In this document: positions 1-64,000 of the stretch, one piece after another
How positions within the stretch are numbered: position 1 is the stretch's first letter
Layout of the letters: each line of letters opens with the position of its first letter
Virus record (IMG/VR): IMGVR_UViG_3300014208_000024
Location: 288,001-352,000 of that record
Source: a virus
Lineage: Duplodnaviria; Caudoviricetes
Length of the DNA: 64,000 bases
Strand: one strand, 5' to 3'
Program-made: the position numbers and the translations under genes
The notes under the pieces: generated by a model
Database searches by the model: none
What the model saw: the letters and a program-made list of their open reading frames with translations, nothing else
What the model was told of the DNA's origin: nothing

Positions 1-258
1 AAAGATAATGTTCTTTGGGAAGCAAAGAAAGTCCATTATGTTGGAAATAATGGTGTTGGTAGTATTTGTGGAAGGAATAATCGTTCATGTTTTTTAAAAA
101 TTACAATAGATAAAAACAAAGTTGATTGTGAATTTTGTTTAGAAAAAATGAAAGACTATATGTATTATTGTGAAATTCATGGGTTTATTGATGCTAAAGA
201 TGTAACTAATGACGAGAAATGTGACTACTGTAATTGTGCGTTGGCAAATGAACGCTAA
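1..258 (+). CDS. Cys-rich hypothetical protein, 5'-truncated by the window edge
   Basis: Open frame from base 1 to TAA at 256-258 with CxxC pairs (CEFC, CDYC). Confidence 0.6.
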   Translation, partial: KDNVLWEAKKVHYVGNNGVGSICGRNNRSCFLKITIDKNKVDCEFCLEKMKDYMYYCEIHGFIDAKDVTNDEKCDYCNCALANER

Positions 259-543
259 CTATTATATATCATGAGTAAATTCTAATCTATTAATTTTTAA
301 GTTATTATAACTACAATAATTAAAAAAATATAAAGATTTATAAACAAAACATTATATTTACAACAATGAAAACAAACAAAAAATAATTTAAAGAGTTGGG
401 AAAATTCATTGAAAAGAGAAATGGTACGAAATTTACACTTAAAAAACTTATTAAACAAAGTGAATTTACTTGCACTATTCAAAAAATATACGAAAACTTG
501 AAAGCTCCATTTTTAATTATAAATGATTTAAAACAAAACTAAA

Positions 544-1365
544 ATGAAAAAGTTAGATTATTCAAAAGTAGAAAAGCATATTGTTGAATGGTTAAAGGAA
601 TATGCTAAAAATGCAAAAGTAGAAGGATTTGTTATTGGAATATCTGGCGGAGTTGATTCGGCAGTAACATCTACTTTGGCTGCAAAAACAGGATTGAAAC
701 TATACACAATCCAAATGCCAATTAAGCAGAAATCAGAAGAAGTAAACAGAGCAACTTCTCATGTTTATTGGTTAGTTGAAAACTTCCCAAATGTATTTCC
801 TTTAACTTGTGATTTAACCAATACTTTTAATTCCTTTTTATCTGAAATTGAAAAATCTGAAAACAAAGAAGGACAAAACATGGCCGAAGCAAATACAAGA
901 TCACGCCTGAGAATGGTAACCTTATATTACCACGCTTCAATAAAAAAATGCTTGGTTCTTGGAACTGGAAATAAAGTAGAGGATTTTGGTGTTGGATTTT
1001 ATACAAAATACGGAGATGGTGGAGTAGATTTATCTCCCATTGCAGATCTTATGAAATCAGAAGTTCGTGAACTTGGGCGTCACATGTGCATATTGAAAGA
1101 GCTTTCTGAAGCCATTGCGACTGATGGTTTGTGGGATGATTCCATGACTGATGAAAAACAACTCGGTGCATCTTATGATGATTTAGAATGGGCCATGGAA
1201 TGGATTGCTAATAATCCATTAGGATTTAACTTCTCTACAGATCAATTCGATGCATTACCAAAAAGGCAAGCAAATGCTGTAAGTATATATAAAAAAAGGT
1301 TTTTCGCAAATCAACACAAAATGGAACCAATTCCAGTATGTAATCTAAGTGAATTAAAAAAATAA
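544..1365 (+). CDS. nadE: NH3-dependent NAD+ synthetase
   Basis: GISGGVDS PP-loop, N.RSRLRM, GTGNKVE, FYTKYGDGGVD, PIADLMKSEV motifs. Confidence 0.95.
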   Translation: MKKLDYSKVEKHIVEWLKEYAKNAKVEGFVIGISGGVDSAVTSTLAAKTGLKLYTIQMPIKQKSEEVNRATSHVYWLVENFPNVFPLTCDLTNTFNSFLSEIEKSENKEGQNMAEANTRSRLRMVTLYYHASIKKCLVLGTGNKVEDFGVGFYTKYGDGGVDLSPIADLMKSEVRELGRHMCILKELSEAIATDGLWDDSMTDEKQLGASYDDLEWAMEWIANNPLGFNFSTDQFDALPKRQANAVSIYKKRFFANQHKMEPIPVCNLSELKK

Positions 1366-2055
1366 TTAATTTTTATATTTAAACTTAAATCCCTTGTGAT
1401 GTTTTTGCCTGCCCTTCATAACTCTTATAACAGCACTATCGTCTAAACCCAATTGCTTACACATATATTTAATTCCTAACCATTCATCTATGTAATTTTC
1501 ACATAAATCCATTCTTATGACGCACTTAATAGTTGGCTGATTCTTTCTGTTAATCTCAATAAATTCTTTAGATCGTTTTTTTCCATAAGAATAATTGTCT
1601 TTTCCAAAACGTGGACATTTTACTCTTAATATATCTTTTGTTTTTTCAGAATGGTTTTTTCCATAAAAAGGATTTTTTTCTCCAGTAACTCTATCTGTAT
1701 GAAACTTCCTATATTTTTTATTTTTCCAAAGCTCCCTCACCCATTTAGAAGTATACCCTTCTCCACCATCACTATAATTAACTAAATTAAAGCCCCATGA
1801 AATAAATTGTGAAATCCAAAATTTTTCCCAAAATTTCCACTCAAAAAAATCAACCTCTTCTATTAATTCTATCTTTGGACACTGTTTGTTTTTTAATAAA
1901 GAATTTATCCAATTTTTTTTATGTTTATTTGTACATCTTTTAATATCCCAAACGTGATAATACAATCTCTTTTCTAATGACATTTCTGTTTTTCCAACAT
2001 ATCTAATAAAATCAGTATTCGGGTCTATTAATGTGTATATTTTTACTTTTTTCAT
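1366..2055 (-). CDS. GIY-YIG homing endonuclease with NUMOD3 motif
   Basis: KIYTL...RYVGKT N-terminus, TDGGEG-like linker (SDGGEG), NPFYGKNHSEKTK NUMOD3. Confidence 0.85.
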   Translation of the reverse strand: MKKVKIYTLIDPNTDFIRYVGKTEMSLEKRLYYHVWDIKRCTNKHKKNWINSLLKNKQCPKIELIEEVDFFEWKFWEKFWISQFISWGFNLVNYSDGGEGYTSKWVRELWKNKKYRKFHTDRVTGEKNPFYGKNHSEKTKDILRVKCPRFGKDNYSYGKKRSKEFIEINRKNQPTIKCVIRMDLCENYIDEWLGIKYMCKQLGLDDSAVIRVMKGRQKHHKGFKFKYKN

Positions 2056-2115
2056 AATTATATTTTTTTTATATAAATATGTATAAAAAACTGGCGGAGC
2101 GAAACGTGCAGACTT

Positions 2116-2604
2116 TTATTTCTCCTTTTCCCAAGTTATATATGTTCCTTTATTATCTCCTTCTTCAAAAGGGATTTCTTCAATTATTTTCCAATTTTCT
2201 TTGTCAAAATCAAAGAAGGTATCACCTTCAAAATCTTTATCAATGACAGTTTGGTATATCCTGTTCACTAAATTTTTTCTTAAAAACTGTTTATAAATAC
2301 TGGCCCCGCCAATTACAAAAATTTTACATTCAGGAAAAACAAGTTTTGCAAATTCAAGAGAAGATTCTATATTTGAAAATGGATGAATACCTGGCGTTTT
2401 TAAAACTCCTTTAGATATTACAAAATTATATCTATTTAGCAAAACCTTTCCTATAGATTCGTGAGTTTTTCTTCCCATTATAATAATGGAATTAGCAGTT
2501 ATCTTTTTAAATCTCCTTAAATCACCTGGCAAATTCCATGGCATGTGACCATCTTTGCCTATAACTCCATTTTTAGAATTAGCTACAATTAACCCAACAA
2601 ACAT
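2116..2604 (-). CDS. folA: Dihydrofolate reductase
   Basis: NGVIG..G.MPWNLPGDLRRFK, IMGRKT.ESIG, IGGASIY, GDTFF motifs. Confidence 0.95.
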   Translation of the reverse strand: MFVGLIVANSKNGVIGKDGHMPWNLPGDLRRFKKITANSIIIMGRKTHESIGKVLLNRYNFVISKGVLKTPGIHPFSNIESSLEFAKLVFPECKIFVIGGASIYKQFLRKNLVNRIYQTVIDKDFEGDTFFDFDKENWKIIEEIPFEEGDNKGTYITWEKEK

Positions 2605-3140
2605 TTTTCCTTAAGGTTTTTAACAATTTCTTCATTAACGTTCTCTATGTCTTCTTTTGATGTGTCAAATACTATTCTCGTTGGAGCATAATAATCAATT
2701 ACAGGCTTAGTTCTTTTTTCGTAAGCATTCATAACCTCATTAAAAGACTGATCTGTTTTTTCAACCAATCTCTTTAAAGAAACAACAGATTCAGTGTCCA
2801 AAAAAATTGATATAGGTTTTTTTATTTTTCTTGCAAACAAAAAAGAATCCAAAGCTTTTGCCTGACCTACAGTTTTTGGAAATCCATTAAAAACAATTCC
2901 ATCTTCTTTTAGGTTAATAATAATTTCTTTAATTAACATAGTTAAATATTCATCTGGTTCTTTGGTTCCAGAATTTAAATATTTCTCTAAAATTAAACCA
3001 ATTTTAGTTTTGTTTTTAATTTCTTCATTAACAATATCGTTTACATAACAATATTTATAATTTAAATTTTTTGCCAACAATTTTGAGTGTGCATTTTTGC
3101 CCGAACAAAGAGTTCCTGTTACTACAATAATTTTTTTCAT
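2589..3140 (-). CDS. adk: Adenylate kinase-like nucleotide kinase
   Basis: Degenerate P-loop GTLCSGKN, FNGFPKTVGQA (cf. LDGFPRT..QA), T.PVIDYY. Confidence 0.7.
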   Translation of the reverse strand: MKKIIVVTGTLCSGKNAHSKLLAKNLNYKYCYVNDIVNEEIKNKTKIGLILEKYLNSGTKEPDEYLTMLIKEIIINLKEDGIVFNGFPKTVGQAKALDSFLFARKIKKPISIFLDTESVVSLKRLVEKTDQSFNEVMNAYEKRTKPVIDYYAPTRIVFDTSKEDIENVNEEIVKNLKEKCLLG

Positions 3141-3215
3141 AATTTATTTTTTTTGAAATATAAAAAAAAATGTTTATATTATAAACCTATTTAGTTATTT
3201 TTAATAAAAAGACAA

Positions 3216-4277
3216 ATGAACACTGAAAATGTAAAATTAGATTTTCATGATTTGAGAATTAAACCTGAGAAAACTAGTAGTATAACATCCAGAAGTCAAA
3301 TAGACCCATACTACCATGTGAATAAAAAAGAGTTTTTGCCAATTTTTACAGCCCCTATGGACACTGTAATTAATAATGAAAATGCAAAATTGTTTGAAAA
3401 AAACAAAATTCACACAATTATTCCTAGAGGAGAAAATCCTCCTAGGTGGGGAAGTCAATTTCGATTTAAATCAGTTGGATTAGATGAATTCATTTATCAA
3501 TATATAAATACTGACGAAAATGAAAATCATTTTCAATCTGCATTTACAATATATATTCTTATTGACATTGCAAATGGACATATGGAAAAACTTATTGAGG
3601 CCACTTCAAATGCAAAAAAAATATATGGAGAAAAAATGGTTTTAATGGTTGGAAATGTTGCAAACCCAGAGACATATAAAATATTTGCAGAAGCTGGAAT
3701 AGATATGGTTAGAGTTGGAATAGGAAACGGAAACGCATGTTTAACAACTAAGCAGACTACAATTGGATATCCAATGGCATCATTAATTAAAGAGTGTTGC
3801 GAAATAAAAAAACAAAACGGATATTCAACAAAAATTATAGCAGATGGTGGAATGAAAGATTTTTCAGATGTAATTCTTGCACTTGCACTTGGTGCAGACT
3901 ATGTAATGATCGGATCTCTTTTTAACAAATCTCTTGAATCTTGTGGGGACACCTATTTGTTTGACAAAATAAAAATAAACCAATATTCTAATTTTGCAAA
4001 ATGGCTTTTCAAAAAGAAGTTTAAACTTACAAAAAAATTCAGAGGAATGTCAACCAAAGACGTGCAAAAAAAATGGAATAAAGAAAAAATTAAAACATCT
4101 GAGGGAATTTCAAAAAAACAAAAAGTTGAATATACAATAAGTCAATGGGTAGAAAATTTTGAAGACTATTTAAGATCAACAATGAGTTATTCAAATGCAA
4201 AAAATCTGAATGAATTTATTGGAGAAGTTGAAACTATACAAATTAGCGATAAAGCATACGAAAGATTTAACAAATAA
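3216..4277 (+). CDS. guaC: GMP reductase / IMPDH-family protein
   Basis: APMDTV, IDIANGH, RVGIGNGNACLT catalytic-Cys loop, IADGG, LALGADYVMIG, FRGMS, SEG; no CBS domains. Confidence 0.8.
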   Translation: MNTENVKLDFHDLRIKPEKTSSITSRSQIDPYYHVNKKEFLPIFTAPMDTVINNENAKLFEKNKIHTIIPRGENPPRWGSQFRFKSVGLDEFIYQYINTDENENHFQSAFTIYILIDIANGHMEKLIEATSNAKKIYGEKMVLMVGNVANPETYKIFAEAGIDMVRVGIGNGNACLTTKQTTIGYPMASLIKECCEIKKQNGYSTKIIADGGMKDFSDVILALALGADYVMIGSLFNKSLESCGDTYLFDKIKINQYSNFAKWLFKKKFKLTKKFRGMSTKDVQKKWNKEKIKTSEGISKKQKVEYTISQWVENFEDYLRSTMSYSNAKNLNEFIGEVETIQISDKAYERFNK

Positions 4278-4281
4278 TAAT

Positions 4282-4722
4282 ATGAAAAAAAACAATCCAA
4301 ATGTATTCCTCGGAGGAACATGCAATGATTCCACCTGGAGAGAAAGATTAATTAAAGACCTTAAAGTACCTTACTTTAATCCAGTTGTTAAGGATTGGAA
4401 CGAGGAAGCTCAAAAAAAAGAAATAGAAGAAAGAAAAACAGCAAAGTTTGTTCTTTATGTAATAACACCCCTTATGACTGGAGTTTATTCAATAGCAGAA
4501 GTAATAGATGATTCAAACAAAAGACCAGAAACTACACTGTTTTGTGTTTTAGAAAAAGATAATGATAAAGAATTTGAAAAATTTCAAATAAAATCTCTTA
4601 ATCAAGTTAAGGAAATGGTCAAAAAAAACGGATCAATGGTTTTTGAAAATTTATCAGAAATAGCAAAATTCTTAAACAACCAGGAAGATAAAGATAAAAT
4701 GAAAAAACTTGCTGGTGTATAA
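4282..4722 (+). CDS. Nucleoside 2-deoxyribosyltransferase-like protein
   Basis: VFLGGTCN.STWR...YFNPVVKDW, YSIAEV; start moved to ATG 4282 just after the guaC stop. Confidence 0.75.
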   Translation: MKKNNPNVFLGGTCNDSTWRERLIKDLKVPYFNPVVKDWNEEAQKKEIEERKTAKFVLYVITPLMTGVYSIAEVIDDSNKRPETTLFCVLEKDNDKEFEKFQIKSLNQVKEMVKKNGSMVFENLSEIAKFLNNQEDKDKMKKLAGV

Positions 4723-4761
4723 GTAATATTTTTTATAGATATTTATTGAAAAATAAATGTC

Positions 4762-5397
4762 GTGGAAAATAAACTTAGAAAATTAATCCGAGAAAAAATA
4801 GAATTAGATATTGAAGTTGGAGATGAGCTTCTTGGAGGAAGATTTAAAAACAAAAAAGTTGTTGTTAAAGATATAGGAAAAGACGACAAAAATCAACCAA
4901 CCATCAACGGAAAATCTCTTCTTAAGTTTAGAATAAAAAAACTAATAAAAGAAGAAATAAATAAAATTTTCGAAGTATTAGGTTTTCAATCCGCTGCAGC
5001 ACAACAATTGGCAACAAATATGGCTTTATTTAAGTTACCCAGAAAAGGAATGGATGACTCAATAAATTATTATGACCAAGTTATGTGGGATTTGCATAAA
5101 AAAGATTCTGAAGAAGAAAAAGAAGAAGATTTAGAAAATAATTTTAAATATCCATCTGCAAACAATCAAGATGCACCAGTTTCTACAAACATATTCGAAG
5201 ATGTGACAAATCCAATCGCAGCTCAAAAAAATCTTGATTATGACAGAACAGTGTCTCCAAAAACTGCAAATTTTAGCAAAGAAGCACAAGAAGAATTCGA
5301 TTTGCATAATGACAATATAAATAGAGAATTGAATGGAATTCCTCCTGGAAATAGTAGGAGTGGAGCAGTATCAAATAATAAATCAAAAAATTTTTAG
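4762..5397 (+). CDS. Hypothetical late/virion-associated protein
   Basis: TATTTATT motif upstream, LRKLIRE / KKLIKEEI motifs. Confidence 0.6.
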   Translation: MENKLRKLIREKIELDIEVGDELLGGRFKNKKVVVKDIGKDDKNQPTINGKSLLKFRIKKLIKEEINKIFEVLGFQSAAAQQLATNMALFKLPRKGMDDSINYYDQVMWDLHKKDSEEEKEEDLENNFKYPSANNQDAPVSTNIFEDVTNPIAAQKNLDYDRTVSPKTANFSKEAQEEFDLHNDNINRELNGIPPGNSRSGAVSNNKSKNF

Positions 5398-5451
5398 CAA
5401 ACTATAAGAATTTAAAAAAAAGAAACTATTTATAAAAAAAATATTAAGATT

Positions 5452-5916
5452 ATGAAAGTAACAAATACAGGTGCAAAAGGAAAATGGGTTCACGTTAAAA
5501 TAAACGGATATTCGTATAAAAAATGGGTCGCAGCATATGGCTCTGTAACTTTACCAGAAGTTACAAGCAGAAGCCAGCTTAACCTAAATGCACACGAAGA
5601 ATCAATGATTCACGCAGAAGATCATGGACAAATTTTTCCAAAACCAATACCCCCAGAGTTTTATTATACAATTAATGCAACAAGACTTGGAACAACAGGT
5701 GGAACAACTTCTTTAAGCGCATCATCTGTTTCAGTGGCAAAAGGAATGAGCTTATCATTCTCAGTTTATCCAGAATCCAACTATTATCTTTCAGCTTATA
5801 CAGTTAATGGTATTGCTCAAGGAAGATCTACTCCATCTGCAACAACAGTTTATACACTGTCAAACATTGTGCAAGACGAAAATATTTCTGTTGCATTTGC
5901 AACATTTGGCTCTTAA
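5452..5916 (+). CDS. Putative virion protein with a C-terminal InlB B-repeat-like beta domain
   Basis: YTINAT...G.TS...SVAKG..SFSVYPESNY.LSAYTVNG...YTLSNI..DENISVAF pattern; TATTTATA upstream. Confidence 0.55.
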   Translation: MKVTNTGAKGKWVHVKINGYSYKKWVAAYGSVTLPEVTSRSQLNLNAHEESMIHAEDHGQIFPKPIPPEFYYTINATRLGTTGGTTSLSASSVSVAKGMSLSFSVYPESNYYLSAYTVNGIAQGRSTPSATTVYTLSNIVQDENISVAFATFGS

Positions 5917-5942
5917 TATCAACTATATATCCTTGTTTATCA

Positions 5943-5980
5943 AAAATCCTTCAGAATATCTGGGGGATTTTTTGTTTTTT
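5943..5980 (+). terminator. Intrinsic terminator
   Basis: AAAAATCCTTCAGA-ATA-TCTGGGGGATTTTT hairpin plus T tract. Confidence 0.7.
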
Positions 5981-6014
5981 CACAATTTATTACTATATTT
6001 GTGAAAAATTCATT

Positions 6015-6527
6015 ATGACAATAAAAGAAATTAAAAAGAAAATTGATGAAAGTTCTGTAAACTTATTTAAAAAATCAGACTTATATCAACTATTTGGAAT
6101 AAAAGAAAAAACAAAAGTTTCAATTCCATCTAATATTGACGAACCGTTTAATAATATAAAACCAAAAATTAACCCCGAACTAATCGTAAGTTATAATGGC
6201 CACTCAATAGTTATTAATTCTCGCTTACTTGATTCAAAAAACGCCTGGGGAAACATTGAAAACATTAAAACACTTCATCTTGAGAAACTTAAGGTTTTTG
6301 AAAAAATGGAAAAAACCAACAACAAAAAAGAATTGAAAAAATACGCTGAAAAAATTGAACAAATTGAATTTTCTCTTCAAACAGAGTGGGGATTTCCTTT
6401 AAACAAAAACTTTCATACGTGGTATAATGTTCCAAAATGTACTTGCCCCAAAATGGATAATGAAGACAATAGAGGTACAGATTATAGAATTATTTCAGAA
6501 GACTGTCCAGTACACGGAAAAGAATAA
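6015..6527 (+). CDS. Hypothetical phage protein with C-terminal CxCPxxDN...CPxHG Zn motif
   Basis: ORF behind a TATATTTG host-type promoter at 5994-6001. Confidence 0.65.
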   Translation: MTIKEIKKKIDESSVNLFKKSDLYQLFGIKEKTKVSIPSNIDEPFNNIKPKINPELIVSYNGHSIVINSRLLDSKNAWGNIENIKTLHLEKLKVFEKMEKTNNKKELKKYAEKIEQIEFSLQTEWGFPLNKNFHTWYNVPKCTCPKMDNEDNRGTDYRIISEDCPVHGKE

Positions 6528-6585
6528 AAATTCAACAAACTGTTGATTTTTAATTAGAAATTTTTTATTTTTATAATAAAAAACA

Positions 6586-7128
6586 ATGGGAAATCTTAAA
6601 GAAATAAATAGAATTCTTATATTTAATAGAAAAGTCAGCAAAAAAAATGTCGGCAAACTTATTAAAAAAATATTGAAAATCAATGAGTTTGATGATTTGT
6701 TGGAAGAAAAAACAAAACAAAAAAGAGTCCCAATAAAACTTTATATTGATACAAATGGGGGAAATCTTTACAGCGGATTTTCTCTTTTGTGTATAATGAA
6801 ATCTTCAAAAACCCCAATTCACACATATGTAATGGGATCAGCAATGTCTTGTGGGTTTTTAATATCTATTTGTGGTCATAAAAGATTTTGTCATAAACTA
6901 TCCACATTTATGTGGCATAACATCTCAACTGAAGTAGCAGGAACAGTTTCTAGCATAGACGAAGATTTAACTGAAGTAAAAAGAGTTGGAGTTGAAGCTA
7001 CAAAAATAATCATTGAAAAAACTAAGATAACAAACAAAAGATTAGAATCTTTGTTTAAAGAAAAAAACAATTTGTTTTTTAACTCAACTGAAGCGCTCAA
7101 ACTTGGCATAGTTGACGAAATAATATAA
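6586..7128 (+). CDS. clpP: ClpP-like serine protease subunit
   Basis: YIDTNGG (S/T.GG), AMSCG nucleophile Ser, FMWH His, EALKLGIVDEII C-terminus. Confidence 0.85.
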   Translation: MGNLKEINRILIFNRKVSKKNVGKLIKKILKINEFDDLLEEKTKQKRVPIKLYIDTNGGNLYSGFSLLCIMKSSKTPIHTYVMGSAMSCGFLISICGHKRFCHKLSTFMWHNISTEVAGTVSSIDEDLTEVKRVGVEATKIIIEKTKITNKRLESLFKEKNNLFFNSTEALKLGIVDEII

Positions 7129-7134
7129 GTAATT

Positions 7135-7160
7135 TGTAACTTTTTTTTCATAAAATCGTA
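7135..7160 (+). promoter_or_regulatory. ECF-sigma-type promoter
   Basis: TGTAAC-N16-CGTA. Confidence 0.7.
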
Positions 7161-7259
7161 TAGATTAGTAAACAAAAACTAATTTTTATGGATTTTAACA
7201 ACTTGGGAGACTGATACAAATGGTGGTTTTAAAAATTTACAATTTTCCCCCATATTTAT

Positions 7260-8039
7260 ATGAAAATTATAATTATGGAAAATTATTACGTCTATGTTTA
7301 TTTGAATCAGTTAAAACCAGGTAGCTGGTTTTTTAGAGAACATAAATTTATTTATCAACCTTTTTATGTTGGTAAAGGAAAAAATAAAATAGAAAAATCT
7401 CATTTATATCCTTCAAATCTTAAAAATAAATCTCATAAAAATAATATTATTAAGGAAATAATAAAAAAAATCGGAGAAGAACCTATTCACATAAGACTTT
7501 ATGAAAACATTTCCAACGAAGATGCGGTAAAAATAGAAGCTGAATTTATTAAGTGTTTTGGAAGATTAGATGATAAAACTGGAATATTAACAAACTTGAC
7601 AGATGGAGGAGAGGGAATAAATAATTTTTATGACAAAAACATTTCAAAGCCATGGGCAAGAAAAAAAATATATCAATATACATTAGATGGTGTTTTTGTA
7701 AAAGAATGGGAAAGTATATCAAGCGTTGATATTGGATGGAAACAACCATCAAATATATCTACTGCAATAAAAAAAGGTGGAACATGGGGAAATTCTATTT
7801 GGTCTTATGTAAAAGAGGTGAGTGTAAAGCCTAGAATAAAAAATCAAATGAAAGTTACTTATAAAAACATTGAGCAGATTGACAAAAAAACTGGAAAAGT
7901 ACTAAATGTTTTTGAAAATGCTTTGGATGCTGAAAGAGTATTAAAACTAAGACGTGGAGCAAGAAATAAAATTTATGATTGTTTTAAAGGTGTGTTAAAA
8001 ACAGCATACGGTTATAAATGGAAATTAAAAAAACAATAA
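7260..8039 (+). CDS. GIY-YIG-like homing endonuclease with NUMOD1-like C-terminal repeats
   Basis: YYVYVY...FYVGKG, LTNLTDGGEG, QYTLDG.FVKEW, TAYGYKWK. Confidence 0.8.
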   Translation: MKIIIMENYYVYVYLNQLKPGSWFFREHKFIYQPFYVGKGKNKIEKSHLYPSNLKNKSHKNNIIKEIIKKIGEEPIHIRLYENISNEDAVKIEAEFIKCFGRLDDKTGILTNLTDGGEGINNFYDKNISKPWARKKIYQYTLDGVFVKEWESISSVDIGWKQPSNISTAIKKGGTWGNSIWSYVKEVSVKPRIKNQMKVTYKNIEQIDKKTGKVLNVFENALDAERVLKLRRGARNKIYDCFKGVLKTAYGYKWKLKKQ

Positions 8040-8040
8040 A

Positions 8041-8862
8041 ATGGAAACAAAAAATCTATCAGAATGGTGTAAGTGGCTTGAGAAAAACTTTTCTCCAGAA
8101 ATAATGATTCCCACACTGCCAGTTATTATCAGGCTAGACGGCAATAACTTTCACAACTGGACCAAGGGATTAAATCGTCCATTTGATGAGGGTTTAACAA
8201 ATTTAATGATCGACACAACCAAGTTTTTAGTAAAAGAAACTGGCGCTGTTATTGGATACACACAATCAGATGAAATAACTCTTGTTTTATATTCTTCTGA
8301 TAGAAAAACTCCAATCTATAATGATGGAAAAAAACAAAAAATATTGTCAAAACTTACAGTTAAGTGTGTAAATTATTTTAACACAAGCAGACAAAACTTT
8401 CTCCCAAATCACAATAAAATTGCAGTATTTGATTGCAGAATATATCAAACTCCAACACTGCACGATGCGGCAGTACAGTTATTGTGGAGAGAAAATGATG
8501 CAACAAAAAATAGTATATCATCCCTAGCTCAAAGTTTGTTTTCTCACGATTCTCTACAAAATCTTGACGGAAATCAAATGCAAGATAAAATGATGTTGGA
8601 AAAAAACGTTAATTGGAATGATTTGCAAACAAAATTCAAAAGAGGAACCTATGTTAAAAGAACAAGAACCTCTAAACCGTTTACTGTTCAAGAATTAGAA
8701 TCTCTTCCTAAAAATCACAACGCACGTAAAAATCCAAACCTGGTCATTGAAAGAAATGTTATTTCAGTAATTGAATTACCAATTTTTAACAAAATTACAA
8801 ACAAGGCTGGAGTTGTATTCTTTGATGAAAATCCAATATTAGGTGAAGAAGTTAATTCGTAA
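8041..8862 (+). CDS. thg1: tRNA(His) guanylyltransferase Thg1-like 3'-5' polymerase
   Basis: IRLDGNNFH, GYTQSDEITL, FDCR, WRENDATKNS, KRGTY motifs. Confidence 0.9.
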   Translation: METKNLSEWCKWLEKNFSPEIMIPTLPVIIRLDGNNFHNWTKGLNRPFDEGLTNLMIDTTKFLVKETGAVIGYTQSDEITLVLYSSDRKTPIYNDGKKQKILSKLTVKCVNYFNTSRQNFLPNHNKIAVFDCRIYQTPTLHDAAVQLLWRENDATKNSISSLAQSLFSHDSLQNLDGNQMQDKMMLEKNVNWNDLQTKFKRGTYVKRTRTSKPFTVQELESLPKNHNARKNPNLVIERNVISVIELPIFNKITNKAGVVFFDENPILGEEVNS

Positions 8863-8867
8863 ATCAC

Positions 8868-9965
8868 ATGAAAACTATTTTAGTGGCTATTTCTGGAGGA
8901 ATTTCTGCATACAAAGCTGCAGATGTAATTAGTGGACTTAAACACAATGGATTTGAAGTTCATGTAATTACAACAAAAAACGCATTGGACTTTGTAACCC
9001 CCACTGTTCTCGGAGTAGTATCTGGAGGACACTATGTTACAGATGATAATGTAAATAAAATTGCTCATATTGAAGAAGCTCAAAATTGTGATGCATTCAT
9101 TTGTGTTCCAGCAACAGCAAATATTATTGCGAAATTCGCAATGGGAATTGCTGATGATTTTGTTTCGTCTACTTTTATTGCAATTCCTAATAAAATTCCA
9201 AAAATTATTTGTCCAGCAATGAACACAATAATGTATGAAAACCCCGCTTGTTCTCAAAACCTTAATGTTCTTGAATCTAGAGGATGCTATATTATTGAAC
9301 CTGTTTATGGAGAATTGGCTTGCGGTGTTGTCGGAATAGGAAAACTTCCAAAACCAAGAGATATCGTTAATAAAACAATAGATTTTCTCGATACAAGAAA
9401 GCCATGGCATTGGCCAATTTCTCAAATACCCCAAGGAGTTACTGAAGATTCAAATTCTTTTCTCAGAATAAATATCGAAAGAGAAGTTGAAATACCTGTA
9501 AAATATCATTTCGGAGCTTTTGGTGCAATGAGAAGGTTTGATAGACACAGAGGAGTTGATTTATATGCTCCAGTTGGTACTAAAGTTTCTGCTGTACAAA
9601 AGGGAATTGTAAAAGATATTCGCCCCTGGACAGGAATAAATGCAAATTGTGACTGGTGGAACGATACAGATGCAATTTCTATTGAGGGAGAAGATGGATT
9701 AGTTGTCTATGGAGAAATTAAAGTAAATCCAAAACTTAAAATTGGAAACGAAGTAATGGCTGGAGATTTAATTGGGGAAGTCTTACAAGTTCTTAAAAAA
9801 GACAAAGGTAGACCAACAAGTATGCTTCATTTAGAATTAAGAAAACCTGGATTTTATAAAAACATTGACAAAACATGGAACCAAGATTTGCCAGATGGAT
9901 TACTTGATCCCACTCCATTTTTAATAAGATCAATGAAAAATTATCATCATTTTATAAAAATATAA
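8868..9965 (+). CDS. coaC: Phosphopantothenoylcysteine decarboxylase (CoaC) fused to an M23 peptidase domain
   Basis: N-term GGISAYKA, PATANIIAK, PAMN..MY, LACG..GIG; C-term HRGVDLYAP...HLELR. Confidence 0.85.
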   Translation: MKTILVAISGGISAYKAADVISGLKHNGFEVHVITTKNALDFVTPTVLGVVSGGHYVTDDNVNKIAHIEEAQNCDAFICVPATANIIAKFAMGIADDFVSSTFIAIPNKIPKIICPAMNTIMYENPACSQNLNVLESRGCYIIEPVYGELACGVVGIGKLPKPRDIVNKTIDFLDTRKPWHWPISQIPQGVTEDSNSFLRINIEREVEIPVKYHFGAFGAMRRFDRHRGVDLYAPVGTKVSAVQKGIVKDIRPWTGINANCDWWNDTDAISIEGEDGLVVYGEIKVNPKLKIGNEVMAGDLIGEVLQVLKKDKGRPTSMLHLELRKPGFYKNIDKTWNQDLPDGLLDPTPFLIRSMKNYHHFIKI

Positions 9966-9968
9966 TTT

Positions 9969-10250
9969 ATGGAACTAATCTATGACGGTTCAAAAATAAC
10001 AGAAGAACATAAGAAAAAAAGAGGTTTATTTTTTTTGGAAGAACTTTTTGTTGGAAATTTTAACTCAATCAGAGCCCCACTTTCTTTGCGAAAAAAAATG
10101 GATTCTGATGTATTTGAAAACATTGAATTAGATATGAAATGTTTTTTTGGAGTAAAAGATGAGTCAAAAATTGTGTTTAAAAATTATACACACTTTAGAA
10201 AAATTTTAAAAAGATCTGGAATTAGTTTAAAACAATATTTTAAAGAATAA
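9969..10250 (+). CDS. Hypothetical protein
   Basis: ORF tightly packed in the operon. Confidence 0.6.
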   Translation: MELIYDGSKITEEHKKKRGLFFLEELFVGNFNSIRAPLSLRKKMDSDVFENIELDMKCFFGVKDESKIVFKNYTHFRKILKRSGISLKQYFKE

Positions 10251-10255
10251 AAATT

Positions 10256-10921
10256 ATGAAAGTTTTAATCACAGCAGGTGGAACCCGTGAGCACATTGAT
10301 GAAGTTAGAGTTTTAACAAACATTAGTACTGGTAAACTTGGTGCTCAAATTGCAGACACATTTTCTTATAACAAAGACCTGGATAAGATATATTACATAT
10401 GCAGTAAAGGGTCACAAATTCCAGAGCGTCCAATTTATGATGTTCCAATAGAAATTATATATGCAGATAGTGTTCAGCAAGTTTACGAAACAATGGAAAA
10501 GCTTGTTCCAAAATGTGATGTCGTAATTCACTCCATGGCAATAAGTGACTTTGGATTTAAAACATCAAATATTAAACTAAAAAGTAATGATCCACAGGCT
10601 TTCATAGATTCCCTTAGAGAGCGTATAGTAGTTAATCCGAAGATTATATCGTTCATAAAGAAATGGAACCCTAAAACGAAGCTTGTTGGCTTTAAATTCG
10701 AAGTTGATAAAACACATGATGAATTGATTGAAATTGCGTTTGAATCTTTGTTAAGAAACGAATGTGATTTTGTTGTTGCAAACGACAAAAAAGAAATGAA
10801 AGATAAGAAAGATCACATAGCTTATATTATTGACAAAAACAAAAATGTCATTGAATGCTCTGGAAAACTTGATATATCACTAAAATTAGTAACCAAAGTA
10901 TTAAAAAAAATAAATCTATAA
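10256..10921 (+). CDS. coaB: Phosphopantothenate-cysteine ligase (CoaB)
   Basis: VLITAGGTRE.ID.VR.LTN.STGKLG, HSMAISDF, LVGFKFE, VVAND. Confidence 0.9.
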   Translation: MKVLITAGGTREHIDEVRVLTNISTGKLGAQIADTFSYNKDLDKIYYICSKGSQIPERPIYDVPIEIIYADSVQQVYETMEKLVPKCDVVIHSMAISDFGFKTSNIKLKSNDPQAFIDSLRERIVVNPKIISFIKKWNPKTKLVGFKFEVDKTHDELIEIAFESLLRNECDFVVANDKKEMKDKKDHIAYIIDKNKNVIECSGKLDISLKLVTKVLKKINL

Positions 10922-10923
10922 AA

Positions 10924-11155
10924 ATGAAAACAATAGTAAACAAAAAAGTCTGCAAAGAAATATTTGTAGATCAACTTGAAGGTAAAGAAATTGTTGCATA
11001 TAAATGTAAATCCATTGGGGGAATCAAATTCAAAACCAAGATATATGGAAAAAACTTGGTTTGAGTGTGTTCGTCTGGCATCTGAAAGCAGGGAACTTAA
11101 GATTTTTGACAGCATGGAGGAAATGATAAGCGCAATGTTTAATAAAATTTTTTAA
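10924..11155 (+). pseudogene. Frameshifted small gene
   Basis: ATG 10924 frame stops at 11064; a second overlapping frame (...SKPRYMEKTWFECVRL...FNKIF) ends at TAA 11155, coupled by TAATG to the next gene. Confidence 0.5.
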
Positions 11156-11736
11156 TGCAATTTCTAAAAGGAAAATACAAAGAGGTTTTACAAAAGGAAA
11201 AACATTCTCCATTTGGTTTTAATTCAGATATAGAAGATTATATCATAAGAAACGAGTTTAGAACTAAAGTAAGTTGGCATATCCCTTCTCAATCTCTTAT
11301 AAATGAGATGAAAAGGTTTTCTCCTATTGTTTCCGTTGGAGCTGGTCACGCTTATACTGAATTTTTTGCACAAAAGAAAGGGGTAGATATAATAGCAACA
11401 GATATACGTCCAGACGAAAAAAACTTGTGGTGCAAAGGAAAAAAAACATACATACCAGTTGAAAAAATTACAGATAGGAAAGCTGTGCTTAAATATAAAG
11501 ACAGAAATGTTTTTATGGCATGGCCCCCATATTGTCACCCCATGGCAACACAAGTTGCAAAAGCTATGAGACCAGGAAGGGTTTTAATATATGTTGGAGA
11601 AAGTCATGGTGGGTGTACGGCTGGAGATGATTTTTTTAGTTATGCAAGTAATAATTTAGAAAAATTAGAAACTGAAGTAAAGATCGAAAATTGGTTCGGC
11701 ATATATGATAAAGTTTTTTTATACGTTAAAAAATAA
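11155..11736 (+). CDS. SAM-dependent methyltransferase-like protein
   Basis: IVSVGAGHAY motif-I-like, ATDI, FMAWPPY, YVGE..GGCTAGDDFF. Confidence 0.65.
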   Translation: MQFLKGKYKEVLQKEKHSPFGFNSDIEDYIIRNEFRTKVSWHIPSQSLINEMKRFSPIVSVGAGHAYTEFFAQKKGVDIIATDIRPDEKNLWCKGKKTYIPVEKITDRKAVLKYKDRNVFMAWPPYCHPMATQVAKAMRPGRVLIYVGESHGGCTAGDDFFSYASNNLEKLETEVKIENWFGIYDKVFLYVKK

Positions 11737-11787
11737 TTGTTTTTGTAATAATTTTTTTCTATATTTGCATATTAATAAATTTTTTAT

Positions 11788-12657
11788 ATGTTTAAAGTTT
11801 TAGGAAAAAAAATTCACGATTTTTTATTTGGAACAAAAGATAAAGAAAAAATTGAAACTCCTACCCCGATTTTTTCTGCCAGTACAAACTTGTATAATAT
11901 ATTCCAAACAAAAGAAACTCAACAAACAGAAGAATTAGAATTTCCACAAGATGATCCAGAGTTTATTAAAAAGTGTAGAGCCGACGACGAAAATTGGGGA
12001 ATTATTAATCAAGTAAATACAGAAAAATTTGAAAGAAAATTGAATTTTAACGATCCTCTTTTGATAAAAGTTGTAAATATCGAAGAAAATCAAGATTCAA
12101 AAATATTCATTTCTCCAAAACAACTTTGTCAACATTTTAATTTAAAACCAAAACAGTTTTATGCTTGGGAAAAATCAGAAAACAAATTATATAACAAAAA
12201 ATATAAATTGGAGATCATAAGTTTTCCAATAGATAAAGAAAAATATTCTATTGAAAAAATAAATTACACAAAAATTTCTGACGAAGAGGGAAAATTAGAT
12301 ATCCATATAATTCCAAAAAAAGGAGTTCAATTTATTCAAACAGATTTTAAAGTTACACCAAGCGGAACATTCTTTGATTCTGGAACTCGTCTTGCAATAA
12401 GAATAAAAAACTTACGGAAAAGAAAATTTATAAGTGTTGCTGAGAAATGTCCAGAACTTATTAAAGAGTGGGATGAACTAAATAACGGAGTTTCAATAGA
12501 TAAAGTTCCTCATGCCTTAAAAGAAAAAGCATTTTGGATTTGTCAACACTGTGGTGCACGATACGAAAGACGTATTGATGATAGAACAAGAAATCCAAAA
12601 CCAGGTTGTACAAAATGTATAAGAAGAAAAAATAATAATAAAAATTATGAAATTTAA
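11788..12657 (+). CDS. Hypothetical protein with C-terminal zinc-ribbon (DUF4379-like) domain
   Basis: PELIKEWD..NN...K.FWIC..CG..Y...R......GC..C; TATATTTG promoter at 11760-11767. Confidence 0.7.
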   Translation: MFKVLGKKIHDFLFGTKDKEKIETPTPIFSASTNLYNIFQTKETQQTEELEFPQDDPEFIKKCRADDENWGIINQVNTEKFERKLNFNDPLLIKVVNIEENQDSKIFISPKQLCQHFNLKPKQFYAWEKSENKLYNKKYKLEIISFPIDKEKYSIEKINYTKISDEEGKLDIHIIPKKGVQFIQTDFKVTPSGTFFDSGTRLAIRIKNLRKRKFISVAEKCPELIKEWDELNNGVSIDKVPHALKEKAFWICQHCGARYERRIDDRTRNPKPGCTKCIRRKNNNKNYEI

Positions 12658-13444
12658 AGACGAACTCAGGCAAATTAAAAATATCAAAAAAGCTTATGTC
12701 CAATTATGGAAAGGCGATTTTGCAAACGAAGCAACTTATATTGCTTTTATGGGATGTGAATTTCTTAAGATTCCGACACAAAGATTTCACATAGAGGACA
12801 TGGGTACATTAGAAATTGACAAAGATACTGTGGTTTTTGGAGGAGTTACAGCTGTAAGAACTGGATTGTCAATGATTGGAGCAGAACTTCCAAAACCTCT
12901 TGATATTCCAGAAGAACTTTATCCATATACAAAAAGAAATATAAGATTGGGAACTATAAAATCTTTTATGGAAGAAAAAAATTTCCCACTTTTTGTTAAG
13001 CCAAGACTACCAAAATTGTTTACTGGAGCAGTTGTTTGTAGTGCTGAAGAATTAGAATTGTTCAAATATCTTCATACAGATGATTTGGACATGGAAATTA
13101 TGGCCTCTGATGTTGTTAAATTCGTTTCTGAATATAGAACATTTGTTTTGGAAGGACACCCTTATGATTGTAGAAAATATAGCGGAAATCACAGAATAAC
13201 ACCAGATTTCAATTTTATTGAAGAAACTATAAAAGCATATAAAACTGCGCCAGTGGCTTATGGTATTGACTTTGGAGTAACAGACAAAGGGGAAACTATG
13301 TTAATAGAAGCTAATGATGGTTACTCCCTGGGAACTTATGGCTTTGATTGCTATAATTATGTTAGAATGTGCATACTTCGCTGGAATCAAATTCTAAATA
13401 ATGAACAGTTTTTTAAAGAAGGTGATAAAATAGAAATTATGTAA
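12647..13444 (+). CDS. ATP-grasp domain protein (DUF4343/R2K-like)
   Basis: FVKP..PKLFTG, VSEYRTFV, IDFGV, LIEANDGYSLG. Confidence 0.8.
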   Translation: MKFKDELRQIKNIKKAYVQLWKGDFANEATYIAFMGCEFLKIPTQRFHIEDMGTLEIDKDTVVFGGVTAVRTGLSMIGAELPKPLDIPEELYPYTKRNIRLGTIKSFMEEKNFPLFVKPRLPKLFTGAVVCSAEELELFKYLHTDDLDMEIMASDVVKFVSEYRTFVLEGHPYDCRKYSGNHRITPDFNFIEETIKAYKTAPVAYGIDFGVTDKGETMLIEANDGYSLGTYGFDCYNYVRMCILRWNQILNNEQFFKEGDKIEIM

Positions 13445-13465
13445 CCTTTTTTGTTTTTTTTCGTA
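13440..13465 (+). promoter_or_regulatory. ECF-sigma-type promoter
   Basis: TGTAAC-N16-CGTA. Confidence 0.7.
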
Positions 13466-13492
13466 TAGTGTTAAAATTCAAAAAATATAATT

Positions 13493-13813
13493 ATGGCAAT
13501 TTCGTACATAGATGTAAAAGATGAATATGAGAAAAAAATGAATTCTCCTCTTTCACAACACGAACTTTCAGCTGTTGCTGAAATAGAAAAAATTATAGAC
13601 AATAAAATTCTTAAAAATTTTGATGATGGCGAATTAATGTTTTCCATAAGAGATGTAAATTTTAACACATTTCATCAAAGAAGATCAAAGCTCATGTTTT
13701 CTGAGCTCGAAAGAAGATATAAATCTGTTGGATGGAAAACAAGAATTTATAGTACCGATGATGATGGACCAAATCGCCCCAGCTTCACCTATTGGGTTTT
13801 ATTCGGAAAATAA
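13493..13813 (+). CDS. Hypothetical protein
   Basis: ORF downstream of an ECF-type promoter. Confidence 0.6.
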   Translation: MAISYIDVKDEYEKKMNSPLSQHELSAVAEIEKIIDNKILKNFDDGELMFSIRDVNFNTFHQRRSKLMFSELERRYKSVGWKTRIYSTDDDGPNRPSFTYWVLFGK

Positions 13814-13839
13814 TTATATAAATTTAAATTTTTAATTAT

Positions 13840-14313
13840 ATGAAAAAGATTATTCTTTTTTTAATTTCAACGTTTATTTTCAACTTTTGTTTTCCTCAAA
13901 ATTATATTGGAAAATGTTCCACTGAAATAATTGTGCAAGAAACGTGGTTGTTGAGCAAAGACTCTACTGAATCATGGGAAAAAAAGAATTTAAAAATAGA
14001 TGTTACAAGACTAAGGAAAGAGGGAAAAATGACAATTCACGATCCTGACAATTTTAAAGTAATTACATGCTATTTTCAAAAAGATACGTGCAATTCATTT
14101 ATGATTGTTTATTATAATCTTAATAGACCATATGTGGAGAAAATGTTAAAGAAAAAATATAACTATAACGGACAGGATTCTTGGATATGTTGTTCAGAAA
14201 ATAAACACATAGAATTATGTTTTATGGAAAATCCAGGAGAAATATTCGTTGTAGAAGTTTGTCATTATTTATCGTCAAATCAAATAATAAAAGAAGGAAA
14301 ATCAAAATTATAA
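13840..14313 (+). CDS. Hypothetical exported protein
   Basis: MKKIILFLISTFIFNFC signal-peptide-like N-terminus. Confidence 0.6.
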   Translation: MKKIILFLISTFIFNFCFPQNYIGKCSTEIIVQETWLLSKDSTESWEKKNLKIDVTRLRKEGKMTIHDPDNFKVITCYFQKDTCNSFMIVYYNLNRPYVEKMLKKKYNYNGQDSWICCSENKHIELCFMENPGEIFVVEVCHYLSSNQIIKEGKSKL

Positions 14314-14317
14314 AATT

Positions 14318-15511
14318 ATGCAATCACAACACATTAAACTAAATGAAATCATTTGGGAAATTACTGGAGAATGTCATAACGGATGTTCATATTGTGGATC
14401 AAAAGAAGTTTGTAAATTAAAAACAAGCCCAGAAACTATTTTAAAAATTGCTGAAGCAATTGCTCAATATCCACCAGAGCAAATTGACATAAGTGGCGGA
14501 GATCCAATTCTTATTGAATATTCAGTCCACAAACAGGTTGTCGATATTTTAAAGGAAAAAAAAGTGATTTGCAAAATTATTGTAAGTCCCAACTCTTTAA
14601 TTATTAATAATGAACCAAATGATAATGCATTCATGGTTATGCAATTTTATGATTGGATTGGAATATCTGTAAACAACAAAAAAGAACTCGAAAAATTTCA
14701 ATCATATCAATTATCTTGCGCTGGAATAAATAAGATAAAAAATTATACAGTTATTACAAACTTTAACATTCAAAACCTTTATGACTTTGATTTAATTGAA
14801 GAATTTGTAAAACAAAATGATAAAATATGGACAATACAATTCACTGTATACAACGATCCATCCAATCCATTGGCATTATATCACCCAGACAACGAAGCTG
14901 CTTTCAACACCTTGAAAGAAAAAGTGGAAAAAAGTACAGCGAAAATCATTCTTTCTGATAACATAAGAAACGACATTGGATGTGGAGCTGGAATTAATTC
15001 AATTGGAATCACTTCTGATGGAACAGTTATTCCTTGTCTATCAATGAGAAGCTGGACAAGCCCACTAAAAGAAAAAGGATTGTTTAATATTCTTTCAACG
15101 CCATTAGAAAAAATTTGGATAAATGGATTTAAAGCACAAAGATTTGGATGTTTTAAATGCTGCAAAGATGCATGCAATAACAAATTTTTGACACAGAAAA
15201 GTGATTTTGAAAAAAAGATGTTTGAGCTAGCTACTCCAACAATAGAGAACAAAGAAATGGATTGGAAAAAATTTCTTGAAGATCTTCAAAAACAAACACC
15301 ACCACAGCCACCATTTAGTCCAATGGAACAAACTGTTATGTACGCAGTACAATTTCCCAGACAACAACAAACTCTAATGTATGCAGTTCCATGCGGAAGA
15401 GGAAACGTATATGCTTATGCGGTTTTTATGGATAGAACTGTTTATGATAACTCTATTCCATTAGATTCTTCGACAAATATATCTTCAACCACCGAACCAG
15501 AAATAAAATGA
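14318..15511 (+). CDS. Radical SAM/SPASM-like protein with C-terminal xYAV repeats
   Basis: WEIT..CHNGCSYC (CxxxCxxC), ISGGDP, CGAG...GITSDG.V.PCLS, tail MYAV/MYAV/AYAV. Confidence 0.85.
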   Translation: MQSQHIKLNEIIWEITGECHNGCSYCGSKEVCKLKTSPETILKIAEAIAQYPPEQIDISGGDPILIEYSVHKQVVDILKEKKVICKIIVSPNSLIINNEPNDNAFMVMQFYDWIGISVNNKKELEKFQSYQLSCAGINKIKNYTVITNFNIQNLYDFDLIEEFVKQNDKIWTIQFTVYNDPSNPLALYHPDNEAAFNTLKEKVEKSTAKIILSDNIRNDIGCGAGINSIGITSDGTVIPCLSMRSWTSPLKEKGLFNILSTPLEKIWINGFKAQRFGCFKCCKDACNNKFLTQKSDFEKKMFELATPTIENKEMDWKKFLEDLQKQTPPQPPFSPMEQTVMYAVQFPRQQQTLMYAVPCGRGNVYAYAVFMDRTVYDNSIPLDSSTNISSTTEPEIK

Positions 15512-15801
15512 AAAAAGAAGACATAGAAAAAATACTTCCACTTTTCAAAAAATATTCTGATAGAGATTTTGATTCCGTTTATATAAAAGGACCAAAAAAA
15601 GCAGAATGGTATTTTCATAAAGGCGAAGATTATTTTCAAATTATAATATTCGAAGAAGATAATTCAGTTTATCAATTAGACACAGAGGCAGATACATTTG
15701 GAATAGAACTTGAAACCATAGAGTCTCTACAAATAAGATTTGAATCATTTACTGGGGAAAAATTAGAAAATATCGATCCATCTTGGGACGAAATAGAATA
15801 A
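15508..15801 (+). CDS. Small acidic hypothetical protein
   Basis: ORF overlapping the rSAM stop (ATGA); D/E-rich. Confidence 0.6.
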   Translation: MKKEDIEKILPLFKKYSDRDFDSVYIKGPKKAEWYFHKGEDYFQIIIFEEDNSVYQLDTEADTFGIELETIESLQIRFESFTGEKLENIDPSWDEIE

Positions 15802-15814
15802 AAAAACTAATTAA

Positions 15815-15840
15815 CCTAACTTTTATTTAATTTTCTCGTA
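15815..15840 (+). promoter_or_regulatory. ECF-sigma-type promoter
   Basis: CCTAAC-N16-CGTA. Confidence 0.65.
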
Positions 15841-15867
15841 TAACCCTATACAGAGAATAAAATAAAT

Positions 15868-16164
15868 ATGTATAGTTTTGAAATTACAAGGTTAATGGTG
15901 TTTACAAAAGAAAAATCAAAAATTAATGATTTTTTCATAAAATATAATCATTTCTTTGAGGAAATTTCTTCTATAAATAATTCGTTTTTAATCATTTCAA
16001 TACTTTCAAAACAAGAACTTGAAAGTTTGCTTGAAAAACATTTAAACAACTTTTGTGTATTTCAACTTGAAAAACAAACAATAAACGAATTGCTTGATAA
16101 AATATCAACAAGCGGGGAAGTTACATTAAGTGATAGAAAACAATTGAGTTATTTAACCAGATAA
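15868..16164 (+). CDS. Hypothetical protein
   Basis: ORF downstream of an ECF-type promoter. Confidence 0.55.
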   Translation: MYSFEITRLMVFTKEKSKINDFFIKYNHFFEEISSINNSFLIISILSKQELESLLEKHLNNFCVFQLEKQTINELLDKISTSGEVTLSDRKQLSYLTR

Positions 16165-16814
16165 GATAAAATTTCATCCTGCAGTTTTTCATCCACCTTT
16201 TCCATAAACCCATAAACATCATAACTTACATCTGGGTTGTTTTTTTTGTATATTCTTTCATTTTTCTCATCTACAATCCACTTGGTTCCATTTATAATTA
16301 CTATGTTTTCTTTTGGCTTTTCTACTGCAGCTACACTGGAACGAATTTTTGTTTGCAACCTAACCAAATCTTTTTCAGTTAAATTAAAATCAGATTTCTT
16401 TTCATTAATAATATAATCCTTAATTCTATCTATGGTTAAGTGTATTTGTGTGTTTTTTGGAACGTAATTCATATCACCAAACACAATAGTTTCTAAGTCA
16501 TTTGCCCTTATAACAACCCAAACAAACCTTCCTTCGGAATGTTCAACCTTTCCATCAATAACATTATGATATACATAAACACTTGGACCCTTTAACAAAA
16601 GAACTCCAACGTTATCTTGTCCTGGAAATCTTACTTTTTTTAAGAATTCAATTCCATTACGTACAACATCTTGTAGTTCTTTTTTTTCTTTGGTAAAATT
16701 AGTAAAATCACTTTGTAGTCTGTCAAAAATCCTTTGTTTAAAATGTCCCTTATCATTAGCCTCTAAAAAGTTGCTTACTATTTCTTTTATTATTTTTTTA
16801 ATTTTATCTTTCAT
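16149..16814 (-). CDS. Hypothetical late/virion-associated protein
   Basis: Start reassigned to ATG 16814 (MKDKIKKIIKE); TATTTATA on the minus strand at 16829-16836. Confidence 0.6.
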   Translation of the reverse strand: MKDKIKKIIKEIVSNFLEANDKGHFKQRIFDRLQSDFTNFTKEKKELQDVVRNGIEFLKKVRFPGQDNVGVLLLKGPSVYVYHNVIDGKVEHSEGRFVWVVIRANDLETIVFGDMNYVPKNTQIHLTIDRIKDYIINEKKSDFNLTEKDLVRLQTKIRSSVAAVEKPKENIVIINGTKWIVDEKNERIYKKNNPDVSYDVYGFMEKVDEKLQDEILSYLVK

Positions 16815-16847
16815 AAAATCACTTTTGTTATAAATATTAAAAAAAAT

Positions 16848-16873
16848 AGTAACTTTTATTAAAATTTTTCGTA
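16848..16873 (+). promoter_or_regulatory. ECF-sigma-type promoter
   Basis: AGTAAC-N16-CGTA. Confidence 0.7.
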
Positions 16874-16904
16874 TATAAAAAAAATTTATTAATAATATTT
16901 GAAA

Positions 16905-17516
16905 ATGAATTTTAGAGAACAATATGTAAATGAAACAAAATGTAAAATAGATTTTTGTAATGAATCTTTAATGAAATATATTGAATGGTTGGAAGGTTAC
17001 AAAAAAGAACCGCAAATTCTTTTATGGATAAAAAAAATGTTCGAACACGCAGAAAATAAACAGTGGTACGAAGTTTATTTTTCTTTTGATATTCATGGTA
17101 CAATTTCCGTCCCAGATTATAGAAAAGGAATTAAAAAAGATCCAAGCGAAATTAGTAAAGTTATTTATTATCCATATGCAAAAGAAACCTTACAACTACT
17201 TACTGAAACTCGTCCAGATATTATAAAAATACTATGGACATCTTCTTATCCAGAAGAATTAAAAGTATACAGAAAAACTTTTGAAAAAGACGGAATAATA
17301 TTCAAATATAACAATGAAAATCCAGAAATAGCAGATGCAAAGGGTAGTTTTGGTTTTTATGAAAGAAAATTTTATTTTAATGTACTTTGGGAAGATAAAT
17401 CTGGATTTGACCCAGAAACAGATTGGAAACCAATTTATGAATATTTCAAAAAAACAGATTATAGACCTAATCCAAAATGGTCAATGAAATATAAAGAAGA
17501 CTATCACAAAAGTTAA
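16905..17516 (+). CDS. HAD-like hypothetical protein
   Basis: FSFDIHGTI, ILWTSS, FNVLWEDKSGFDP. Confidence 0.55.
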   Translation: MNFREQYVNETKCKIDFCNESLMKYIEWLEGYKKEPQILLWIKKMFEHAENKQWYEVYFSFDIHGTISVPDYRKGIKKDPSEISKVIYYPYAKETLQLLTETRPDIIKILWTSSYPEELKVYRKTFEKDGIIFKYNNENPEIADAKGSFGFYERKFYFNVLWEDKSGFDPETDWKPIYEYFKKTDYRPNPKWSMKYKEDYHKS

Positions 17517-17560
17517 GTGTTTTAAAAAATTTGTAATATTTATTAATATAAATTAATATT

Positions 17561-17707
17561 ATGAATAAAAAAATTAAAAAAACATTTACATTAGACGAAA
17601 AGATATTTAATGAGTTTTCGATAATTGCCAACAAATTGTCTATCAACAAATCTAAATTTGTTGAAAATAAGATTATAGAATTTATAAAAATTAATAAACA
17701 TGAATAA
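17561..17707 (+). CDS. Small ribbon-helix-helix-like protein
   Basis: 48 aa, K.TFTLDE.IFNEF...A.KLSINKSKFVE..I; overlaps the start of the endonuclease gene. Confidence 0.55.
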   Translation: MNKKIKKTFTLDEKIFNEFSIIANKLSINKSKFVENKIIEFIKINKHE

Positions 17708-18515
17708 AGAATTTTATATTTATGTTTATTTAGATCCAAGAATAATTGGAGAATATAAATATGACAAATATATCTTTAATAATGAACCGTTTTATATAGG
17801 AAAAGGAAGTGGTTTAAGATTTAAAGATCATGTTAAAAAATCTAGGTTAGAGAATAATAAACAAAATTTTCTTAAAAATAGAAAAATAAAATCTATTTTA
17901 AAAGATAATTTGAATCCAATCATAAAAATTATATTTAAATCTACCAATGAAAAGATGGTGCTACTTGAAGAAATTAAAATAATTAAATTAATAGGAAGAA
18001 AAATATTAAATACTGGAACATTAACCAATTTAACTGACGGAGGAGATGGGTGTGAAAATAGATTTATTACTGAAGAGTTTAGAAAAAAACAATCAGACAT
18101 TATGAAAAGTTATTACAAAGCCCATCCACCAACTAAAGAAACAAATGATAAAATAAGCAAAACTTTGCTGAGTAGAAAAATAATTCGCAGCGAAGAAACA
18201 AAAAATAAAATTGGGGTCGCAAATAAAAATAGAAAATTTAGTGATGAATATATAAAAGTTTTAAAAAAAATTAGGAAAGGTCCAAAACTAACACATAGAA
18301 AACATTATAAACTAATATCTCCAGATAATATAATTTTTAATTTTTTAGGGAAAATAGAGTTGACTAAGTTTATTCATGAAAACAATCTTTCTGAAAGAAA
18401 ATTGTTTTCCAACACAAATAAAGGTGCAATTAAACTTAGTGACATCAGAAATGTTACAAATGTTGGGAAAATAAATACTAAAAATTGTGTTGGATGGCAA
18501 TTAATTAAAAAATAA
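17700..18515 (+). CDS. GIY-YIG-like homing endonuclease with NUMOD3-like repeats
   Basis: FYIYVYLDPR...FYIGKG, LTNLTDGGDG, ETK.KI repeats. Confidence 0.8.
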   Translation: MNKEFYIYVYLDPRIIGEYKYDKYIFNNEPFYIGKGSGLRFKDHVKKSRLENNKQNFLKNRKIKSILKDNLNPIIKIIFKSTNEKMVLLEEIKIIKLIGRKILNTGTLTNLTDGGDGCENRFITEEFRKKQSDIMKSYYKAHPPTKETNDKISKTLLSRKIIRSEETKNKIGVANKNRKFSDEYIKVLKKIRKGPKLTHRKHYKLISPDNIIFNFLGKIELTKFIHENNLSERKLFSNTNKGAIKLSDIRNVTNVGKINTKNCVGWQLIKK

Positions 18516-18518
18516 ATA

Positions 18519-18544
18519 CGCAACTTTTTTATTTTTTTCTCGTA
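18519..18544 (+). promoter_or_regulatory. ECF-sigma-type promoter
   Basis: CGCAAC-N16-CGTA. Confidence 0.65.
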
Positions 18545-18561
18545 TATAATGAAAAAATTAT

Positions 18562-18756
18562 ATGAAAAAAACTTGTTTAACAATCTCTCTTTGTTTATGG
18601 ATGATTTTTACATTCATCTTAGCATGCTCTGTTATTGGCTGGGTAGTTTTGTTACCTCAAATTAACTACACAAGCTATCATAAACATCAATCAGAATTAA
18701 GAAGCACCTGGATGAGAATTGGAATTGAATTAAAAGATAAACTTGTACAATCTTAA
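18562..18756 (+). CDS. Small membrane protein
   Basis: Long hydrophobic N-terminal segment. Confidence 0.55.
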   Translation: MKKTCLTISLCLWMIFTFILACSVIGWVVLLPQINYTSYHKHQSELRSTWMRIGIELKDKLVQS

Positions 18757-18757
18757 T

Positions 18758-19102
18758 ATGGTGAAATTTAAAATTCCAACTGGATTAGATAAAGATTCCG
18801 TTATTGGTAAACCAATTCTAGGTGAAAATTTAGATATACTTGGAACTATTATTGGTTATGATCCAATCAACGGGGATGTTTCTGTGGAAACAATTAAAGC
18901 GGCATGTAAAAAAACTTTATTTAAAGAAAATAAGACAATAGGAGTTTCTAGTCGAGCAGTCGATGAAAACAATCCAGAAAAAATAAAAAGAATTATTGAG
19001 GAAATTGATTCTCTTTCAAAAGAATATAAAATGGAAATACTTGGAAAATATTGTCACTATTGCGGTGGAGATGCCCCTTGCCAATGTTGGAATGATGATT
19101 AA
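18758..19102 (+). CDS. Hypothetical protein with C-terminal CxxC...CxC motif
   Basis: Start at ATG 18758 after the upstream stop. Confidence 0.55.
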   Translation: MVKFKIPTGLDKDSVIGKPILGENLDILGTIIGYDPINGDVSVETIKAACKKTLFKENKTIGVSSRAVDENNPEKIKRIIEEIDSLSKEYKMEILGKYCHYCGGDAPCQCWNDD

Positions 19103-19118
19103 AATTAAATCAAAAAAT

Positions 19119-19409
19119 ATGAACGCACAGAAAAAAATTGATCAGCTTAAGAATGAAATAAAACAGCTGGAAGAAACTCAAAGAAGTTGTCGTCACGATT
19201 TCGCAGATCCCATATATGATCCAGAAGAAGTATCTGTACAAGATGATCATGCTGGATACGAAGTGCATGGAGTTGACAGATGGCCCGTTTTGTCCTTTCA
19301 TAAAGAATACAAAAACAGATGGAGCAGAGAGTGTAAAAATTGCGGCCACAAAGAATATACATATAAAAATACTCCTGTTATAAAAGAATACAAACCTGAT
19401 TTTTCTTAA
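19119..19409 (+). CDS. Hypothetical Zn-binding protein
   Basis: C.H...C..CG motifs; start at ATG 19119. Confidence 0.55.
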   Translation: MNAQKKIDQLKNEIKQLEETQRSCRHDFADPIYDPEEVSVQDDHAGYEVHGVDRWPVLSFHKEYKNRWSRECKNCGHKEYTYKNTPVIKEYKPDFS

Positions 19410-19415
19410 ACAAAT

Positions 19416-19973
19416 ATGGAAATTCTTATTGTAGATATAGAAACCACTGGATATCTTGTAAAAACTGATGCTATCATAGAAATCGGTTTAGTACTCGTAA
19501 ATACAGACACCAATGAAATAAAACCTCTGTTTAACCAAGTTGTTAAAGACGATTTATTTAACATAAACAAACATAAAAACGCCTGGATATTTCAAAATTC
19601 AGATTTGACTCCAGAGGAAGTCCAAAACGCAAAACTTCTCAAAGAACATTATGAAGAAATACAAAGCCTATTCGATAAATATCCAGTGACAGCATTTAAC
19701 AAATCATTTGATGTTAGATTTTTAGAAACAAAAGCATTTAAACTAAATCATATTAAATGTCTTATGATGGCCTGTGTGGACTATGTTTACCTTAAAGATA
19801 AAAGAGGAAATAAAAAAAGACCATCCGTACAAGAAGCTTATGATCACTTTTTTCCAGATGAAAAATACATAGAAAAACATAGAGGGGCTGACGATGCCCT
19901 TCATGAGGCAAAAATTCTTCTTAAAATGTGCGAAATTAAATCTCAAAGAAAAAATAACAAAGATGAAAAATAA
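19416..19973 (+). CDS. DEDDh 3'-5' exonuclease (DnaQ-like)
   Basis: VDIETTG, AFN.SFD..FL, HRGADDA. Confidence 0.85.
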   Translation: MEILIVDIETTGYLVKTDAIIEIGLVLVNTDTNEIKPLFNQVVKDDLFNINKHKNAWIFQNSDLTPEEVQNAKLLKEHYEEIQSLFDKYPVTAFNKSFDVRFLETKAFKLNHIKCLMMACVDYVYLKDKRGNKKRPSVQEAYDHFFPDEKYIEKHRGADDALHEAKILLKMCEIKSQRKNNKDEK

Positions 19974-20322
19974 TTATAAAGCCAAACTTTTCTACGAAAG
20001 AAAACAAAAAGAACATAAAGAAAAATTTGGAGTCTACTTTGATACAAATGCAAAACACGGGCAAATTATACAAGAATATCATAATAAAGAATTGAAAATT
20101 TTAACACTCTATGGATTCTTGTATAATAGTTGTATATTCGAAAGTGCCCCAAAAACCATCAGCATCCATTATACAGAAGAAGGCGCCGAAAAAGCTCTTA
20201 AAAAACATAAAAATAAACTCAGAAAAAAATGGAGAGAAATGTTTTCTCCAGAAGAAAGAAAAGAATATCCGTTTGGAAAACATGAATATTGGGGAATTCA
20301 TGAAATAAACATAAAGCCCTAA
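19963..20322 (+). CDS. Hypothetical protein
   Basis: Start at ATG 19963 overlapping the exonuclease end. Confidence 0.55.
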   Translation: MKNNYKAKLFYERKQKEHKEKFGVYFDTNAKHGQIIQEYHNKELKILTLYGFLYNSCIFESAPKTISIHYTEEGAEKALKKHKNKLRKKWREMFSPEERKEYPFGKHEYWGIHEINIKP

Positions 20323-20328
20323 ATGAGC

Positions 20329-20352
20329 CAGAAACCCCGAAAGGGGTTTTTT
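20329..20352 (+). terminator. Intrinsic terminator
   Basis: AAACCCC-GAAA-GGGGTTTTTT. Confidence 0.8.
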
Positions 20353-20383
20353 AATATATTTATATGAAAGTTTTTAACCCAAA

Positions 20384-21085
20384 ATGAATAGTAGAATAAT
20401 ATACGTACTAATAGGCCCACCAGCTATAGGAAAATCTACCTGGATTAATGCACACACAGATCCAGATAATACCATGGTGATTAACAGAGATGATATAGTG
20501 GAAAATGTTGCAAACTCTTATGGGTGGACATATGACGATTTATATGTATATCCACCAAATGACGCAGAAATTGGAAATGTGGATGAAAAATATGGAGAAG
20601 TTATTCCTGCCCCAGAAAATATGTACTGGAGAAAAACAGTGTTCAATAAAGTTACTGATGGTAACAATAGAGTTTCTGAAATCTTAAATCAAAATTTGGA
20701 AAATGCAAAAACAACAAATAAAAACATTATTGTTGATTTAACAAATATGAGAGTTAAAGATAGATTGGCTTCCCTTGAAAAAATTTCTAACCCCAAAGAT
20801 ATTAAAATAGCAGTGGTATTTAATTTTAAAGGAAAAGAAAATATAATAAAAACAGTTTCTAGAAAAAGAGCTGAAACTGCAGCTCGAATGGGGAAATCTA
20901 AAACAATCCCCGATTCAGCAATAGATAGAATGATCGATAAATATGAACCCCCAACTCCACAAGAAGGATTTGATAAAATTATTTACTCTAATACCATTCC
21001 TCAACTTAAAAAATTCGCTGGACTGAAAGAAGTAAGAAGAATTATTAGAAAAACTATAAACGAATTGTTTGACCGTAATTATTGA
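20384..21085 (+). CDS. P-loop kinase (AAA_33/Pnk-kinase-like)
   Basis: LIGPPAIGKST, INRDD, VDLTN...R, P...EGFD; TATTTATA at 20357-20364. Confidence 0.8.
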   Translation: MNSRIIYVLIGPPAIGKSTWINAHTDPDNTMVINRDDIVENVANSYGWTYDDLYVYPPNDAEIGNVDEKYGEVIPAPENMYWRKTVFNKVTDGNNRVSEILNQNLENAKTTNKNIIVDLTNMRVKDRLASLEKISNPKDIKIAVVFNFKGKENIIKTVSRKRAETAARMGKSKTIPDSAIDRMIDKYEPPTPQEGFDKIIYSNTIPQLKKFAGLKEVRRIIRKTINELFDRNY

Positions 21086-21735
21086 GCCCTACCAACAGCC
21101 CTGTCTATTACTCTATGTCCAGAATAATCTGAATGTTTGGACCCAACTCCAGCAGGAACATGACTCAATCCCATACTTTTCTTTAATAACGGAGACATTA
21201 TATGTGCCTTCCACTTATCTGCCAAATCGCTTTTTTCCTCATCGCTTATTTCTCCACCACTAAAATCTTTTAATGAAATTAGTTTATTGTCTTTTCCAAC
21301 CCTAATTACCCAAGATCCATCTATGTGAAATTCACCCCTGGATTCCTCGTTTAATTCATCCACAATGTCTTTTAAAGTAAATCTGTCCTCTGGCATCTTC
21401 CAAAAGGAAATTATTTTATCGTCAACCCATAAACGACCATTATATTTTGTGTCTTCCATTAATTCTTGTTCATAAGCACTCCAATCACCATCTTCAAAGT
21501 TTTCTAAATTTTTCTCTGTAACTTCTTTATCAATAATGTCATTTATAATATCCCAATGACTTTCTTCTTTATAAAGATAACCTTCATTATCTCTTAAGTG
21601 TAACTTATCTTCATAATAAAGAAAAGGTATAGCTCCACTACTCGTCATATCATACTCTCTACCGTCTGGAGCCATAAAATAATCAATCTCAAATAATTTG
21701 CTAATCTCTTCTCTTATAAGCTTTCTTAAATTCAT
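21079..21735 (-). CDS. Hypothetical late/virion-associated protein
   Basis: Start reassigned to ATG 21735 (MNLRKLIREEI); TATTTATA on the minus strand at 21751-21758. Confidence 0.6.
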   Translation of the reverse strand: MNLRKLIREEISKLFEIDYFMAPDGREYDMTSSGAIPFLYYEDKLHLRDNEGYLYKEESHWDIINDIIDKEVTEKNLENFEDGDWSAYEQELMEDTKYNGRLWVDDKIISFWKMPEDRFTLKDIVDELNEESRGEFHIDGSWVIRVGKDNKLISLKDFSGGEISDEEKSDLADKWKAHIMSPLLKKSMGLSHVPAGVGSKHSDYSGHRVIDRAVGRAQ

Positions 21736-21820
21736 ATTGGGTAATTTTAATATAAATATTTGAAAAAATTTGTTTAATAAATTACTTTTACATATCTTTG
21801 CATTATAAAAACATTTATAT

Positions 21821-22006
21821 ATGCAAAAAATAATATCCGTAAAACCATCCAATCAAAAAGATATTGATGCAATGCAAAATTTGCTCGATGATGGTTACAA
21901 AGTTGTATTCGCAACGCCAAACAAAGTAGCAATCACAGGAAGAGGTTCATCAATTAGTTCTGATGAAATTGAAGGTCATATTGTCTATATCCTTGAAAAA
22001 AATTAA
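21821..22006 (+). CDS. Small hypothetical protein
   Basis: TATCTTTG host-type promoter at 21793-21800. Confidence 0.55.
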   Translation: MQKIISVKPSNQKDIDAMQNLLDDGYKVVFATPNKVAITGRGSSISSDEIEGHIVYILEKN

Positions 22007-22011
22007 TAGCT

Positions 22012-22980
22012 ATGGAATTCATTAAAAACATTAATGGAACTTTTATTCTGAAACCAGAATTTAACCTATTAAAAAATCTTTTAGAAGGTAAAGTAGCTTA
22101 CGAAGTTAAACAAAACATACCAAAAGAAACTTTCTCAGAAATAAACGTGAGAATCACCAACATTGATCTTGGTGGTGTAACTTTTTCAATCGTAAACCCA
22201 CAAGTCCTAGAAAAACTCCCAGAAAAAATTACTTCCACCCTAATCGATAACCTTAAAAAAAATATAGAAAAAACAAAGAAAGTAGCCAATAAAGTTATTG
22301 ATGCCTGGGAGAATAACCCAAAGAAGTTTATTAAAAAAGAACAAAGCTGGGGAAAAATAGTATATGAGTATAAAAAACTCCTAACTGATGATGAATATCA
22401 TACAGGTGCCTTTTTCTTTTTTGACAAAATATCTTACCACTTCGAATTATCTTTTGTAACTGGATGCGGTTCTCATACTTATTACAACAAAGATTATTTC
22501 GTTAAAGCTCTCGAAAAAATAGACCAATGGTTCGAAGATACTTGTAAAATAGTTAAAACTGAAAAAATACAAAAAAGAATATTTAAATATTTATCAAAAA
22601 TTGAAATAAGTTTGTCTTTTCCAGAGGTAATTAAATATATCTCAATCCCCAAAGAAGAAATAAAATTAAAAGAAGAAAAAAAACCCCCATTCCCCATTGT
22701 TTTAAATGGAGATGAATTAAATTCTATTCTTTCAGCATTTGATGGTGGAATTATTGATCAAGAATTTATTGATATCATAAAGGAAGAATATGATATAGAC
22801 ATTTCTTCATTGTTAGATTGGGAACTATCATCAACCACCGAAGGATATCACCATAATGATGGAGATTTTTGTGACTATACCGTCACATTCACCTCCCCAA
22901 ATGGTCATTCTTATGAATTATACAATAGCCACTGCTTAGTTACTGGATACACATTTTCTGGAAAATTAATACCTGAATAA
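22012..22980 (+). CDS. Hypothetical protein
   Basis: 322-aa ORF in an operon. Confidence 0.65.
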   Translation: MEFIKNINGTFILKPEFNLLKNLLEGKVAYEVKQNIPKETFSEINVRITNIDLGGVTFSIVNPQVLEKLPEKITSTLIDNLKKNIEKTKKVANKVIDAWENNPKKFIKKEQSWGKIVYEYKKLLTDDEYHTGAFFFFDKISYHFELSFVTGCGSHTYYNKDYFVKALEKIDQWFEDTCKIVKTEKIQKRIFKYLSKIEISLSFPEVIKYISIPKEEIKLKEEKKPPFPIVLNGDELNSILSAFDGGIIDQEFIDIIKEEYDIDISSLLDWELSSTTEGYHHNDGDFCDYTVTFTSPNGHSYELYNSHCLVTGYTFSGKLIPE

Positions 22981-23013
22981 AATATACAAATCTTATAAAA
23001 AACAAAATACTAT

Positions 23014-23430
23014 ATGAACAGAGAAGAAATTAAAAAAGTAGACCTGGATAGATCTGGATTACTATATGGCTTAAGTGGAATAAATTACGATACCATTAAA
23101 AGCTATATGCAACAAATTGATTATGATAGACCAAAATATGCAGAAACAATTCAAGCTATCGCCCCAGCCATTAGAAGAACTTTATGTGAAATATTAGACA
23201 CAAAAGATCAAATGATACCAATAATAAATGACCAAAAATTAAAAATTGATGTGATGGGGTTATTTAGAGTAAATGATTTAATAGACGGATTAGATGGGCT
23301 ATATTCAGTAATCCCATCTATTGCAAATCATTTCAAAGCCACTGATATTGAAGCTGAACTAGTCAGTTTGTTTTGTAGCGACTATGTTAGAACACTTATA
23401 GGAAACAGTAGAAAAATAAATAACAAATAA
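23014..23430 (+). CDS. Hypothetical protein
   Basis: ORF in an operon. Confidence 0.6.
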   Translation: MNREEIKKVDLDRSGLLYGLSGINYDTIKSYMQQIDYDRPKYAETIQAIAPAIRRTLCEILDTKDQMIPIINDQKLKIDVMGLFRVNDLIDGLDGLYSVIPSIANHFKATDIEAELVSLFCSDYVRTLIGNSRKINNK

Positions 23431-23431
23431 T

Positions 23432-23950
23432 ATGGAAGAAATCGATTTTAAACAGTGCTGTGCAATAGAAATTAGAAAAATTTGGATGTTGGCTGGTCCA
23501 ATGGATGTTGTTAGATATGAAAATAAATGTCCAATATGTGATCACTATATCGGATTAACCCAAACTTCTTTCGAAGAAGCTAACGAATTCTTGGAAAAAT
23601 TTAATCTGGAAAAATTGCCAGCAAAATTTGACCCCAGCAAAATTGCAAAAATAAAACCCAACAAAGAACATGTCACCAAACTTATTGACTTTATATTTCA
23701 CGAAGTAATATCTTCTGGAGGTGACGGTGATGCAATCTTGTATACAAGACTTTTTGACCTAAATGAAATTATTGACATCGTAAAAGAATATAATGAAGTT
23801 AATAATATCGGTTGGGAAATTAATGAAGATAAATCAAGAGGTTCCCGCATATTTAGTTGGGGAAAATATCAAGAATGGGTTTCAATAACCGATAGCAAAA
23901 CTGCGTTTGATCAATCCCCAGAATGGATTCAAATTAAAATTATATATTAA
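23432..23950 (+). CDS. Hypothetical protein
   Basis: ORF in an operon, CPIC motif. Confidence 0.6.
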   Translation: MEEIDFKQCCAIEIRKIWMLAGPMDVVRYENKCPICDHYIGLTQTSFEEANEFLEKFNLEKLPAKFDPSKIAKIKPNKEHVTKLIDFIFHEVISSGGDGDAILYTRLFDLNEIIDIVKEYNEVNNIGWEINEDKSRGSRIFSWGKYQEWVSITDSKTAFDQSPEWIQIKIIY

Positions 23951-23951
23951 A

Positions 23952-24197
23952 ATGAAACCCCCACTATTTGACCCATTATTACATAGAGTAAAATGGGAAC
24001 CAGAAATGTCAGACAAAGAAGTTGTCGAATATTACTATAAACACATCCGCCCAAATGATAAGTGGGAAGAAGAAAATGGAAAATTCTATTATTTTGTTGA
24101 AGATTACAATATGTTCTTCGAACATTCTGGATCAGATATTTTTATGTGTATGAGACCAGCAGTTTTTGCTCACATTAAGAAGGTGCAAAATTTATAG
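23952..24197 (+). CDS. Hypothetical protein
   Basis: Start at ATG 23952 after the upstream stop. Confidence 0.5.
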   Translation: MKPPLFDPLLHRVKWEPEMSDKEVVEYYYKHIRPNDKWEEENGKFYYFVEDYNMFFEHSGSDIFMCMRPAVFAHIKKVQNL

Positions 24198-24272
24198 AAA
24201 AATCATTTTTTATTTTGATAATTATAATTTTTTTATTTCTTTTGCAGAACCTAGTTTCATTAAATATAAGTC

Positions 24273-26009
24273 ATGGGAAAAAAACCAAAAAAAATTTTCA
24301 CAAAGGAAGAATGTGCAGAAATTGTAAGTAAATGTAAAACAATTTCAGATTTTAGTATTAATTTTTTTCCAGCCTATTATTGTGCAAAAAAAAACAATTG
24401 GCTTGATGAAATTTGTTCTCATATGAAAATCACATTTACAAAAAAATATTGGACAAAAGAATTATGTCAAAAAGAAGCAGATAAATATTCTACAAGAGGA
24501 GAATTTGTTAATAATAGTAGTGGTGCATATTGTGCCGCTATTAGAAACGGTTGGCTTGATGAAATTTGTTCTCACATGATTAGATTGGTGCCAATAAGAG
24601 GATATTGGCAAATTAAAGAAAATTGTATTAAAGCTGCATTAAGTTGTGAAAATATAAAAGAATTCAGACAAAAATATAAAACTGCAAATAACTCTTTTAT
24701 AAAAAATGGATGGGTAAAAGAATTAAATAATATCTTTCAAAAAGACTATAAAAAAGATTTTAGATTTAAAGAAAATTGTATTGAAGCTGCTTTAAATTGT
24801 AAAACAAGAACTGAATTTAGAGATAAATACAGGGGGGCTTATAAATCTGCAAAAAAAAATGGCTGGTTATATGAAATTTATCAATTATTTCCAATTGTGG
24901 GAAATAAATATAAAAGATTAATATATGCTGTTGAATTCCCAGATAATAATGTATATATAGGATTAACATATAATCTTAAAATAAGAATGATTCAACACAC
25001 ATGTTCAAAAAGGTCTCAAGTATATAAACATATACAAAAAACTCAATTAAAACCTTTTTTTAAAGAGTGTACAGAATTTATGGATATAACAGATGCTACA
25101 ATTTATGAAGGAAAAATATTAAATTCATATATAAAAAATGGTTGGAATATTTTAAATAAAGCAAAGACAGGAGGTTTGGGAGGAAATAATAAAAGAGAGT
25201 ATGAAAAAGAAGATTGTCTTAATATTGCATTAATGTTCCTTTCTAAAGAAGAATTTAATGCAAATTATCCGAAAATATATAGAGCAGCTTATAAGTTTGG
25301 GTGGTTAGATGAAATATGTTCTCATATGGAAATAAAAAGTAAAAAAGAAATATTTTTTATTGAATCATTAAAATATAGTTCCAGAAGAGAACTTCGCTTA
25401 AATAACATAAACCTTTATAATAAAATATTAATAAATAAGTGGATGGATGAGTTTTTTTCTAAAAAACAAATTACAAAAGAAGAATGTCAAAAAATCGCAA
25501 ATCAATATGTTTTATTTGATAAATTTAAAGAAGAGAATTTAAAAATTTTTTATTTTTTAAAGAAAAATGGATGGACAAAAGAAGTTACAAAAAAATTAAA
25601 AAAAATAAGAGTAAATTGGAATATAAAAGAAAAATGTCACCAAGAAGCTCTTAAATATAAAACCAGATTTGAATTTGGTAGAAAATCTTCACAAGCATAT
25701 AAAGCTTCATATAAAAATGGTTGGCTTGATGAAATATGTTCTCACATGATAGAAATTAGAAAACCAAAAAAATATTGGAATAAAGAAACTTGTTTAAAAG
25801 CAGCTTTAGAATGTCATAATTCAAAAGATTTTTGCAAAAAATATCCCCGTGCATACAGAATAGCTTGTGAGAATAAATGGATGAAAGAAATAAAAGAAAA
25901 TTGGAAACTATTAAAAAACAATTCTAATATTGTTAATGAATTTATACCAGTGTTTTCACAAACAGAAAACTCAAAACAACTGGTTCTAAATTTTGACCAA
26001 AAAAATTAG
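24273..26009 (+). CDS. Repeat-rich putative endonuclease with a central GIY-YIG module
   Basis: Many KE.C...A......F......AY......GWL.EI repeats flanking LIYAVEF...VYIGLT...R..QH. Confidence 0.7.
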   Translation: MGKKPKKIFTKEECAEIVSKCKTISDFSINFFPAYYCAKKNNWLDEICSHMKITFTKKYWTKELCQKEADKYSTRGEFVNNSSGAYCAAIRNGWLDEICSHMIRLVPIRGYWQIKENCIKAALSCENIKEFRQKYKTANNSFIKNGWVKELNNIFQKDYKKDFRFKENCIEAALNCKTRTEFRDKYRGAYKSAKKNGWLYEIYQLFPIVGNKYKRLIYAVEFPDNNVYIGLTYNLKIRMIQHTCSKRSQVYKHIQKTQLKPFFKECTEFMDITDATIYEGKILNSYIKNGWNILNKAKTGGLGGNNKREYEKEDCLNIALMFLSKEEFNANYPKIYRAAYKFGWLDEICSHMEIKSKKEIFFIESLKYSSRRELRLNNINLYNKILINKWMDEFFSKKQITKEECQKIANQYVLFDKFKEENLKIFYFLKKNGWTKEVTKKLKKIRVNWNIKEKCHQEALKYKTRFEFGRKSSQAYKASYKNGWLDEICSHMIEIRKPKKYWNKETCLKAALECHNSKDFCKKYPRAYRIACENKWMKEIKENWKLLKNNSNIVNEFIPVFSQTENSKQLVLNFDQKN

Positions 26010-26176
26010 AAAAAAATTTTTTGACAGAACTAATTATAAAAACCAATATGTTTTTTTCCGCTGTCCAAAAAGGTGCAAATTTTAACCAAAAATTTTGGGA
26101 AAAAATTTTTTTAAGGTCTTAACTTTAAAAAAACAAAAAGATTTTCAAGCTATGCCTTTAATTAAACAGAATTTAA

Positions 26177-28528
26177 ATGTGCCAAAGTTGTGATAAAAAT
26201 TCAACTGTAAAAAAAAGAACAGTTATAGTTACAGATGAAAATGTGTTTTCAAAAAACTTTCCAGAACTACTAATAGAATGGGATTGGGATAAAAACAACG
26301 CATTAGAAATTTTTCCAGATAAAATAACAAAATCAAATTCAAAAAAAGTTTGGTGGATCTGTAAAGATTGTGGATACGAATGGAATACAATCATATCAAC
26401 TAGAACAAAATATAAATCTGGATGTCCAAAATGTAATATAGGACTTTTTAATAAATATGGAGATAACTATATATCCATTAATTATCCACATCTGCTTAAA
26501 GAATGGGATTATGAAAAAAACAACCCATTAACCCCAGATAAATATAAAGCATTTACAAATCATGTTGTTTGGTGGATTTGTCCAGACTGTGGCCATAGCT
26601 ATCAAGAATATATTTATAAAAGAACAAAATTTAATCTTGGGTGTAAAATATGTAGAAAAAAAGAAAAAATTCTAAGGTCAAGAATTGTAAAATGTGTTAA
26701 TTGTGGAAATGATTTTGATTATAAATTAGATTTTGGATGGAATGATTCAAAAAAAAATCATGACAAATGCAAAAAATGCCATGAAAAATTAATAAAACAA
26801 AGAATTGAAAATGTAAAAACTAAAAAAGAATTATTAAAGAAAACAAGAAATAAAACAAAAGAAATAAAAAAATTAAAAAACTCTAATCCAGAATTATTTA
26901 AAAGTCTTCATCCAACAAAAAATGTTGGAGTAGATTTTGAAAACATTCTTCATAACTCTGAAAAAAAATATTATTGGATTTGTACAAATTGTAAAAGAGA
27001 AATGTTTGAAAGTGTTTCTACAATGGTAAAAAAAGTTGTTTGTAGAAAATGTGTTTCCAAAAGAGCATCTGGAATAGAAAGAAAATTTTATTTCTTTATA
27101 GAAAGCGTTTTGGGGGAAAATAATGTTGAAAACACTTATAATTTTACAACCATAGATAATAAAAAAATAGAGATAGACATATATATTCATCCTCTAAAAT
27201 TGGGAATTGAATATGATGGAGCTTACTTTCATAATAACAAACATGAAGCTGATATAAAAAAAACAAAAATATTGAACTCTCATGGAATTGACGTTATCAG
27301 AATTAGAGAAATCGGATTAAGTAAAATAAGAGAAGAAGATATAATATACAATTATAAGAAAAATAAATTTTCTAAAGCTCTTGTAGAATTGTTTTGGTAT
27401 ATTCAAAGAAAATATAAACTTACAATAGAACAAGGAGATATCTTGAAAAATTTTTTAAAACAAGATTTAAACAACTATGTTCTTCCAAAAGAATATCTTG
27501 TTTACCCACTTAAAAAAAACTCTCTCATGCAAAAAAATCCACATTTATCAAAATTGTGGCACTATGAAAAAAATCATCCATTAAAACCAGAAATGGTTTC
27601 TTTTAATTACTCAAAAAAATTGTGGTTTCATTGTAAAAACTGCGCAGAGCCAGTCAATGCTTTAATATACGATTTGTTAAATGGACTCCATTGGGGATTA
27701 TGTAAAGAATGTTCAAATATAAAAAGAAAAACAAAATCTATTGTTAAAAATATTATTGACTTTAGACCTGAATTAATTAATTGGTTTATTAAAGAAAAAA
27801 ATAGAGATTATAAAACATATGGAAAGTCTTCTGATGAAAAATTATGGTGGAGATGTCCAGAGTGTGGAGAAGAATTTTTAGAAGAAGCAAGAGTAATGGT
27901 AAACAAAAAAATAAAAAATTTATGTCCTAATCGCAAGAATCACAAAGATTGGATAGACACTGAAGAATTCTATAAAAGAACTAAAAAAAAATATAGTGAA
28001 AAAAATAAGACAATAACCAGTAGAAACAAAAAGTTGGATATCAAATATCCACAAGTATTATGTCAATGGGACTGGGATAAAAATATAACTACCCCAGATA
28101 AAGTTCAAAAATATGATGACATTTTAATTTGGTGGAAATGCTCAAAATGTGGACACTCCTGGCAAGAAACACCATTCAACAGAATTTCATATCATGAAAA
28201 TTGCCCTAAATGTAATCCTAAATATAATGAAAAAAGTGTCTATGGATATAAATTTTGTACACTTAAAAAAACATCCCTACTTGCAAAATCCCCTAAAATT
28301 GCAAAAGATTGGGATATTGAAAAAAATCATAATGTAGACGCAAGCCATGTTTCTAATATTTATTCAGATAAAGTATTTTGGAAATGTCACAAGTGTGGTC
28401 ATTCATGGGAAGAATCTGTTTACAACAGAACTAGAAAAGATAGAGTCACAAGTTGTAATTGTCCTGGGTGTGAACATAGAGCAAAACCTGTAGATAATTT
28501 AAAAAAAAATAAAGGTGCCAAATTTTGA
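26177..28528 (+). CDS. Multi zinc-ribbon (DUF4379-like) protein with central PD-(D/E)xK endonuclease domain
   Basis: Repeated PEL..EWD.EKN...VWW.C..CG.W units; EIDIYI...GIEYDG.YFH nuclease motif. Confidence 0.8.
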   Translation: MCQSCDKNSTVKKRTVIVTDENVFSKNFPELLIEWDWDKNNALEIFPDKITKSNSKKVWWICKDCGYEWNTIISTRTKYKSGCPKCNIGLFNKYGDNYISINYPHLLKEWDYEKNNPLTPDKYKAFTNHVVWWICPDCGHSYQEYIYKRTKFNLGCKICRKKEKILRSRIVKCVNCGNDFDYKLDFGWNDSKKNHDKCKKCHEKLIKQRIENVKTKKELLKKTRNKTKEIKKLKNSNPELFKSLHPTKNVGVDFENILHNSEKKYYWICTNCKREMFESVSTMVKKVVCRKCVSKRASGIERKFYFFIESVLGENNVENTYNFTTIDNKKIEIDIYIHPLKLGIEYDGAYFHNNKHEADIKKTKILNSHGIDVIRIREIGLSKIREEDIIYNYKKNKFSKALVELFWYIQRKYKLTIEQGDILKNFLKQDLNNYVLPKEYLVYPLKKNSLMQKNPHLSKLWHYEKNHPLKPEMVSFNYSKKLWFHCKNCAEPVNALIYDLLNGLHWGLCKECSNIKRKTKSIVKNIIDFRPELINWFIKEKNRDYKTYGKSSDEKLWWRCPECGEEFLEEARVMVNKKIKNLCPNRKNHKDWIDTEEFYKRTKKKYSEKNKTITSRNKKLDIKYPQVLCQWDWDKNITTPDKVQKYDDILIWWKCSKCGHSWQETPFNRISYHENCPKCNPKYNEKSVYGYKFCTLKKTSLLAKSPKIAKDWDIEKNHNVDASHVSNIYSDKVFWKCHKCGHSWEESVYNRTRKDRVTSCNCPGCEHRAKPVDNLKKNKGAKF

Positions 28529-28559
28529 CCAAAAAATTGGGGAAAAAAATTTTTTTAGA

Positions 28560-28770
28560 CTCACTTTTAAATAAAATGTCCCTAAAAAAGGTGTTTTTCA
28601 GTGGTTTTAAATCGCTGGTTGGGGTGGCAAAAAAAATGTATGCGGTCTGGGACGGGGTATATTTAAGGGGTCTAAACTACCCTTATTATCGTGCCGAAGG
28701 GGTCTAATTAGTGGGTCTATTTAAGGGGTCTAATCTATATAGGGGGTTTAAATTAACCCCCTTATTCTTT
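28560..28770. repeat. G-rich non-coding repeat patch
   Basis: AAGGGGTCTAA x3 (two as TTTAAGGGGTCTAA) and related GGGGT words in an otherwise AT-rich genome. Confidence 0.55.
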
Positions 28771-28777
28771 AGCCACC

Positions 28778-28951
28778 TTACAGGCTTTTGTACTCATTCA
28801 TTAACCTGTCATACTCAGGTTCGTCAATACCTTTTAATTCGTTGAGGAATTTTGCGGTGAACTTTGCTTTTTCAGCTTTTGATTCCTGTCCGCTTTTGAT
28901 CTTTTTAATTCTCTCTTTGATGTAGCGTGAGATTTCGATTGAGCCTGCCAT
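28778..28951 (-). CDS. Small hypothetical protein (only minus-strand gene with a class-1 promoter)
   Basis: Start ATG 28951 behind an inverted class-1 promoter at 28981-29010. Confidence 0.6.
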   Translation of the reverse strand: MAGSIEISRYIKERIKKIKSGQESKAEKAKFTAKFLNELKGIDEPEYDRLMNEYKSL

Positions 28952-29065
28952 AACTTTTGGTTTTAATTGGTTTATGGATCTATAAAGCAAATAAAAATAA
29001 AAAGTGGGAACGTACCACTTTATTAAATAATTTGCTTTATATACTCAACCAATAACTTTAACACT

Positions 29066-29506
29066 ATGGATAATTACGAAAAATCAAACAGTATTGAGGC
29101 TTTGCCCAATGTAAAATTTTCAAGTACAAAAACTCTTTTTTCTTATATGAGGGAAAAAGGCGTGGTAACTCAAGACGACTTGCAAAGAGTAGCAGACGCT
29201 ATATGCAATGATTTAAAAGTATCAAAGGTAAATATTATCTTTGGGGGCGTACAAAACAATACAAGGGTAAATGGCAAACTCAAATCAAAAACTCTCGGTA
29301 CTTATAACACAGGGTCAACAAACATAAGAATTTTTCAATTTACTGCTGTAAAAAAACAGGCGGTTGCCACGAAAACAACCTTTGACACCTTGCTTCACGA
29401 ATTAATGCACCATTTCGACTATAAGATATTAAATTTACAACAGTCAATTCATTCGGGGGGCTTTTACAAAAGAATAGGAAATTTAAAAACTGCTTTGTTA
29501 AGTTAA
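29066..29506 (+). CDS. SprT-like Zn metalloprotease-domain protein
   Basis: TLLHELMHH (HExxH), H...FY.R. Confidence 0.7.
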   Translation: MDNYEKSNSIEALPNVKFSSTKTLFSYMREKGVVTQDDLQRVADAICNDLKVSKVNIIFGGVQNNTRVNGKLKSKTLGTYNTGSTNIRIFQFTAVKKQAVATKTTFDTLLHELMHHFDYKILNLQQSIHSGGFYKRIGNLKTALLS

Positions 29507-29650
29507 GGGAAAGGGGGCAACCCCTTTTTTTATTTTCTTTTTTTTAATTTCTGTTTTGTAGTAAACCAATAGACAAAAATACAAAAAGGTCAATTCCCAC
29601 TTTTTCAGAAAATTTGCTTTATATACTCACCAACCAACCAAACCAAAAAT

Positions 29651-29956
29651 ATGAAAACAATCGTAACGCCTTTCGAGCAGGCACAGGAAGCTGTCCGCAA
29701 TGGAAAACTGACAACCCCAACAGTTGTTGCAGAGGGAAAACAAATCGATTATTTCGGTTATCAGATCAGTGTTCACAGGTTTAATCTGAGAATAATGGCA
29801 GGGGATATGAAATTCAGGGGCGTCAAATTAAGAGATTTAAAGAATTATTACGGTCTGACAGGTCGCAGTGCAAGTGAATGCCTTGCACAGTTTGAAAATG
29901 TAGTAGCGGACTATCGCAGGCGGTTCAATCTACTGCAATCAGTAAACAAAAATTAA
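29651..29956 (+). CDS. Hypothetical early protein
   Basis: Own class-1 promoter and terminator. Confidence 0.65.
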   Translation: MKTIVTPFEQAQEAVRNGKLTTPTVVAEGKQIDYFGYQISVHRFNLRIMAGDMKFRGVKLRDLKNYYGLTGRSASECLAQFENVVADYRRRFNLLQSVNKN

Positions 29957-30188
29957 AAGGTGTGAAAGCCGAAAAAAGGGGGTGTGAAAGCCCTCTTTTA
30001 TTTTTTTTTTAATTTTTTAAATTTCGGTATTGTCGTAAACCAACAAGCCAAACATCCAAAAATGGCAATTCCCACTTTTCCAGAAAATTTGCTTTATATA
30101 GTCACGTTCTTTCGGTAGTTAAAAAAAGCGATCACAGGGAAACAAAAAATTCCCACTTTTTCAGAAAATTCGCTTTATATACTCACAA

Positions 30189-30199
30189 GCTCTTTGACA
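30189..30199 (+). promoter_or_regulatory. boxA-like antitermination sequence
   Basis: GCTCTTTGACA, cf. rrn boxA TGCTCTTTAACA, in the leader of the 30249 gene. Confidence 0.45.
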
Positions 30200-30248
30200 T
30201 ACTGAAATCAGAAAAAATAAAGTTACCAAACCATAAAAAACAAAAATT

Positions 30249-30806
30249 ATGAAAGCTACTACATTATTACAGTTAATCGAAAGTTTCGATTTTTCAGGTG
30301 TGTCCTTTATTTCGATAAAAGGATATTGTTCAGACGAAAGTGAAAACAGCGAAATCGCTGATGTTGTTGTGAATGTTGGTGCGTCTTATGGAAATATGAA
30401 AGATGCCGATTTGATTACCCTTCAGGGTGCAGATGTTTCAAAACTTGCTTCAGACAATTTTGGTTTTGCAATTCTTGAACAGGCTGTAAAAGAAAAAATT
30501 CAGTCAATTATTGCACCAAACGAAAACCGTTCAAACGGTCAAAAAGATGCCTACATCAACCTTAACCCCAAAGGTACTCTGAAATATTGCAAATCTACGG
30601 GCAGTGTTTTGATACAGGGTACGGTTGTTCGTAAAACTGTGATTAAAGAGGGTATTTTCAAAACAACAAATTCACGCCCTTTAACCCTTGCAAAAAAACA
30701 TATTGACAAGGTTCTTGATCTGAAAGTCGCAAAAATGCGATATTACAAAATTGCAAATATCACACGAAATGTAAAAGTTTCAGGTGATTGTATCGAAATC
30801 GAATAA
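30249..30806 (+). CDS. Hypothetical early protein
   Basis: Own class-1 promoter and terminator (30826-30856). Confidence 0.7.
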   Translation: MKATTLLQLIESFDFSGVSFISIKGYCSDESENSEIADVVVNVGASYGNMKDADLITLQGADVSKLASDNFGFAILEQAVKEKIQSIIAPNENRSNGQKDAYINLNPKGTLKYCKSTGSVLIQGTVVRKTVIKEGIFKTTNSRPLTLAKKHIDKVLDLKVAKMRYYKIANITRNVKVSGDCIEIE

Positions 30807-31146
30807 CGAAAGAAAACGATCAGGGAGAGGGGGGCAGGTTGCCCCTCTTTTTTTTTCTTTTTTTTTAAAAACCTTTCCCTGATATGGTGGTTTACGAGCA
30901 AACCGAAATTTAAAAAAAAGTTTTTAAAAACTTTCCCTGACATAAACTTTCCCTTGCGTTTCCCTGTATATAGAAAACGTTCCCTTTAAAACGGTTTTTA
31001 GGCTATTTTACAGGCTTTTTTTTATTACTGAATGATATTTGATATGTTTCCCCGATCAAAACGCTTTAAAATGCTTTAAAATGTTTCCCCAAAAACGTTC
31101 CCTCTTTTTCAATTTATTTGCTTTATATATTTTAAATAATTTAATT

Positions 31147-31800
31147 ATGAAATTAGATTTTTCAGGTCGCATAAATACTGATTATACAAAGGTTTCCCTT
31201 ACTCGCTCTTTTAAATATAAGGGCGGTTTTATTTCACCTAAGAGATTAAAAAACGGCAATGAAAAATTACATCATTGTTTTGTTTTCGATTTACCTGCTG
31301 TATTAAGTTGTCCTAATTGTAAAGGTTGCAAAGATAGTTGCTACGCTTTACAGGCACAAATGCAATATCCCGATGTAAGAGTTTTCAGGCATACAAATTT
31401 ACATCTTGCTGTTTTTAATATAAGCAAGTTAAAAGAGTTAATTTGTTCACAATTGCAGACATCACGAACAAACATTGTTCGCATACATGGTAGCGGTGAT
31501 TTTTTCAGTCAACAGTATGTGGATATGTGGCTCGAAATAATTAAAATGTTTCCTGATAAAAAGTTTTACGCTTATACAAAAGCTGAGAAATTATTTACCT
31601 TTAAAAAATTATCAAACTTTAACCTTATTACATCGTTTATAGGGGGCAAATTGAATTACGGTGACATTGATTATTGCAACAGTTTAAAAGATCGTTATAA
31701 CGCTTTTATTTGCCCTTGCGGAATTGATAAAACTGTTAAATGTGGAATTGATTGTAATTATTGTATAACGAATAAAAAGGTTTGTTTTTTGAAACATTAA
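31147..31800 (+). CDS. Gp88-family Fe-S/radical-SAM-like phage protein
   Basis: FDLPA..SCP.C..C..SCYA, VRIHGSGDFFS..Y, FYAYTK; start ATG 31147. Confidence 0.7.
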   Translation: MKLDFSGRINTDYTKVSLTRSFKYKGGFISPKRLKNGNEKLHHCFVFDLPAVLSCPNCKGCKDSCYALQAQMQYPDVRVFRHTNLHLAVFNISKLKELICSQLQTSRTNIVRIHGSGDFFSQQYVDMWLEIIKMFPDKKFYAYTKAEKLFTFKKLSNFNLITSFIGGKLNYGDIDYCNSLKDRYNAFICPCGIDKTVKCGIDCNYCITNKKVCFLKH

Positions 31801-32080
31801 ACCTTTCTCACTTTCCCAGAAAATTTGCTTTATATATCCATGAGAAAATAAATAAACAAACCAAAAAGGAATTTAAAATGCGAAAGTAAGTTTGTCTTTT
31901 CCTCTTAGTAATATTAAAATAGTAACTCGCACTCACAAGGTGCGGGAAAAACGTTTTTTATTTTGTTTTTTTAAATTTCTGTTTTGTCGTAAACCAATTA
32001 CAAAAAACTCCATAACTCTTTTTCCCTCTTTTTCATTTTATTTGCTTTATATATTCACAAACCAATTAAAACCAAAAGCT

Positions 32081-32317
32081 ATGAGTTTAACAATTCACAT
32101 ACAGGCAAAGTCCAAAAAAGAGATCAATGAAAAATTGGCTCAGGGTAAAAAAGTTTACGGAGAAAGTTATTCATTATTTGGCGGTGGTGGTACGTATGAA
32201 TTGAACAAAGATTTGCCCACAGGTACGGTAATTAAAATCTTTGAGAAATATGTATCGGGCAACCCGTTTGTAAAATCTTATGGTACGTGGGCTGCGAGTA
32301 AAAACAAGGTGATATAA
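32081..32317 (+). CDS. Hypothetical early protein
   Basis: Start ATG 32081 after promoter and leader. Confidence 0.65.
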   Translation: MSLTIHIQAKSKKEINEKLAQGKKVYGESYSLFGGGGTYELNKDLPTGTVIKIFEKYVSGNPFVKSYGTWAASKNKVI

Positions 32318-32379
32318 AAATTCCCACTTTCCCAGAAAATTTGCTTTATATCTTTATAAACCAATTAAAACTGACAATC

Positions 32380-32664
32380 ATGAAAAGATCAATAGGTTTC
32401 AAAAGGAGTGAGGAAAGAGAAATTGAAGTTTCAAACAATTCTTTACCTGCCACAAATGAAGATCGTCCCAGTGAAATTTCCGTACCAATGAGTTCTGCTC
32501 AGGTTGATCTACTTGAAACGATTCAAAACCTGTCTGAAATAATTGTGGACAAAAGTTTTGCAAAGTTTGCAGAAAACCAAAGAGTTTTATTTATTAAACA
32601 GCTTATCAATGCAGTTTCATTAAATTCTGAACTGACAACAAAAACAGCTATGCTGATGGTTTAA
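32380..32664 (+). CDS. Hypothetical early protein
   Basis: Start ATG 32380 after promoter and leader. Confidence 0.6.
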   Translation: MKRSIGFKRSEEREIEVSNNSLPATNEDRPSEISVPMSSAQVDLLETIQNLSEIIVDKSFAKFAENQRVLFIKQLINAVSLNSELTTKTAMLMV

Positions 32665-32734
32665 TCCCACTTTTTGAAATAATTTGCTTTATACAGACAT
32701 AAGAAATTGCCCGAAACAAATAATACTACAAATC

Positions 32735-32818
32735 ATGAATAGAATAAGAGAACCCGATGTAAGTAAAAAAATTTATTTAGAATTTATAAAACAATCCGTT
32801 GATCAAAAACTTTCGTAA
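32735..32818 (+). CDS. 27-aa small ORF
   Basis: ATG after class-1 promoter 32664; very short. Confidence 0.35.
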   Translation: MNRIREPDVSKKIYLEFIKQSVDQKLS

Positions 32819-33158
32819 AAAAGCAAAAAGGTATGCCGAGAATAAGATGCCCGAATAGGATAAAAACCCACTGAAAATTAACAAGAGTATTAACCCTAAA
32901 TGAAAAATAGTATGATAAGAGCCTCTCCGAAATAAGCACATCTAATAATCTATAATATATAATAATCCGATTAAAACCCCTACCCGTTTATATTTGGGCG
33001 GGGGTTTCTTTTTTTTATTTCTTTTTTTTAAATTTCTGTTTTGTCGTAAACCCTCCCTTTGAAACTTTCCCCAACCTTTCCCTGTTTTCCCCAGAGTTTT
33101 CCCACTTTTTCTTTTTATTTGCTTTATATACTTGTCAAACCAATTAAAACCAAAGATC

Positions 33159-33350
33159 ATGTCAAAAACAAAAAAATTCCACAAGCCGTCAAAAAGTGAA
33201 GTTGACGAAATGTATCTGAAAGCAAACCGCAAAGGTAGCAGACAGGCAGAACTTGAAAACGCCACAGGTTTTACCTCAAATCACAAAGCACACAAAAGTA
33301 AAAAAGATTACAACAGAAAACCAAAGCACAAAGGAAGTTGGGATTGTTAA
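33159..33350 (+). CDS. Small basic protein, ArfA/BrfA-like C-terminus
   Basis: ANRKGSR.AE...HKSKKDYNRKPKHKG. Confidence 0.6.
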   Translation: MSKTKKFHKPSKSEVDEMYLKANRKGSRQAELENATGFTSNHKAHKSKKDYNRKPKHKGSWDC

Positions 33351-33405
33351 TCCCACTTTTATTTTTTATTTGCTTTATATAATCACAAACCAAAAACAAA
33401 AACCA

Positions 33406-33738
33406 ATGAAAAGCATATTTGTAAAATTCGGGAACATGAGAGGTGAAGCGCAAGATTTTACCCTGTATCCGTACAATGGTGGTGATACGATTGTAATTCA
33501 ATCAGACAAAAGAATTGCACAGATCAATCTGAAAACAGGTGAAACGATACTGAGCAAACAGGTTCAGGGCGGGGCTTATTTCATGCACTTAAACGCATTT
33601 TTAGGGGCAACAGTTTGCCAATTTCCAAAAGATGAACTGATAAAAATTCAGGAATATTTGTGGAACAATGCAGGTGAAAAAATTCATGGAGGTATTTTGA
33701 TCACAGAAGACAAACCACTATTTTCAGTAAAATTATAA
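33406..33738 (+). CDS. Hypothetical early protein
   Basis: Start ATG 33406. Confidence 0.65.
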   Translation: MKSIFVKFGNMRGEAQDFTLYPYNGGDTIVIQSDKRIAQINLKTGETILSKQVQGGAYFMHLNAFLGATVCQFPKDELIKIQEYLWNNAGEKIHGGILITEDKPLFSVKL

Positions 33739-33807
33739 AAGAGGGGGCTTTCCCTCTTTTCCAGATAATTTGCTTTATATATTTACAAACCAATTAAAAC
33801 CAAAAAG

Positions 33808-34164
33808 ATGAAAAAATCATTAGCATTATTAGCAAAAGGGTTTGAAAGCTCATGTTCAACCACACCCGAATTTGCCCAGTTTTTTCGCACCTTTAAAAGC
33901 GAATTTACAAAAGAACTTCAAAGCATTGGGGCAACCAAAATCGAAATGAACAGGGGTCATTTTTACCTGTCAGGTTTTTTTACAAAAGGTGAAAAGATTT
34001 TCTATTTTTCTCTTTCCGATGTAAGAGGTTCAGACTTTGTTTTGGGCAGTGGTGGTGATCTTGATCTACTTTACAGAACTGCAAAACACTACAAAGATTG
34101 GTCAGGGGGTACAAATTGTTATGTAATAATCGAGGCGGGAATGGCTCAAAAAATGAGGTTATAA
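33808..34164 (+). CDS. Hypothetical early protein
   Basis: Own promoter; GHFY.SGF...YFS.SDVR...LYRTA..KD..GG.N pattern. Confidence 0.65.
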   Translation: MKKSLALLAKGFESSCSTTPEFAQFFRTFKSEFTKELQSIGATKIEMNRGHFYLSGFFTKGEKIFYFSLSDVRGSDFVLGSGGDLDLLYRTAKHYKDWSGGTNCYVIIEAGMAQKMRL

Positions 34165-34232
34165 AAAAGAGGGAACTTTCCCTCTTTTCTTTTTTATTTG
34201 CTTTATATATTTATAAACCAAAACTAATTTTT

Positions 34233-34457
34233 ATGAAAACAAATATTTTAAAATACAGTTTATACCTCATTTTTGTTTTAGCTTTAATTTCTAAAGTTGA
34301 CGGTTGGGGTGCAATTCTTTCAGCAGTAAAAGAGTTTTCGTCTTTTGTTTTATTTATGGCAGTTATCATCGCCTTTGTTGTTTTGCTTTATATAATGTTC
34401 AACAAATCAAAATCTCTCAAACGTTTTGTTGACGACAAAGATAATGAACTGAAATGA
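34233..34457 (+). CDS. Small two-TM membrane protein
   Basis: Two hydrophobic segments; start ATG 34233. Confidence 0.6.
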   Translation: MKTNILKYSLYLIFVLALISKVDGWGAILSAVKEFSSFVLFMAVIIAFVVLLYIMFNKSKSLKRFVDDKDNELK

Positions 34458-34521
34458 TCGTTTCCCACTTTTCAAAGAAATTTGCTTTATATAATCACAA
34501 ACCAATTAAAAACCAAAAATC

Positions 34522-34866
34522 ATGAAAAAAGCAAACATAGTATTTAATGACCAGAGAATACCATCGGAATATCTGAACACAATTCTCGTTGAAAATGTTA
34601 AAGATCTCATAAGCGCCCACAATTTTGTATTTGGATCTACATTCAGCGATTTTGCAAAAAAAGCATTAACAGGACTTAAAAAAACAAGCGATATAACATT
34701 CAGGATTGAAAGTTTAATAAGGAATGAAAATCTTGCCCCTCAAACAAAAATCTGCTTTATAAATCAATTAAAAGCTGTCCTTTCGGGTAATTTTATCAGA
34801 ATGAATAATGCAGGGGGTTACTTTGATTTTGACCCTAACAAAGCAACAATAACGAAATTAAAATAG
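34522..34866 (+). CDS. Hypothetical early protein
   Basis: Own promoter and terminator (34901-34930). Confidence 0.65.
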   Translation: MKKANIVFNDQRIPSEYLNTILVENVKDLISAHNFVFGSTFSDFAKKALTGLKKTSDITFRIESLIRNENLAPQTKICFINQLKAVLSGNFIRMNNAGGYFDFDPNKATITKLK

Positions 34867-35055
34867 GTTTTTTCATAGTTTAATTGTTTAAATTGGTTTG
34901 AAGGGGGGCTGGTTACCTCCCTTTTTTTTATTTTCTTTTTTTAAATTTCGGTTTGGTCGTAAACCATACCTTTTTGATTTTTCACCTGTGACTTCCCATG
35001 TTCCACTTTCTCAAATAATTTGCTTTATATACTCATAGCAAAAAACCATAAACAA

Positions 35056-35292
35056 ATGAAAACAATAGATAAAATTATAACCAAAGTAGATTGCAAATTC
35101 GGAGCGCCAATGGGAAGATATAATATAGGCAACAAGCCAACAAACAAAAGAGTTTTTGATTGTGCAGTCCCAATGAGTTGTGACGGTGCTTATGATAAAG
35201 GTGGGGCATATTTTGGGATTGGAAAACAATTAAGAGTTGAGTACACAAAAGATTTATCTTATGTGAAATTTTACAGGAGGGGAGAAAAATAA
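35056..35292 (+). CDS. Hypothetical early protein
   Basis: GAPMGR...YDKGGAYFG; start ATG 35056. Confidence 0.65.
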   Translation: MKTIDKIITKVDCKFGAPMGRYNIGNKPTNKRVFDCAVPMSCDGAYDKGGAYFGIGKQLRVEYTKDLSYVKFYRRGEK

Positions 35293-35347
35293 TTCCCACT
35301 TTTCAAAGAAATTTGCTTTATATACTCATAACCAAAAACCAAAACCA

Positions 35348-35539
35348 ATGACAAAAGAAAAAACTTATACAGGTGCTTATAAAGTAGTTCAAATTTTCAG
35401 AGTTTCTAAAAGGCGTAAAACTTTAAAGCGTGGTTTAACAAAAGAAGAAGCAATGAGGGTTGTTAACAGATACCCCAACAGTTCTCGGAGTATGGTTGTA
35501 TTTATGAAGCAATTTAGTGCTGATAAATATTTTGTTTAA
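35348..35539 (+). CDS. Small basic early protein
   Basis: Own promoter. Confidence 0.6.
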   Translation: MTKEKTYTGAYKVVQIFRVSKRRKTLKRGLTKEEAMRVVNRYPNSSRSMVVFMKQFSADKYFV

Positions 35540-35564
35540 CGGTTGTATAATAAAAAACAATTAA

Positions 35565-35951
35565 ATGAGATTCATTCTAAGACCATTTTGCATATTGATA
35601 GTAAAGTTTTTACAAAGAAGGTATAAACAAATAACTATTAAAAACAGGCACAATCAGACAAATCAGGTTTTATCAAAATTAAAACTGATACAATCAATTT
35701 TATATTATTTTAAAAGTCAATTTCATGCTTGGGGTTATTTTCACCCCGATTGTGGATGGAGCGAAAAAGATGAATTTAAGTTTAGGAAACTGTTTCCTAC
35801 AAAAGATTTTGAAGAGCTTGATTTAGTTGTTTTGCACAATCCTAATGCGATAACTTATTATCAGAATAGGATATATGACCTAACAAACGGAAAGAGCGTT
35901 AAATCCAGCGATATTGAGAAACAGTTAAGAAAGTGGAATGATTGGAATTAA
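35565..35951 (+). CDS. Hypothetical protein
   Basis: ORF. Confidence 0.5.
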   Translation: MRFILRPFCILIVKFLQRRYKQITIKNRHNQTNQVLSKLKLIQSILYYFKSQFHAWGYFHPDCGWSEKDEFKFRKLFPTKDFEELDLVVLHNPNAITYYQNRIYDLTNGKSVKSSDIEKQLRKWNDWN

Positions 35952-36003
35952 TCCCACTTTCTACAATAATTTGCTTTATATCCACAACCAAAACCTTAAA
36001 ATT

Positions 36004-36225
36004 ATGACTGAATTACAATTTATTCTTTTAGAAATTATTATTTTAATAATTATTTATCTTGGGTGTTTCTGTTTAATTTTTAAGTCAATGGTTTTTAATA
36101 CAGCAGAAGAAGAAATTAAAAACATGAAAATAAGCAATATAGTTGCTTTGATAGTAGTTTCAATCTGTGTTATTTGTATTTACATAAATTATCCGACATT
36201 CCCAATTTCCCACTTTCCCCAATAA
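36004..36225 (+). CDS. Small two-TM membrane protein
   Basis: Hydrophobic segments; start ATG 36004. Confidence 0.55.
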   Translation: MTELQFILLEIIILIIIYLGCFCLIFKSMVFNTAEEEIKNMKISNIVALIVVSICVICIYINYPTFPISHFPQ

Positions 36226-36261
36226 TTTGCTTTATATATTCATAACCAAAAATCAAAAGTC

Positions 36262-36480
36262 ATGATAGAATATCGCAAAAGATACAGTGAATCAACCACA
36301 CGTTCAACTTCACCCATAACAAAAAAGGGTCAGGCAATAACTGTTCGCAAAGGAAAAAAGAAATTTAAAGTTATAATCACGCACCCGAATTATGCTGGAA
36401 GCAATATAACTGAGGGGGATGCAAACGGAAAACATTATGTATGTTGGTTCAATTATGGTTCATGGTCTGTATCTAATTAA
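36262..36480 (+). CDS. Hypothetical early protein
   Basis: Own promoter. Confidence 0.6.
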   Translation: MIEYRKRYSESTTRSTSPITKKGQAITVRKGKKKFKVIITHPNYAGSNITEGDANGKHYVCWFNYGSWSVSN

Positions 36481-36534
36481 TTCCCACTTTTTATTTTAAT
36501 TTGCTTTATATATCCATAACCAAAAATAAAAGCC

Positions 36535-36771
36535 ATGCAATTAACTAAAGAAGAAAAAACAAATATATTCTGGTCGTTGCTTAAAGAATATCCCGAATTT
36601 GAAAGGAGCCGTAAACAAATGCCTTTAATTTTTAAAGGAGAAGAAAAAATATCAAAAATGATTAAAATCATTAATGATGGAGAAAAAAAAGCTTATGATT
36701 TGATCAAAAAGTTTGCTGATGAAATTGGAGAAAATATACCCGAATACAAGAATCCAAATTTGAGGGGGTAA
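36535..36771 (+). CDS. Hypothetical early protein
   Basis: Own promoter; leader identical to that of 36832. Confidence 0.6.
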   Translation: MQLTKEEKTNIFWSLLKEYPEFERSRKQMPLIFKGEEKISKMIKIINDGEKKAYDLIKKFADEIGENIPEYKNPNLRG

Positions 36772-36831
36772 TAATATTCCCACTTTCCCAGGAAATTTGC
36801 TTTATATATCCATAACCAAAAAATAAAAGCC

Positions 36832-37257
36832 ATGCCAAAATTTGAATTAAGATCAAACCAGTACATTCCTTATCGTGGAAAAAGATTACAAAGTGGGATG
36901 CCTGCCAGTGCTACATACTTTTATTTCGTAAATGAAAACGGAAAAGTTGTGGACTTACAAACATTAAAACCATATAAGGGAAAACAAATGAATCGTTATG
37001 CAATGCACGATAAAAAAGAGGCAAATTCTTTTCTTAAATTGATTAATAAAACTACAACTCACAAAGTTGAAAAGCCAAAGGGTACTTTTTATTCTGATTA
37101 TACCATAAAAGGTGATTGCTGTTATGCAATATTTGAAAACTGTGATGGAAGGGTTAATACAAAATTAGTTTGCAAAACAAAAAAAACGAATGACGATTGG
37201 AAAACTTTTAATATAAAGGAAACAAAAAGGAATTTATTTATAAATCTGGGAGAATAA
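36832..37257 (+). CDS. Hypothetical early protein
   Basis: Own promoter. Confidence 0.65.
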   Translation: MPKFELRSNQYIPYRGKRLQSGMPASATYFYFVNENGKVVDLQTLKPYKGKQMNRYAMHDKKEANSFLKLINKTTTHKVEKPKGTFYSDYTIKGDCCYAIFENCDGRVNTKLVCKTKKTNDDWKTFNIKETKRNLFINLGE

Positions 37258-37310
37258 ACTCTCCCACTTTTCTTTTTTATTTGCTTTATATATTCACAAA
37301 CCGCAAAGCT

Positions 37311-37688
37311 ATGTATAAAGTTTACAGATATGAAAGCCCTTATGATCAAACGGGGGTTTTTAATTGTAGCCTTTCAAAATTTCCTGATAAATACAAAGTT
37401 TCAAAATTGTGTGATAAAATTCATGGAGATCATATCGGAAATAAAGATCACCCCACTTTACAAACTGACGGGTTAGATTTTGCACTTGAAATGACTGGGT
37501 TTTTATGTGCTTGTAATAGCATAAAAGAATTATTGAATTGGTTTGATAAATACAATAAAAAACTTATTAAAAGCGGTTTTGTAATTGCTGAATATATTGT
37601 AATTGCAAAGTTTGACGGCAAATCTGGATTGCAATGTGTTTTCAATGAAAAGGCAATAATTGAAAGAAATGTTATTTCCACTTTTTAA
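37311..37688 (+). CDS. Hypothetical early protein
   Basis: Start ATG 37311. Confidence 0.65.
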   Translation: MYKVYRYESPYDQTGVFNCSLSKFPDKYKVSKLCDKIHGDHIGNKDHPTLQTDGLDFALEMTGFLCACNSIKELLNWFDKYNKKLIKSGFVIAEYIVIAKFDGKSGLQCVFNEKAIIERNVISTF

Positions 37689-37731
37689 TAAAATTTGCTT
37701 TATATACTTATAACTTTAAAACCTTTCCCCA

Positions 37732-38001
37732 ATGAAAAAAACAATGTATTTAACGGTCAATGTTTCTGAAGGAAACGCTGAACATATTGGAACGATGAAA
37801 ATTACATCGGCAGGTCAAATTGAAGGTAAATTAAAAGAAATGTTAGATTCACATTTTGATGCCAATGTTGAAGTTAAAAACGATACACCGTTTCAATTAG
37901 AAGATTTTCTCTACGGCAGAACCGTTGAGCTTAAAGTGAAAGTTGATTCTGAAATAGACAGCATTGAAGAAATTATTATTCAGGAAACATGGTTATATTA
38001 A
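37732..38001 (+). CDS. Small acidic early protein
   Basis: Own promoter; D/E-rich C-half. Confidence 0.65.
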   Translation: MKKTMYLTVNVSEGNAEHIGTMKITSAGQIEGKLKEMLDSHFDANVEVKNDTPFQLEDFLYGRTVELKVKVDSEIDSIEEIIIQETWLY

Positions 38002-38057
38002 ACTCCCACTTTCCCCAATAATTTGCTTTATATACTTATAAAACCAAAACTTTCCCA

Positions 38058-38213
38058 ATGGAAGAATTGAAAAAGAAAGTAATTGCAAAGTTAATTACAT
38101 ACGGCAACAATGCAGAAGAAGTGAAAATTATGGTTGCAAAACACTTTGAATATGCTGCAAGTAATTATAAGACAGTGAAGACAATTTGTGAATGTATCAG
38201 AACAATATATTAA
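38058..38213 (+). CDS. 51-aa early protein (not in ORF track)
   Basis: ATG right after promoter 38003; MEELKKKVIAKLITYGNN... Confidence 0.6.
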   Translation: MEELKKKVIAKLITYGNNAEEVKIMVAKHFEYAASNYKTVKTICECIRTIY

Positions 38214-38232
38214 AACCTTAGAGCTTAACAAA

Positions 38233-38391
38233 ATGAATATAGAGAAAAGAAAAAAAAGCAATGCAGCTCACAAAGTTTTATCGCTAATGGATAAAGATTT
38301 TTCTTATGAAAAAGCTTTGAGAAAAGTTTTAAAATCAGATAAAAGATTAAACAAAGTAAAGCTTGAAAAAGAACTGGACTTTTATATTTAA
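38233..38391 (+). CDS. Small basic protein
   Basis: Start ATG 38233. Confidence 0.5.
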   Translation: MNIEKRKKSNAAHKVLSLMDKDFSYEKALRKVLKSDKRLNKVKLEKELDFYI

Positions 38392-38449
38392 AACTCCCAC
38401 TTTTATTTTTTATTTGCTTTATATATCCATAACCAAAAACCACAACAAA

Positions 38450-38659
38450 ATGAAAAAATTAAGAGTATTTGAATTTTCCCTTGATGTTGACTATGGAGGT
38501 GGTATAATGTTAATCGCTGCCAAAGATACAGATCGTGCAATAGAATTGTGTCCAGTGCTTAGTCGTTTTCATGGTACTTGGGTATATTCAGGTGAACATA
38601 CAGAATTGTCCTATAAAGGAAAAGAGGGTGAAATTTTGAGTTTTACAAGAGTGGATTGA
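38450..38659 (+). CDS. Hypothetical early protein
   Basis: Start ATG 38450; leader identical to that of 38717. Confidence 0.6.
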   Translation: MKKLRVFEFSLDVDYGGGIMLIAAKDTDRAIELCPVLSRFHGTWVYSGEHTELSYKGKEGEILSFTRVD

Positions 38660-38716
38660 ATTTCCACTTTTCCCAATAATTTGCTTTATATATCCATAAC
38701 CAAAAACCACAACAAA

Positions 38717-39028
38717 ATGAAAAAAGATACTTACAAAACAGATGTGATTTTCAGAGTTCTCACTATTGGTGATATAACAGAAGTCACAGCATTGTTTCCT
38801 CATGATGTTGAAACGCCTGAAGGTCATATAAGCTGTTATGCTCACGTTGGTCAGCATGGGTCAGCAGATTACAGATATTGCGTATCAAAAAGCCGTCTTG
38901 CCACAAAAGAAGAATACAGGGATCTCAAAAACGAACTTGAAAACGCTGTGGGATATAACCTGAATATTGTTCAAAAACAGAACAGAACAAAATATCTGAA
39001 AAGTTATTACGAAACAAGAAAAAGATAA
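38717..39028 (+). CDS. Hypothetical early protein
   Basis: VIFR...ALFP...SCYAHVGQH; start ATG 38717. Confidence 0.65.
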   Translation: MKKDTYKTDVIFRVLTIGDITEVTALFPHDVETPEGHISCYAHVGQHGSADYRYCVSKSRLATKEEYRDLKNELENAVGYNLNIVQKQNRTKYLKSYYETRKR

Positions 39029-39127
39029 TCTGGGTTCATATTGGTTTGGTTTGATCGGGGAGGAGTGGTTTCCTCCCCTCTTTTTTAAATAATTTGCTTT
39101 ATATATTCATAACCAAAAATTAAACAA

Positions 39128-39583
39128 ATGGGACACGATATATCCGCTTTTAAAATAGAATCAAAAAACGATGACAATATTGGTTTTCGTGAAGGAGAAG
39201 AAATTTCTTATGCTTGTTTTTCCGCTGGGAACATTGTGGGTCAATATCTTTTTTATGAAAGCCTAAATGCCCAAAAATTTAACGCTGGGTGCAGTGGTGG
39301 TGGTGGTCGGGATGTTTATACTATTGACCAAATAAAAACCGCCAAATCAAAGCTAAACTACATTTCCTCAGATGATAATGTGAGTGCAGAAATTAAAAGG
39401 TATTCATTTGATGAAAAACACAATATTTTTAAAAATCTTATTGATAGGCTTAATGGCAACCCCGAAAGTGCTTTATTAAAAGGAGATGCTGAAAGAATTA
39501 AACATGAAATTAAAAAGATCAATCAGTTTTATGATAATATTTTAAACAGCGGAGAGGAAACAATTATGATAGGGTTTTATTGA
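39128..39583 (+). CDS. Hypothetical early protein
   Basis: Own promoter; terminator 39571-39600. Confidence 0.65.
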   Translation: MGHDISAFKIESKNDDNIGFREGEEISYACFSAGNIVGQYLFYESLNAQKFNAGCSGGGGRDVYTIDQIKTAKSKLNYISSDDNVSAEIKRYSFDEKHNIFKNLIDRLNGNPESALLKGDAERIKHEIKKINQFYDNILNSGEETIMIGFY

Positions 39584-39694
39584 AAACCCTTTTTTATTTT
39601 CTTTTTTTAAATTTCTGTTTTGTCGTAAACCCATATACAAAATTCCCCCACAAGACAACTTCCCACTTTTTCAAATAATTTGCTTTATATACTC

Positions 39695-39882
39695 ACGAAG
39701 CGAAAGGAAAAACAGGGTTTCAGGTTTTTGTTACTTAGAGTTTTTGTGCAGTCAGCTTCAAAGGGTTAAATTCCCTTGCAAAACTCACTTGAAAGTTAAA
39801 ACCTCCTGATCTGGTTAAACCCCAGATAACTTCGATGGTGTGAAAACCGAAAAAAAGAGGGGTGAAATCCTCTTTTTTTATT
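39695..39882 (+). ncRNA. Candidate structured small RNA (~140 nt plus terminator)
   Basis: Promoter-to-terminator unit with no ORF; nested helices CGAAG/CTTCG, AGGTTTT/AAAACCT, GAGTTTT/AAAACTC, AAGGG/CCCTT, TCTGG/CCAGA. Confidence 0.6.
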
Positions 39883-39936
39883 TCCCACTTTTTCAAATAA
39901 TTTGCTTTATATACTCACAAACCAACAATTAAAACA

Positions 39937-40194
39937 ATGGCAACAAAAAAATTAAGAATTTCAACGATAATGGGTGATTACAATTTAGGATTGTTTCAAA
40001 ACAAAATTGAATTTAAAGAACCTTTAAGCTCTTTTGAAAAAGATGAATTAAAAGCAAGTGTTTTGCACAGGGAATTTAAAACAATTGAAGAACATGATGC
40101 CTATTTGACTGCTTTAAAAGATGCAAGTGAATATCTTAACATAAGAGTTTTGACAGCAGAAGAAGTGAAAAAAATTAACAGAATGAGAATATGA
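39937..40194 (+). CDS. Hypothetical early protein
   Basis: Own promoter. Confidence 0.6.
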   Translation: MATKKLRISTIMGDYNLGLFQNKIEFKEPLSSFEKDELKASVLHREFKTIEEHDAYLTALKDASEYLNIRVLTAEEVKKINRMRI

Positions 40195-40373
40195 AAGAAA
40201 TTAATTTAACCATTGAAGGAACTTTCACAACTCAGGAGGAACTTGAAAAGTATCTAAATGCAGTTTTGGAAAGCGTGAAATTGGCAAACAGCCTTAAACT
40301 CCCTTTTCACAATTTCTGTGGACACGATAATGACAGAAAAAATGAAATTTTCGCAACCGCAAAACACAAATAA
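40191..40373 (+). CDS. Small hypothetical protein
   Basis: ATGA overlap with the upstream gene. Confidence 0.55.
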   Translation: MKEINLTIEGTFTTQEELEKYLNAVLESVKLANSLKLPFHNFCGHDNDRKNEIFATAKHK

Positions 40374-40374
40374 T

Positions 40375-40644
40375 ATGGCAAATTTTAAACCACAAGTCAC
40401 AATTATAACAAGTGAAACCCGTAGGGAATATGCAAACAGTTTTGGCACAAAAAACCCCTATAAAACAATTTCTTACCCCACCTATAAAGATCTTTTAAAA
40501 AACATTAAAAGGCACTTAGAGGAAAACCTTGAAGATACTGTATCCGTATCCCGATCAAAGCGGGGCGAATGGGGTGAATGGTTTGAAATATGGAAATTAA
40601 ATTGGCTCAATAAACCTGAAATTATAAAACAGGGCTGGATGTAA
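40375..40644 (+). CDS. Hypothetical protein
   Basis: Start ATG 40375. Confidence 0.6.
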   Translation: MANFKPQVTIITSETRREYANSFGTKNPYKTISYPTYKDLLKNIKRHLEENLEDTVSVSRSKRGEWGEWFEIWKLNWLNKPEIIKQGWM

Positions 40645-40704
40645 TTCTCCCTCTTTTCCAAATAATTTGCTTTATATACTCATAACCAATTAATTTTACA
40701 CAAT

Positions 40705-40932
40705 ATGAAAATAACATTTGAACCATCAGAAGAACAAAGTGGATCGTGGATATTCCATTACGGAAATGTTGAGCAAAACGGCAAAGAGTTTGAATTTAGC
40801 CTACTTGAAATGAAAGATGGAAATTCTGATTCAAAGGCATTTGAATTAACATGGTGCGAAGAAACACCAGACAATGCAATAGAAATTGAAAAAAAGGTTA
40901 TTAGGGAATTTGAAGTATTACAAATTGCTTAA
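40705..40932 (+). CDS. Small acidic early protein
   Basis: Own promoter; E/D-rich. Confidence 0.65.
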   Translation: MKITFEPSEEQSGSWIFHYGNVEQNGKEFEFSLLEMKDGNSDSKAFELTWCEETPDNAIEIEKKVIREFEVLQIA

Positions 40933-40990
40933 CTCTCCCCTCTTTTCCAAATAATTTGCTTTATATACTCATAACCAAAACCACAACAAA

Positions 40991-41314
40991 ATGGAAAGAA
41001 GAAAACTACCAGAAATTCCAAGCGAATTTATCGAACCATATTTGACAAAATTCATGGGAAATATAATAGAATTTGCGTCAACTGCTTGCACAGAAGAAGA
41101 ACTAAAAGAAAGAAATGGTGTGGGTTGGACTATTGCTGAATTAAAACAATGGATTAAAGGTGTTGAAATGTTTGTTTCTTGGACTTGTGGTATTCATGCC
41201 AGACTTGCAATGTCAAATGAATTTTACAACAGATGGAAATATATGCCTGATGATGAAATTAAAAGAATTTGCAAAAAGGTTATGGATAAAATTTATAGTG
41301 ATCCCACTTTTTAA
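40991..41314 (+). CDS. Hypothetical early protein
   Basis: Own promoter. Confidence 0.6.
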   Translation: MERRKLPEIPSEFIEPYLTKFMGNIIEFASTACTEEELKERNGVGWTIAELKQWIKGVEMFVSWTCGIHARLAMSNEFYNRWKYMPDDEIKRICKKVMDKIYSDPTF

Positions 41315-41359
41315 AATAATTTGCTTTATATACTCATAACCAATTAAACAAAAAAAATT

Positions 41360-41677
41360 ATGCCAAAGAAAAAACTTTCTCCAGCTGATGAAAAATTCAT
41401 CGCAAAATTTCTCAATGCTGATGGCAAACTGAATTTTGATGCTGCTAAAATCTTTCGTGAGAATCGTTTTACTGGTGAGAAATTTGAAGTTGATCCTATT
41501 TGTGCCAAAGCAATTGATTTCGTCTTTGCAGTTGAAAGAGCAATGCAATTTGGGGATGCAGCACTCAAAAGAGTTCACCCCGATCTTAAAATGAGCAATG
41601 CAGTCATGAATTTTGACAGAGCCAGGATGCTCGTTTGCAAACTCGATACAAAAGTTTATATGGGAATTTTGGACTAA
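41360..41677 (+). CDS. Hypothetical early protein
   Basis: Own promoter. Confidence 0.65.
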   Translation: MPKKKLSPADEKFIAKFLNADGKLNFDAAKIFRENRFTGEKFEVDPICAKAIDFVFAVERAMQFGDAALKRVHPDLKMSNAVMNFDRARMLVCKLDTKVYMGILD

Positions 41678-41750
41678 ATGAAAAGGGGGAACTTTCCCTC
41701 TTTTTTGTTTTATTTGCTTTATATACTCACTAACCAAAAAAAATAAAAAA

Positions 41751-42252
41751 ATGCACAATCTTCACTTTGTAATTACAACAGCAGACAGCCCCGAAGATGC
41801 CTGTAATAATGTGGAAACATTGATTTCCGATTTCGGGAATGAAAACAACTGGCGTACTGTTTGTGGGTGCGTTTCAGAAAAAAAATGAGGTTTACAATGC
41901 AAGTGATGGCCGCTATGAACCAAAAAACACCGAATACACAACCATTGCAAAGATTAATAAATGTGTAAGAGGTTGGATGAAAGAATGTTTTTATGGTGAT
42001 ACTGCAAAGAAAAAACTTGCAGAAGCAAAGGGAAAAATTAACTTAAACAAATGGACAAGTTCTGAATTGTTCTCCCTTAAAAGCCTTGCAACTCATCTTG
42101 ACCAAACTATTGCTTTCAGGAAAAAGAAATTTAATGTTCTTGAAAATGAATTTTTCGCTTGGAGTTTTGATGAATATGGAGTTACACAAGACAATAACTC
42201 AAATGATGATGAAGGTCAAAAATATGTCGTGTTTATTGATATGCATAGTTAA
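41751..42252 (+). pseudogene. Early gene frameshifted at an A8 run (41878-41885)
   Basis: ATG 41751 follows the promoter; removing one A joins MHNLHF...CGCVSE to KNEVYNASDG...IDMHS. Confidence 0.65.
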
Positions 42253-42345
42253 AACATTGAAAATCAGAGTATTAATAGTTAAAAAGGGATTTTCCCTCTT
42301 TTTCTTTTTATTTGCTTTATATACTTGTAACAAAAAACAATCATT

Positions 42346-42642
42346 ATGAAAGCTACTTGCAAAACCAGTTTTTTAGCCCTTAAAGGAATTATTGACATTG
42401 GGGATGTTGTTGAAATTGAATCTATACTTTCAACAGAAGATAAAGTTTTGAATACGAAAATAATAGTTACAAGGGATGAAAACGAACGTATAATATCTTC
42501 AGTTGTTGTCAGTGATGTTGTAAGTCCCAAAGGTAGCTTTGAAGGTTACAGAATAAAATCAAAAAACGGGAATACATATTCAGATAAAGAAATTTTAGGA
42601 ATGATCGAATATAAACCACTGTCTGAAATTTTTGAAAAATAA
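42346..42642 (+). CDS. Hypothetical early protein
   Basis: Own promoter. Confidence 0.6.
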   Translation: MKATCKTSFLALKGIIDIGDVVEIESILSTEDKVLNTKIIVTRDENERIISSVVVSDVVSPKGSFEGYRIKSKNGNTYSDKEILGMIEYKPLSEIFEK

Positions 42643-42698
42643 TTCTCCCACTTTTCAAAATAATTTGCTTTATATAATCACTAACCAAAACAATAATC

Positions 42699-42992
42699 AT
42701 GGAAACAAAAACGAAATCGGGATTTAGTGTAATCCAAATGGTAGAAATACCTGAAACCTTTTTGAGAAAAGGAGTTTTAAAAGAATTATCTGGGCGTGAA
42801 ATTTACACTGATACAGATGATGAACTGAATGAACAAATTTTCGCTGGTAATGTGTTTGAAACAATAGCCTGTGACCAAGCTGAAATACCCGAAAATTCAC
42901 CCCTCAAATTAAGCGCTGAAGACTTAAAACAAGTCGATGAACTTGCAGAAGAATTGGGAGAATATGAACTTATCAGAATAAACAAAATATAA
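42699..42992 (+). CDS. Small highly acidic early protein
   Basis: Own promoter and terminator; D/E-rich. Confidence 0.65.
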   Translation: METKTKSGFSVIQMVEIPETFLRKGVLKELSGREIYTDTDDELNEQIFAGNVFETIACDQAEIPENSPLKLSAEDLKQVDELAEELGEYELIRINKI

Positions 42993-43161
42993 TTTTTGGT
43001 TTGGTGAAGCAAGTGAAGGGAGGAAAGTGGTTCCTCCTTTTTTATTTTCTTTTTTTTAAATTTCTGTTTTGTCGTAAACCTCCCTATGTAAACTTTCCCT
43101 GGCAGGATTCCCACTTTCCAAAATAATTTGCTTTATATAGTTATAACCAAAAAATAAAGAA

Positions 43162-43698
43162 ATGAAAAAAACATCATTAACTGAAAAACAGAAAAAGATA
43201 GTTTCTGATCTGATCGCTGAATTTGAGGGCATAAACGCTCAGAAAAAATGCGACCACAATGACCTGTTTGCTTATATTGATAACACACTCAATGAGCGCA
43301 AAAGAATACAGGAAGAAATTATCCAGCATAACAAATTAATGTGTGCAAAACACCTTGAATACCTTGCTTCTATTGTTGGTGATGTTCGTAAAATGTGCGA
43401 AAGATATAATGTTTCGGTTGATTTTTCAAAAAGTATTTCGGGGACTATGAGAATAAGCTTTTATTTTTACAAAAGCAAAGATATGTTTGAAAAGTACGGA
43501 GAAAAAAGAGTGGGGTTTGATTGTTCACAACATGTTGATGTACTTATTGAAAACAGTAGAATTGAAGATGTAATGAAATACGGAGAAATTGTCGAATTAA
43601 GATGGAAAAAATCAAATTATGGATATGACATTGTAAAAAGAGAAGATTTCCCCAAATTTCTTGCCGACAAAATCATCGAAGTAAACAAAACTTTTTAA
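43162..43698 (+). CDS. Hypothetical early protein
   Basis: Own promoter. Confidence 0.65.
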   Translation: MKKTSLTEKQKKIVSDLIAEFEGINAQKKCDHNDLFAYIDNTLNERKRIQEEIIQHNKLMCAKHLEYLASIVGDVRKMCERYNVSVDFSKSISGTMRISFYFYKSKDMFEKYGEKRVGFDCSQHVDVLIENSRIEDVMKYGEIVELRWKKSNYGYDIVKREDFPKFLADKIIEVNKTF

Positions 43699-43768
43699 AA
43701 GAAAAGTGGGAACTCTCCCACTTTTTTATTATATTTGCTTTATATAGTCATAACCAATAATTAAGACA

Positions 43769-44719
43769 ATGGCAAAAAGAAATAATTTTTTCAATAAAAG
43801 AAAAAATAACTATTACGATTTTGGAGATAACATTTGGGGTCAAATATTATCCACAAGTGGAATAAATGGTTTTATGCACGATATGTTTGTAGACATGAGC
43901 AGACGTGAACACCAAGAAAAACTGAAAAAAGCTGGAATCGTATTAAACGAAGAACATAATCTCTTTGGAGTGCCAAGCAAAAATATTCCATTTAAGTATA
44001 TTAAAATTGATTTCATTCATGACAAATTTTATGTTTGTTATGTTAAAATGGATTATGTTAAAATGGATATTGACGATGATTTTCAAATGGTTACTGTTTG
44101 TAAAGAAGATGGAACAGAAATGTTTACAGTTGAAGAAAAGAGTTTTGATTACCTGCACTTTGAAGATTTTTTTCTTGTAAAAGAAAGAAAAGAAAAAAAC
44201 TATATGCTTCATGGTCTTTGTGGCACAATTAAAACAAAACACGTTTTCAGACCAATGTTTCATTCTAAATTTGATAAAGATTCTGATTTCTGTATTCTGG
44301 GGAATAATGATTTCTCTGGTGAATGTGTTATAAACAAAAAAGGTGAAGTTGTTTTTGAAAAGAAAGATTACAATAGCCTTTATCTTCATGGAAACATTTT
44401 AAGCACAGGAAGTAAAAATTATAACCTGTTTACGGGGGAATTAATTTGTGATAAAAGTTATCACAGTTCCCTCGATATAAAAGAATTTATGTTTATTCAG
44501 GTTGATGTTAATCAGGTTTATAAGATCAACAAAAAAACCTGTGAATTTGAAGTCTTTGGAGAACCAAAACAAGCCCCTAAGTTAAACGATATTAAAATTT
44601 GTGAACACTCAGACACCACAGTTGCAGAAGTTCTCCCCAAACTCATTAAACAGGGCAGAAATGATATTTGTCAATGTGGTTCAGGTAAGAAGTTTAAAAA
44701 CTGTTGCATGAAAAAGTAA
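43769..44719 (+). CDS. Hypothetical protein with C-terminal SEC-C motif
   Basis: KQGRNDICQCGSGKKFKNCC. Confidence 0.75.
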   Translation: MAKRNNFFNKRKNNYYDFGDNIWGQILSTSGINGFMHDMFVDMSRREHQEKLKKAGIVLNEEHNLFGVPSKNIPFKYIKIDFIHDKFYVCYVKMDYVKMDIDDDFQMVTVCKEDGTEMFTVEEKSFDYLHFEDFFLVKERKEKNYMLHGLCGTIKTKHVFRPMFHSKFDKDSDFCILGNNDFSGECVINKKGEVVFEKKDYNSLYLHGNILSTGSKNYNLFTGELICDKSYHSSLDIKEFMFIQVDVNQVYKINKKTCEFEVFGEPKQAPKLNDIKICEHSDTTVAEVLPKLIKQGRNDICQCGSGKKFKNCCMKK

Positions 44720-44756
44720 CTCTCCCTCTTTTTAAAATAATTTGCTTTATATCTAC

Positions 44757-45203
44757 ATGGAAGAAAAAAAAGAAATAGGCATTAGGGCTCCTCTCCCCGA
44801 AATTGATCCCTTAAAAGATGTTACTATTATTGGCGCTGGTCATGTTGGCGTTGGAAAATCTTCTCTCATACAAGTTGAGGCAGCAATAAGAATGATGGCA
44901 GAAGGAAAAAAGGTAATTGTTATCACAGGTGATACAACTCCAAACATTGATCTTTCAAAAATTGATTTGGATAGCATTTCAATTCCTGTTTTAAAAAAGA
45001 TAAGTGAATTTCCAAGTCCAGTAATTTACGACCATGATACTCCAAACAAATTGGAAATGTTAAGGAATTTAAAACTTTCTCCTGAGCAAATTGATTACTT
45101 CCAAAATTCACCACCACAAAGATTGGAAGGGGAAAAACAAGAAGATTATAAAACTCGTAGAATGTTAAATAAATTAATTATAAAATATAGGGGGCAATTC
45201 TAA
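44757..45203 (+). CDS. Hypothetical protein with a nucleotide-binding-like loop
   Basis: IIGAGHVGVGKSS; start ATG 44757. Confidence 0.55.
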   Translation: MEEKKEIGIRAPLPEIDPLKDVTIIGAGHVGVGKSSLIQVEAAIRMMAEGKKVIVITGDTTPNIDLSKIDLDSISIPVLKKISEFPSPVIYDHDTPNKLEMLRNLKLSPEQIDYFQNSPPQRLEGEKQEDYKTRRMLNKLIIKYRGQF

Positions 45204-45346
45204 TGATTCTATTAAATAACAGTCAAAGTTTATTGCAACTTCCTGTGGAATATGCTTATTTTGTAGGTATTTTAATCGTTTTATTTTTAATTGGATTGCC
45301 TATAAGAATTTGGCTTTACAGAAGAAAGACAGGAAAAAATCAATAG
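45203..45346 (+). CDS. 47-aa single-TM protein (not in ORF track)
   Basis: TAATG coupling; FVGILIVLFLIGLPIRIWL followed by a basic tail. Confidence 0.55.
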   Translation: MILLNNSQSLLQLPVEYAYFVGILIVLFLIGLPIRIWLYRRKTGKNQ

Positions 45347-45384
45347 TTCTTCCACTTTTTTAAAAAATTTGCTTTATATAGTTG

Positions 45385-45775
45385 TAACAAAAAAAACGGG
45401 TTATCCGTATAAAATATTGGGAAAGGGTCGCTAAGGTTCCACCCCAAAACTGCGAAAGCGGTTCCGCAATGCCCAAAGCTTGCTTTATGGGAACCACCGA
45501 CAGCCCGTCCCAAAGGTTCATTGAGAATATAAAAAAATCTCCTATAACAGCCGAGTACGGTTGGTTGGAAAATGGAGATTCTGTCCGTACAACAGTTTTG
45601 GGATAAATGCTCATAATTAATAATCCCGCCGACATTTGAATGATCGGTTATGCCCCGTATGAAGCCGAGACCCTTAAGTGGCTCTGGCAATGACTGGGGC
45701 GCTAATAATCCTGAATAAAGAGCAATCCCGATGAACCGAAGGGGGGTAGGCAGTTCGCCTGTTCCCTCTTTTTTT
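45385..45775 (+). ncRNA. Candidate large structured ncRNA (~350 nt plus terminator)
   Basis: GC-richer, lacks a credible ORF, sits between a class-1 promoter and a terminator, many complementary segments including a GAAA tetraloop and long-range or pseudoknot pairings. Confidence 0.7.
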
Positions 45776-45830
45776 ATTCCCACTTTTATAAATAATTTGC
45801 TTTATATACTCATAACCAAAAATTAAGGTC

Positions 45831-46031
45831 ATGGAAACAAAAAGTTTAGACAAAAAAAAGAAATCAATAAAAGTAAAAGAAATGTATAAATTTCTTGGGA
45901 AGTTAATTAAAGAAGGAAAAGGCGACTATAAAATGAAAATTGACTTAAATGAATATTATGTAAGTTTAAAACGAATTTCAGTAATTGATGAATCAACTGT
46001 TTGTGAAAACAAAACTATAAATGTTTCATAA
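45831..46031 (+). CDS. Small hypothetical early protein
   Basis: Own promoter. Confidence 0.6.
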   Translation: METKSLDKKKKSIKVKEMYKFLGKLIKEGKGDYKMKIDLNEYYVSLKRISVIDESTVCENKTINVS

Positions 46032-46105
46032 TTCCCACTTTTGTAAATAATTTGCTTTATATACTTGAAAGAAATTTTTATTAACTAACACTAAATCAAT
46101 TAATT

Positions 46106-46578
46106 ATGGGCTTCACGCACTACTTCTACAGAAAAGAAAAGTTAGATCAGAAAACATTTGATCTCTTTGTTAAAGATGTAAAAGCAATCTTCGCTGATAC
46201 CAAAAGGCAAAAAAGAATTGCAATAGTTAACGGCTGGGGTGAAATGGGAACTCAACCAATAGCAAACTCAGAAGAAATTTGTTTCAATGGAGTTCAAAAC
46301 ACAAAAACAAATGTTGACAACAGCCATGAAACAATGTACATTTCACGTGTTGCAAACAAGAGCATTTTTACACCTGATTCCCCCTCGCTTTCGGGTTTTG
46401 CAAAACAGCAAGGAAGCCTTATGACAGGGTTGTAACAGCGGTTCTTATAGCATTTAAACATCATTTTCCTCATGCACAAATTCATTCTGACGGTGATATT
46501 GAAGATTTTGAGCTTGGCCGCAAAACTTGTACAAAACTCTTTGGTTACGGTTTTGGCTTTGAACTTGACAAAGATTAA
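46106..46578 (+). pseudogene. Early gene frameshifted at a C5 run (46380-46384)
   Basis: Adding one C joins ...TPDS to PLAFGFCKTARKPYD.VVTAVLIAFKHHF...SDGD...DKD*. Confidence 0.7.
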
Positions 46579-46775
46579 AAAGATTGGGTTCACCGTTATC
46601 CCCCCCTGGAAAACGGTTTGGTTATGATGGCTCGGAGTGGTTAACCGAGCCTTTTTTATTTTCTTTTTTTAAATTTCGGTTTGGTCGTAAACCCCATATC
46701 CACAATTCTGGTCCAGACAATTCCCACTTTTTCATTTAATTTGCTTTATATAGTCACAAACAAAAAATAATTTAT

Positions 46776-46925
46776 ATGAAAAACTTTGATGTAAAAATTA
46801 CAGGTTCAGGCACAAAAAGCGAGATCGTTGAATCTTTAAAAGCTATTATTGAAACAATAGAGAGTTCAGAATCAGAAAGAGAAATTGAAGCTGAAGATGA
46901 AACTCTTGTGGCAGAAATAAATTAA
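46776..46925 (+). CDS. 49-aa acidic early protein (not in ORF track)
   Basis: ATG after promoter 46721; E-rich tail. Confidence 0.6.
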   Translation: MKNFDVKITGSGTKSEIVESLKAIIETIESSESEREIEAEDETLVAEIN

Positions 46926-46980
46926 TTCCACTTTTTCATTTAATTTGCTTTATATAGTCATAACCAAAATACTTATCTAA

Positions 46981-47301
46981 ATGAACGAAACAGAAAAAAA
47001 TATAAAGAAATTTGCCCAAATGATCGAAAATGAAATTGGAATTAAAGTTTTTCAATCATTTGAAAGTCGATACGGAGGATGGTGCAATTTTTACTTTAAC
47101 GAATTATACTCAGACGATATGATAAAGTTGGGTAATTTTATTAATAAACATTTCTCAACCCCTGGGGCATTTACAGAACGTTGTTTGAGATTGGTTGTAA
47201 GTCCTGAAAATCGTTTAAGTCTTGTTGTTATTGCACAAAGATTAAATGATTTTATGAAAAATGGCAAAATAACAGATATTCGATGTTATCCCACTTCTTA
47301 A
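46981..47301 (+). CDS. Hypothetical early protein
   Basis: Own promoter. Confidence 0.6.
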   Translation: MNETEKNIKKFAQMIENEIGIKVFQSFESRYGGWCNFYFNELYSDDMIKLGNFINKHFSTPGAFTERCLRLVVSPENRLSLVVIAQRLNDFMKNGKITDIRCYPTS

Positions 47302-47345
47302 AATAATTTGCTTTATATAGTCATAACCAATAAAAAAATAAAGTC

Positions 47346-47798
47346 ATGGGCGGATTTACTTCTATAAAATTAAAAGATTGTTCGAGAGGAAACATTGTCA
47401 GACAGAATACAATTCTGGACATTTACAAAGTACCCAAAAAATATCGTTTCTCCTGCTTGGAAAATGAACAGGCAATTGAATACGAATACTTCAAAAGGGG
47501 CATGGGTTCTTTTCCTGAAAGACAATTCCCCAAAAACAAAATCAATTCTCTGGAAGATTTCAAAAAATTCTGGACACCTGAAGCTCTTGGAGAAGTGTTT
47601 GTGCCTCCCTCTGGCACTCTGCAATTTGATTGTTATTTCGGCAGAACTTCAAAAAAAGCAATGCGTAAAATGGGAAGATACATAGCTGAAAACATAAGGG
47701 AATTTAAAGAGTTTGAAGGTTCATTCTCAACCTTTATGGAAAGAGGAATGACAGCTATTGAACGTAAAATTGTTGATGAAAGCGGAATTTCATATTAA
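47346..47798 (+). CDS. Hypothetical early protein
   Basis: Own promoter. Confidence 0.65.
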   Translation: MGGFTSIKLKDCSRGNIVRQNTILDIYKVPKKYRFSCLENEQAIEYEYFKRGMGSFPERQFPKNKINSLEDFKKFWTPEALGEVFVPPSGTLQFDCYFGRTSKKAMRKMGRYIAENIREFKEFEGSFSTFMERGMTAIERKIVDESGISY

Positions 47799-47912
47799 AT
47801 AAAAGGGGGGTTCTCTCCCTCTTTTTCTTTTTATTTGCTTTATATAGTTATAAATAGTAAAAAATTTCATGTATTACGAAATAATTTATAAACCACTAAA
47901 AAACAAATAGTT

Positions 47913-48815
47913 ATGTCGTATGAAATCGTATATTTAAAGCAGTTCATCAAAGCTGAAAAAGATAACAAAACTGTTTTCTTTCCAATGATTTACGGAGGTT
48001 CAAATAACTGTATTCAGTTTGACCGCTCAAGTAGGGGCAGACGTGAAAGAAGCTGGTTTTTAATGACACACATACTGGAAGGAAAACGTTTCGGTACGAT
48101 GGAAGAAATGTTAAAAAGGGCAGATCAGGAAAGAGAAGGTGTAATTAAAAGAAACAAAGAAAGCAATGAACATTACAGGGCTGAAGGAAATGAAAGCTGG
48201 TGTTCAGAATACTCTGATAAAAGTTTTGGCTGGTTTACATCATTGGCAATTGGCGGAAGTACCTCAAACACTTCCTTTGGAAAATACAAAGGTTTGTTTT
48301 CTATTGGTTGCAAAAAAGCCCTGACGGTTGAAGAATTAAAAGAATTTCGTGTTAATGTAAGAATTCATTCTTATGTATATGACGACAAAAAAAGAGAAGC
48401 ATTTGAAGCACTGGGGAAAAAAGATATAAATTTCATACCCCAAACTTCCGCTGAACTACTCGAAAAATTAGATGAGTTTGATGAATACCTGAAAGATACT
48501 CCTTATGTTTTTATGTATGTTACAATTGATGCAAATGAATCTACAATGAAACGTATTCTCAGGGAAAAATTTCCCACAAAAAAACACGTACCTGAATACA
48601 AAGAGGTTGATAAATATTTTGTGATGCACATTGTTAATTACGGATATTTTTATGATTCTAAAAGATATGGGTTTCGTTACACTCCCTATCAAAATTCAGG
48701 AAAAAGATTTGCTTCCCAAAAAGCTGCTGAAAGATTTCAAAAAAGATTTGCACAAAAACATTCTTATACAACTGTAATTGAAACAGTAAACGAAAAAGCA
48801 AAGGTGAAAGTATAA
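47913..48815 (+). CDS. Hypothetical early protein
   Basis: 300-aa ORF with own promoter. Confidence 0.7.
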   Translation: MSYEIVYLKQFIKAEKDNKTVFFPMIYGGSNNCIQFDRSSRGRRERSWFLMTHILEGKRFGTMEEMLKRADQEREGVIKRNKESNEHYRAEGNESWCSEYSDKSFGWFTSLAIGGSTSNTSFGKYKGLFSIGCKKALTVEELKEFRVNVRIHSYVYDDKKREAFEALGKKDINFIPQTSAELLEKLDEFDEYLKDTPYVFMYVTIDANESTMKRILREKFPTKKHVPEYKEVDKYFVMHIVNYGYFYDSKRYGFRYTPYQNSGKRFASQKAAERFQKRFAQKHSYTTVIETVNEKAKVKV

Positions 48816-48874
48816 CGATCTCTCCCTCTTTTTTAAATAATTTGCTTTATATAATCAAATCAAAAACAAACATT

Positions 48875-49276
48875 ATGAAACTCACTTTAATAAAAGATTT
48901 AAAAGCACCCCGTTGGGCGCACGTTGTAACTACAATTAAAAAAGGAACAGAGGTAGAATGTTCAATACAGAAAAATGGTGATGTTTTTGTGGAACATCAA
49001 ACACTCAAAGGTATCAGCATCATTGTTGAAAAAGAAAAAAGATCAAAATACTTTCTTGAAAACCCAAAATCTCCCCAAAAGAAAGTTGTGAAGAAAACTT
49101 ACAAACTTTGGATTACAATTGAAGAACACACAGAGTTTTCCGATGGTTCTGATAAGTACAGGGATATGAAAGAAGAAGATACAAGATCGCTGGGAACATT
49201 TTCAACAGTGGAACTGGCAAATGAACACATGAATTTTATGGGGGATAATCACCAAAGTGATGGAGATGTTGAATAA
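48875..49276 (+). CDS. Hypothetical early protein
   Basis: Start ATG 48875. Confidence 0.6.
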   Translation: MKLTLIKDLKAPRWAHVVTTIKKGTEVECSIQKNGDVFVEHQTLKGISIIVEKEKRSKYFLENPKSPQKKVVKKTYKLWITIEEHTEFSDGSDKYRDMKEEDTRSLGTFSTVELANEHMNFMGDNHQSDGDVE

Positions 49277-49375
49277 AAATTTCTCCCACTTTTCAAAATA
49301 ATTTGCTTTATATAGCCAACATATTAGCCAATATCAAAAGAAATTAAACAAAATAGATAATATATTATCCAAAAT

Positions 49376-49804
49376 ATGAAAACAATTTTAATTCTCTCAA
49401 TTTTACTTCTCTCCCTGAATATCTTTTCACAAACTGTTTCTTATAAAGATATAACAGTAATTTCCCATTGTGACACTCTTAATGAGAAATGGCTCGACTG
49501 CAGTTCAACAGTTTTTTATAAAGGAACAAAAACAAACAATTCAAATCTATTCAATAAAGATTCAATTGTTTTACTCGAAAGATTGAATGAACAAATTAAA
49601 AAAGAATTCATTTCTAATTTGGAAGATTTCCCCGACTGCCTTAATGGAGTTTCTCTCCCTAATAGTTTCCCCCTAAATGAAATGAATGTTTTTATAGAAA
49701 AACCTGATATGATATTTGATATAAAGTTTGCGCAAATGGATTGTTCAAAAGCAAATATTCGTATTCGTATTCCTTTAAATGAAATTGATTTGTATCTGAG
49801 ATAA
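49376..49804 (+). CDS. Exported protein with signal peptide
   Basis: MKTILILSILLLSLNIFS-Q typical Bacteroidota signal peptide. Confidence 0.65.
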   Translation: MKTILILSILLLSLNIFSQTVSYKDITVISHCDTLNEKWLDCSSTVFYKGTKTNNSNLFNKDSIVLLERLNEQIKKEFISNLEDFPDCLNGVSLPNSFPLNEMNVFIEKPDMIFDIKFAQMDCSKANIRIRIPLNEIDLYLR

Positions 49805-49850
49805 TCCCACTTTTTCAAATAATTTGCTTTATATATAAAACAAAAAGATA

Positions 49851-50105
49851 ATGAAAAAACAGATTATTGATGAATGGCACTTTTTACCTGAACTCCCAGA
49901 AGAGTGTGAAGAAGTTCTTATTGCAATTAAATATGAGAAAATTCCTATACAAGCTTATTTGATGGGAGGCAAATGGAAAATGTCTTTTGAATTAAAAAGC
50001 TGGTTACAGGATAAAGAATCTGTTAATCCATTATTAGAATGTGAAGAGTTTGTATATGCTTGGAAAAAACTTCCTTCTGTTCCTGATGTTCCAGATCCAT
50101 TTTGA
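49851..50105 (+). CDS. Hypothetical early protein (DUF551-like pattern)
   Basis: W....ELPE....VL...V.AW..LP. Confidence 0.55.
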   Translation: MKKQIIDEWHFLPELPEECEEVLIAIKYEKIPIQAYLMGGKWKMSFELKSWLQDKESVNPLLECEEFVYAWKKLPSVPDVPDPF

Positions 50106-50180
50106 AAATAAATTTAAAACTTAATTATTTGTTAACCTTATGTTAACGTAGTTATCTTTTATTTAAGTATTTATAGGCAA

Positions 50181-50387
50181 ATGAAAACAAAAATTATATT
50201 ATTATCTTTTATTTTATTTTACTCATGCAGTTCAACTGTTCATGTTTATAATTCTAAAAAACCATATTCTTTAGCAAAAGATATTAATTCAGAAATCATT
50301 TCAGAATTTTACAAAAAAGACACAAACGGAATTTCAAAAAAGATTTATCTATTAGACCAAAAAAATAACCATACGCCCCACAATTAA
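50181..50387 (+). CDS. Small putative lipoprotein
   Basis: MKTKIILLSFILFYS-C lipobox-like. Confidence 0.5.
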   Translation: MKTKIILLSFILFYSCSSTVHVYNSKKPYSLAKDINSEIISEFYKKDTNGISKKIYLLDQKNNHTPHN

Positions 50388-50471
50388 TTGGTCATTGTGG
50401 CAAACGGTGAGTTATTCTTTTTTGGAAATTCTAAATTAATTTAAAAATATTTAAAAATTTATTTGCTTTTT

Positions 50472-50497
50472 TGTAACCTTTTTTATATCTTTGCGTA
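50472..50497 (+). promoter_or_regulatory. Overlapping ECF-type and host TAnnTTTG promoter upstream of the tRNA cluster
   Basis: TGTAAC-N16-CGTA containing TATCTTTG at 50486-50493. Confidence 0.65.
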
Positions 50498-50624
50498 TAG
50501 ATGATTGGAAACAGTGGCAATCAAAAAGGGTTACTTCGTAAAATTCATAATTTTTATCTAAAGCACCCTCTGAATCTTACCCTGTTTTTTGATTTTAAAA
50601 ATTTTTGACTATTTAATAATATAT

Positions 50625-50697
50625 TGCAAGGTAGAGCAGTAGTTAGCTTGCGGCGCTCATAACGCCGAGGTCGTCGGTGCAAATCCGACCTTTGCAA
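50625..50697 (+). tRNA. tRNA-Met(CAT), fMet-like; CCA not encoded
   Basis: Cloverleaf TGCAAGG/CTTTGCA, GAGC/GCTT, CGGCG-CTCATAA-CGCCG, GTCGG-TGCAAAT-CCGAC. Confidence 0.9.
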
Positions 50698-50845
50698 CAA
50701 AGAAAAAATAAAAATGAAAGTTAATTTTAACATAGAGGAAAGCGAGGAACGTTTACTGAAAAGTATCCCTGCTAAAACTATGTAAAAGTACTGAAAAAGT
50801 AATTTGAAAAGAGGGATGCGAAAGTTTCCCTCTTTTTTTATTTAT

Positions 50846-50917
50846 GCCCTGTTCGTATAGAAGTCAGTACAACGGTTTTTCAAGCCGTAAAGGAGATAGC
50901 ATAATTCTCACAGGGTA
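50846..50917 (+). tRNA. tRNA-Glu(TTC) with non-canonical T-arm
   Basis: GCCCTGT/ACAGGGT, ACGGT-TTTTCAA-GCCGT, GAGAT-AGCATAA-TTCTC. Confidence 0.75.
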
Positions 50918-50924
50918 CAAAAAC

Positions 50925-50996
50925 GCTCGGTTCTTCTAACAGTAAGGATACCGCTCTTTCACAGCGGAGATACGATAGCATAATTCGTACCGAGTT
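50925..50996 (+). tRNA. tRNA-Glu(TTC) with non-canonical T-arm
   Basis: GCTCGGT/ACCGAGT, CCGCT-CTTTCAC-AGCGG, ACGAT-AGCATAA-TTCGT. Confidence 0.8.
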
Positions 50997-51006
50997 CAAG
51001 TGTTTG

Positions 51007-52131
51007 TTATTTTACAACTAATAACTTATAACGTAAACCATTATAAGTCGAAGAACAACTTAAAGAACAAAATTTACTTTTTGTTTCTTTTCCACATTGC
51101 AAACAATTATTCATCTTTTTTTGCTTACCTGAAAAATTTCTTAAATTAGCTGCTCTCCCCGAACATTCCCTACTACAATAATCGTTTTTTGCAGGCTTAC
51201 CACAAACTTTACATATATTTTTCTTTTCATTATATGGATTTCCTTCGTATAGTTTTACAAAATCACTTCCGTAAGTTTCTTTTACATATTTAAAAATCTC
51301 CCCCAGGTCTTTTTTAAACAACACTCTAAGTTTATGCGGAAAACTCTTAAATTTAGCATCATCATTTTTTCTTTTAAATCCTTTTATTTCGTAGTAAATT
51401 TCTTCTTTAATAAAATCAGGGTAATACTTATGAGTTTCCCCTTCGTAAAAATAATCAAACCCCTCAGTATTTCTTTTAAATTCAATTTTATGATCAATAT
51501 TGTAAATTATCCAAGCAAGCTCATAGCTGCTTCCACAATAAAATCCTTTATACCATCCGCTCTTACTGCGTCCAGATCCTTCTCTAATTCCTCCTCCACC
51601 ACATTTTCTAAACTCTGCATTTTTATCATTATTATAGCATTCTTTAGAACAATATATTTTTTTAGTTTTACAAGGTAAAACTTTAAATTCCTTTTTACAT
51701 ATAGGACATTCTTTTTTTATTAATTCCCTCTCTGAAATTTTTCGTCTTACCTTAAAGTTTTTTATTCTTGACTCTTTTGCTTTTTCAGAATTTTTAATAG
51801 ATTTACTAATATTTTCTTTTGTTTCTTTTGTTTGTTTTCTGCTATGTGCACAAAAAGAAGAACAAAACTTTTTTTCATCTTTCCCAGAAACTGTTTCAAA
51901 TTCTTTATTACATTTGGGGCATGTTTTTTTAATTACTTTATTTTTTAATTTTTCACTGGCACATATAACAGAGCAATAATTTCCATTAGCAAGGTATTTC
52001 GGACTTAAAATAGTAGACTTAATATAATGTTTAGTTTTATAAAAAGTTTTACCACACTCTAAACATTCAATTGGTAACAAGTCATTAGACTTAGCTAAAT
52101 TTAGTTCTTCATCTGTAAATAGTTGTTTCAT
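51007..52131 (-). CDS. Zn-finger-repeat endonuclease (TnsA-N/PD-(D/E)xK-like)
   Basis: C..C.K.F...K.CS..C repeats; SSYEL...YYPDF...YEIKG; TATTTATA upstream on the minus strand. Confidence 0.75.
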   Translation of the reverse strand: MKQLFTDEELNLAKSNDLLPIECLECGKTFYKTKHYIKSTILSPKYLANGNYCSVICASEKLKNKVIKKTCPKCNKEFETVSGKDEKKFCSSFCAHSRKQTKETKENISKSIKNSEKAKESRIKNFKVRRKISERELIKKECPICKKEFKVLPCKTKKIYCSKECYNNDKNAEFRKCGGGGIREGSGRSKSGWYKGFYCGSSYELAWIIYNIDHKIEFKRNTEGFDYFYEGETHKYYPDFIKEEIYYEIKGFKRKNDDAKFKSFPHKLRVLFKKDLGEIFKYVKETYGSDFVKLYEGNPYNEKKNICKVCGKPAKNDYCSRECSGRAANLRNFSGKQKKMNNCLQCGKETKSKFCSLSCSSTYNGLRYKLLVVK

Positions 52132-52268
52132 AATTTTGTTTTTCTATAAATAGTTAGAAAAAATAAAATCAATCAAAAAATATAAGTTCGATTTTCTAAC
52201 CAATTACACTCCCTCCACTTTTTCAAAAAATTCGCTTTATATACTCACAAACAAAAAAAATAAATTTT

Positions 52269-52613
52269 ATGGCAAAAGTATTTAACGCACCTGCGGAACT
52301 TAAAGTTCCTGATCTCAATTGGAAAGACATCCCACAGTATCATAAAGACTGTGATAAGTATTTTGAAGATTTGAAAAAACTTCTGATCGAAAAGTACAAA
52401 CGCACTGGCGCAAACGTTGGGGAAATAATTAAATTCCCTGTTGCTGATGGTTATGCTTTATATATGGTTGCAGGAATGAAACCTGTTGAATTGATACATA
52501 TTGAGATCGGTGATGCTTGGCACTTTCAGTATGCCAATCGTCTTACGGCAAAAGATGTTCAGCAAAAAATTGATCAGGAAAAGGCTCTTGCGAAATTGTT
52601 CTCCAAAAAGTAA
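52269..52613 (+). CDS. Hypothetical early protein
   Basis: Own promoter; GEIIKFPVADGYA.YMV. Confidence 0.65.
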   Translation: MAKVFNAPAELKVPDLNWKDIPQYHKDCDKYFEDLKKLLIEKYKRTGANVGEIIKFPVADGYALYMVAGMKPVELIHIEIGDAWHFQYANRLTAKDVQQKIDQEKALAKLFSKK

Positions 52614-52621
52614 TTTAAAAA

Positions 52622-52701
52622 GGGTGATTAACATTAATGCAAGAACAGTATTCTTGAAATAGAAGTAACGCTGCGTGTGGGTTCGATTCCCACATCACCC
52701 A
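52622..52701 (+). ncRNA. tRNA-like element or degenerate tRNA
   Basis: Perfect acceptor stem GGGTGAT/ATCACCC and T-arm GTGGG-TTCGATT-CCCAC; D-arm and anticodon loop non-canonical. Confidence 0.55.
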
Positions 52702-52749
52702 CTTTTCCAAATAATTCGCTTTATATAGTCATAATCAAAAATAAACATC

Positions 52750-53271
52750 ATGAAAATAGAACTTAAGAATGTGAAAATTAGCGAAAGCTTAAGTGAAGAA
52801 ACTACAGCTTTTACAGCCGACATATTTGTGAATGGGAAAAAAGCGGGATATGCAAGAAACGACGGCAGAGGAGGGTGCACTGAATATCACTCATTTCCTG
52901 AAACAAGAGAATTGTTTGATAAAGCTGAAAAATTTGCTTTGACACTTCCAAAAAAGGTTGAGGAATTTAACGGGAAAATATACGAGTTCAATTCAAATTT
53001 AGAACTTATTATTGATAACATAATTGAGAACGTTCTCAAAGAAAAAGACAAAAAGAAACTTGAAAAAGCTTGTCTTAAAGGAATATTTAAAGGAAATACA
53101 TTTGATTATTCAGGCGTTTCTTACAAACTTCCCCTGAAAGATATTGTTAGAATTCATAAAGAAAAAGGTGTTGCACATCTTCAGGGGGCTTACAACAAAA
53201 TGAAGTCTGAACTTAAACAAGGAGAAAAAATACTAAATACGAACTTAGAAGAATTGGGGATTATACTTTAA
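52750..53271 (+). CDS. Hypothetical early protein
   Basis: SEET.AFTA.I...G...G.A.NDG.GG; own promoter. Confidence 0.7.
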   Translation: MKIELKNVKISESLSEETTAFTADIFVNGKKAGYARNDGRGGCTEYHSFPETRELFDKAEKFALTLPKKVEEFNGKIYEFNSNLELIIDNIIENVLKEKDKKKLEKACLKGIFKGNTFDYSGVSYKLPLKDIVRIHKEKGVAHLQGAYNKMKSELKQGEKILNTNLEELGIIL

Positions 53272-53300
53272 TCCCCCGTTCTTCTTTAAAGTTATTTTAT

Positions 53301-53609
53301 ATGGCACAGCATTATGAATTAAAACGGCACATCGAGCCTAAGATCTTTAAAAGCGTAGATCGGGTTGCTGAATATTATGTAAGAGCATCAAAGTATATCA
53401 CACGCTATTTAAATGATTATACAGAGGAGGTTGTATATAAGAAGAAGACAACCAAACTCCCCGACGAATATAAGATCTTTGCAGAGGATCACCTCGTTTT
53501 AAAAGTTGGGAAATATGATCTTCAAGAAACCAAGGATCTCTTTGGATTATATCTCGAATGTCATATCGATGAAAAAGGGAAAGTACTTTCTATCTATATT
53601 GTAATGTAA
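53301..53609 (+). CDS. Hypothetical protein
   Basis: ORF. Confidence 0.55.
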   Translation: MAQHYELKRHIEPKIFKSVDRVAEYYVRASKYITRYLNDYTEEVVYKKKTTKLPDEYKIFAEDHLVLKVGKYDLQETKDLFGLYLECHIDEKGKVLSIYIVM

Positions 53610-53669
53610 AAACTCTCCCCCACTTTTTCAAAAAATTTGCTTTATATAGCCATAACGAAAAACTTCATC

Positions 53670-53870
53670 ATGGAATATGTAATAAAACTTTTAAGATATG
53701 ATTTGGAATGCCTATGCGAAGATTTATCTTCATCTGAGATAAAATTAAATATTTCAGTAAAAAACAAAATTGAAGATAATATAAAATTTTATTCTGAAGA
53801 AATAAAAATACTTTCAACAAACATTGAGCAGGTGAAAAAAGCTATTAAAATTTTAACTGACAAAAAATAA
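53670..53870 (+). CDS. Small coiled-coil protein
   Basis: Start ATG 53670. Confidence 0.55.
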   Translation: MEYVIKLLRYDLECLCEDLSSSEIKLNISVKNKIEDNIKFYSEEIKILSTNIEQVKKAIKILTDKK

Positions 53871-53927
53871 CAAATCCCACTTTTTCAAATAATTTGCTTT
53901 ATATAGTCATAACAAACAAAAAATCAA

Positions 53928-54113
53928 ATGGAAAAAGAACTTGGAATTGGCGTTGTAACAGATAAAGGGACTGTCATGGATATTGATGTAAGTTATAAGC
54001 CTAAAATTAAAGGCCAAACAATTTATTATGTTACAAAAACTCCTGAAAAATATGCAAAAGGAGTAAATTGTGGAATATGGAAGTTGAAAGAAGAACTTGT
54101 TTTACTTCAATAA
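53928..54113 (+). CDS. Small hypothetical early protein
   Basis: Own promoter. Confidence 0.55.
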   Translation: MEKELGIGVVTDKGTVMDIDVSYKPKIKGQTIYYVTKTPEKYAKGVNCGIWKLKEELVLLQ

Positions 54114-54207
54114 TAAATCCCACTTTTTCAGAAAATTCGCTTTATATACTTGTTAATGTAAAAAAAAATAAATAACTTTGCTAATTATTAACTAAATTTT
54201 TTTAAAA

Positions 54208-55020
54208 ATGGGATACAATAGTGAGTTCAAAGGGGGCTTCCTCCTTAACAAAGCATTGGACGATGTAACGTTCAATTTCTTAAATAAATTGGCCAACACT
54301 CGCAGAATGGCCAGAAAAGTAGATGCCAAATATGGTGTCCAAGGTGAATTTTATGTTGACGGCACAGGAGATTCTGGCCAAGGACGTGAACCAAATGTTA
54401 TTGATTTTAACGTAGCTCCAAGAACACAGCCAGGTTTATGGTGCCAGTGGGTTCCTACAGAAGATCGCAGAGGCATTGAGTGGGACGGTGGAGAAAAATT
54501 TTATGCCTATATTCAGTGGATTGAATATATTATTTCCAAAGTTCTTGCCCCCAGAGGATATGTTCTCAACGGTAATGTAAAATGGAGAGGTGAAGATTTT
54601 GATGACACTGGTGTTATTGAAATCCATGACAACATGGTTCAGGGAAAACGTTTGATTGTGGATTATTCAATCAACAAACTTTTGGGGGCTGTTGGCGCTT
54701 CTACTGGTGTAAAAAATTCCACTCCATCTGTTTCTACCAATAACAAACGCAAAGCTGGTGTAAGACCTGATGGAACAAAAACAAAACATCAGATTTACAA
54801 AGAGAAGCAAGAAGCTGCAAAAAAACTTCTTGAAGATCAGATTGCAAAATTAGAAGCTGATCTGAAAGCTGCAGATGAGGAGCTGAAAAAGAAAAAAGTA
54901 GCAATTACAAAGAAGCTGACCGTAAATGATGTTGTTCTGGATCAGATCAGGAAAAAAGCTGAATTTGGAAGTACACTGGAAGATTTCAAAAAAACACTGA
55001 GGAATTTACTGGAAGATTAA
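54208..55020 (+). CDS. Phage protein with PGLWCQW...WDGGEKFY domain and coiled-coil tail
   Basis: Own promoter; long ORF. Confidence 0.7.
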   Translation: MGYNSEFKGGFLLNKALDDVTFNFLNKLANTRRMARKVDAKYGVQGEFYVDGTGDSGQGREPNVIDFNVAPRTQPGLWCQWVPTEDRRGIEWDGGEKFYAYIQWIEYIISKVLAPRGYVLNGNVKWRGEDFDDTGVIEIHDNMVQGKRLIVDYSINKLLGAVGASTGVKNSTPSVSTNNKRKAGVRPDGTKTKHQIYKEKQEAAKKLLEDQIAKLEADLKAADEELKKKKVAITKKLTVNDVVLDQIRKKAEFGSTLEDFKKTLRNLLED

Positions 55021-55081
55021 ATTCCCACTTTTTTAAATAATTTGCTTTATATAGTTGTTAGATAAATTAAAACTTAAGAAA

Positions 55082-55708
55082 ATGAAAGACGTAAAAGAGA
55101 TGAGTAAGAGTGCAATAGCCGATTTGGAATTGGTTAACGCCATCAAAAGTGAAGACAAAAGAAAATCAGAAAAGGCTTTTTCTCTGCTGTTTAAAAAATA
55201 CCATGATACTATGCTGTTTCACTTCAGGGGATTGGTAAAAGATGAAGAAGATGCAAAAGAAATTGTTCTCGAAGCTTTTGTAAAAGTAAGTTCAAACATT
55301 GAAAAATTCAATCAGGATTCCGCTGTGTTCAGCACATGGTTATTCAGACTTACACAGAATCTTTTCATCGATAAACTGAGAAAGAAAAAAGATGATGTTG
55401 TTTCTCTTAGCGACATGGCTACATATGACGAAGATAGCCATACTTTCGAGTTCGACTTTGAAGATTGTGATGGAACTCCTGAATCTAAAATACTGGATTC
55501 AGAAAAAGAAAGAAGAGTAAATGAAGTTCTTTCAAAAATGGAAAATCAGGAACTTGCCGAAATGATAAAAATGAGATATTTCCAAGGTCTGTCATACGAA
55601 GAAATCTCTAATGTTACGGGTAAACCTTTGGGAACTATAAAAGCTTTTATCTTCAGAGCAAAACAATTTCTGAAAAAAGACCTTAAAAGAGCTAAATTAA
55701 ATTTTTAA
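55082..55708 (+). CDS. ECF-family RNA polymerase sigma factor
   Basis: AF..LF.KY, DA.EIV.EAF.K, FSTWLFRL..NLFID.LRK (region 2), RYFQGLSYEEIS...G.PLGTIK..IFRA (region 4). Confidence 0.92.
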   Translation: MKDVKEMSKSAIADLELVNAIKSEDKRKSEKAFSLLFKKYHDTMLFHFRGLVKDEEDAKEIVLEAFVKVSSNIEKFNQDSAVFSTWLFRLTQNLFIDKLRKKKDDVVSLSDMATYDEDSHTFEFDFEDCDGTPESKILDSEKERRVNEVLSKMENQELAEMIKMRYFQGLSYEEISNVTGKPLGTIKAFIFRAKQFLKKDLKRAKLNF

Positions 55709-55776
55709 AATTCTACTTGATAATTTTTAAAGAAATCCTTATATTTACTTATAAGGATTTTTTTTTATTTATTATT

Positions 55777-56283
55777 ATGGTACCACAACAAGCAGGCCGT
55801 CCCCTCACTCCAGCAGAAAAGAAACAATATCTTTTGGCCAAATACACAAAGAGAGACTACAATGTAGGTGATTTAGAAAGTTGTAAAAAATATGCAGTAT
55901 ATTTTTGTCCAAATTTGGAACTTGTAAAAGAATGGAAATTATTACATGTATGTGGGAATCTGAATGAAGCAAAACAACAGATTTTTTGGAGAAAACAATA
56001 CATGAGTACAAAGGATGGGGATTTAATTATAGATAATTGTGAAGATTTTAAGACATGGAGAGATGAAACAAAAAATGTTGACTCTAACGGGAATGCTTAT
56101 GAGCCAGGAGAAGAATTAATGAAAATTGATTATAATGCTCCAGGAAATATGATTCAGGTAATAGCAAGTTCGACTCCAGCTCAACAAAATTCTAATGGAT
56201 TCAAAGGATTTGGGTTTTATACAGGAATTGAGATTGGAAATTATCAAGGTTTTTATAAAATTGAGGAAATTTACGAAGTATAG
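55777..56283 (+). CDS. Hypothetical protein
   Basis: Start ATG 55777, downstream of the sigma gene. Confidence 0.6.
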   Translation: MVPQQAGRPLTPAEKKQYLLAKYTKRDYNVGDLESCKKYAVYFCPNLELVKEWKLLHVCGNLNEAKQQIFWRKQYMSTKDGDLIIDNCEDFKTWRDETKNVDSNGNAYEPGEELMKIDYNAPGNMIQVIASSTPAQQNSNGFKGFGFYTGIEIGNYQGFYKIEEIYEV

Positions 56284-56340
56284 TAAAATAAACTCCCACT
56301 TTTTCAAATAATTTGCTTTATATAGTCAAAAGTTATTAAT

Positions 56341-56802
56341 ATGAAAAAAATTATTGAAGCTACGTATCATTTATTGTTCTTTAAAACTTATACCCACTTT
56401 TCAAGGTGGTTTGAAATTAGTAGCGGCATACTTGTTTGGTTAAATATTGCATTATTAGTTTGTATAATGAGTGGATGTGTAAAAGAAGGCCCCAGTGGAT
56501 ATGCAGAAATTTCAAGTGTTGAAGAACAGGAAAAATATGAAGTCAGTCATGATTCAACTTGGTCCAATGCTGATTCTATTGAATATGGTTTACTTCCAGT
56601 TTGGTATAAAGTAAAAAATACTGGCTTCGGAGAAATACATAAATATTCCATAACATTCGCTGTACTTCTTACAAATGGAAACTATATATACACTGAATCT
56701 TTTGGTACTGGAGTTAGAGATTATTCAACATCTTTAATATACATAGAAACCAACGGGCAAGAAGCGCAAGATGTTTTAATAACCAATCTTCAAGTTGAAT
56801 AA
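56341..56802 (+). CDS. Putative membrane protein or lipoprotein
   Basis: Hydrophobic stretch ending in SGC. Confidence 0.55.
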   Translation: MKKIIEATYHLLFFKTYTHFSRWFEISSGILVWLNIALLVCIMSGCVKEGPSGYAEISSVEEQEKYEVSHDSTWSNADSIEYGLLPVWYKVKNTGFGEIHKYSITFAVLLTNGNYIYTESFGTGVRDYSTSLIYIETNGQEAQDVLITNLQVE

Positions 56803-56862
56803 TTTGTTTTATCAACAAAATAATTACTTGGTTTTAACTTTTTTGTACTATTTATAAATAAA

Positions 56863-57801
56863 ATGGATACAAAAGAATTTATAGAAAAATCGAAAAAAAT
56901 TCATGGGGATAAATATGATTATTCAAAAAGCATATATGTAAAGTCAAAGATAAAATTGACAATCATTTGTCCAATTCATGGAGAATTTTTTATGGCACCA
57001 CAATCGCATTTGTATGGAAAAAACGGATGTCAAAAATGTGCAAAAATAAAAGGTCTACAAAATTTAATTAATAATTCAAATAAAAAAAGAATAACATTTG
57101 AATCATTTTTAGAAAGAGCAAAAAATATTCATAACAACAAATATGAATATGAAAAAATTGAAATTAAAAATTTTTATCAAAAAGTTCGAATTAAATGCCC
57201 TGTTCATGGATGGTTTATTCAATCTGTAGCTGATCATTTAAGAAAGCATGGATGTATTGAATGTCACAGACCAAATAGAGGAAGCTCTCAACGATTGCTG
57301 TTAGGAGAATTTATAGAAAAAGCAAATAATATTCATAATAATATATATGATTATTCAAAGGTAGTTTACACTAATAATCATACAAAAATAATAATAGGGT
57401 GTAAAACCCATGGAGATTTTCAACAAACACCTGCATCTCATTTAAAATCTAATGGATGTCCAATTTGCAAAAGTTCTAAAGGAGAAATAAAAATAAAAGA
57501 ATTTTTAGAAAAAAGAAACATTTTGTTTAAACAACAAAAAACATTTTCTGGATGTAAAAATAAACAACTTTTGCAATTTGATTTTTATCTTCCTGATTTA
57601 AATTCTTGTATTGAATATGATGGAATGCAACATTTTAAAGCAATAGAATATTTTGGAGGGGAAAAAGGTTTAATTGAAACTAAAAAGCGTGATATTATAA
57701 AAAATGAATATTGTAAACAAAACAATATTTCTTTATTAAGAATAAAGTACAATGAAAAAATAGAAAATAAAATTACTTCTTTTTTAAAAACTTTTTTTTA
57801 A
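56863..57801 (+). CDS. Zn-finger (CPxHG) repeat PD-(D/E)xK endonuclease
   Basis: KYDYSK...ICP.HGEF repeats; FDFYLP....IEYDG.QHF; TATTTATA upstream. Confidence 0.8.
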   Translation: MDTKEFIEKSKKIHGDKYDYSKSIYVKSKIKLTIICPIHGEFFMAPQSHLYGKNGCQKCAKIKGLQNLINNSNKKRITFESFLERAKNIHNNKYEYEKIEIKNFYQKVRIKCPVHGWFIQSVADHLRKHGCIECHRPNRGSSQRLLLGEFIEKANNIHNNIYDYSKVVYTNNHTKIIIGCKTHGDFQQTPASHLKSNGCPICKSSKGEIKIKEFLEKRNILFKQQKTFSGCKNKQLLQFDFYLPDLNSCIEYDGMQHFKAIEYFGGEKGLIETKKRDIIKNEYCKQNNISLLRIKYNEKIENKITSFLKTFF

Positions 57802-57918
57802 ATTTCGGTTTGCTCGTAAACCCCACAGTAAATCCACAAATCCAAAACTCCCACTTTTTCAAATAATTTGCTTTATATACTCACATAAACTAAATATTAA
57901 CAATTTAAATTTAAAAAA

Positions 57919-58758
57919 ATGGTACGTGAATTAAGTGAAAAAATAGGCTGGGAAATTGAAAGTAAAAATATTTTCTCAGGAGATCAAATAGGTCTCGAAA
58001 AAATTTTAGGGTACAAAGCTGTTACTCGTAATGATAACGGAGGAGTTCTCTCAGTTATGAAAAAATCTTATTCCCCCATGACCAACACAGAGTTTTTAGA
58101 AGTGGTTTCAAAAATTCAAGAAATATCTGGATTTAAACTTGCAGGGTTTAATGAATTCAGACAAGGGAGGAAAGTTTTGGGGTTCCTTGAAAATGATAAA
58201 GAGGATTTATATATTGGAGGACATAAAATAAAAGATTATTTTTTAGTTGGAAACAGCTTTGATGGATCTACATCTTTCTTCCAAGGTACATCGACAATTC
58301 TAATCCGCTGTCAAAATCAGTTCAGCCAAATTAATGTAATGAACAAAATCCGCCATACGAAAAGTATAGGAAGAAAACTTGAAGAATTTTATTCCTACTT
58401 AGATTTTTATTTCAACAAAAGAAATGAATTATATAAAACTTTCGAGCAACTTGGAAATATTACCCTCACAGAAAATTTACGTGAAAATCTTATTAAAGCT
58501 GCCCTTGGAGTTAAAGAAGTTACTGACAAAGAAATATCAGCTCGTAAACAAAATCAAATCGACCTGCTGAGATCAACAATACTCGCAGAAACTTTGGAAC
58601 TGGGCGAAAATATGTGGGGGGCATTTAATGGAGTTACAAAATATACAACCCACGAAATCGAAACAAAAAACCCCATCTTCGGAAATGTCTTCGGAAATCA
58701 GGCCGATATCAATAACAGAGCAATGGAATTTGCAACCAAAGAACTGGTAATGTCATAA
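57919..58758 (+). CDS. DUF932/DUF945-family protein
   Basis: R.D...L.V....Y.P..N.E, NSFDGS, IRCQNQ, .RHT, T.WG.FN.VT.Y..H. Confidence 0.75.
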   Translation: MVRELSEKIGWEIESKNIFSGDQIGLEKILGYKAVTRNDNGGVLSVMKKSYSPMTNTEFLEVVSKIQEISGFKLAGFNEFRQGRKVLGFLENDKEDLYIGGHKIKDYFLVGNSFDGSTSFFQGTSTILIRCQNQFSQINVMNKIRHTKSIGRKLEEFYSYLDFYFNKRNELYKTFEQLGNITLTENLRENLIKAALGVKEVTDKEISARKQNQIDLLRSTILAETLELGENMWGAFNGVTKYTTHEIETKNPIFGNVFGNQADINNRAMEFATKELVMS

Positions 58759-58821
58759 AGAAACTGGGGGAGGAAACTCTCCCCCACATTTTTTAAATGT
58801 TTAACTTAATAATTTATAATC

Positions 58822-59250
58822 ATGCATAAATCATTTGTAATTTTACTTTCGATTTTATTTAGCTTTATTATATTTGTAGACATAGGAACTATTGCATCTA
58901 TCGCATATAGAGATAATCAAAGAATCAATCAAGAAATAACTGTAAACAAAGACAGTTTCGAAGATCAATATCCCAGACTTGGACCATTTATTACCATTGA
59001 AGATTTTATACATGTAGATAGTATTTATAAAGCAGAAATGGACAGGATAAATAAATTAAAAAACAAACCTTTTAAAATGATTACAAAATGTAAATTTATT
59101 CCCGAAGTTGAATTTGTTGATTATGGAACATTCAAAGAAATAGATAGTCTTAAATGTATTCGACAAAAAGAAATGGAAAATCTTATCAAGCAAGAGAAAG
59201 AACAAGAAAAAGAACTTGATCTATTAAATAATAAACCCTGTAATAATTAA
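58822..59250 (+). CDS. Membrane-anchored hypothetical protein
   Basis: N-terminal TM segment. Confidence 0.55.
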   Translation: MHKSFVILLSILFSFIIFVDIGTIASIAYRDNQRINQEITVNKDSFEDQYPRLGPFITIEDFIHVDSIYKAEMDRINKLKNKPFKMITKCKFIPEVEFVDYGTFKEIDSLKCIRQKEMENLIKQEKEQEKELDLLNNKPCNN

Positions 59251-59332
59251 AAAGCCAAAGGGGGAGGAAACTCTCCCCATTTTTTTCTCTTTTTTTTTGC
59301 ATATTTAATGGAAATTCAAAACACCATTATCT

Positions 59333-59569
59333 ATGAAACCAAAAGAAACATTTAAGGAAATGCTCACTCTTTGCTATGAAGAAGATTTCCCAGAATTACA
59401 CAAAGAATTAATTTCACTTGAAAGTGAAACAAAAAAGATCAGAGACTCGTATAAGTATGAAAAAGCAATGGAGGAAATATTTAATCTTATACCCCTATTT
59501 TCTGAAGACTTTCCCCAGGAAATAATGTTGCAACTGGAAAAACTATATGAAGATTGTATAGAAGAATAA
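59333..59569 (+). CDS. Small acidic helical protein
   Basis: ORF after terminator 59268-59290. Confidence 0.55.
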   Translation: MKPKETFKEMLTLCYEEDFPELHKELISLESETKKIRDSYKYEKAMEEIFNLIPLFSEDFPQEIMLQLEKLYEDCIEE

Positions 59570-59584
59570 CTTAATTTAAATAAA

Positions 59585-60187
59585 ATGAAAAAAATCTCTG
59601 GAGACGTTATCGCTCACCTCCTGTTTGGAGTGGCTGCAATTGGTTTATTAATCGGTGGAGCTATTATGCTAATAGCATCTTTCTTTACAGCTCTCCCTAT
59701 ATTTAATGCTTTTATCGTATTAACACTGGGAGCTATCCTATATGTGGGAGTTAGACTTTATTTTGTATTCGGCGATGTACTGGAATCTATAACTAAATTA
59801 ATAGAAATTTCTTCCTCTCCCCAGATAAATAAGAACGGTAGAATATATAAAAATGGATTGTTAACAAAACAAATGGGATTTGGAGACCTGCCAACTCATG
59901 ATCTATCAAAAATTCCACATCCTGCACCAGGATTAATTGATGAAATTCTTATTGATGAAAATACAACCCCAGAGGAAATTGAAAATATTAAAAAGAAATA
60001 TCCTGGGTTCTCTCATGCAATTGATGAAATACTGGAAAAGGTTGGGGGGATTTCACGTACATCTACTTTACCCCTATCTTCTCTCTCTTCTTTTAAATTA
60101 GAAAAACTTCTTCAGGAAGCTATTGATAAAAATGATTTTGAAAGAGCTGCTGAAATAAGAGACGAAATTAATAGAAGGAATAAGTAA
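59585..60187 (+). CDS. Two-TM membrane protein with C-terminal UVR (UvrB/C) coiled-coil motif
   Basis: LEKLLQEAIDKNDFERAAEIRDEI. Confidence 0.7.
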   Translation: MKKISGDVIAHLLFGVAAIGLLIGGAIMLIASFFTALPIFNAFIVLTLGAILYVGVRLYFVFGDVLESITKLIEISSSPQINKNGRIYKNGLLTKQMGFGDLPTHDLSKIPHPAPGLIDEILIDENTTPEEIENIKKKYPGFSHAIDEILEKVGGISRTSTLPLSSLSSFKLEKLLQEAIDKNDFERAAEIRDEINRRNK

Positions 60188-60208
60188 CCTTTTAAAAATT
60201 AATCCGTA
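60183..60208 (+). promoter_or_regulatory. ECF-sigma-type promoter
   Basis: AGTAAC-N16-CGTA. Confidence 0.6.
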
Positions 60209-60354
60209 TAAGATAGTAAGAGTAATTTATATAACAAGTTGTATCTACTAATCGCATGATTAAAACCCCACACCCAAAATTTGCTGGGGTTTTTTTATTC
60301 CCACTTTTTAAAATAATTTGCTTTATATAGTTATTGTTAAAAAAAACTAAAGCT

Positions 60355-60525
60355 ATGTTTGAAAAACTAATCTGGAAACTGTTTAAAATGAACAGGAATG
60401 ATTTCAATAAGGCAGATAAGAAAATTGAAAAGATACTGCTTGAAGTTTATGAAAAAGGTAAAAAGGATGGCAAAAAAGAAATGTCAAAATTAATGTCGAT
60501 ATTAGTTAAAAAAACAATATTATGA
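60355..60525 (+). CDS. Small hypothetical early protein
   Basis: Start ATG 60355. Confidence 0.55.
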   Translation: MFEKLIWKLFKMNRNDFNKADKKIEKILLEVYEKGKKDGKKEMSKLMSILVKKTIL

Positions 60526-60911
60526 AATTAGAAATTAAGCAATACAAATATGAAAAAATAGAGGTGTCATCAAAAGAAATTGAATTGCCAACTGAAACCT
60601 CTTACTTTTTTCAAACTGGAATAAGACGTTCAATAAAAATAACTCCACGTTTTACAACTTGGAATAAAAAACACTATAATAAAGAAGAAGAGTTATATGA
60701 ACTTATAGTTGTTTGTTTATACCAAAATTTTGAATGTAAAGCAGAAAAGTTCAGCTTAAGAGTTAATGAATTAGAAAATATTTATTATTCTGAAAAAGAC
60801 GAAAATAAAGAATTTGTAACTGCATTGATTGATGGTTGTTTTAATAAAAGAACTAAAGAACAATTTGATGCTGATTTTAAACACATATTTTCAGAAATGC
60901 AGTGTCTTTAA
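60522..60911 (+). CDS. Hypothetical protein
   Basis: ATGA overlap. Confidence 0.6.
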   Translation: MKLEIKQYKYEKIEVSSKEIELPTETSYFFQTGIRRSIKITPRFTTWNKKHYNKEEELYELIVVCLYQNFECKAEKFSLRVNELENIYYSEKDENKEFVTALIDGCFNKRTKEQFDADFKHIFSEMQCL

Positions 60912-60912
60912 A

Positions 60913-61443
60913 ATGAAAAAATTTCTCCTGTTCATATTCAATTTATTCAATAAGAAATCTCTGGAGCCCCCAAAACCAGAACTCATCGTCATTAGCAAAA
61001 AATCAAATAGCGGAAGTACAATACAAAACCATTTTGTCTATACAGCTGCAAACCCCAGTATTAAATCTCTGGCCGCTTCTGTGCTTCTTAAAAATGATCT
61101 TATGTTTCAAGATGTAGACTACCTGGAAGATGAACTTCATAAATGGCTCGAATTTCGTGAAAGATATCTATATAAACAACTGATATTAAAAAAAGGTCTG
61201 ATATGTACCTATTGTGGAAAACCCCACCTGGAAATCGGAGGTAGAACCCCCAAAGATATTATCGCTAATAACAAAAACCCAAACCTGGCAACTATAGACC
61301 ATATTACAGCGCTCGCTAATGGGGGATCAAAGTATGATGAAGATAATCTATGCGTTAGCTGTAAAAAATGCAACAGAAACAAAGGAACAACCCCAGTGGA
61401 AGAATTTAAAAGAAAATTAAATTTTAAAAATTTTAATCAATAG
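60913..61443 (+). CDS. HNH endonuclease
   Basis: CTYCG...ATIDHI.AL.NGG.....NL.VSC..CN..KG. Confidence 0.85.
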   Translation: MKKFLLFIFNLFNKKSLEPPKPELIVISKKSNSGSTIQNHFVYTAANPSIKSLAASVLLKNDLMFQDVDYLEDELHKWLEFRERYLYKQLILKKGLICTYCGKPHLEIGGRTPKDIIANNKNPNLATIDHITALANGGSKYDEDNLCVSCKKCNRNKGTTPVEEFKRKLNFKNFNQ

Positions 61444-61444
61444 T

Positions 61445-61470
61445 TGTAACCTTTTTTAATTTTTCTCGTA
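61445..61470 (+). promoter_or_regulatory. ECF-sigma-type promoter
   Basis: TGTAAC-N16-CGTA. Confidence 0.7.
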
Positions 61471-61477
61471 TTAATAG

Positions 61478-61590
61478 GTAACTTGGATAACTTGGACGCC
61501 CGTCCTTAAACTATTCAAGTCTTTGTATTCTTTGTCTGTTTTATTTTTTAGAAACCCCTGAGCTTGTCCCTCTGGGGTTTCAGTTTTTTA
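61478..61590 (+). ncRNA. Candidate small RNA
   Basis: ACTTGGATA/TATTCAAGT stem enclosing GGAC-GCCC-GTCC; terminator GAAACCCC...GGGGTTTC-T6. Confidence 0.45.
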
Positions 61591-61746
61591 AAAACTTTTT
61601 TTTAAATTTCGGTTCCGTCGTAAACCCCCACAAACAATCTCTTTTTCTATTTTTTATTTTTCTTTTTTTAAATTTCGGTTTGCTCGTAAACCCCCATAGT
61701 AAAACCCCCAATCTAAAATTCCCACTTTTTTAAAAAATTTGCTTTA

Positions 61747-61772
61747 TATAACTTTTGCCTTTTTTCTGCGTA
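61747..61772 (+). promoter_or_regulatory. ECF-type promoter overlapping the last class-1 promoter
   Basis: TATAAC-N16-CGTA. Confidence 0.6.
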
Positions 61773-61781
61773 TAAACCATT

Positions 61782-62057
61782 ATGGAAATATCAGTAACAA
61801 TTGAATCTATAAAACCAATTACCCTGGACCAGCTGTCCAGAGAAAAAACATACGTGGTTTTTAACTCAACATCATTCTATATTCACTCTGGGGATGATCT
61901 AAAGTGTCTGACAAACCAGGATGACATTAACATGACAACATCTCAGCTCTTTGATAATATAGGCCCCGCAGGATCGCATTACGTAGCTGAATGTGAATCT
62001 ATGGACGCTGCACTGGATTACTTTAATTCAGGTCACTGGAGATCATATAGTGAATAA
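61782..62057 (+). CDS. Hypothetical protein
   Basis: Tandem class-1 and ECF promoters upstream. Confidence 0.6.
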   Translation: MEISVTIESIKPITLDQLSREKTYVVFNSTSFYIHSGDDLKCLTNQDDINMTTSQLFDNIGPAGSHYVAECESMDAALDYFNSGHWRSYSE

Positions 62058-62059
62058 TT

Positions 62060-63300
62060 ATAACTAAGTTTTGTTACAGAGCCCTTGGGGATTATCCCAG
62101 CTTATTTTCATATCTGTTTTAAAAACTTTTTTTTTAATTTCTTTTTTGTCGTATACGCAGTTTTCCAAAAACTAAATAAAAAATAGAATTAGAATAGAAC
62201 TACATCTTCTCTACCAATGTGCGTCACTTCAGATTTTTTATTCCTGGGCCCAATTTTTTCTCAGGGACCTGTAACATTCTCAATAAAATCACGTACCAAT
62301 TAGTACAAGGGGGAAACCCCACAATTTTTAGATGACAACATTTAAAAACTAACGAATAAGAAAGGAGTATACTATGAAAAGGTAATTTGAAAATAATCTG
62401 ATAGACTTTTGGGAATGAAACAATATAGTTGTCTCTCCCCAGAAGAAAACAATAAAGTTATTATTGTTATCAGGATTACTATTTTTTGATCGCTAATTTT
62501 TGGGGATTATTTCCCCCTAGGATAACTACACCTCTTCCTTAAAAAAATGAAGTGAGTTCTCCCCACAAAATAACTATGCCCAAAAATATTTAAAATTTGT
62601 AAATTTATTTAAGGTTTACATAGGGGGATTTCTATAACCAAAAACTCTGGGGGCTTACTCTCATCCAAAACCCCCCACTATTTATTGTAAATTTATAATT
62701 TCACTTATTCTTTTGTTCCACGTGGAACAACTATATCCCCCTCAGTCATTTTAAAAATATTTAAAAGGTCCCTTATTTTTTTAAAAATCAAAGGTGAGTA
62801 TTTGGGGGCACTGAGTGTGAGTCAGTTGCGTCCCACCCCAGACCCCAAAAAGTATTTTTCACAACAACAATTTTTTCTTCTAACTTTACATTTAACCATT
62901 TATCTAAAAACCAGTTAGTTACTTATTTAAAAGTGCAAATAAGTGGGATAAAGTGGTAAATCTCCCCAGATTTCCCCCATAGTTTTTCCCTCAATCTTTC
63001 CCCAGAAATTCCCCATTAATAATTTGGGTAATTCTCCCTTAATATTCTGTAACAATATTATGTTATAAATGTTACATTTCTCCCCAGGAAATTCTGCAGG
63101 TAATTTAAGTAATTTCTGTCGCATATTTAGCATATATATGTGACAAGCAACATGCAACATCTCCCTGATAATTAATTAGAAGTGGGGGTTAAAATAGCGG
63201 AGGGGGGTCGGCGGATTAAAGAGGTAATTCTCCCCATAATATTAAGAAGTTAAAATTGGTACTTCTCCCCATGGTTTTTATCTATCTTTGTTTTTTGAAA
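62060..63300. other. Long non-coding, origin-like region
   Basis: ~1.2 kb without a credible gene; ~9 TCTCCC(C)-type words and C/G runs. Confidence 0.45.
62714..62729. promoter_or_regulatory. parS: parS-type palindrome (ParB-binding site)
   Basis: TGTTCCACGTGGAACA within the perfect 18-bp palindrome 62713-62730. Confidence 0.75.
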
Positions 63301-63340
63301 TAATTTTGTTTATATTTATTTTATATAAAACAAAAATAGA

Positions 63341-64000
63341 ATGAGATCGATCACAGAAGAAAGGTTAGCACGACAATTAATAAGGGAAGAAATAAAGAGG
63401 TGTATTATATATGAGGGATTAATTTTTTCTTATTCTCCAGCTTTTATATTTACTAGTTTAAAGGGCATGGGTTATAGTGATATTTTTTACAATAAGCACA
63501 GGAAGGTATTTAGTATAAATTTCGCTTTGGGTTCTGATAATGAATCAAGGTATAGGGATCTGGATCATTTTTTAGACAATGTTTGTGGATGGTTTCATGG
63601 TTCGAGTATTTCTAACAAAAATGTTTTACCAAACAAAACAAGTTTCATTGATATAATATCTGGGAATGTTTTTCTTCAGTATGAAGCGAAGTTTAATATA
63701 AGAGTTGAAAAATTACCAGGGAAGATATATCATTTAACCACGGAGGAAAAGTTAAAAAAGATATTAAAAGTTGGGTTGACTCCAAAGAGTTCTATTTTGT
63801 TATTAAATTACAGAGACAGGATATATTTTTCTTTGAATTATGATTCATTAATAAATTTTTCCAAACAAAAATCTTCCATTACGAATAAAAATGATTTTAT
63901 TATTTTAGAGGTAGAAACTTCTAAAATAAATCATGGGACAAGGTTTTTTGAAGATCCAAATTTTTTGAATGGGGTTTACACTTTAGAGAATATTCCCCCA
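63341..64000 (+). CDS. ART-fold (Tpt1/KptA-like) hypothetical protein, 3'-truncated by the window edge
   Basis: Open frame to the end; RQLIREEIK leader; IYHLT...ILKVGLTP...RIYFS...ILEV...FFEDP...GVYT.ENIPP. Confidence 0.55.
   Translation, partial: MRSITEERLARQLIREEIKRCIIYEGLIFSYSPAFIFTSLKGMGYSDIFYNKHRKVFSINFALGSDNESRYRDLDHFLDNVCGWFHGSSISNKNVLPNKTSFIDIISGNVFLQYEAKFNIRVEKLPGKIYHLTTEEKLKKILKVGLTPKSSILLLNYRDRIYFSLNYDSLINFSKQKSSITNKNDFIILEVETSKINHGTRFFEDPNFLNGVYTLENIPP

Follow-up and report, generated by a model that had tools for sequence, protein, structure and literature searches.

What does a giant phage encode in a GC-rich block of about 390 bases that lies between a promoter box and a strong intrinsic terminator (45381-45775, + strand)? 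We analysed a window of 64,000 nucleotides, bases 288001-352000 of a 372,283-bp virus genome rated complete by CheckV (IMG/VR record IMGVR_UViG_3300014208_000024), in which this block sits in the take-over region. The large terminase resembles its counterparts in T4-like myoviruses (phages of Flavobacterium, Microcystis and Campylobacter) at about 30% identity; by this protein the genome is placed among distant T4-like myoviruses, as that of a T4-like jumbo phage. Two groundwater runs contain DNA near-identical to the phage. An earlier inspection of the letters by themselves, hereafter the sequence-only reading, had proposed a stand-alone, ORF-less structured RNA with probable pseudoknots.

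The GC content of the whole phage genome is 28.7% (0.287); over 45400-45800 it reaches 0.45, versus 0.26-0.30 in the flanks. The box TTTGCTTTATATA occurs 63 times in the window, where 0.5 copies are expected, and short cassettes, each headed by this box, fill much of the window. Genome-wide, TTTGCTTTA has 67 copies on the + strand, with a common flanking consensus. The predicted cassette promoter region of the block (45350-45380, + strand) is composed of TTCCAC, a T/A run and the block's own copy of the box at 45368-45380. The next copy, at 45796, gives the downstream gene its own promoter box. The core of the box is identical to the consensus of the MotA box in the middle promoters of T4 (PMC2988021). 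Since the core has this consensus and the box is common to more than 60 small-ORF cassettes, the RNA may be expressed early, as the sequence-only reading supposed, or at another time. The gene is present in a single copy per genome, tRNA genes lie about 5 kb away, and we found no reverse transcriptase gene in the phage genome. The GC-richer block with its own promoter and terminator and no credible ORF, as proposed earlier, is there in all its parts and at the coordinates given for them.

We then considered what one sequence can say about folding. The + strand has a minimum free energy of -124.9 kcal/mol (z = -3.87) and none of 100 shuffles was as good, the z-score of the - strand being -2.0. 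All the complementary segments named in the sequence-only reading exist in the sequence. A perfect stem of at least 10 bp arises in about 10% of dinucleotide shuffles, and stems of at least 7 bp number 8, where 4.5 ± 2.2 are expected; taken on one sequence, the listed helices do not beat chance. Single-sequence statistics therefore demonstrate a GC-rich, well-folding, ORF-poor cassette only, and do not pick out the real helices.

Homologs were obtained through the upstream neighbour, a 153-aa protein with relatives at 40-62% identity, whose contigs yielded the RNA. Three diverged homologs were found on related metagenomic phage contigs, each in a gap without called genes: L039 (7830-8200, identical in L040; 76% identity by blastn over window 45511-45627), L051 (5285-5750, by blastn) and L054 (about 5530-5925, by motifs). 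In addition, L049 is a 5' fragment, as its contig ends inside a copy of the L051 type. We thus have four full sequences (window, L039, L051 and L054), all reached via one neighbouring protein family, which makes their range and statistics thin. Two short freshwater contigs complete the set. A 228-nt DNA contig, X3, is near-identical and covers 45438-45660; a 173-nt contig from a metatranscriptome library, X4, is 90-95% alike, lies wholly inside the RNA and covers 45567-45739. The latter establishes presence in an RNA library, which is weak evidence and not proof of transcription; that X3 and X4 do not extend over the flanks carries no information. Three other sequencing runs, X5-X7, contained almost none of the query words.

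The syntenic relatives L036, L042, L046, L052 and L058 are without the RNA; such patchy presence is usual for accessory take-over genes. The genes flanking the RNA, both upstream and downstream, differ between loci and none is consistently adjacent, which argues for an autonomous cassette and not a leader. Transcription appears to be independent, from its own + strand cassette with predicted promoter and transcript ends. Wider searches added no further copy. Exact or degenerate patterns gave no match in viral contigs, the IMG/VR scans being without another copy, and pattern scans of genome contigs gave none either; an 18-mer found 26 loci in metagenome contigs, all due to chance by blastn. The RNA had no match among 50,697 GenBank phages by blastn in distant mode, nor had the neighbouring 153-aa protein by tblastn in the same set. 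Neither the SEC-C neighbour protein nor the alignment of the 153-aa family, when used as queries, found relatives among viral contigs. The relatives of the terminase (79% identical) are all fragments of at most 53 kb, from which the RNA is absent. The P-loop-like motif of the upstream 153-aa protein is not kept in its family, so we propose no NTPase or SRP54-like link.

The four sequences can be aligned cleanly over two segments, one that begins just before 45515 and ends at 45605 and one at 45725-45737. The alignment gives a conserved core of about 120 nt (all positions on the + strand), made of the stem Pa, an A-rich strand, the arm Pb-Pc, the hairpin Pd and the stem Pe. Pa (45515-45522 with 45730-45737) is the closing stem and is found in all four copies; its two outer pairs covary, being GC/GC/AU/AU and GC/AU/GU/GC across the four. 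The sequence-only reading had seen GGTTCAT/ATGAACC as a crossing helix: the stem is real in the homologs, but it does not cross and is the nested closing stem of the core. Pa is joined to Pb by the A-rich strand GAGAAUAUAAAAA (45523-45535), conserved in sequence and variable in length among the homologs; X3 has one substitution and 5 extra letters there.

The arm Pb-Pc (45536-45580) is supported by covariation and by RNAalifold. It consists of Pb (45536-45542 with 45574-45580; 4 of 7 pairs changed on both sides), an A-rich internal loop (UAUAA / GAAAAU) and Pc (45548-45554 with 45561-45567; 5 of 7 pairs changed on both sides), which is capped by the loop GUACGG (45555-45560). The substitution C45551U in X3 leaves its Pc pair intact as U-G. 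For this part the hairpin CAGCCG-AGTA-CGGTTG had been proposed, which is in the wrong register, as covariation gives CAGCCGA/UUGGUUG with the loop GUACGG; it is also incompatible with GTACGG/CCGTAC, listed in the same reading. The hairpin Pd (45581-45595, CUGU/ACAG) is uncertain, since no pair of its stem (45581-45584 with 45592-45595) has changes on both sides. Six bases of its loop CCGUACA (45585-45590) pair with the Pc loop (45555-45560) in a loop-loop helix, or kissing loop, of 6 pairs, two of which covary. An invariant UUUU linker (45596-45599) is followed by Pe (45600-45604 with 45725-45729, then a bulge AAA), invariant apart from a U-G in L051, and by Pe2 (45608-45612 with 45720-45724), which differs in sequence and is paired in all four. 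The joints Pb/Pd and Pe/Pa are without linker, which implies that the strands run as in a four-way junction whose helices stack in two pairs. The homologs support AATCTCC/GGAGATT, GTACGG/CCGTAC and GGGAT..TGCTC/GAGCA.ATCCC, all of which had been picked out by eye.

R1, a covariance model built on the 5' two-thirds of the core, scored 110.9 bits in the window, 96.6 in L039, 96.1 in L051 and 87.8 in L054, and at most 25 bits elsewhere in 207 kb of related DNA and in the whole phage genome. As family criterion we used an R1 score above 80 bits, paired Pb, Pc and loop-loop helix, an ORF-free gap and a terminator thereafter; the window, L039, L051 and L054 have them all. On the R1-derived alignment, 90.6% of the cells are paired and 11 of 24 pairs are changed on both sides; shuffles gave a mean of 5.6, with 0 of 500 reaching 11, and control structures slid by 1-3 columns gave 1-4 pairs. 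Of the cells of the loop-loop helix, 95.8% are paired, and at 2 of its 6 pairs L039 and L051 have G-C for A-U, the bases being exchanged together. RNAalifold, given a MAFFT alignment but no structure, arrived at the same Pb and Pc helices, with eight pairs compensated. Read on the other strand, about ten cells with G-U would become C-A mismatches, so that the RNA must be the + strand. The covariation across four sequences is convincing for Pb, Pc and the loop-loop helix, and suggestive, at a lesser level, for the remaining helices; Pa, Pe and Pd hardly vary, so that it is mostly their complementarity that speaks for pairing. Covariation among homologs, the check that the sequence-only reading had called for, is thus present, and of the probable pseudoknots announced there at least one tertiary loop-loop pairing is kept by covariation.

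Outside the core the RNA varies freely. The 5' leader (45381-45416, with a predicted 5' end) includes a small hairpin ACGG/CCGU (45396-45408, pair probability 0.98) and the motif CGUAUAAAAUAUU (45406-45418). The form CGUAUAARRUAUU is common to the window, L039, L051 and L049; just before this region a boxA-like (G/A)UUCUUU is found in L039, L051, L049 and L054, the window copy having diverged there. The variable 5' domain that follows (45417-45513, pair probabilities 0.82-0.97) is closed by P1 (45417-45422 with 45508-45513), which ends just before Pa in the window and in L039 and is kept in the latter by two double changes (UUGGGA/UCCCAA to UUGAAA/UUUCAA). Its interior is a three-way junction with GGUUCC/GGAACC, a GAAA-capped hairpin and a second hairpin, the inner helices being lineage-specific. 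Leader and 5' domain together measure 134 nt in the window and 92, 301 and 189 nt in the homologs, and their sequences differ. On the other side, a variable insert with two hairpins (45613-45719) separates the strands of Pe2; the distance between the Pe strands is 120, 98, 13 and 53 nt in the four RNAs, and the core of L051 is only 120 nt long. The changes of X4 cluster in this insert, five of them in the GACCCTT loop. An intrinsic terminator detected by terminator scan (45741-45775; an 11-bp stem at 45741-45767, loop and T-run) ends the cassette. In 4 of 4 copies a strong hairpin with a U-run, of -17.7 to -25.3 kcal/mol, comes 2-6 nt after Pa.

Several pairings noticed by eye belong to these variable parts. 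ACTGC-GAAA-GCGGT, GGTTCC/GGAACC and GCCCC/GGGGC sit in lineage-specific domains with pair probabilities of 0.95-1.0, and the 5'-domain hairpins and GCCCC/GGGGC are plausible on the folding model. The 10-bp helix CCCAAAACTG/CAGTTTTGGG (45443-45452 with 45593-45602) did not survive the comparison: it is not conserved, its 5' strand is missing from the homologs and the letters of its 3' strand are those of the invariant linker and Pe. It competes with Pe and the GAAA hairpin, and a fold forced to contain it is less stable by about 10 kcal/mol. The crossing helix AAGGGTC/GACCCTT was likewise abandoned, as it is not conserved and its strands lie in two lineage-specific domains.

We also asked whether the block could be something other than a new RNA. 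An open frame of 147 aa on the - strand spans the whole block (45340-45783), and the conserved feature might be this protein, or an element acting at the DNA level, instead of an RNA. However, the frame matched only itself among 5.8 billion clusters and, by HMMER, among 1.84 billion protein representatives, and it has no Pfam match. It is closed in all the homologs, where the longest stop-free stretches are 68-81 aa in varying strands and frames, and the substitutions compensate each other pairwise, with G-U pairs workable on the + strand only. A second contig with the frame, L008, comes from the same phage (99.84% identity) and adds no information. The frame, whose conservation the sequence-only reading had wished to see checked, is a chance ORF without relatives and not a gene, and we give this explanation practically no credit. 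One might suspect a divergent representative of a large RNA class already known (RNase P, tmRNA, group I/II intron, GOLLD, ROOL, OLE, raiA or HEARO) from GGAAAGGGUC and its partner GACCCUUAAG, which we take to resemble the P4 strands of RNase P. This pair is absent from the homologs and lies in variable domains, and the helix topology does not fit; RNase P was rejected on both grounds. At gathering score, Rfam 15 recognised two tRNAs only in the whole window. Over 45250-45900 at E <= 10 it gave just four chance-level sRNA/snoRNA matches (E 0.39-6.7), far below gathering score, and there was no match at E <= 5 in the RNA regions of L040, L051 and L054. ARAGORN found no tmRNA in the window, its sole product being one tRNA-Met. 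A known class is thus highly improbable, in agreement with the earlier statement that RNase P, tmRNA and group I/II introns are not involved, and the test against Rfam proposed with it, large motifs included, returned no family. Another candidate is a further partner, of the Y RNA type, for the Ro60/Rsr protein that the phage itself encodes. This TROVE-domain protein (E = 5e-19, with a Pfam match; G000:C1:83259-84852) has a candidate RNA carrying a tRNA-like T-arm just upstream of its gene, and the core described here has a cloverleaf-like strand topology, with a tRNA-like order of helices and linkers. In Y RNAs and YrlA the 5' and 3' ends come together in a terminal stem, which is the Ro60 site; YrlA has a tRNA-like T-arm, and the Ro60 gene is usually adjacent. 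Here, in contrast, both ends are unpaired in the MFE and centroid structures, leaving no terminal stem; the sequence has no UUCGA-type T-loop; the Ro60 gene is 250 kb away; Rfam gave no YrlA or Y RNA match; and by blastn-short the RNA shares nothing beyond A-runs with the rest of the genome, the RNA adjacent to Ro60 included. We consider such a partnership very unlikely.

Two further explanations accept a new RNA and differ in what it would do. The four-way junction with its loop-loop clamp could be a catalytic core, self-cleaving or other, stabilised from the periphery by the 5' domain and the Pe insert in the manner of group I introns or RNase P. In keeping with this, the sequences of the junction strands, Pa and Pe do not vary, whereas the peripheral domains, of 13-300 nt, do so freely, and a tertiary loop-loop helix is maintained by covariation. 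Nevertheless, no ribozyme family of Rfam 15 was matched at E <= 10 by four diverged members, flanking exons or a repeat context are absent, and by eye we saw no signature in the sequence such as the CUGANGA core of the hammerhead; a ribozyme appears unlikely. The core could also be the aptamer of a ligand-sensing read-through switch, the terminator after Pa serving as expression platform that gates transcription from the upstream into the downstream cassettes. Purine, lysine and SAM-I aptamers use a junction-plus-kissing-loop design. The RNA recalls them by analogy, with a multi-helix junction locked by a loop-loop helix (loop-loop or loop-strand in these riboswitches) and a terminator directly after the closing stem in 4 of 4 copies, and the stretch from the upstream 47-aa gene to the RNA showed no terminator hairpin. 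Unlike riboswitches, it has its own promoter and large variable 5' domains, and it matches no Rfam aptamer. The downstream gene has its own promoter box and differs between loci, so that the defining gene association fails: we found neither a conserved downstream gene family nor an overlapping expression platform. By eye there is no conserved alternative pairing and no conserved antiterminator pairing of Pa or the linker with the terminator. A switch seems to us quite unlikely, slightly more so than a ribozyme.

Taken together, the GC island, the fold z-score, the ORF-free gaps in the homologs and the covariation bear out the stand-alone, ORF-less structured RNA, and we are highly confident that the block encodes a genuine non-coding RNA, structured and conserved, which represents a new family. 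We found no description of it in the literature, the motif list of a 10,000-viral-RNA survey left aside; this survey admitted motifs of at most 151 nt with at least 3 IMG/VR regions. The family is small, undescribed and so far confined to a clade of uncultivated T4-like jumbo phages of groundwater and fresh water. What is new is the RNA family and its fold, not a demonstrated mechanism. To our knowledge, RNAs that are large, structured and conserved in their tertiary fold are few, and those classes that have been solved are almost all ribozymes, ligand sensors, RNP scaffolds or RNA-only assemblies.

We propose that the RNA would act in trans as a folded particle. The invariant junction strands together with the invariant sequences of Pa and Pe may form a specific surface for a protein partner, as scaffold or decoy in host take-over, or this surface may be used for self-assembly via the complementary loops; what the variable domains add would be decoration particular to each lineage. 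Neither catalysis nor ligand sensing would be necessary to explain the observations. We favour a protein scaffold or decoy, or self-assembly, because the junction strands are invariant and two helices are fixed in sequence and not only in pairing, because the peripheral domains are free to vary, and because the gene behaves as an accessory take-over cassette. A trans-acting binding or assembly mechanism is a tentative proposal, to which we give somewhat less than even confidence; the statement as a whole, a structured RNA of a new family that acts in trans as a folded particle, appears reasonably probable to us.

The loops deserve attention in this respect. Those of Pc and Pd are fully complementary, with a self-complementary tetramer, GUAC or UGCA, in both variants, and the observed covariation would fit pairing within a molecule or between molecules alike and cannot tell the two apart. 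On geometric grounds, kissing within one molecule would require the Pb-Pc arm to bend back on itself at the internal loop, which the equal length of Pb and Pc (7 bp each) would fit. In HIV-1 DIS and TAR-TAR* the 6-nt kissing loops are fully paired, and here, too, none of the six bases of the Pc loop lacks a partner in the other loop; unlike in these, one molecule contains both loops, at a distance of 25 nt. The RNA might also work without any protein, forming RNA-only dimers or larger cages through the Pc and Pd loops as ROOL and GOLLD do, or it might be made early and serve as decoy or sponge for a protein of host defence or for a small molecule used in signalling. This is rather unlikely in our opinion; if true, it would be a new functional class of phage RNA.

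By lifestyle, the nearest analogues are GOLLD and ROOL on the one hand and T4 rnaC and rnaD on the other, and by model search neither appears related to the RNA. GOLLD and ROOL are large, ornate, phage-associated non-coding RNAs of unknown function that form multimers (10.1101/2024.12.08.627333). Like them, the present RNA is stand-alone, ORF-less, several hundred nucleotides long, phage-encoded and not far from tRNA genes, and by analogy with these multimers its complementary loops could in principle join molecules. Unlike them, it is smaller, its conserved part is about 120 nt, its helix layout is different and Rfam matches it to neither. T4 rnaC and rnaD (species 1 and 2) are small, stable, ORF-less RNAs whose role is unknown, located inside the tRNA cluster. 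The RNA described here resembles them as an ORF-less RNA of a T4-type phage, but it has its own promoter-terminator cassette where those of T4 lie in a tRNA cluster. With filters off, R1 gave a best score of 10.8 bits (E 1.1) in T4 NC_000866 68500-74500, at neither rnaC nor rnaD.

As the same genome has a Ro60 gene and an adjoining RNA candidate, this lineage may lean on RNA-based functions to an unusual degree. The RNA itself is directly testable, since it has a compact core supported by covariation, natural minimal and expanded versions, and its own promoter and terminator.

The RNA is preceded by a copy of the cassette promoter box, a repeated sequence placed before short cassettes, for which we infer promoter activity. 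We observed that the core of this box, (A/T)3-TGCTTTA, is present at window positions 45368-45376 and at about 60 other sites, and that the cassette promoter consensus across the whole genome reads TTCCCAC-T5-(C)AAATAA-TTTGCTTTATATA. The core is identical to the MotA-box consensus of T4 middle promoters (PMC2988021); the -10-like element of the phage cassette promoter is off the T4 spacing. A search of the phage for the Pfam MotA C-terminal domain gave no match, and neither did the control of this search.

The homologous RNAs of related phage contigs carry at their 5' start a boxA-like sequence, (G/A)UUCUUU (L051:5295-5303, L049:~9790, L054:5534-5541 and L039:7846-7853), followed in three of the four by CGUAUAARRUAUU. 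This element may serve in antitermination of the untranslated transcript. At this place the copy of the RNA in the window is diverged.

Upstream of the RNA, a 153-aa protein is encoded at window positions 44742-45203. In its family (relatives P0003-P0024) the N-terminal half is variable and the C-terminal ~55 residues are nearly invariant (...PNKLQLL...EDYKTRRMLNKL...); a Pfam search gave no match for the protein, and the Walker-A-like motif present in the window's protein is not kept across the family. A 109-aa ORF at window positions 46106-46435 belongs to a family whose other members have 150-156 aa (L051:4773-5243, L049:9265-9735, L042:8514-8966). Since the C-terminal part that it lacks seems to run on in another frame, which would extend it to ~46587, the region 46106-46590 may hold either a gene with a frameshift or an error in the sequence.

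L036, a related contig without the RNA, has in roughly the syntenic slot that the RNA occupies elsewhere an ORF-free gap of 215 nt with 47-49% GC. GC-rich hairpins and a terminator are found there (L036:6755-6926; also L038:5875-6046), and the L036 region is not matched by R1, the covariance model of the 5' two-thirds of the RNA's conserved core. This gap may encode a different small RNA.

Outside the window, a 443-nt island (G000:C1:140598-141040, whole-genome coordinates), ~3 kb from the terminase gene, reaches 60% GC (200-nt window maximum) in a genome of 28.7% GC; an Rfam search at E <= 0.1 gave no match for it. Also outside the window, the minus strand encodes a TROVE/Ro60 (Rsr) protein (G000:C1:83259-84852, E = 5e-19). 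An ORF-free stretch on the same strand (G000:C1 ~84900-85030), ~50-190 nt upstream of the gene's start codon, has a terminator and the canonical T-arm UUGG-UUCGACU-CCAA; it is probably a YrlA-like Y RNA.

Finally, Rfam calls two tRNAs at window positions 50625-50917 (59.7 and 35.5 bits), whereas ARAGORN calls only the first; the T-arm of the second is aberrant in the cmscan alignment.

Follow-up and report, generated by a model that had tools for sequence, protein, structure and literature searches.

A SigW-like ECF sigma factor gene and a repeated ECF-type promoter motif in an uncultured 372-kb phage

The sigma factor gene and the promoter in front of it

The DNA analyzed here is a stretch of 64,000 nucleotides (hereafter, the window) corresponding to bases 288001-352000 of IMG/VR virus record IMGVR_UViG_3300014208_000024, a genome of 372,283 bp with 28.7% G+C that is rated 100% complete by CheckV. 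The stretch is present in two groundwater DNA metagenome runs, and a megablast search of window positions 50000-62000 against GenBank phages returned no match. The genome carries a gp23-type major capsid gene, a large terminase gene and 46 tRNA genes (ARAGORN). Genome-wide stop-codon recoding was considered as a reason for the suppressor tRNAs in this set and rejected, since reading frames become barely longer when TAG or TGA is read through. Searches of the genome with the Pfam models Rpb2_6 and Rpb1_2, which divergent phiKZ-type enzymes could escape, detected no homolog of the RNA polymerase beta or beta' subunits, and the phage is therefore expected to depend on the host core polymerase.

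The gene at the center of this analysis lies on the plus strand and encodes a sigma factor of the ECF type. Its open reading frame ends at 55708 and has two candidate starts, TTG at 55055 and ATG at 55082; because the N-termini of its orthologs align with the latter (alignment A1), the gene was assigned to positions 55082-55708, encoding a protein of 208 amino acids. A previous reading of the DNA letters without database searches (the sequence-only reading) had also recognized an ECF sigma gene here, and the Pfam, NCBIfam and PDB profile matches bear it out. The start that it gave, 55021, falls in the upstream promoter and not in coding sequence. In the 217-residue version of the frame, Pfam identified region 2 at residues 45-112 (Sigma70_r2, PF04542; E = 1e-11), region 4 (Sigma70_r4_2, PF08281, 1.2e-9; PF04545, 1.6e-6) and the Sigma70_ECF family (1.6e-5), and no match to Sigma70_r3 or r1 was obtained at E <= 0.01. 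The 208-residue protein thus shows the traits of ECF (group 4) factors, with regions 2 and 4 and without regions 1.1 and 3.

Within the ECF superfamily (NCBIfam TIGR02937, 85 bits against a cutoff of 42.9), the best single NCBIfam model is SigW, followed by RpoE, both far below their equivalog cutoffs; the SigW equivalogs NF007223 and TIGR02948 yield 108.7 bits against a cutoff of 209 and 86 against 243, respectively. A PDB profile search built on 21 family members likewise returned B. subtilis SigW (5wuq) as the best match (4.2e-30), ahead of AlgU/RpoE. On sequence grounds, the phage protein is thus SigW-like and not a SigW ortholog. The resemblance to SigW is strong in helix 4 of region 2 (FSTWL.R...NL.ID..RKKK), and the -10-recognition loop that precedes the conserved FSTW appears closer to RpoE/AlgU than to SigW. 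With a loop of this kind and a score below the SigW cutoff, the promoter specificity of the protein is not readable from its sequence. Approximately 32 orthologs with 47-67% identity were identified, all of them metagenomic and several on contigs of 187-540 kb; the loci of the relatives discussed below were found with alignment A1 as the query, a single sigma protein as the query having returned none.

No other ECF-type sigma is encoded in the 372-kb genome. A second sigma factor of 279 amino acids possesses regions 1.2, 2, 3 and 4. Two further candidates were discarded: a weak r4_2 match at about 34.5 kb of the genome, judged from its sequence to be an HTH-HNH endonuclease, and an 881-residue open reading frame with a 26-residue region-2-like piece (19.7 bits against a Pfam cutoff of 24) and without region 4.

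The genes flanking the sigma gene are kept beside it in relatives. Directly upstream, on the same strand, lies a 270-residue gene (54208-55020) matching phrog_38666, of unknown function, which has a promoter of its own at about 54119-54148, of the class-1 type described below. Downstream, also on the plus strand, synteny identifies a 168-residue gene (55777-56283) with about 30 orthologs, several of them on contigs whose lengths match those of the contigs carrying sigma orthologs; this neighbor had no match in Pfam, NCBIfam or PHROGs. Structure prediction for a complex of the sigma factor and the 168-residue protein gave a score of 0.00, which weighs neither way, and searches of the sigma gene's neighbors against Pfam, NCBIfam and PHROGs found no anti-sigma domain.

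Directly upstream of the sigma gene, at 55024-55053 on the plus strand, lies a promoter of the class that we term class-1, as the sequence-only reading had proposed. It consists of a CCCAC box (55024-55028), a T tract (TTTTTT), a gap of approximately N6-N8 and the element TTTGCTTTATATA (55041-55053), and ends 28 nt before the ATG. The core of this class, TT[TC]GCTTTATA, occurs in 59 copies in the genome, all intergenic and 58 of them on the plus strand, and every copy falls within genome positions 300-360 kb, at roughly one per small gene, in the form of an array. Neither the Bacteroidota promoter TTG-N19-TAnnTTTG nor TTGACA/TATAAT fits these elements. In all five phages compared (the present phage and the relatives at loci L007, L008, L053 and L054) a class-1-type promoter directly precedes the sigma gene, with a C-rich box that varies among relatives (CCCTC, CCCCC) and a conserved CTTTATA. 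Most bacterial ECF sigma genes are autoregulated from an ECF-type promoter of their own. Here, the promoter upstream of the sigma gene is class-1 and not ECF-type. The sole match nearby to the ECF-type pattern AAC-N16-CGTA, at 55071, runs into the start codon; its spacer is poor in T and its score is below 12 bits.

The ECF-type motif and its downstream genes

Fourteen matches to AAC-N16-CGTA were found in the window, against 2.3 expected, and none of 100 shuffled sequences reached that number. All nine sites listed by the sequence-only reading are among them, with AAC starting at 7138, 13443, 15818, 16851, 18522, 50475, 60186, 61448 and 61750; the positions that it had given mark the TGT or TGA three bases before AAC, and not AAC itself. 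The remaining five matches start at 43495 (minus strand), 43920, 47645, 55071 and 62273. Four of these overlap coding sequences and have T-poor spacers, and the match at 62273 is intergenic and was added, on its score, as a weak tenth site.

The intergenic enrichment expected from a genome-wide scan, a check that had been proposed along with the nine sites, was indeed found. The genome contains 52 matches at a spacer of 16 nt versus 11, 11, 20 and 12 at spacers of 14, 15, 17 and 18 nt, respectively, and 39 of the 52 are intergenic, in a genome in which intergenic DNA makes up 13.7%. With the -35 block extended to G[TA]AAC, intergenic sites number 31, against 0.26 ± 0.52 in 200 dinucleotide shuffles, and the counts at spacers of 14, 15, 17 and 18 nt fall to 0, 1, 4 and 0. 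A position weight matrix thresholded at 14 bits recovers 39 sites in the genome, 10 of which are in the window, versus none in a reversed-sequence control. Strict sites are intergenic in 32 of 34 cases. The extended consensus, obtained from 31 sites with a T tract, is tG(T/A)AAC(T/C)TTTT...CGTATA; positions beyond it on the downstream side are also conserved to some degree. An alternative parsing of the motif as a sigma-70-type promoter (TTGTAA/TATAGA) was rejected because its spacer would be 19 nt.

The layout of these sites follows that of the genes. They occur at genome positions 0-80 kb on the minus strand and at 280-372 kb mostly on the plus strand, matching the local direction of the genes, and the block at 100-280 kb, with the capsid and terminase genes, has almost none. 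Wherever an open reading frame directly follows, 19-40 nt separate the end of the site from the start codon.

All sites that we annotated in the window lie on the plus strand, and the downstream genes named in the sequence-only reading (Thg1, CoaC/CoaB, radical SAM, tRNAs and small terminated units) are indeed those found behind them. The site at 7134-7164 (26.2 bits) precedes genes for GIY-YIG, Thg1, CoaC and CoaB proteins; the one at 13439-13469 (34.5 bits) precedes two small open reading frames and a radical SAM/SPASM gene; and those at 15814-15844 (16.7 bits, with CTAAC as the -35) and 16847-16877 (28.9 bits) precede open reading frames of 98 and 205 amino acids, respectively. At 18518-18548, a site with GCAAC as the -35 (21.5 bits) precedes a leader of some 200 nt, behind which lie open reading frames that include an RNase T-like exonuclease. 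The highest-scoring of the annotated sites in the window, TGTAAC-N16-CGTATA at 50471-50501 (38.1 bits), is a composite element with TATCTTTG, an instance of TAnnTTTG, in its spacer and a TTG upstream; behind it lie a tRNA-Met gene (50625-50698) and a second tRNA gene (50846-50917) identified by Rfam.

Two sites appear to serve short terminated RNAs. The first (60182-60212, 23.0 bits), for which orthologous sites exist after the UVR-motif gene at L008, L053 and L054, precedes an sRNA-like unit of about 80 nt (60215-60296, plus strand, ends predicted) that closes with a terminator hairpin (CCCCA...TGGGG) and a T run (alignment A4). The second (61444-61474, 28.4 bits) lies after the HNH gene, and three phages share its block AAGTTGTAACCTTTTT and its -10 CGTAT without change (alignment A3); the sRNA-like unit behind it, of about 110 nt (61477-61589, plus strand, ends likewise predicted), has a conserved terminator hairpin with compensatory changes across the three phages (A3). 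Further downstream, a class-1 promoter (61721-61750) abuts a weak ECF-type site (61746-61776, 17.1 bits) without the upstream TG, on the plus strand before a 91-residue open reading frame. The overlap of the two classes that the sequence-only reading had described at 61719-61772 thus exists: the A at 61750 both closes TATATA and opens AAC. The candidate tenth site, at 62269-62299 (14.3 bits), is intergenic and has CGTACC and a T-poor spacer. Outside the window, ECF-type sites precede genes for RtcB, Sir2, DUF3228, another radical SAM protein and a KaiC-like ATPase. Most tRNA clusters of the genome are likewise preceded by such sites, and an amber-suppressor tRNA gene lies directly behind a 33-bit site.

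The composite architecture seen at 50471-50501 recurs. Nine ECF-type sites, most of them before tRNA operons, contain TAnnTTTG in the spacer region. TAnnTTTG is the -7 element recognized by the primary sigma factor of Bacteroidota. In eight of the nine it ends exactly at CGTA (at genome position 73012 it is shifted by one base), and in most a cTTG is found about 21 nt upstream of it. These composite sites also have the top ECF-type matrix scores (32-38 bits). Their simplest reading is that of dual promoters, which could be used by both a primary-type sigma and the ECF sigma; their copies are near-identical, so common descent could explain part of their conservation.

A third motif, TATTTATA, is a distinct class. 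It is found within 70 nt of 92 gene starts on the coding strand, whereas its reverse complement accounts for 26; the median distance to the ATG is 15 nt, and copies are scattered throughout the genome. It is never found together with class-1 elements and rarely with CGTATA. The genes behind this class may be late ones, as the sequence-only reading had proposed.

Sigma factor and motif in related phages

In relatives with an ortholog of the sigma factor, the motif shows the same spacer preference in most cases. At locus L007 (genome G001, sigma 62% identical), nine sites occur at a spacer of 16 nt versus 0-2 at other spacers, and at L008 (genome G002, 52%) the corresponding counts are six versus 0-3. 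The locus L053 (48%) presents six sites at spacer 16 versus 0-3 elsewhere, and L054 (56%), a sequence of 13.7 kb, has three matching sites without enrichment at this spacer (3 versus 0-3). Across whole records, sites of the T-tract type AAC-N16-CGTATA number about 30 in G001 (290,886 bp) and about 17 in G002 (186,855 bp), and counts of GWAAC-N16-CGTA are 22 (control, 2) and 8 (control, 3), respectively. The motif lies partly at orthologous positions in the four relatives with a sigma ortholog. In the intergenic regions that follow the HNH and UVR-motif genes of relatives, the -35 with its T tract, the -10 and the terminator hairpin are kept and the rest has diverged, and the hairpins of these orthologous regions show compensatory changes.

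Genomes related by their capsid and devoid of a sigma ortholog differ in this respect. The near-complete genomes G005 (222 kb) and G006 (294 kb) yield zero and two sites, respectively, with control counts of three in each. Genome G004, which has a sigma homolog of 29% identity, shows no spacer preference. In G003, a complete genome of 519 kb whose capsid protein is 68% identical, only a distant ECF homolog is present; its first 50 kb contain about 48 AAC-N17-CGTATA sites, one per gene. That motif and sigma travel together favors the phage sigma over a host factor as the reader of these sites, and differences among hosts are a possible confounder of this co-occurrence.

A proposed second-phase switch and its relation to known systems

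Together, these results point to a regulatory circuit that we consider likely, in which the phage ECF sigma, made from a class-1 promoter, directs the host polymerase to some 35-40 ECF-type promoters and thereby switches on a second phase of gene expression. The sigma gene would be transcribed from the class-1 promoter of the small-gene array, and its product would bind the host core RNA polymerase. The resulting holoenzyme would go to about 35-40 promoters composed of tG(T/A)AAC at -35, a T tract, a fixed 16-nt gap and CGTATA at -10, and transcription would start a few bases downstream of CGTATA. The second-phase set would comprise the tRNA operons, including suppressor tRNAs, and the genes of RNA repair and tRNA maturation (RtcB, Thg1 and the RNase T-like exonuclease), along with those of CoA synthesis (CoaB and CoaC), Sir2, the radical SAM enzymes, the KaiC-like ATPase and at least two short terminated RNAs. 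Recognition of tG(T/A)AAC-N16-CGTATA by the phage sigma is suggested by family resemblance and by co-occurrence, and if the sigma does read the ECF-type sites, then the promoter class of its own gene must fire first; class-1 promoters would accordingly be the earlier of the two. The sequence-only reading had proposed a cascade of the same form. Its sigma gene and motif stand, and the enrichment, strict spacing, placement and orientation of the motif, its conservation in relatives and its co-occurrence with the sigma are seen here in addition; recognition of the sites by the sigma and the early, middle and late labels are inferred, as they were there, and so are the start sites.

The most substantial alternative, which we hold to be somewhat unlikely, concerns the composite subset, which could be read mainly by a primary-type sigma (host SigA or the SigA-like 279-residue protein of the phage) via TTG-N~21-TAnnTTTG, with AAC/CGTA being secondary or inherited by duplication. 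The presence of TAnnTTTG in nine spacers, most with cTTG about 21 nt upstream, the near-identity of the composite sites, which may be copies of one ancestor, and the presence in the phage of a sigma that has regions 1.2, 2, 3 and 4 are all consistent with such a reading. However, the same composite sites score highest as ECF-type promoters (32-38 bits), AAC/CGTATA occurs unaccompanied by TAnnTTTG at more than 20 other sites, and TTTGCGTATA is kept in relatives together with AAC at 16 nt; nor are use by a primary sigma and use by the ECF sigma mutually exclusive. An improbable explanation, in our judgment, is that a host ECF sigma reads the ECF-type promoters, and that the phage sigma has other targets or reinforces the host factor. 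The AAC/CGT pair is a generic signature common to many bacterial ECF sigmas (PMC5758882). ECF sigmas of B. subtilis overlap in promoter recognition, and G003, whose one ECF homolog is distant, nevertheless harbors many sites of the form AAC-N17-CGTATA. Against this, G000, G001 and G002 have both motif and sigma and the near-complete G005 and G006 have neither, and no alternative repeated motif for the phage sigma was found, the others being class-1 and TATTTATA. Host ECF sigmas, moreover, are normally kept inactive by anti-sigmas, and factors held in this way are a poor basis for the expression of 46 phage tRNAs.

Two further explanations carry very little weight. Both the 279- and the 881-residue proteins are encoded by the genome and could in principle read the motif, yet the former is a primary-type sigma, a group for which AAC/CGT is not the signature, and the latter has a sub-cutoff piece of region 2 only and is without region 4, making it very unlikely that either does so. 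The least probable reading takes the sites as a repeated signal other than a promoter, such as a repressor operator or a terminator-associated element; the sites are bipartite with one strict spacer length, lie in intergenic DNA in the orientation of the next gene, 19-40 nt before its start or just before tRNAs, and have both blocks conserved across phages while the spacer varies. The preferred explanation is that the phage ECF sigma is the factor that probably acts at these promoters.

A broader proposal can be advanced tentatively for a clade of huge phages whose capsids are of the T4 type and whose hosts are probably Bacteroidota: their conserved SigW-like ECF sigma may serve as a dedicated second-phase switch in place of the MotA/AsiA mechanism of T4. 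Its regulon would be a toolkit for translation and RNA repair, made up of RtcB, Thg1, small RNAs and the 46 tRNAs with their amber and ochre suppressors. The tRNA promoters would be dual, carrying the primary-sigma -7 element inside the ECF spacer, and would fire before and after the switch. If this is true, the location of the amber-suppressor tRNA gene directly behind a dual promoter implies that the sigma would also time stop-codon read-through.

The analysis provides a readable transcription program for an uncultured phage of 372 kb and for at least four of its relatives, written in three motif classes that barely overlap: the array promoter before the sigma gene, some 35-40 sigma-type promoters and the separate TATTTATA class. 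The sigma-type promoters likely indicate the timing of the large tRNA set, the suppressor tRNAs and the RNA-repair enzymes. Since sigma and promoters are canonical and strongly conserved, the system is directly testable in a heterologous host and may offer an orthogonal expression part.

Among known systems, the closest parallel is B. subtilis SigW, a two-domain ECF sigma to which the phage protein is most similar in both PDB and NCBIfam searches. The core blocks of SigW promoters (TGAAAC-N16-CGTA) agree letter for letter with those described here, as do the 16-nt gap, CGTA(TA) and the T tract. In B. subtilis, the selectivity of SigW is conferred by CGTA at -10 (PMC5758882), and a T tract immediately behind the -35 (tGAAACnTTTt) has been described as functional (Gaballa et al. 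2018, PMC5758882). The phage system differs in that its sigma is phage-encoded, its gene sits behind another promoter class, with neither an adjacent RsiW-like anti-sigma gene nor an autoregulatory promoter, and its -35 is TGTAAC as often as TGAAAC.

Sigma cascades are known from large phages such as SPO1 (gp28, then gp33/34) and T4 (gp55/gp33), and the several, hardly overlapping classes of upstream motifs found here resemble such cascades; the middle mode of T4 relies on MotA/AsiA and not on a sigma. A gp23-type capsid, phage-encoded sigmas and the lack of a detected phage RNA polymerase are shared with the sigma-encoding 'group 2' jumbo phages, which likewise rely on the core polymerase of the host (PMC7824862) and for which minimal and RpoD-like sigmas have been described in a review whose text does not contain the term 'ECF' (PMC7824862). 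ECF sigmas of crAss-like and other uncultured phages, several of them annotated as 'sigma-W factor', are distant, at 25-31% identity.

That a phage ECF-family sigma can turn on later genes is already established for coliphage phiEco32, where gp36 drives middle and late promoters (PMC4281155; PMC4331800). As in phiEco32, and also in phages 7-11 and SU10, the ECF-family sigma gene lies behind a promoter class other than its proposed target, the host core polymerase is redirected to later promoters (a step proposed for the present phage) and the regulon can be deduced from intergenic motifs. Whereas phiEco32 has six gp36 promoters with a single -10-type motif, tAATGTATAtA (PMC4281155), the present 372-kb genome has about 35-40 bipartite -35/-10 promoters, located before tRNA and auxiliary genes and not before virion genes. 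What appears to be new is the conservation among huge phages of a SigW-like family, associated with a large set of predicted promoters of canonical bipartite form at tRNA, RNA-repair and auxiliary genes.

Transfer RNAs and short terminated units

Three suppressor-type tRNAs were found outside the window, at genome positions 74251-74324, 75335-75409 and 33634-33706 (anticodons CUA in two and UUA in one), and an ECF-type promoter, of the kind probably read by the phage sigma factor, lies directly upstream of the first CUA tRNA. Despite the presence of these suppressor types, genome-wide recoding is not supported, since read-through of TAG or TGA barely extends open frames. Within the window, a second tRNA (50846-50917; Rfam, 35.5 bits), absent from the ARAGORN output, is located 3' of tRNA-Met, behind a promoter common to both.

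Two short units, at window positions 61477-61589 and 60215-60296, each start behind an ECF-type promoter and are closed by an intrinsic terminator, and neither matched any Rfam family. The terminator stem of the 61477-61589 unit presents compensatory changes across three phages, and its loop, CTTGTCCC, is kept in all three.

Sigma gene neighborhood and insertions in relatives

The arrangement of the sigma gene between genes encoding 270-aa and 168-aa proteins (window 54208-56283) is retained in relatives. No known family was found for either flanking protein; the 168-aa family comprises approximately 30 members, several of them on contigs equal in length to those harboring sigma orthologs. Outside the window, an 881-aa protein (genome 91231-93876) contains a short segment resembling sigma region 2 that scored below the Pfam cutoff (19.7 bits).

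In two loci of relatives harboring a sigma ortholog, TnpB/IS605-type genes (L053, 14269-17414; L054, 13590-13676) are inserted immediately 3' of the UVR-motif gene and of the ECF-type promoter associated with it, at the position occupied by an sRNA-like unit in the phage studied here. A TnpB/IS605-type gene is likewise listed in the gene table for a third relative.

Promoter arrays and an additional upstream motif

Across the whole genome, 92 gene starts have a coding-strand copy of the TATTTATA motif no more than 70 nt away; the corresponding counts are 26 for the reverse complement, 9 for one permutation and 81 for an overlapping permutation. Its median distance to the ATG is 15 nt, which is very short for a promoter element, and in no case in the genome was it found together with a class-1 promoter.

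The class-1 promoter array (window positions 29000-62000, genome 317-350 kb) comprises 59 copies of the core TT[TC]GCTTTATA, with CCCAC and a T-tract in front of it, a density of about one promoter per small gene. The motif matches neither the sigma-70 nor the Bacteroidota SigA rule. Among related phages the C-rich box varies (CCCAC, CCCTC, CCCCC), suggesting that class-1 promoters are read by a phage-specific factor. In the complete, 519-kb relative G003 (IMGVR_UViG_3300014205_000170; 68% capsid identity), whose sole ECF sigma homolog is distant (26% identical), approximately 48 AAC-N17-CGTATA sites, one per gene, populate the terminal small-gene array (bases 1-50000 and 515000-518809), and the role of array promoter seems there to be taken by this ECF-type motif.

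Follow-up and report, generated by a model that had tools for sequence, protein, structure and literature searches.

A huge T4-like phage from groundwater carries, in DNA without a convincing gene, an exact copy of parS, the centromere site at which chromosomal ParB proteins of bacteria are loaded. No ParB or ParA gene of its own was found in the phage DNA examined, and the placement of such sites in viral DNA is not random. From comparisons of sequence we consider it an even call that this palindrome is a lineage-specific loading site for the ParB protein of the host. None of the sheath relatives searched, the closest large one included, has the site, and rival readings are weighed below.

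A chromosomal-type parS site in phage DNA

The window analysed here is a stretch of 64,000 nucleotides, bases 288,001–352,000 of the IMG/VR record G000 (372,283 bp, 28.7% G+C). Positions 62713–62730 of the window read TTGTTCCACGTGGAACAA, an 18-bp palindrome without a mismatch, and the 16-bp core within it, TGTTCCACGTGGAACA (62714–62729), agrees at 16 of 16 positions with TGTT(T/C)CACGTG(A/G)AACA. A sequence-only reading had reported a perfect palindrome containing a chromosomal-type parS and had described its spelling as a recognised functional variant. Direct inspection of the bases confirms the first statement, and the second is equally sound, since the exact 16-mer is a validated ParB site (PMC4368675), identical to parS2 and parS3 of P. 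aeruginosa and to parS of P. putida (PMC4368675, PMC7022226). The outer T..A pair that extends the core to 18 bp was considered as a special feature and rejected, bacterial sites being mostly flanked by A..T.

When one mismatch is allowed, the sole match to TGTTNCACGTGNAACA in the 372,283-bp record is the parS site itself, and the runners-up have two mismatches. Markov models of order 0–3 predict between 6e-4 and 1.1e-3 matches to the consensus per genome, and 2–5e-4 for the T/C–A/G spellings that bacteria use. The earlier statement that the site is unexpected by chance therefore stands, at about 1e-3 per genome under these models, whereas the uniform-model figure attached to it was rough. The record has one other perfect 16-bp palindrome that is not nearly pure A+T, TTGAGAACGTTCTCAA at window positions 53024–53039. 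Across the entire gap that holds parS, an independent Logan assembly (L379) does not differ from the record, and a second groundwater study, filed four years later, yields a low-coverage contig that agrees with it at every base of 62688–62897 (the contigs of run X2 do not cover 62906–63106). Identity in two independent data sets indicates that the parS sequence is not an assembly artefact.

The gap around parS

The features of the locus, in window coordinates, are the following.

60829..61443, + strand: HNH endonuclease gene, the last synteny anchor shared with the relative G001 (62% identity)
61782..62057, + strand: left flank gene, 91 aa, no family assigned
62058..63340, no strand: gap holding parS, without a convincing ORF; its right-hand side is partly homologous to the G001 gap
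62270..62295, + strand: ECF-type promoter-like motif TGTAAC-N16-CGTA, directed into the gap (aligned G001 motif TGAAAC-N16-CGTA)
62374..62385, + strand: ATG AAA AGG TAA after an AAGGAG ribosome-binding site, all that is left of a 64-aa ORF found whole in G001
62434..62441, + strand: iteron TCTCCCCA, copy 1 of 8
62558..62565, + strand: iteron TCTCCCCA, copy 2 of 8 and the last ahead of parS
62713..62730, no strand: 18-bp palindrome with the parS core, same letters as P. aeruginosa parS2/parS3 (PMC4368675)
62961..63271, + strand: cluster of six iterons, (GGTAAw)TCTCCC(C/T), starting at 62961, 63033, 63079, 63160, 63229 and 63264
63341..64000, + strand: right flank gene, 241 aa, no family assigned, extending beyond the window to 64066

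The largest ORF-free stretch of the 372-kb record, which is 91% coding, sits within 62058–63340, in keeping with the non-coding location originally given for the site. A minus-strand ORF of 65–77 aa that runs over the iterons at 62927–63160 is doubtful. The iterons comprise eight copies on the same strand, two before parS and six after, and six of the eleven forward copies of TCTCCCCA in the genome fall in the gap. Since an intact 64-aa ORF occupies the aligned place in G001, part of the gap is a decayed small gene. The promoter-like motif is directed through parS, and transcription from it could dislodge ParB. No DnaA boxes were found in the gap, and an Rfam search of 61000–64000 gave no credible match. 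Around the start of the gap, a 53-nt repeat (AAAAAC, a T-run, AAATTTCGGTT..CGTA..) is present three times, at 61578–61630, 61644–61696 and 62109–62161; these repeats were considered as ECF promoters and rejected on their AAC-to-CGTA spacing of 23 nt. The genes nearby encode the HNH endonuclease, a UVR-motif protein, a DUF932 protein and unknowns. The gap lies close to one of two strand-switch zones and to the maximum, not the minimum, of the cumulative GC skew.

Conservation in related phages

The tail sheath protein led to 47 relatives, of which 43 distinct ones (~2.2 Mb, mostly fragments) were pattern-searched. None of the 43, including G001 and G029 (222 kb), has a parS site at one mismatch or fewer. 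G001 is the closest large relative (290,886 bp, 82% sheath identity, 91% complete), and its gene order matches that of the phage through a 78-aa gene, the UVR protein and the HNH gene, after which comes a gap of ~1.3 kb. The right half of this gap can be aligned with the phage gap and includes the last iteron of the cluster, which is conserved; at the position of parS the sequence is unrelated. G001 also has four TCTGACC repeats of its own in the gap (L187, minus strand, ~13200–13470). These, set against the eight iterons of the phage, suggest that each lineage has binding proteins of its own, or that the region is origin-like or regulatory.

Absence of parS from the G001 gap and from the sheath relatives marks this copy as lineage-specific and, with no site in any of the 43, counts against a lasting role for it. 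Conservation in related phages was one of two points on which the sequence-only reading had staked its proposal, the other being binding by host ParB, and on conservation the evidence runs against it. Additional routes to relatives gave little. The AAAAYTGGTACYTCTCCCCA element, conserved in the gap, retrieved from viral and metagenome contigs G001 again and two unrelated chance matches; a megablast of 60000–64000 against the phage collection had no match; and neither the 241-aa right-flank protein nor the HNH protein, used as anchors, found relatives in viral contigs. The 241-aa gene has homologues (P0004, P0013) in closely packed gene arrays, which contain neither a gap nor parS, and loci without any gap are uninformative on the conservation of the site.

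Extent of the phage and search for partition genes

G000, which is rated 100% complete in IMG/VR, is a fragment of a larger phage. The 455,767-bp ENA contig ena:ERZ27249449:k141_11612 contains it at 82,468–454,738; the record begins inside a repeated TnpB/IS605-type element, of which the first 60 nt are present at two places in the contig. Beyond G000 we examined 67.4 kb of the contig to the left (15,047–82,467) and 1 kb to the right, so that the DNA examined for ParB and ParA amounts to ~440 kb of the 455,767 bp. The Pfam models ParB_N, HTH_ParB and AAA_31, which gave matches in control genomes, had none in the 372-kb record translated in six frames, and neither did our own ParB and ParA profiles, built from genes of bacterial origin regions. 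In the further ~68 kb of the same phage, our profiles and the precomputed Pfam lists also yielded no ParB or ParA, and no parS-like match within two mismatches was found in these ~67–68 kb. The genome-wide search for additional sites and partition genes that the sequence-only reading had proposed thus turned up no second parS (one mismatch or fewer, 372 kb) and no parA or parB in the ~440 kb examined. The left-hand part of the contig (15,047–82,467; L384–L390) encodes two sigma-70-family proteins, two TnpB copies and a reverse transcriptase, together with DnaJ, ClpP, an anti-Pycsar Apyc1-like protein, a RecD2-like helicase, parts of ABC transporters and a PRPP synthetase.

The 16-mer in bacteria and the probable host

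With each species represented by one genome, a scan found the exact 16-mer in at least 120 contigs, spread over many phyla, and the commonest genes beside it, among the matches listed, were gidB, parA, parB, dnaN and recF. Its bacterial setting is that of the canonical origin-proximal centromere. In the Bacteroidota, 73 of 101 sampled genomes have one to five perfect TGTT(T/C)CACGTG(A/G)AACA sites, usually clustered, and the reversed control pattern is found in none of the 101. A promoter of the Bacteroidota type, TTTG-N17-21-TAnnTTTG, stands upstream of 15 of the 482 phage ORFs as against 0 of 307 coding controls, and no promoter match of the TTGACA/TATAAT type was seen in the phage. The host phylum is thus likely to be Bacteroidota, as judged from these sequence patterns. 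A comparison with the parS of the predicted host had been advised at the outset; at the level of this predicted phylum, the site is in use.

Orphan parS sites in other viral contigs

At least 120 IMG/VR contigs contain the exact 16-mer. Control palindromes of the same composition were found 3 times (reversed) and 66 times (core-swapped, TGTTCCAGCTGGAACA), and with a control present 66 times raw counts make a weak argument. The intergenic excess is a stronger one: among the matches listed, 49 of 123 parS sites fall wholly between genes (in 41 different flank contexts), compared with 1 of 66 sites of the core-swapped control (Fisher p = 3e-10). ParB-like ORFs were recognised in the fetched flanks of 4 of the 120 loci listed and ParA in none of the 120. 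This excess suggests that the phenomenon is general, and testable.

Five of the contigs with perfect sites are other huge phages.

G044, 7.7 kb fragment: 1 perfect site, intergenic, in the tail module
G045, 4.9 kb fragment: 1 perfect site, intergenic, in the tail module
G046, 84 kb fragment, 22.6% G+C: 2 perfect sites, C1:41085 and C1:70873, 30 kb apart; 9e-5 expected
G047, 27 kb: 2 perfect sites, L176:1501–1516 and L176:1798–1813, 297 bp apart
G048, 351 kb, distantly related only: 1 perfect site, intergenic

G044 to G047 have structural proteins in common with G000, and no ParB_N match was found in any of the five. One of the G046 sites lies directly behind an intrinsic-terminator-like hairpin. 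Each G047 site is part of a 30-nt unit, TTAATAACCAAAAATGTTCCACGTGGAACAAT, just ahead of a small ORF or of a FEN/RNase H-like replication gene, an operator-like placement that hints at local silencing by spreading ParB. G048 shares 31 of the 482 ORFs with the phage, at ~30% identity. Its parS lies off the strand switch and outside its largest gap, so that no common positional rule was found for the sites. Behind the site in G048 come ~400 non-coding bp (L026:4087–4470), with the inverted repeats TCTGGAA/TTCCAGA and two copies of the word TTTTTGGTTCT. A 239-aa gene downstream of it was considered as the counterpart of the 241-aa right-flank gene and is unrelated. The occurrence of orphan host-type parS sites at non-homologous places in these huge phages looks like a pattern of repeated gain and loss.

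Alternative explanations

Apart from a role in loading host ParB, the site may be neutral: non-coding DNA that evolves fast could have acquired it through a mutation or a small insertion, and it would serve no purpose even if ParB binds it. We think this improbable. It would agree with the absence of parS from the homologous gap of G001 and from the 43 sheath relatives, and with the decay of the gap, in which the 64-aa ORF of G001 is down to three codons. Scanning a very large amount of sequence will also flag rare chance matches somewhere, and a palindrome of the same composition is indeed found 66 times in IMG/VR. Against it count the expectation of only ~1e-3 sites per genome and the two perfect sites in each of G046 and G047, which cannot be chance. 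Of the background palindromes, moreover, hardly any is intergenic (1 of 66), as against 49 of the 123 listed parS sites, a ratio by which an exact intergenic parS in viral DNA is seldom background. Some of the same observations bear on a further proposal, that the palindrome is bound by a dimeric DNA-binding protein of the phage and belongs, with the iterons, to an origin, packaging or regulatory region, the likeness to parS being coincidence or mimicry. The position of parS amid same-strand iterons, with 6 of the 11 forward genome copies of TCTCCCCA, invites such a view, and the different iterons of G001 (TCTGACC) in the same gap fit lineage-specific binding proteins; both G047 sites, in a 30-nt repeat near gene starts, are operator-like as well. 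No candidate protein was found, however, and no ParB-like fold in ~440 kb; the gap has no DnaA boxes; and a match to the centromere at 16 of 16 positions across distant phages with unrelated flanks is better accounted for by a shared reader in the host. On balance we rate a phage-encoded reader as distinctly unlikely.

At the RNA level, the palindrome could fold, within a non-coding transcript from the ECF-type promoter at 62270–62295, into a hairpin with a 7-bp stem and an ACGU loop, an explanation to which we give very little credence. The promoter-like motif is conserved in G001 and directed into the gap, and a fold of 62640–62860 sets the hairpin within a longer helix (z = -1.9). This z value is weak, however, and unaccompanied by an Rfam match; the stem is not followed by the U-tract of an intrinsic terminator, and in G001 neither the hairpin nor the structure has a counterpart. 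Above all, the identity with parS would be left unexplained. The original suggestion that the phage borrows host ParB thus survives in part: the parS match, the lack of any ParB or ParA found in the phage, the sites in Bacteroidota, the intergenic excess and the precedent of phi29 favour it, and the lack of conservation does not. A further point against loading of host ParB is that the phage has a single site, as compared with five in phi29 and the usual clusters on chromosomes.

Relation to known partition systems

The nearest precedent is phi29, which has five host-type parS sites and in which Spo0J helps to trap the genome in the spore, according to the account of Meijer et al. 2005 given in PMC2731898. 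As far as that account goes, the likeness to phi29 and Nf lies in a virulent-looking phage that bears the chromosomal parS of its host without a ParB of its own, and this combination is what the ~440 kb examined here appear to contain. The differences, within the same limits, are considerable: phi29 infects a spore former, is a podophage of 19 kb and has five sites; the present phage is T4-like, is at least 456 kb long and has one. Several sites kept in related phages, a further feature of the phi29 type, are not what we observe, the single site being absent from G001 and the 43 sheath relatives. The payoff must also differ, since entrapment in the spore, as described for phi29, would be of no use in the probable host phylum, Bacteroidota, which is non-sporulating. 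Literature searches found no description of host-type parS sites on phages beyond the phi29 family, and the novelty with respect to phi29 is in the type and size of the phage, the single site and the probable non-sporulating host.

Compared with the chromosomal ParABS systems (B. subtilis Spo0J/parS; P. aeruginosa parS1–4, PMC4368675), the 16-bp sequence is identical, and by analogy the same biochemistry would be expected here, namely nucleation, the CTP clamp, spreading and interplay with ParA and SMC (reviewed in PMC7022226). On chromosomes the sites form clusters near oriC with parAB beside them, whereas the phage site is single, orphan and viral; it has no parAB next to it and lies near the GC-skew maximum in a gap without DnaA boxes. 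The partition cassettes of plasmid-like prophages form a third group for comparison. P1 parABS, N15 sopAB and mycobacteriophage parABS each comprise their own ParA and ParB and a site with its own spelling. The present site resembles them in being a centromere-like element on a phage that could serve episomal inheritance; it differs from them in that no parA or parB was found beside it or elsewhere in the DNA examined.

Proposed mechanism and implications

We infer binding of the site by the ParB of the host from its sequence. After infection, host ParB dimers would bind the phage parS, take up CTP and close into clamps, which would then spread over the adjoining iteron-rich gap, so that a host-type partition complex would be assembled on the phage chromosome. 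Such a complex may have any of several roles. It may allow ParA-driven positioning or inheritance of phage DNA during a slow or carrier-state infection; following replication of the phage DNA, it may titrate ParB off the host origin; or it may act locally, in silencing or insulating the gap.

A wider proposal, which we put forward tentatively and think less probable than a role for this one site, is that virulent phages of many lineages, among them huge ones whose hosts do not sporulate, have repeatedly evolved the copying of the host centromere, and that the strategy is widespread. Orphan parS sites would be gained and lost, and the host ParB loaded on them would either let the phage ride the ParA and SMC machinery, and so be positioned or inherited in a carrier state, or be soaked up by the multiplied phage DNA, which would stall the segregation of the host chromosome. 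A cheap marker is available, as no intergenic excess would be expected in phages of hosts without ParABS.

If host ParB is indeed loaded here, 16 bases would be enough to join a phage of at least 456 kb to the segregation and condensation machinery of its host, without any gene contributed by the phage. The trick known from phi29 would then extend from phages of spore formers to huge phages with Bacteroidota-like hosts, for which the payoffs may include positioning of the genome, persistence without lysogeny, and sabotage of host segregation.
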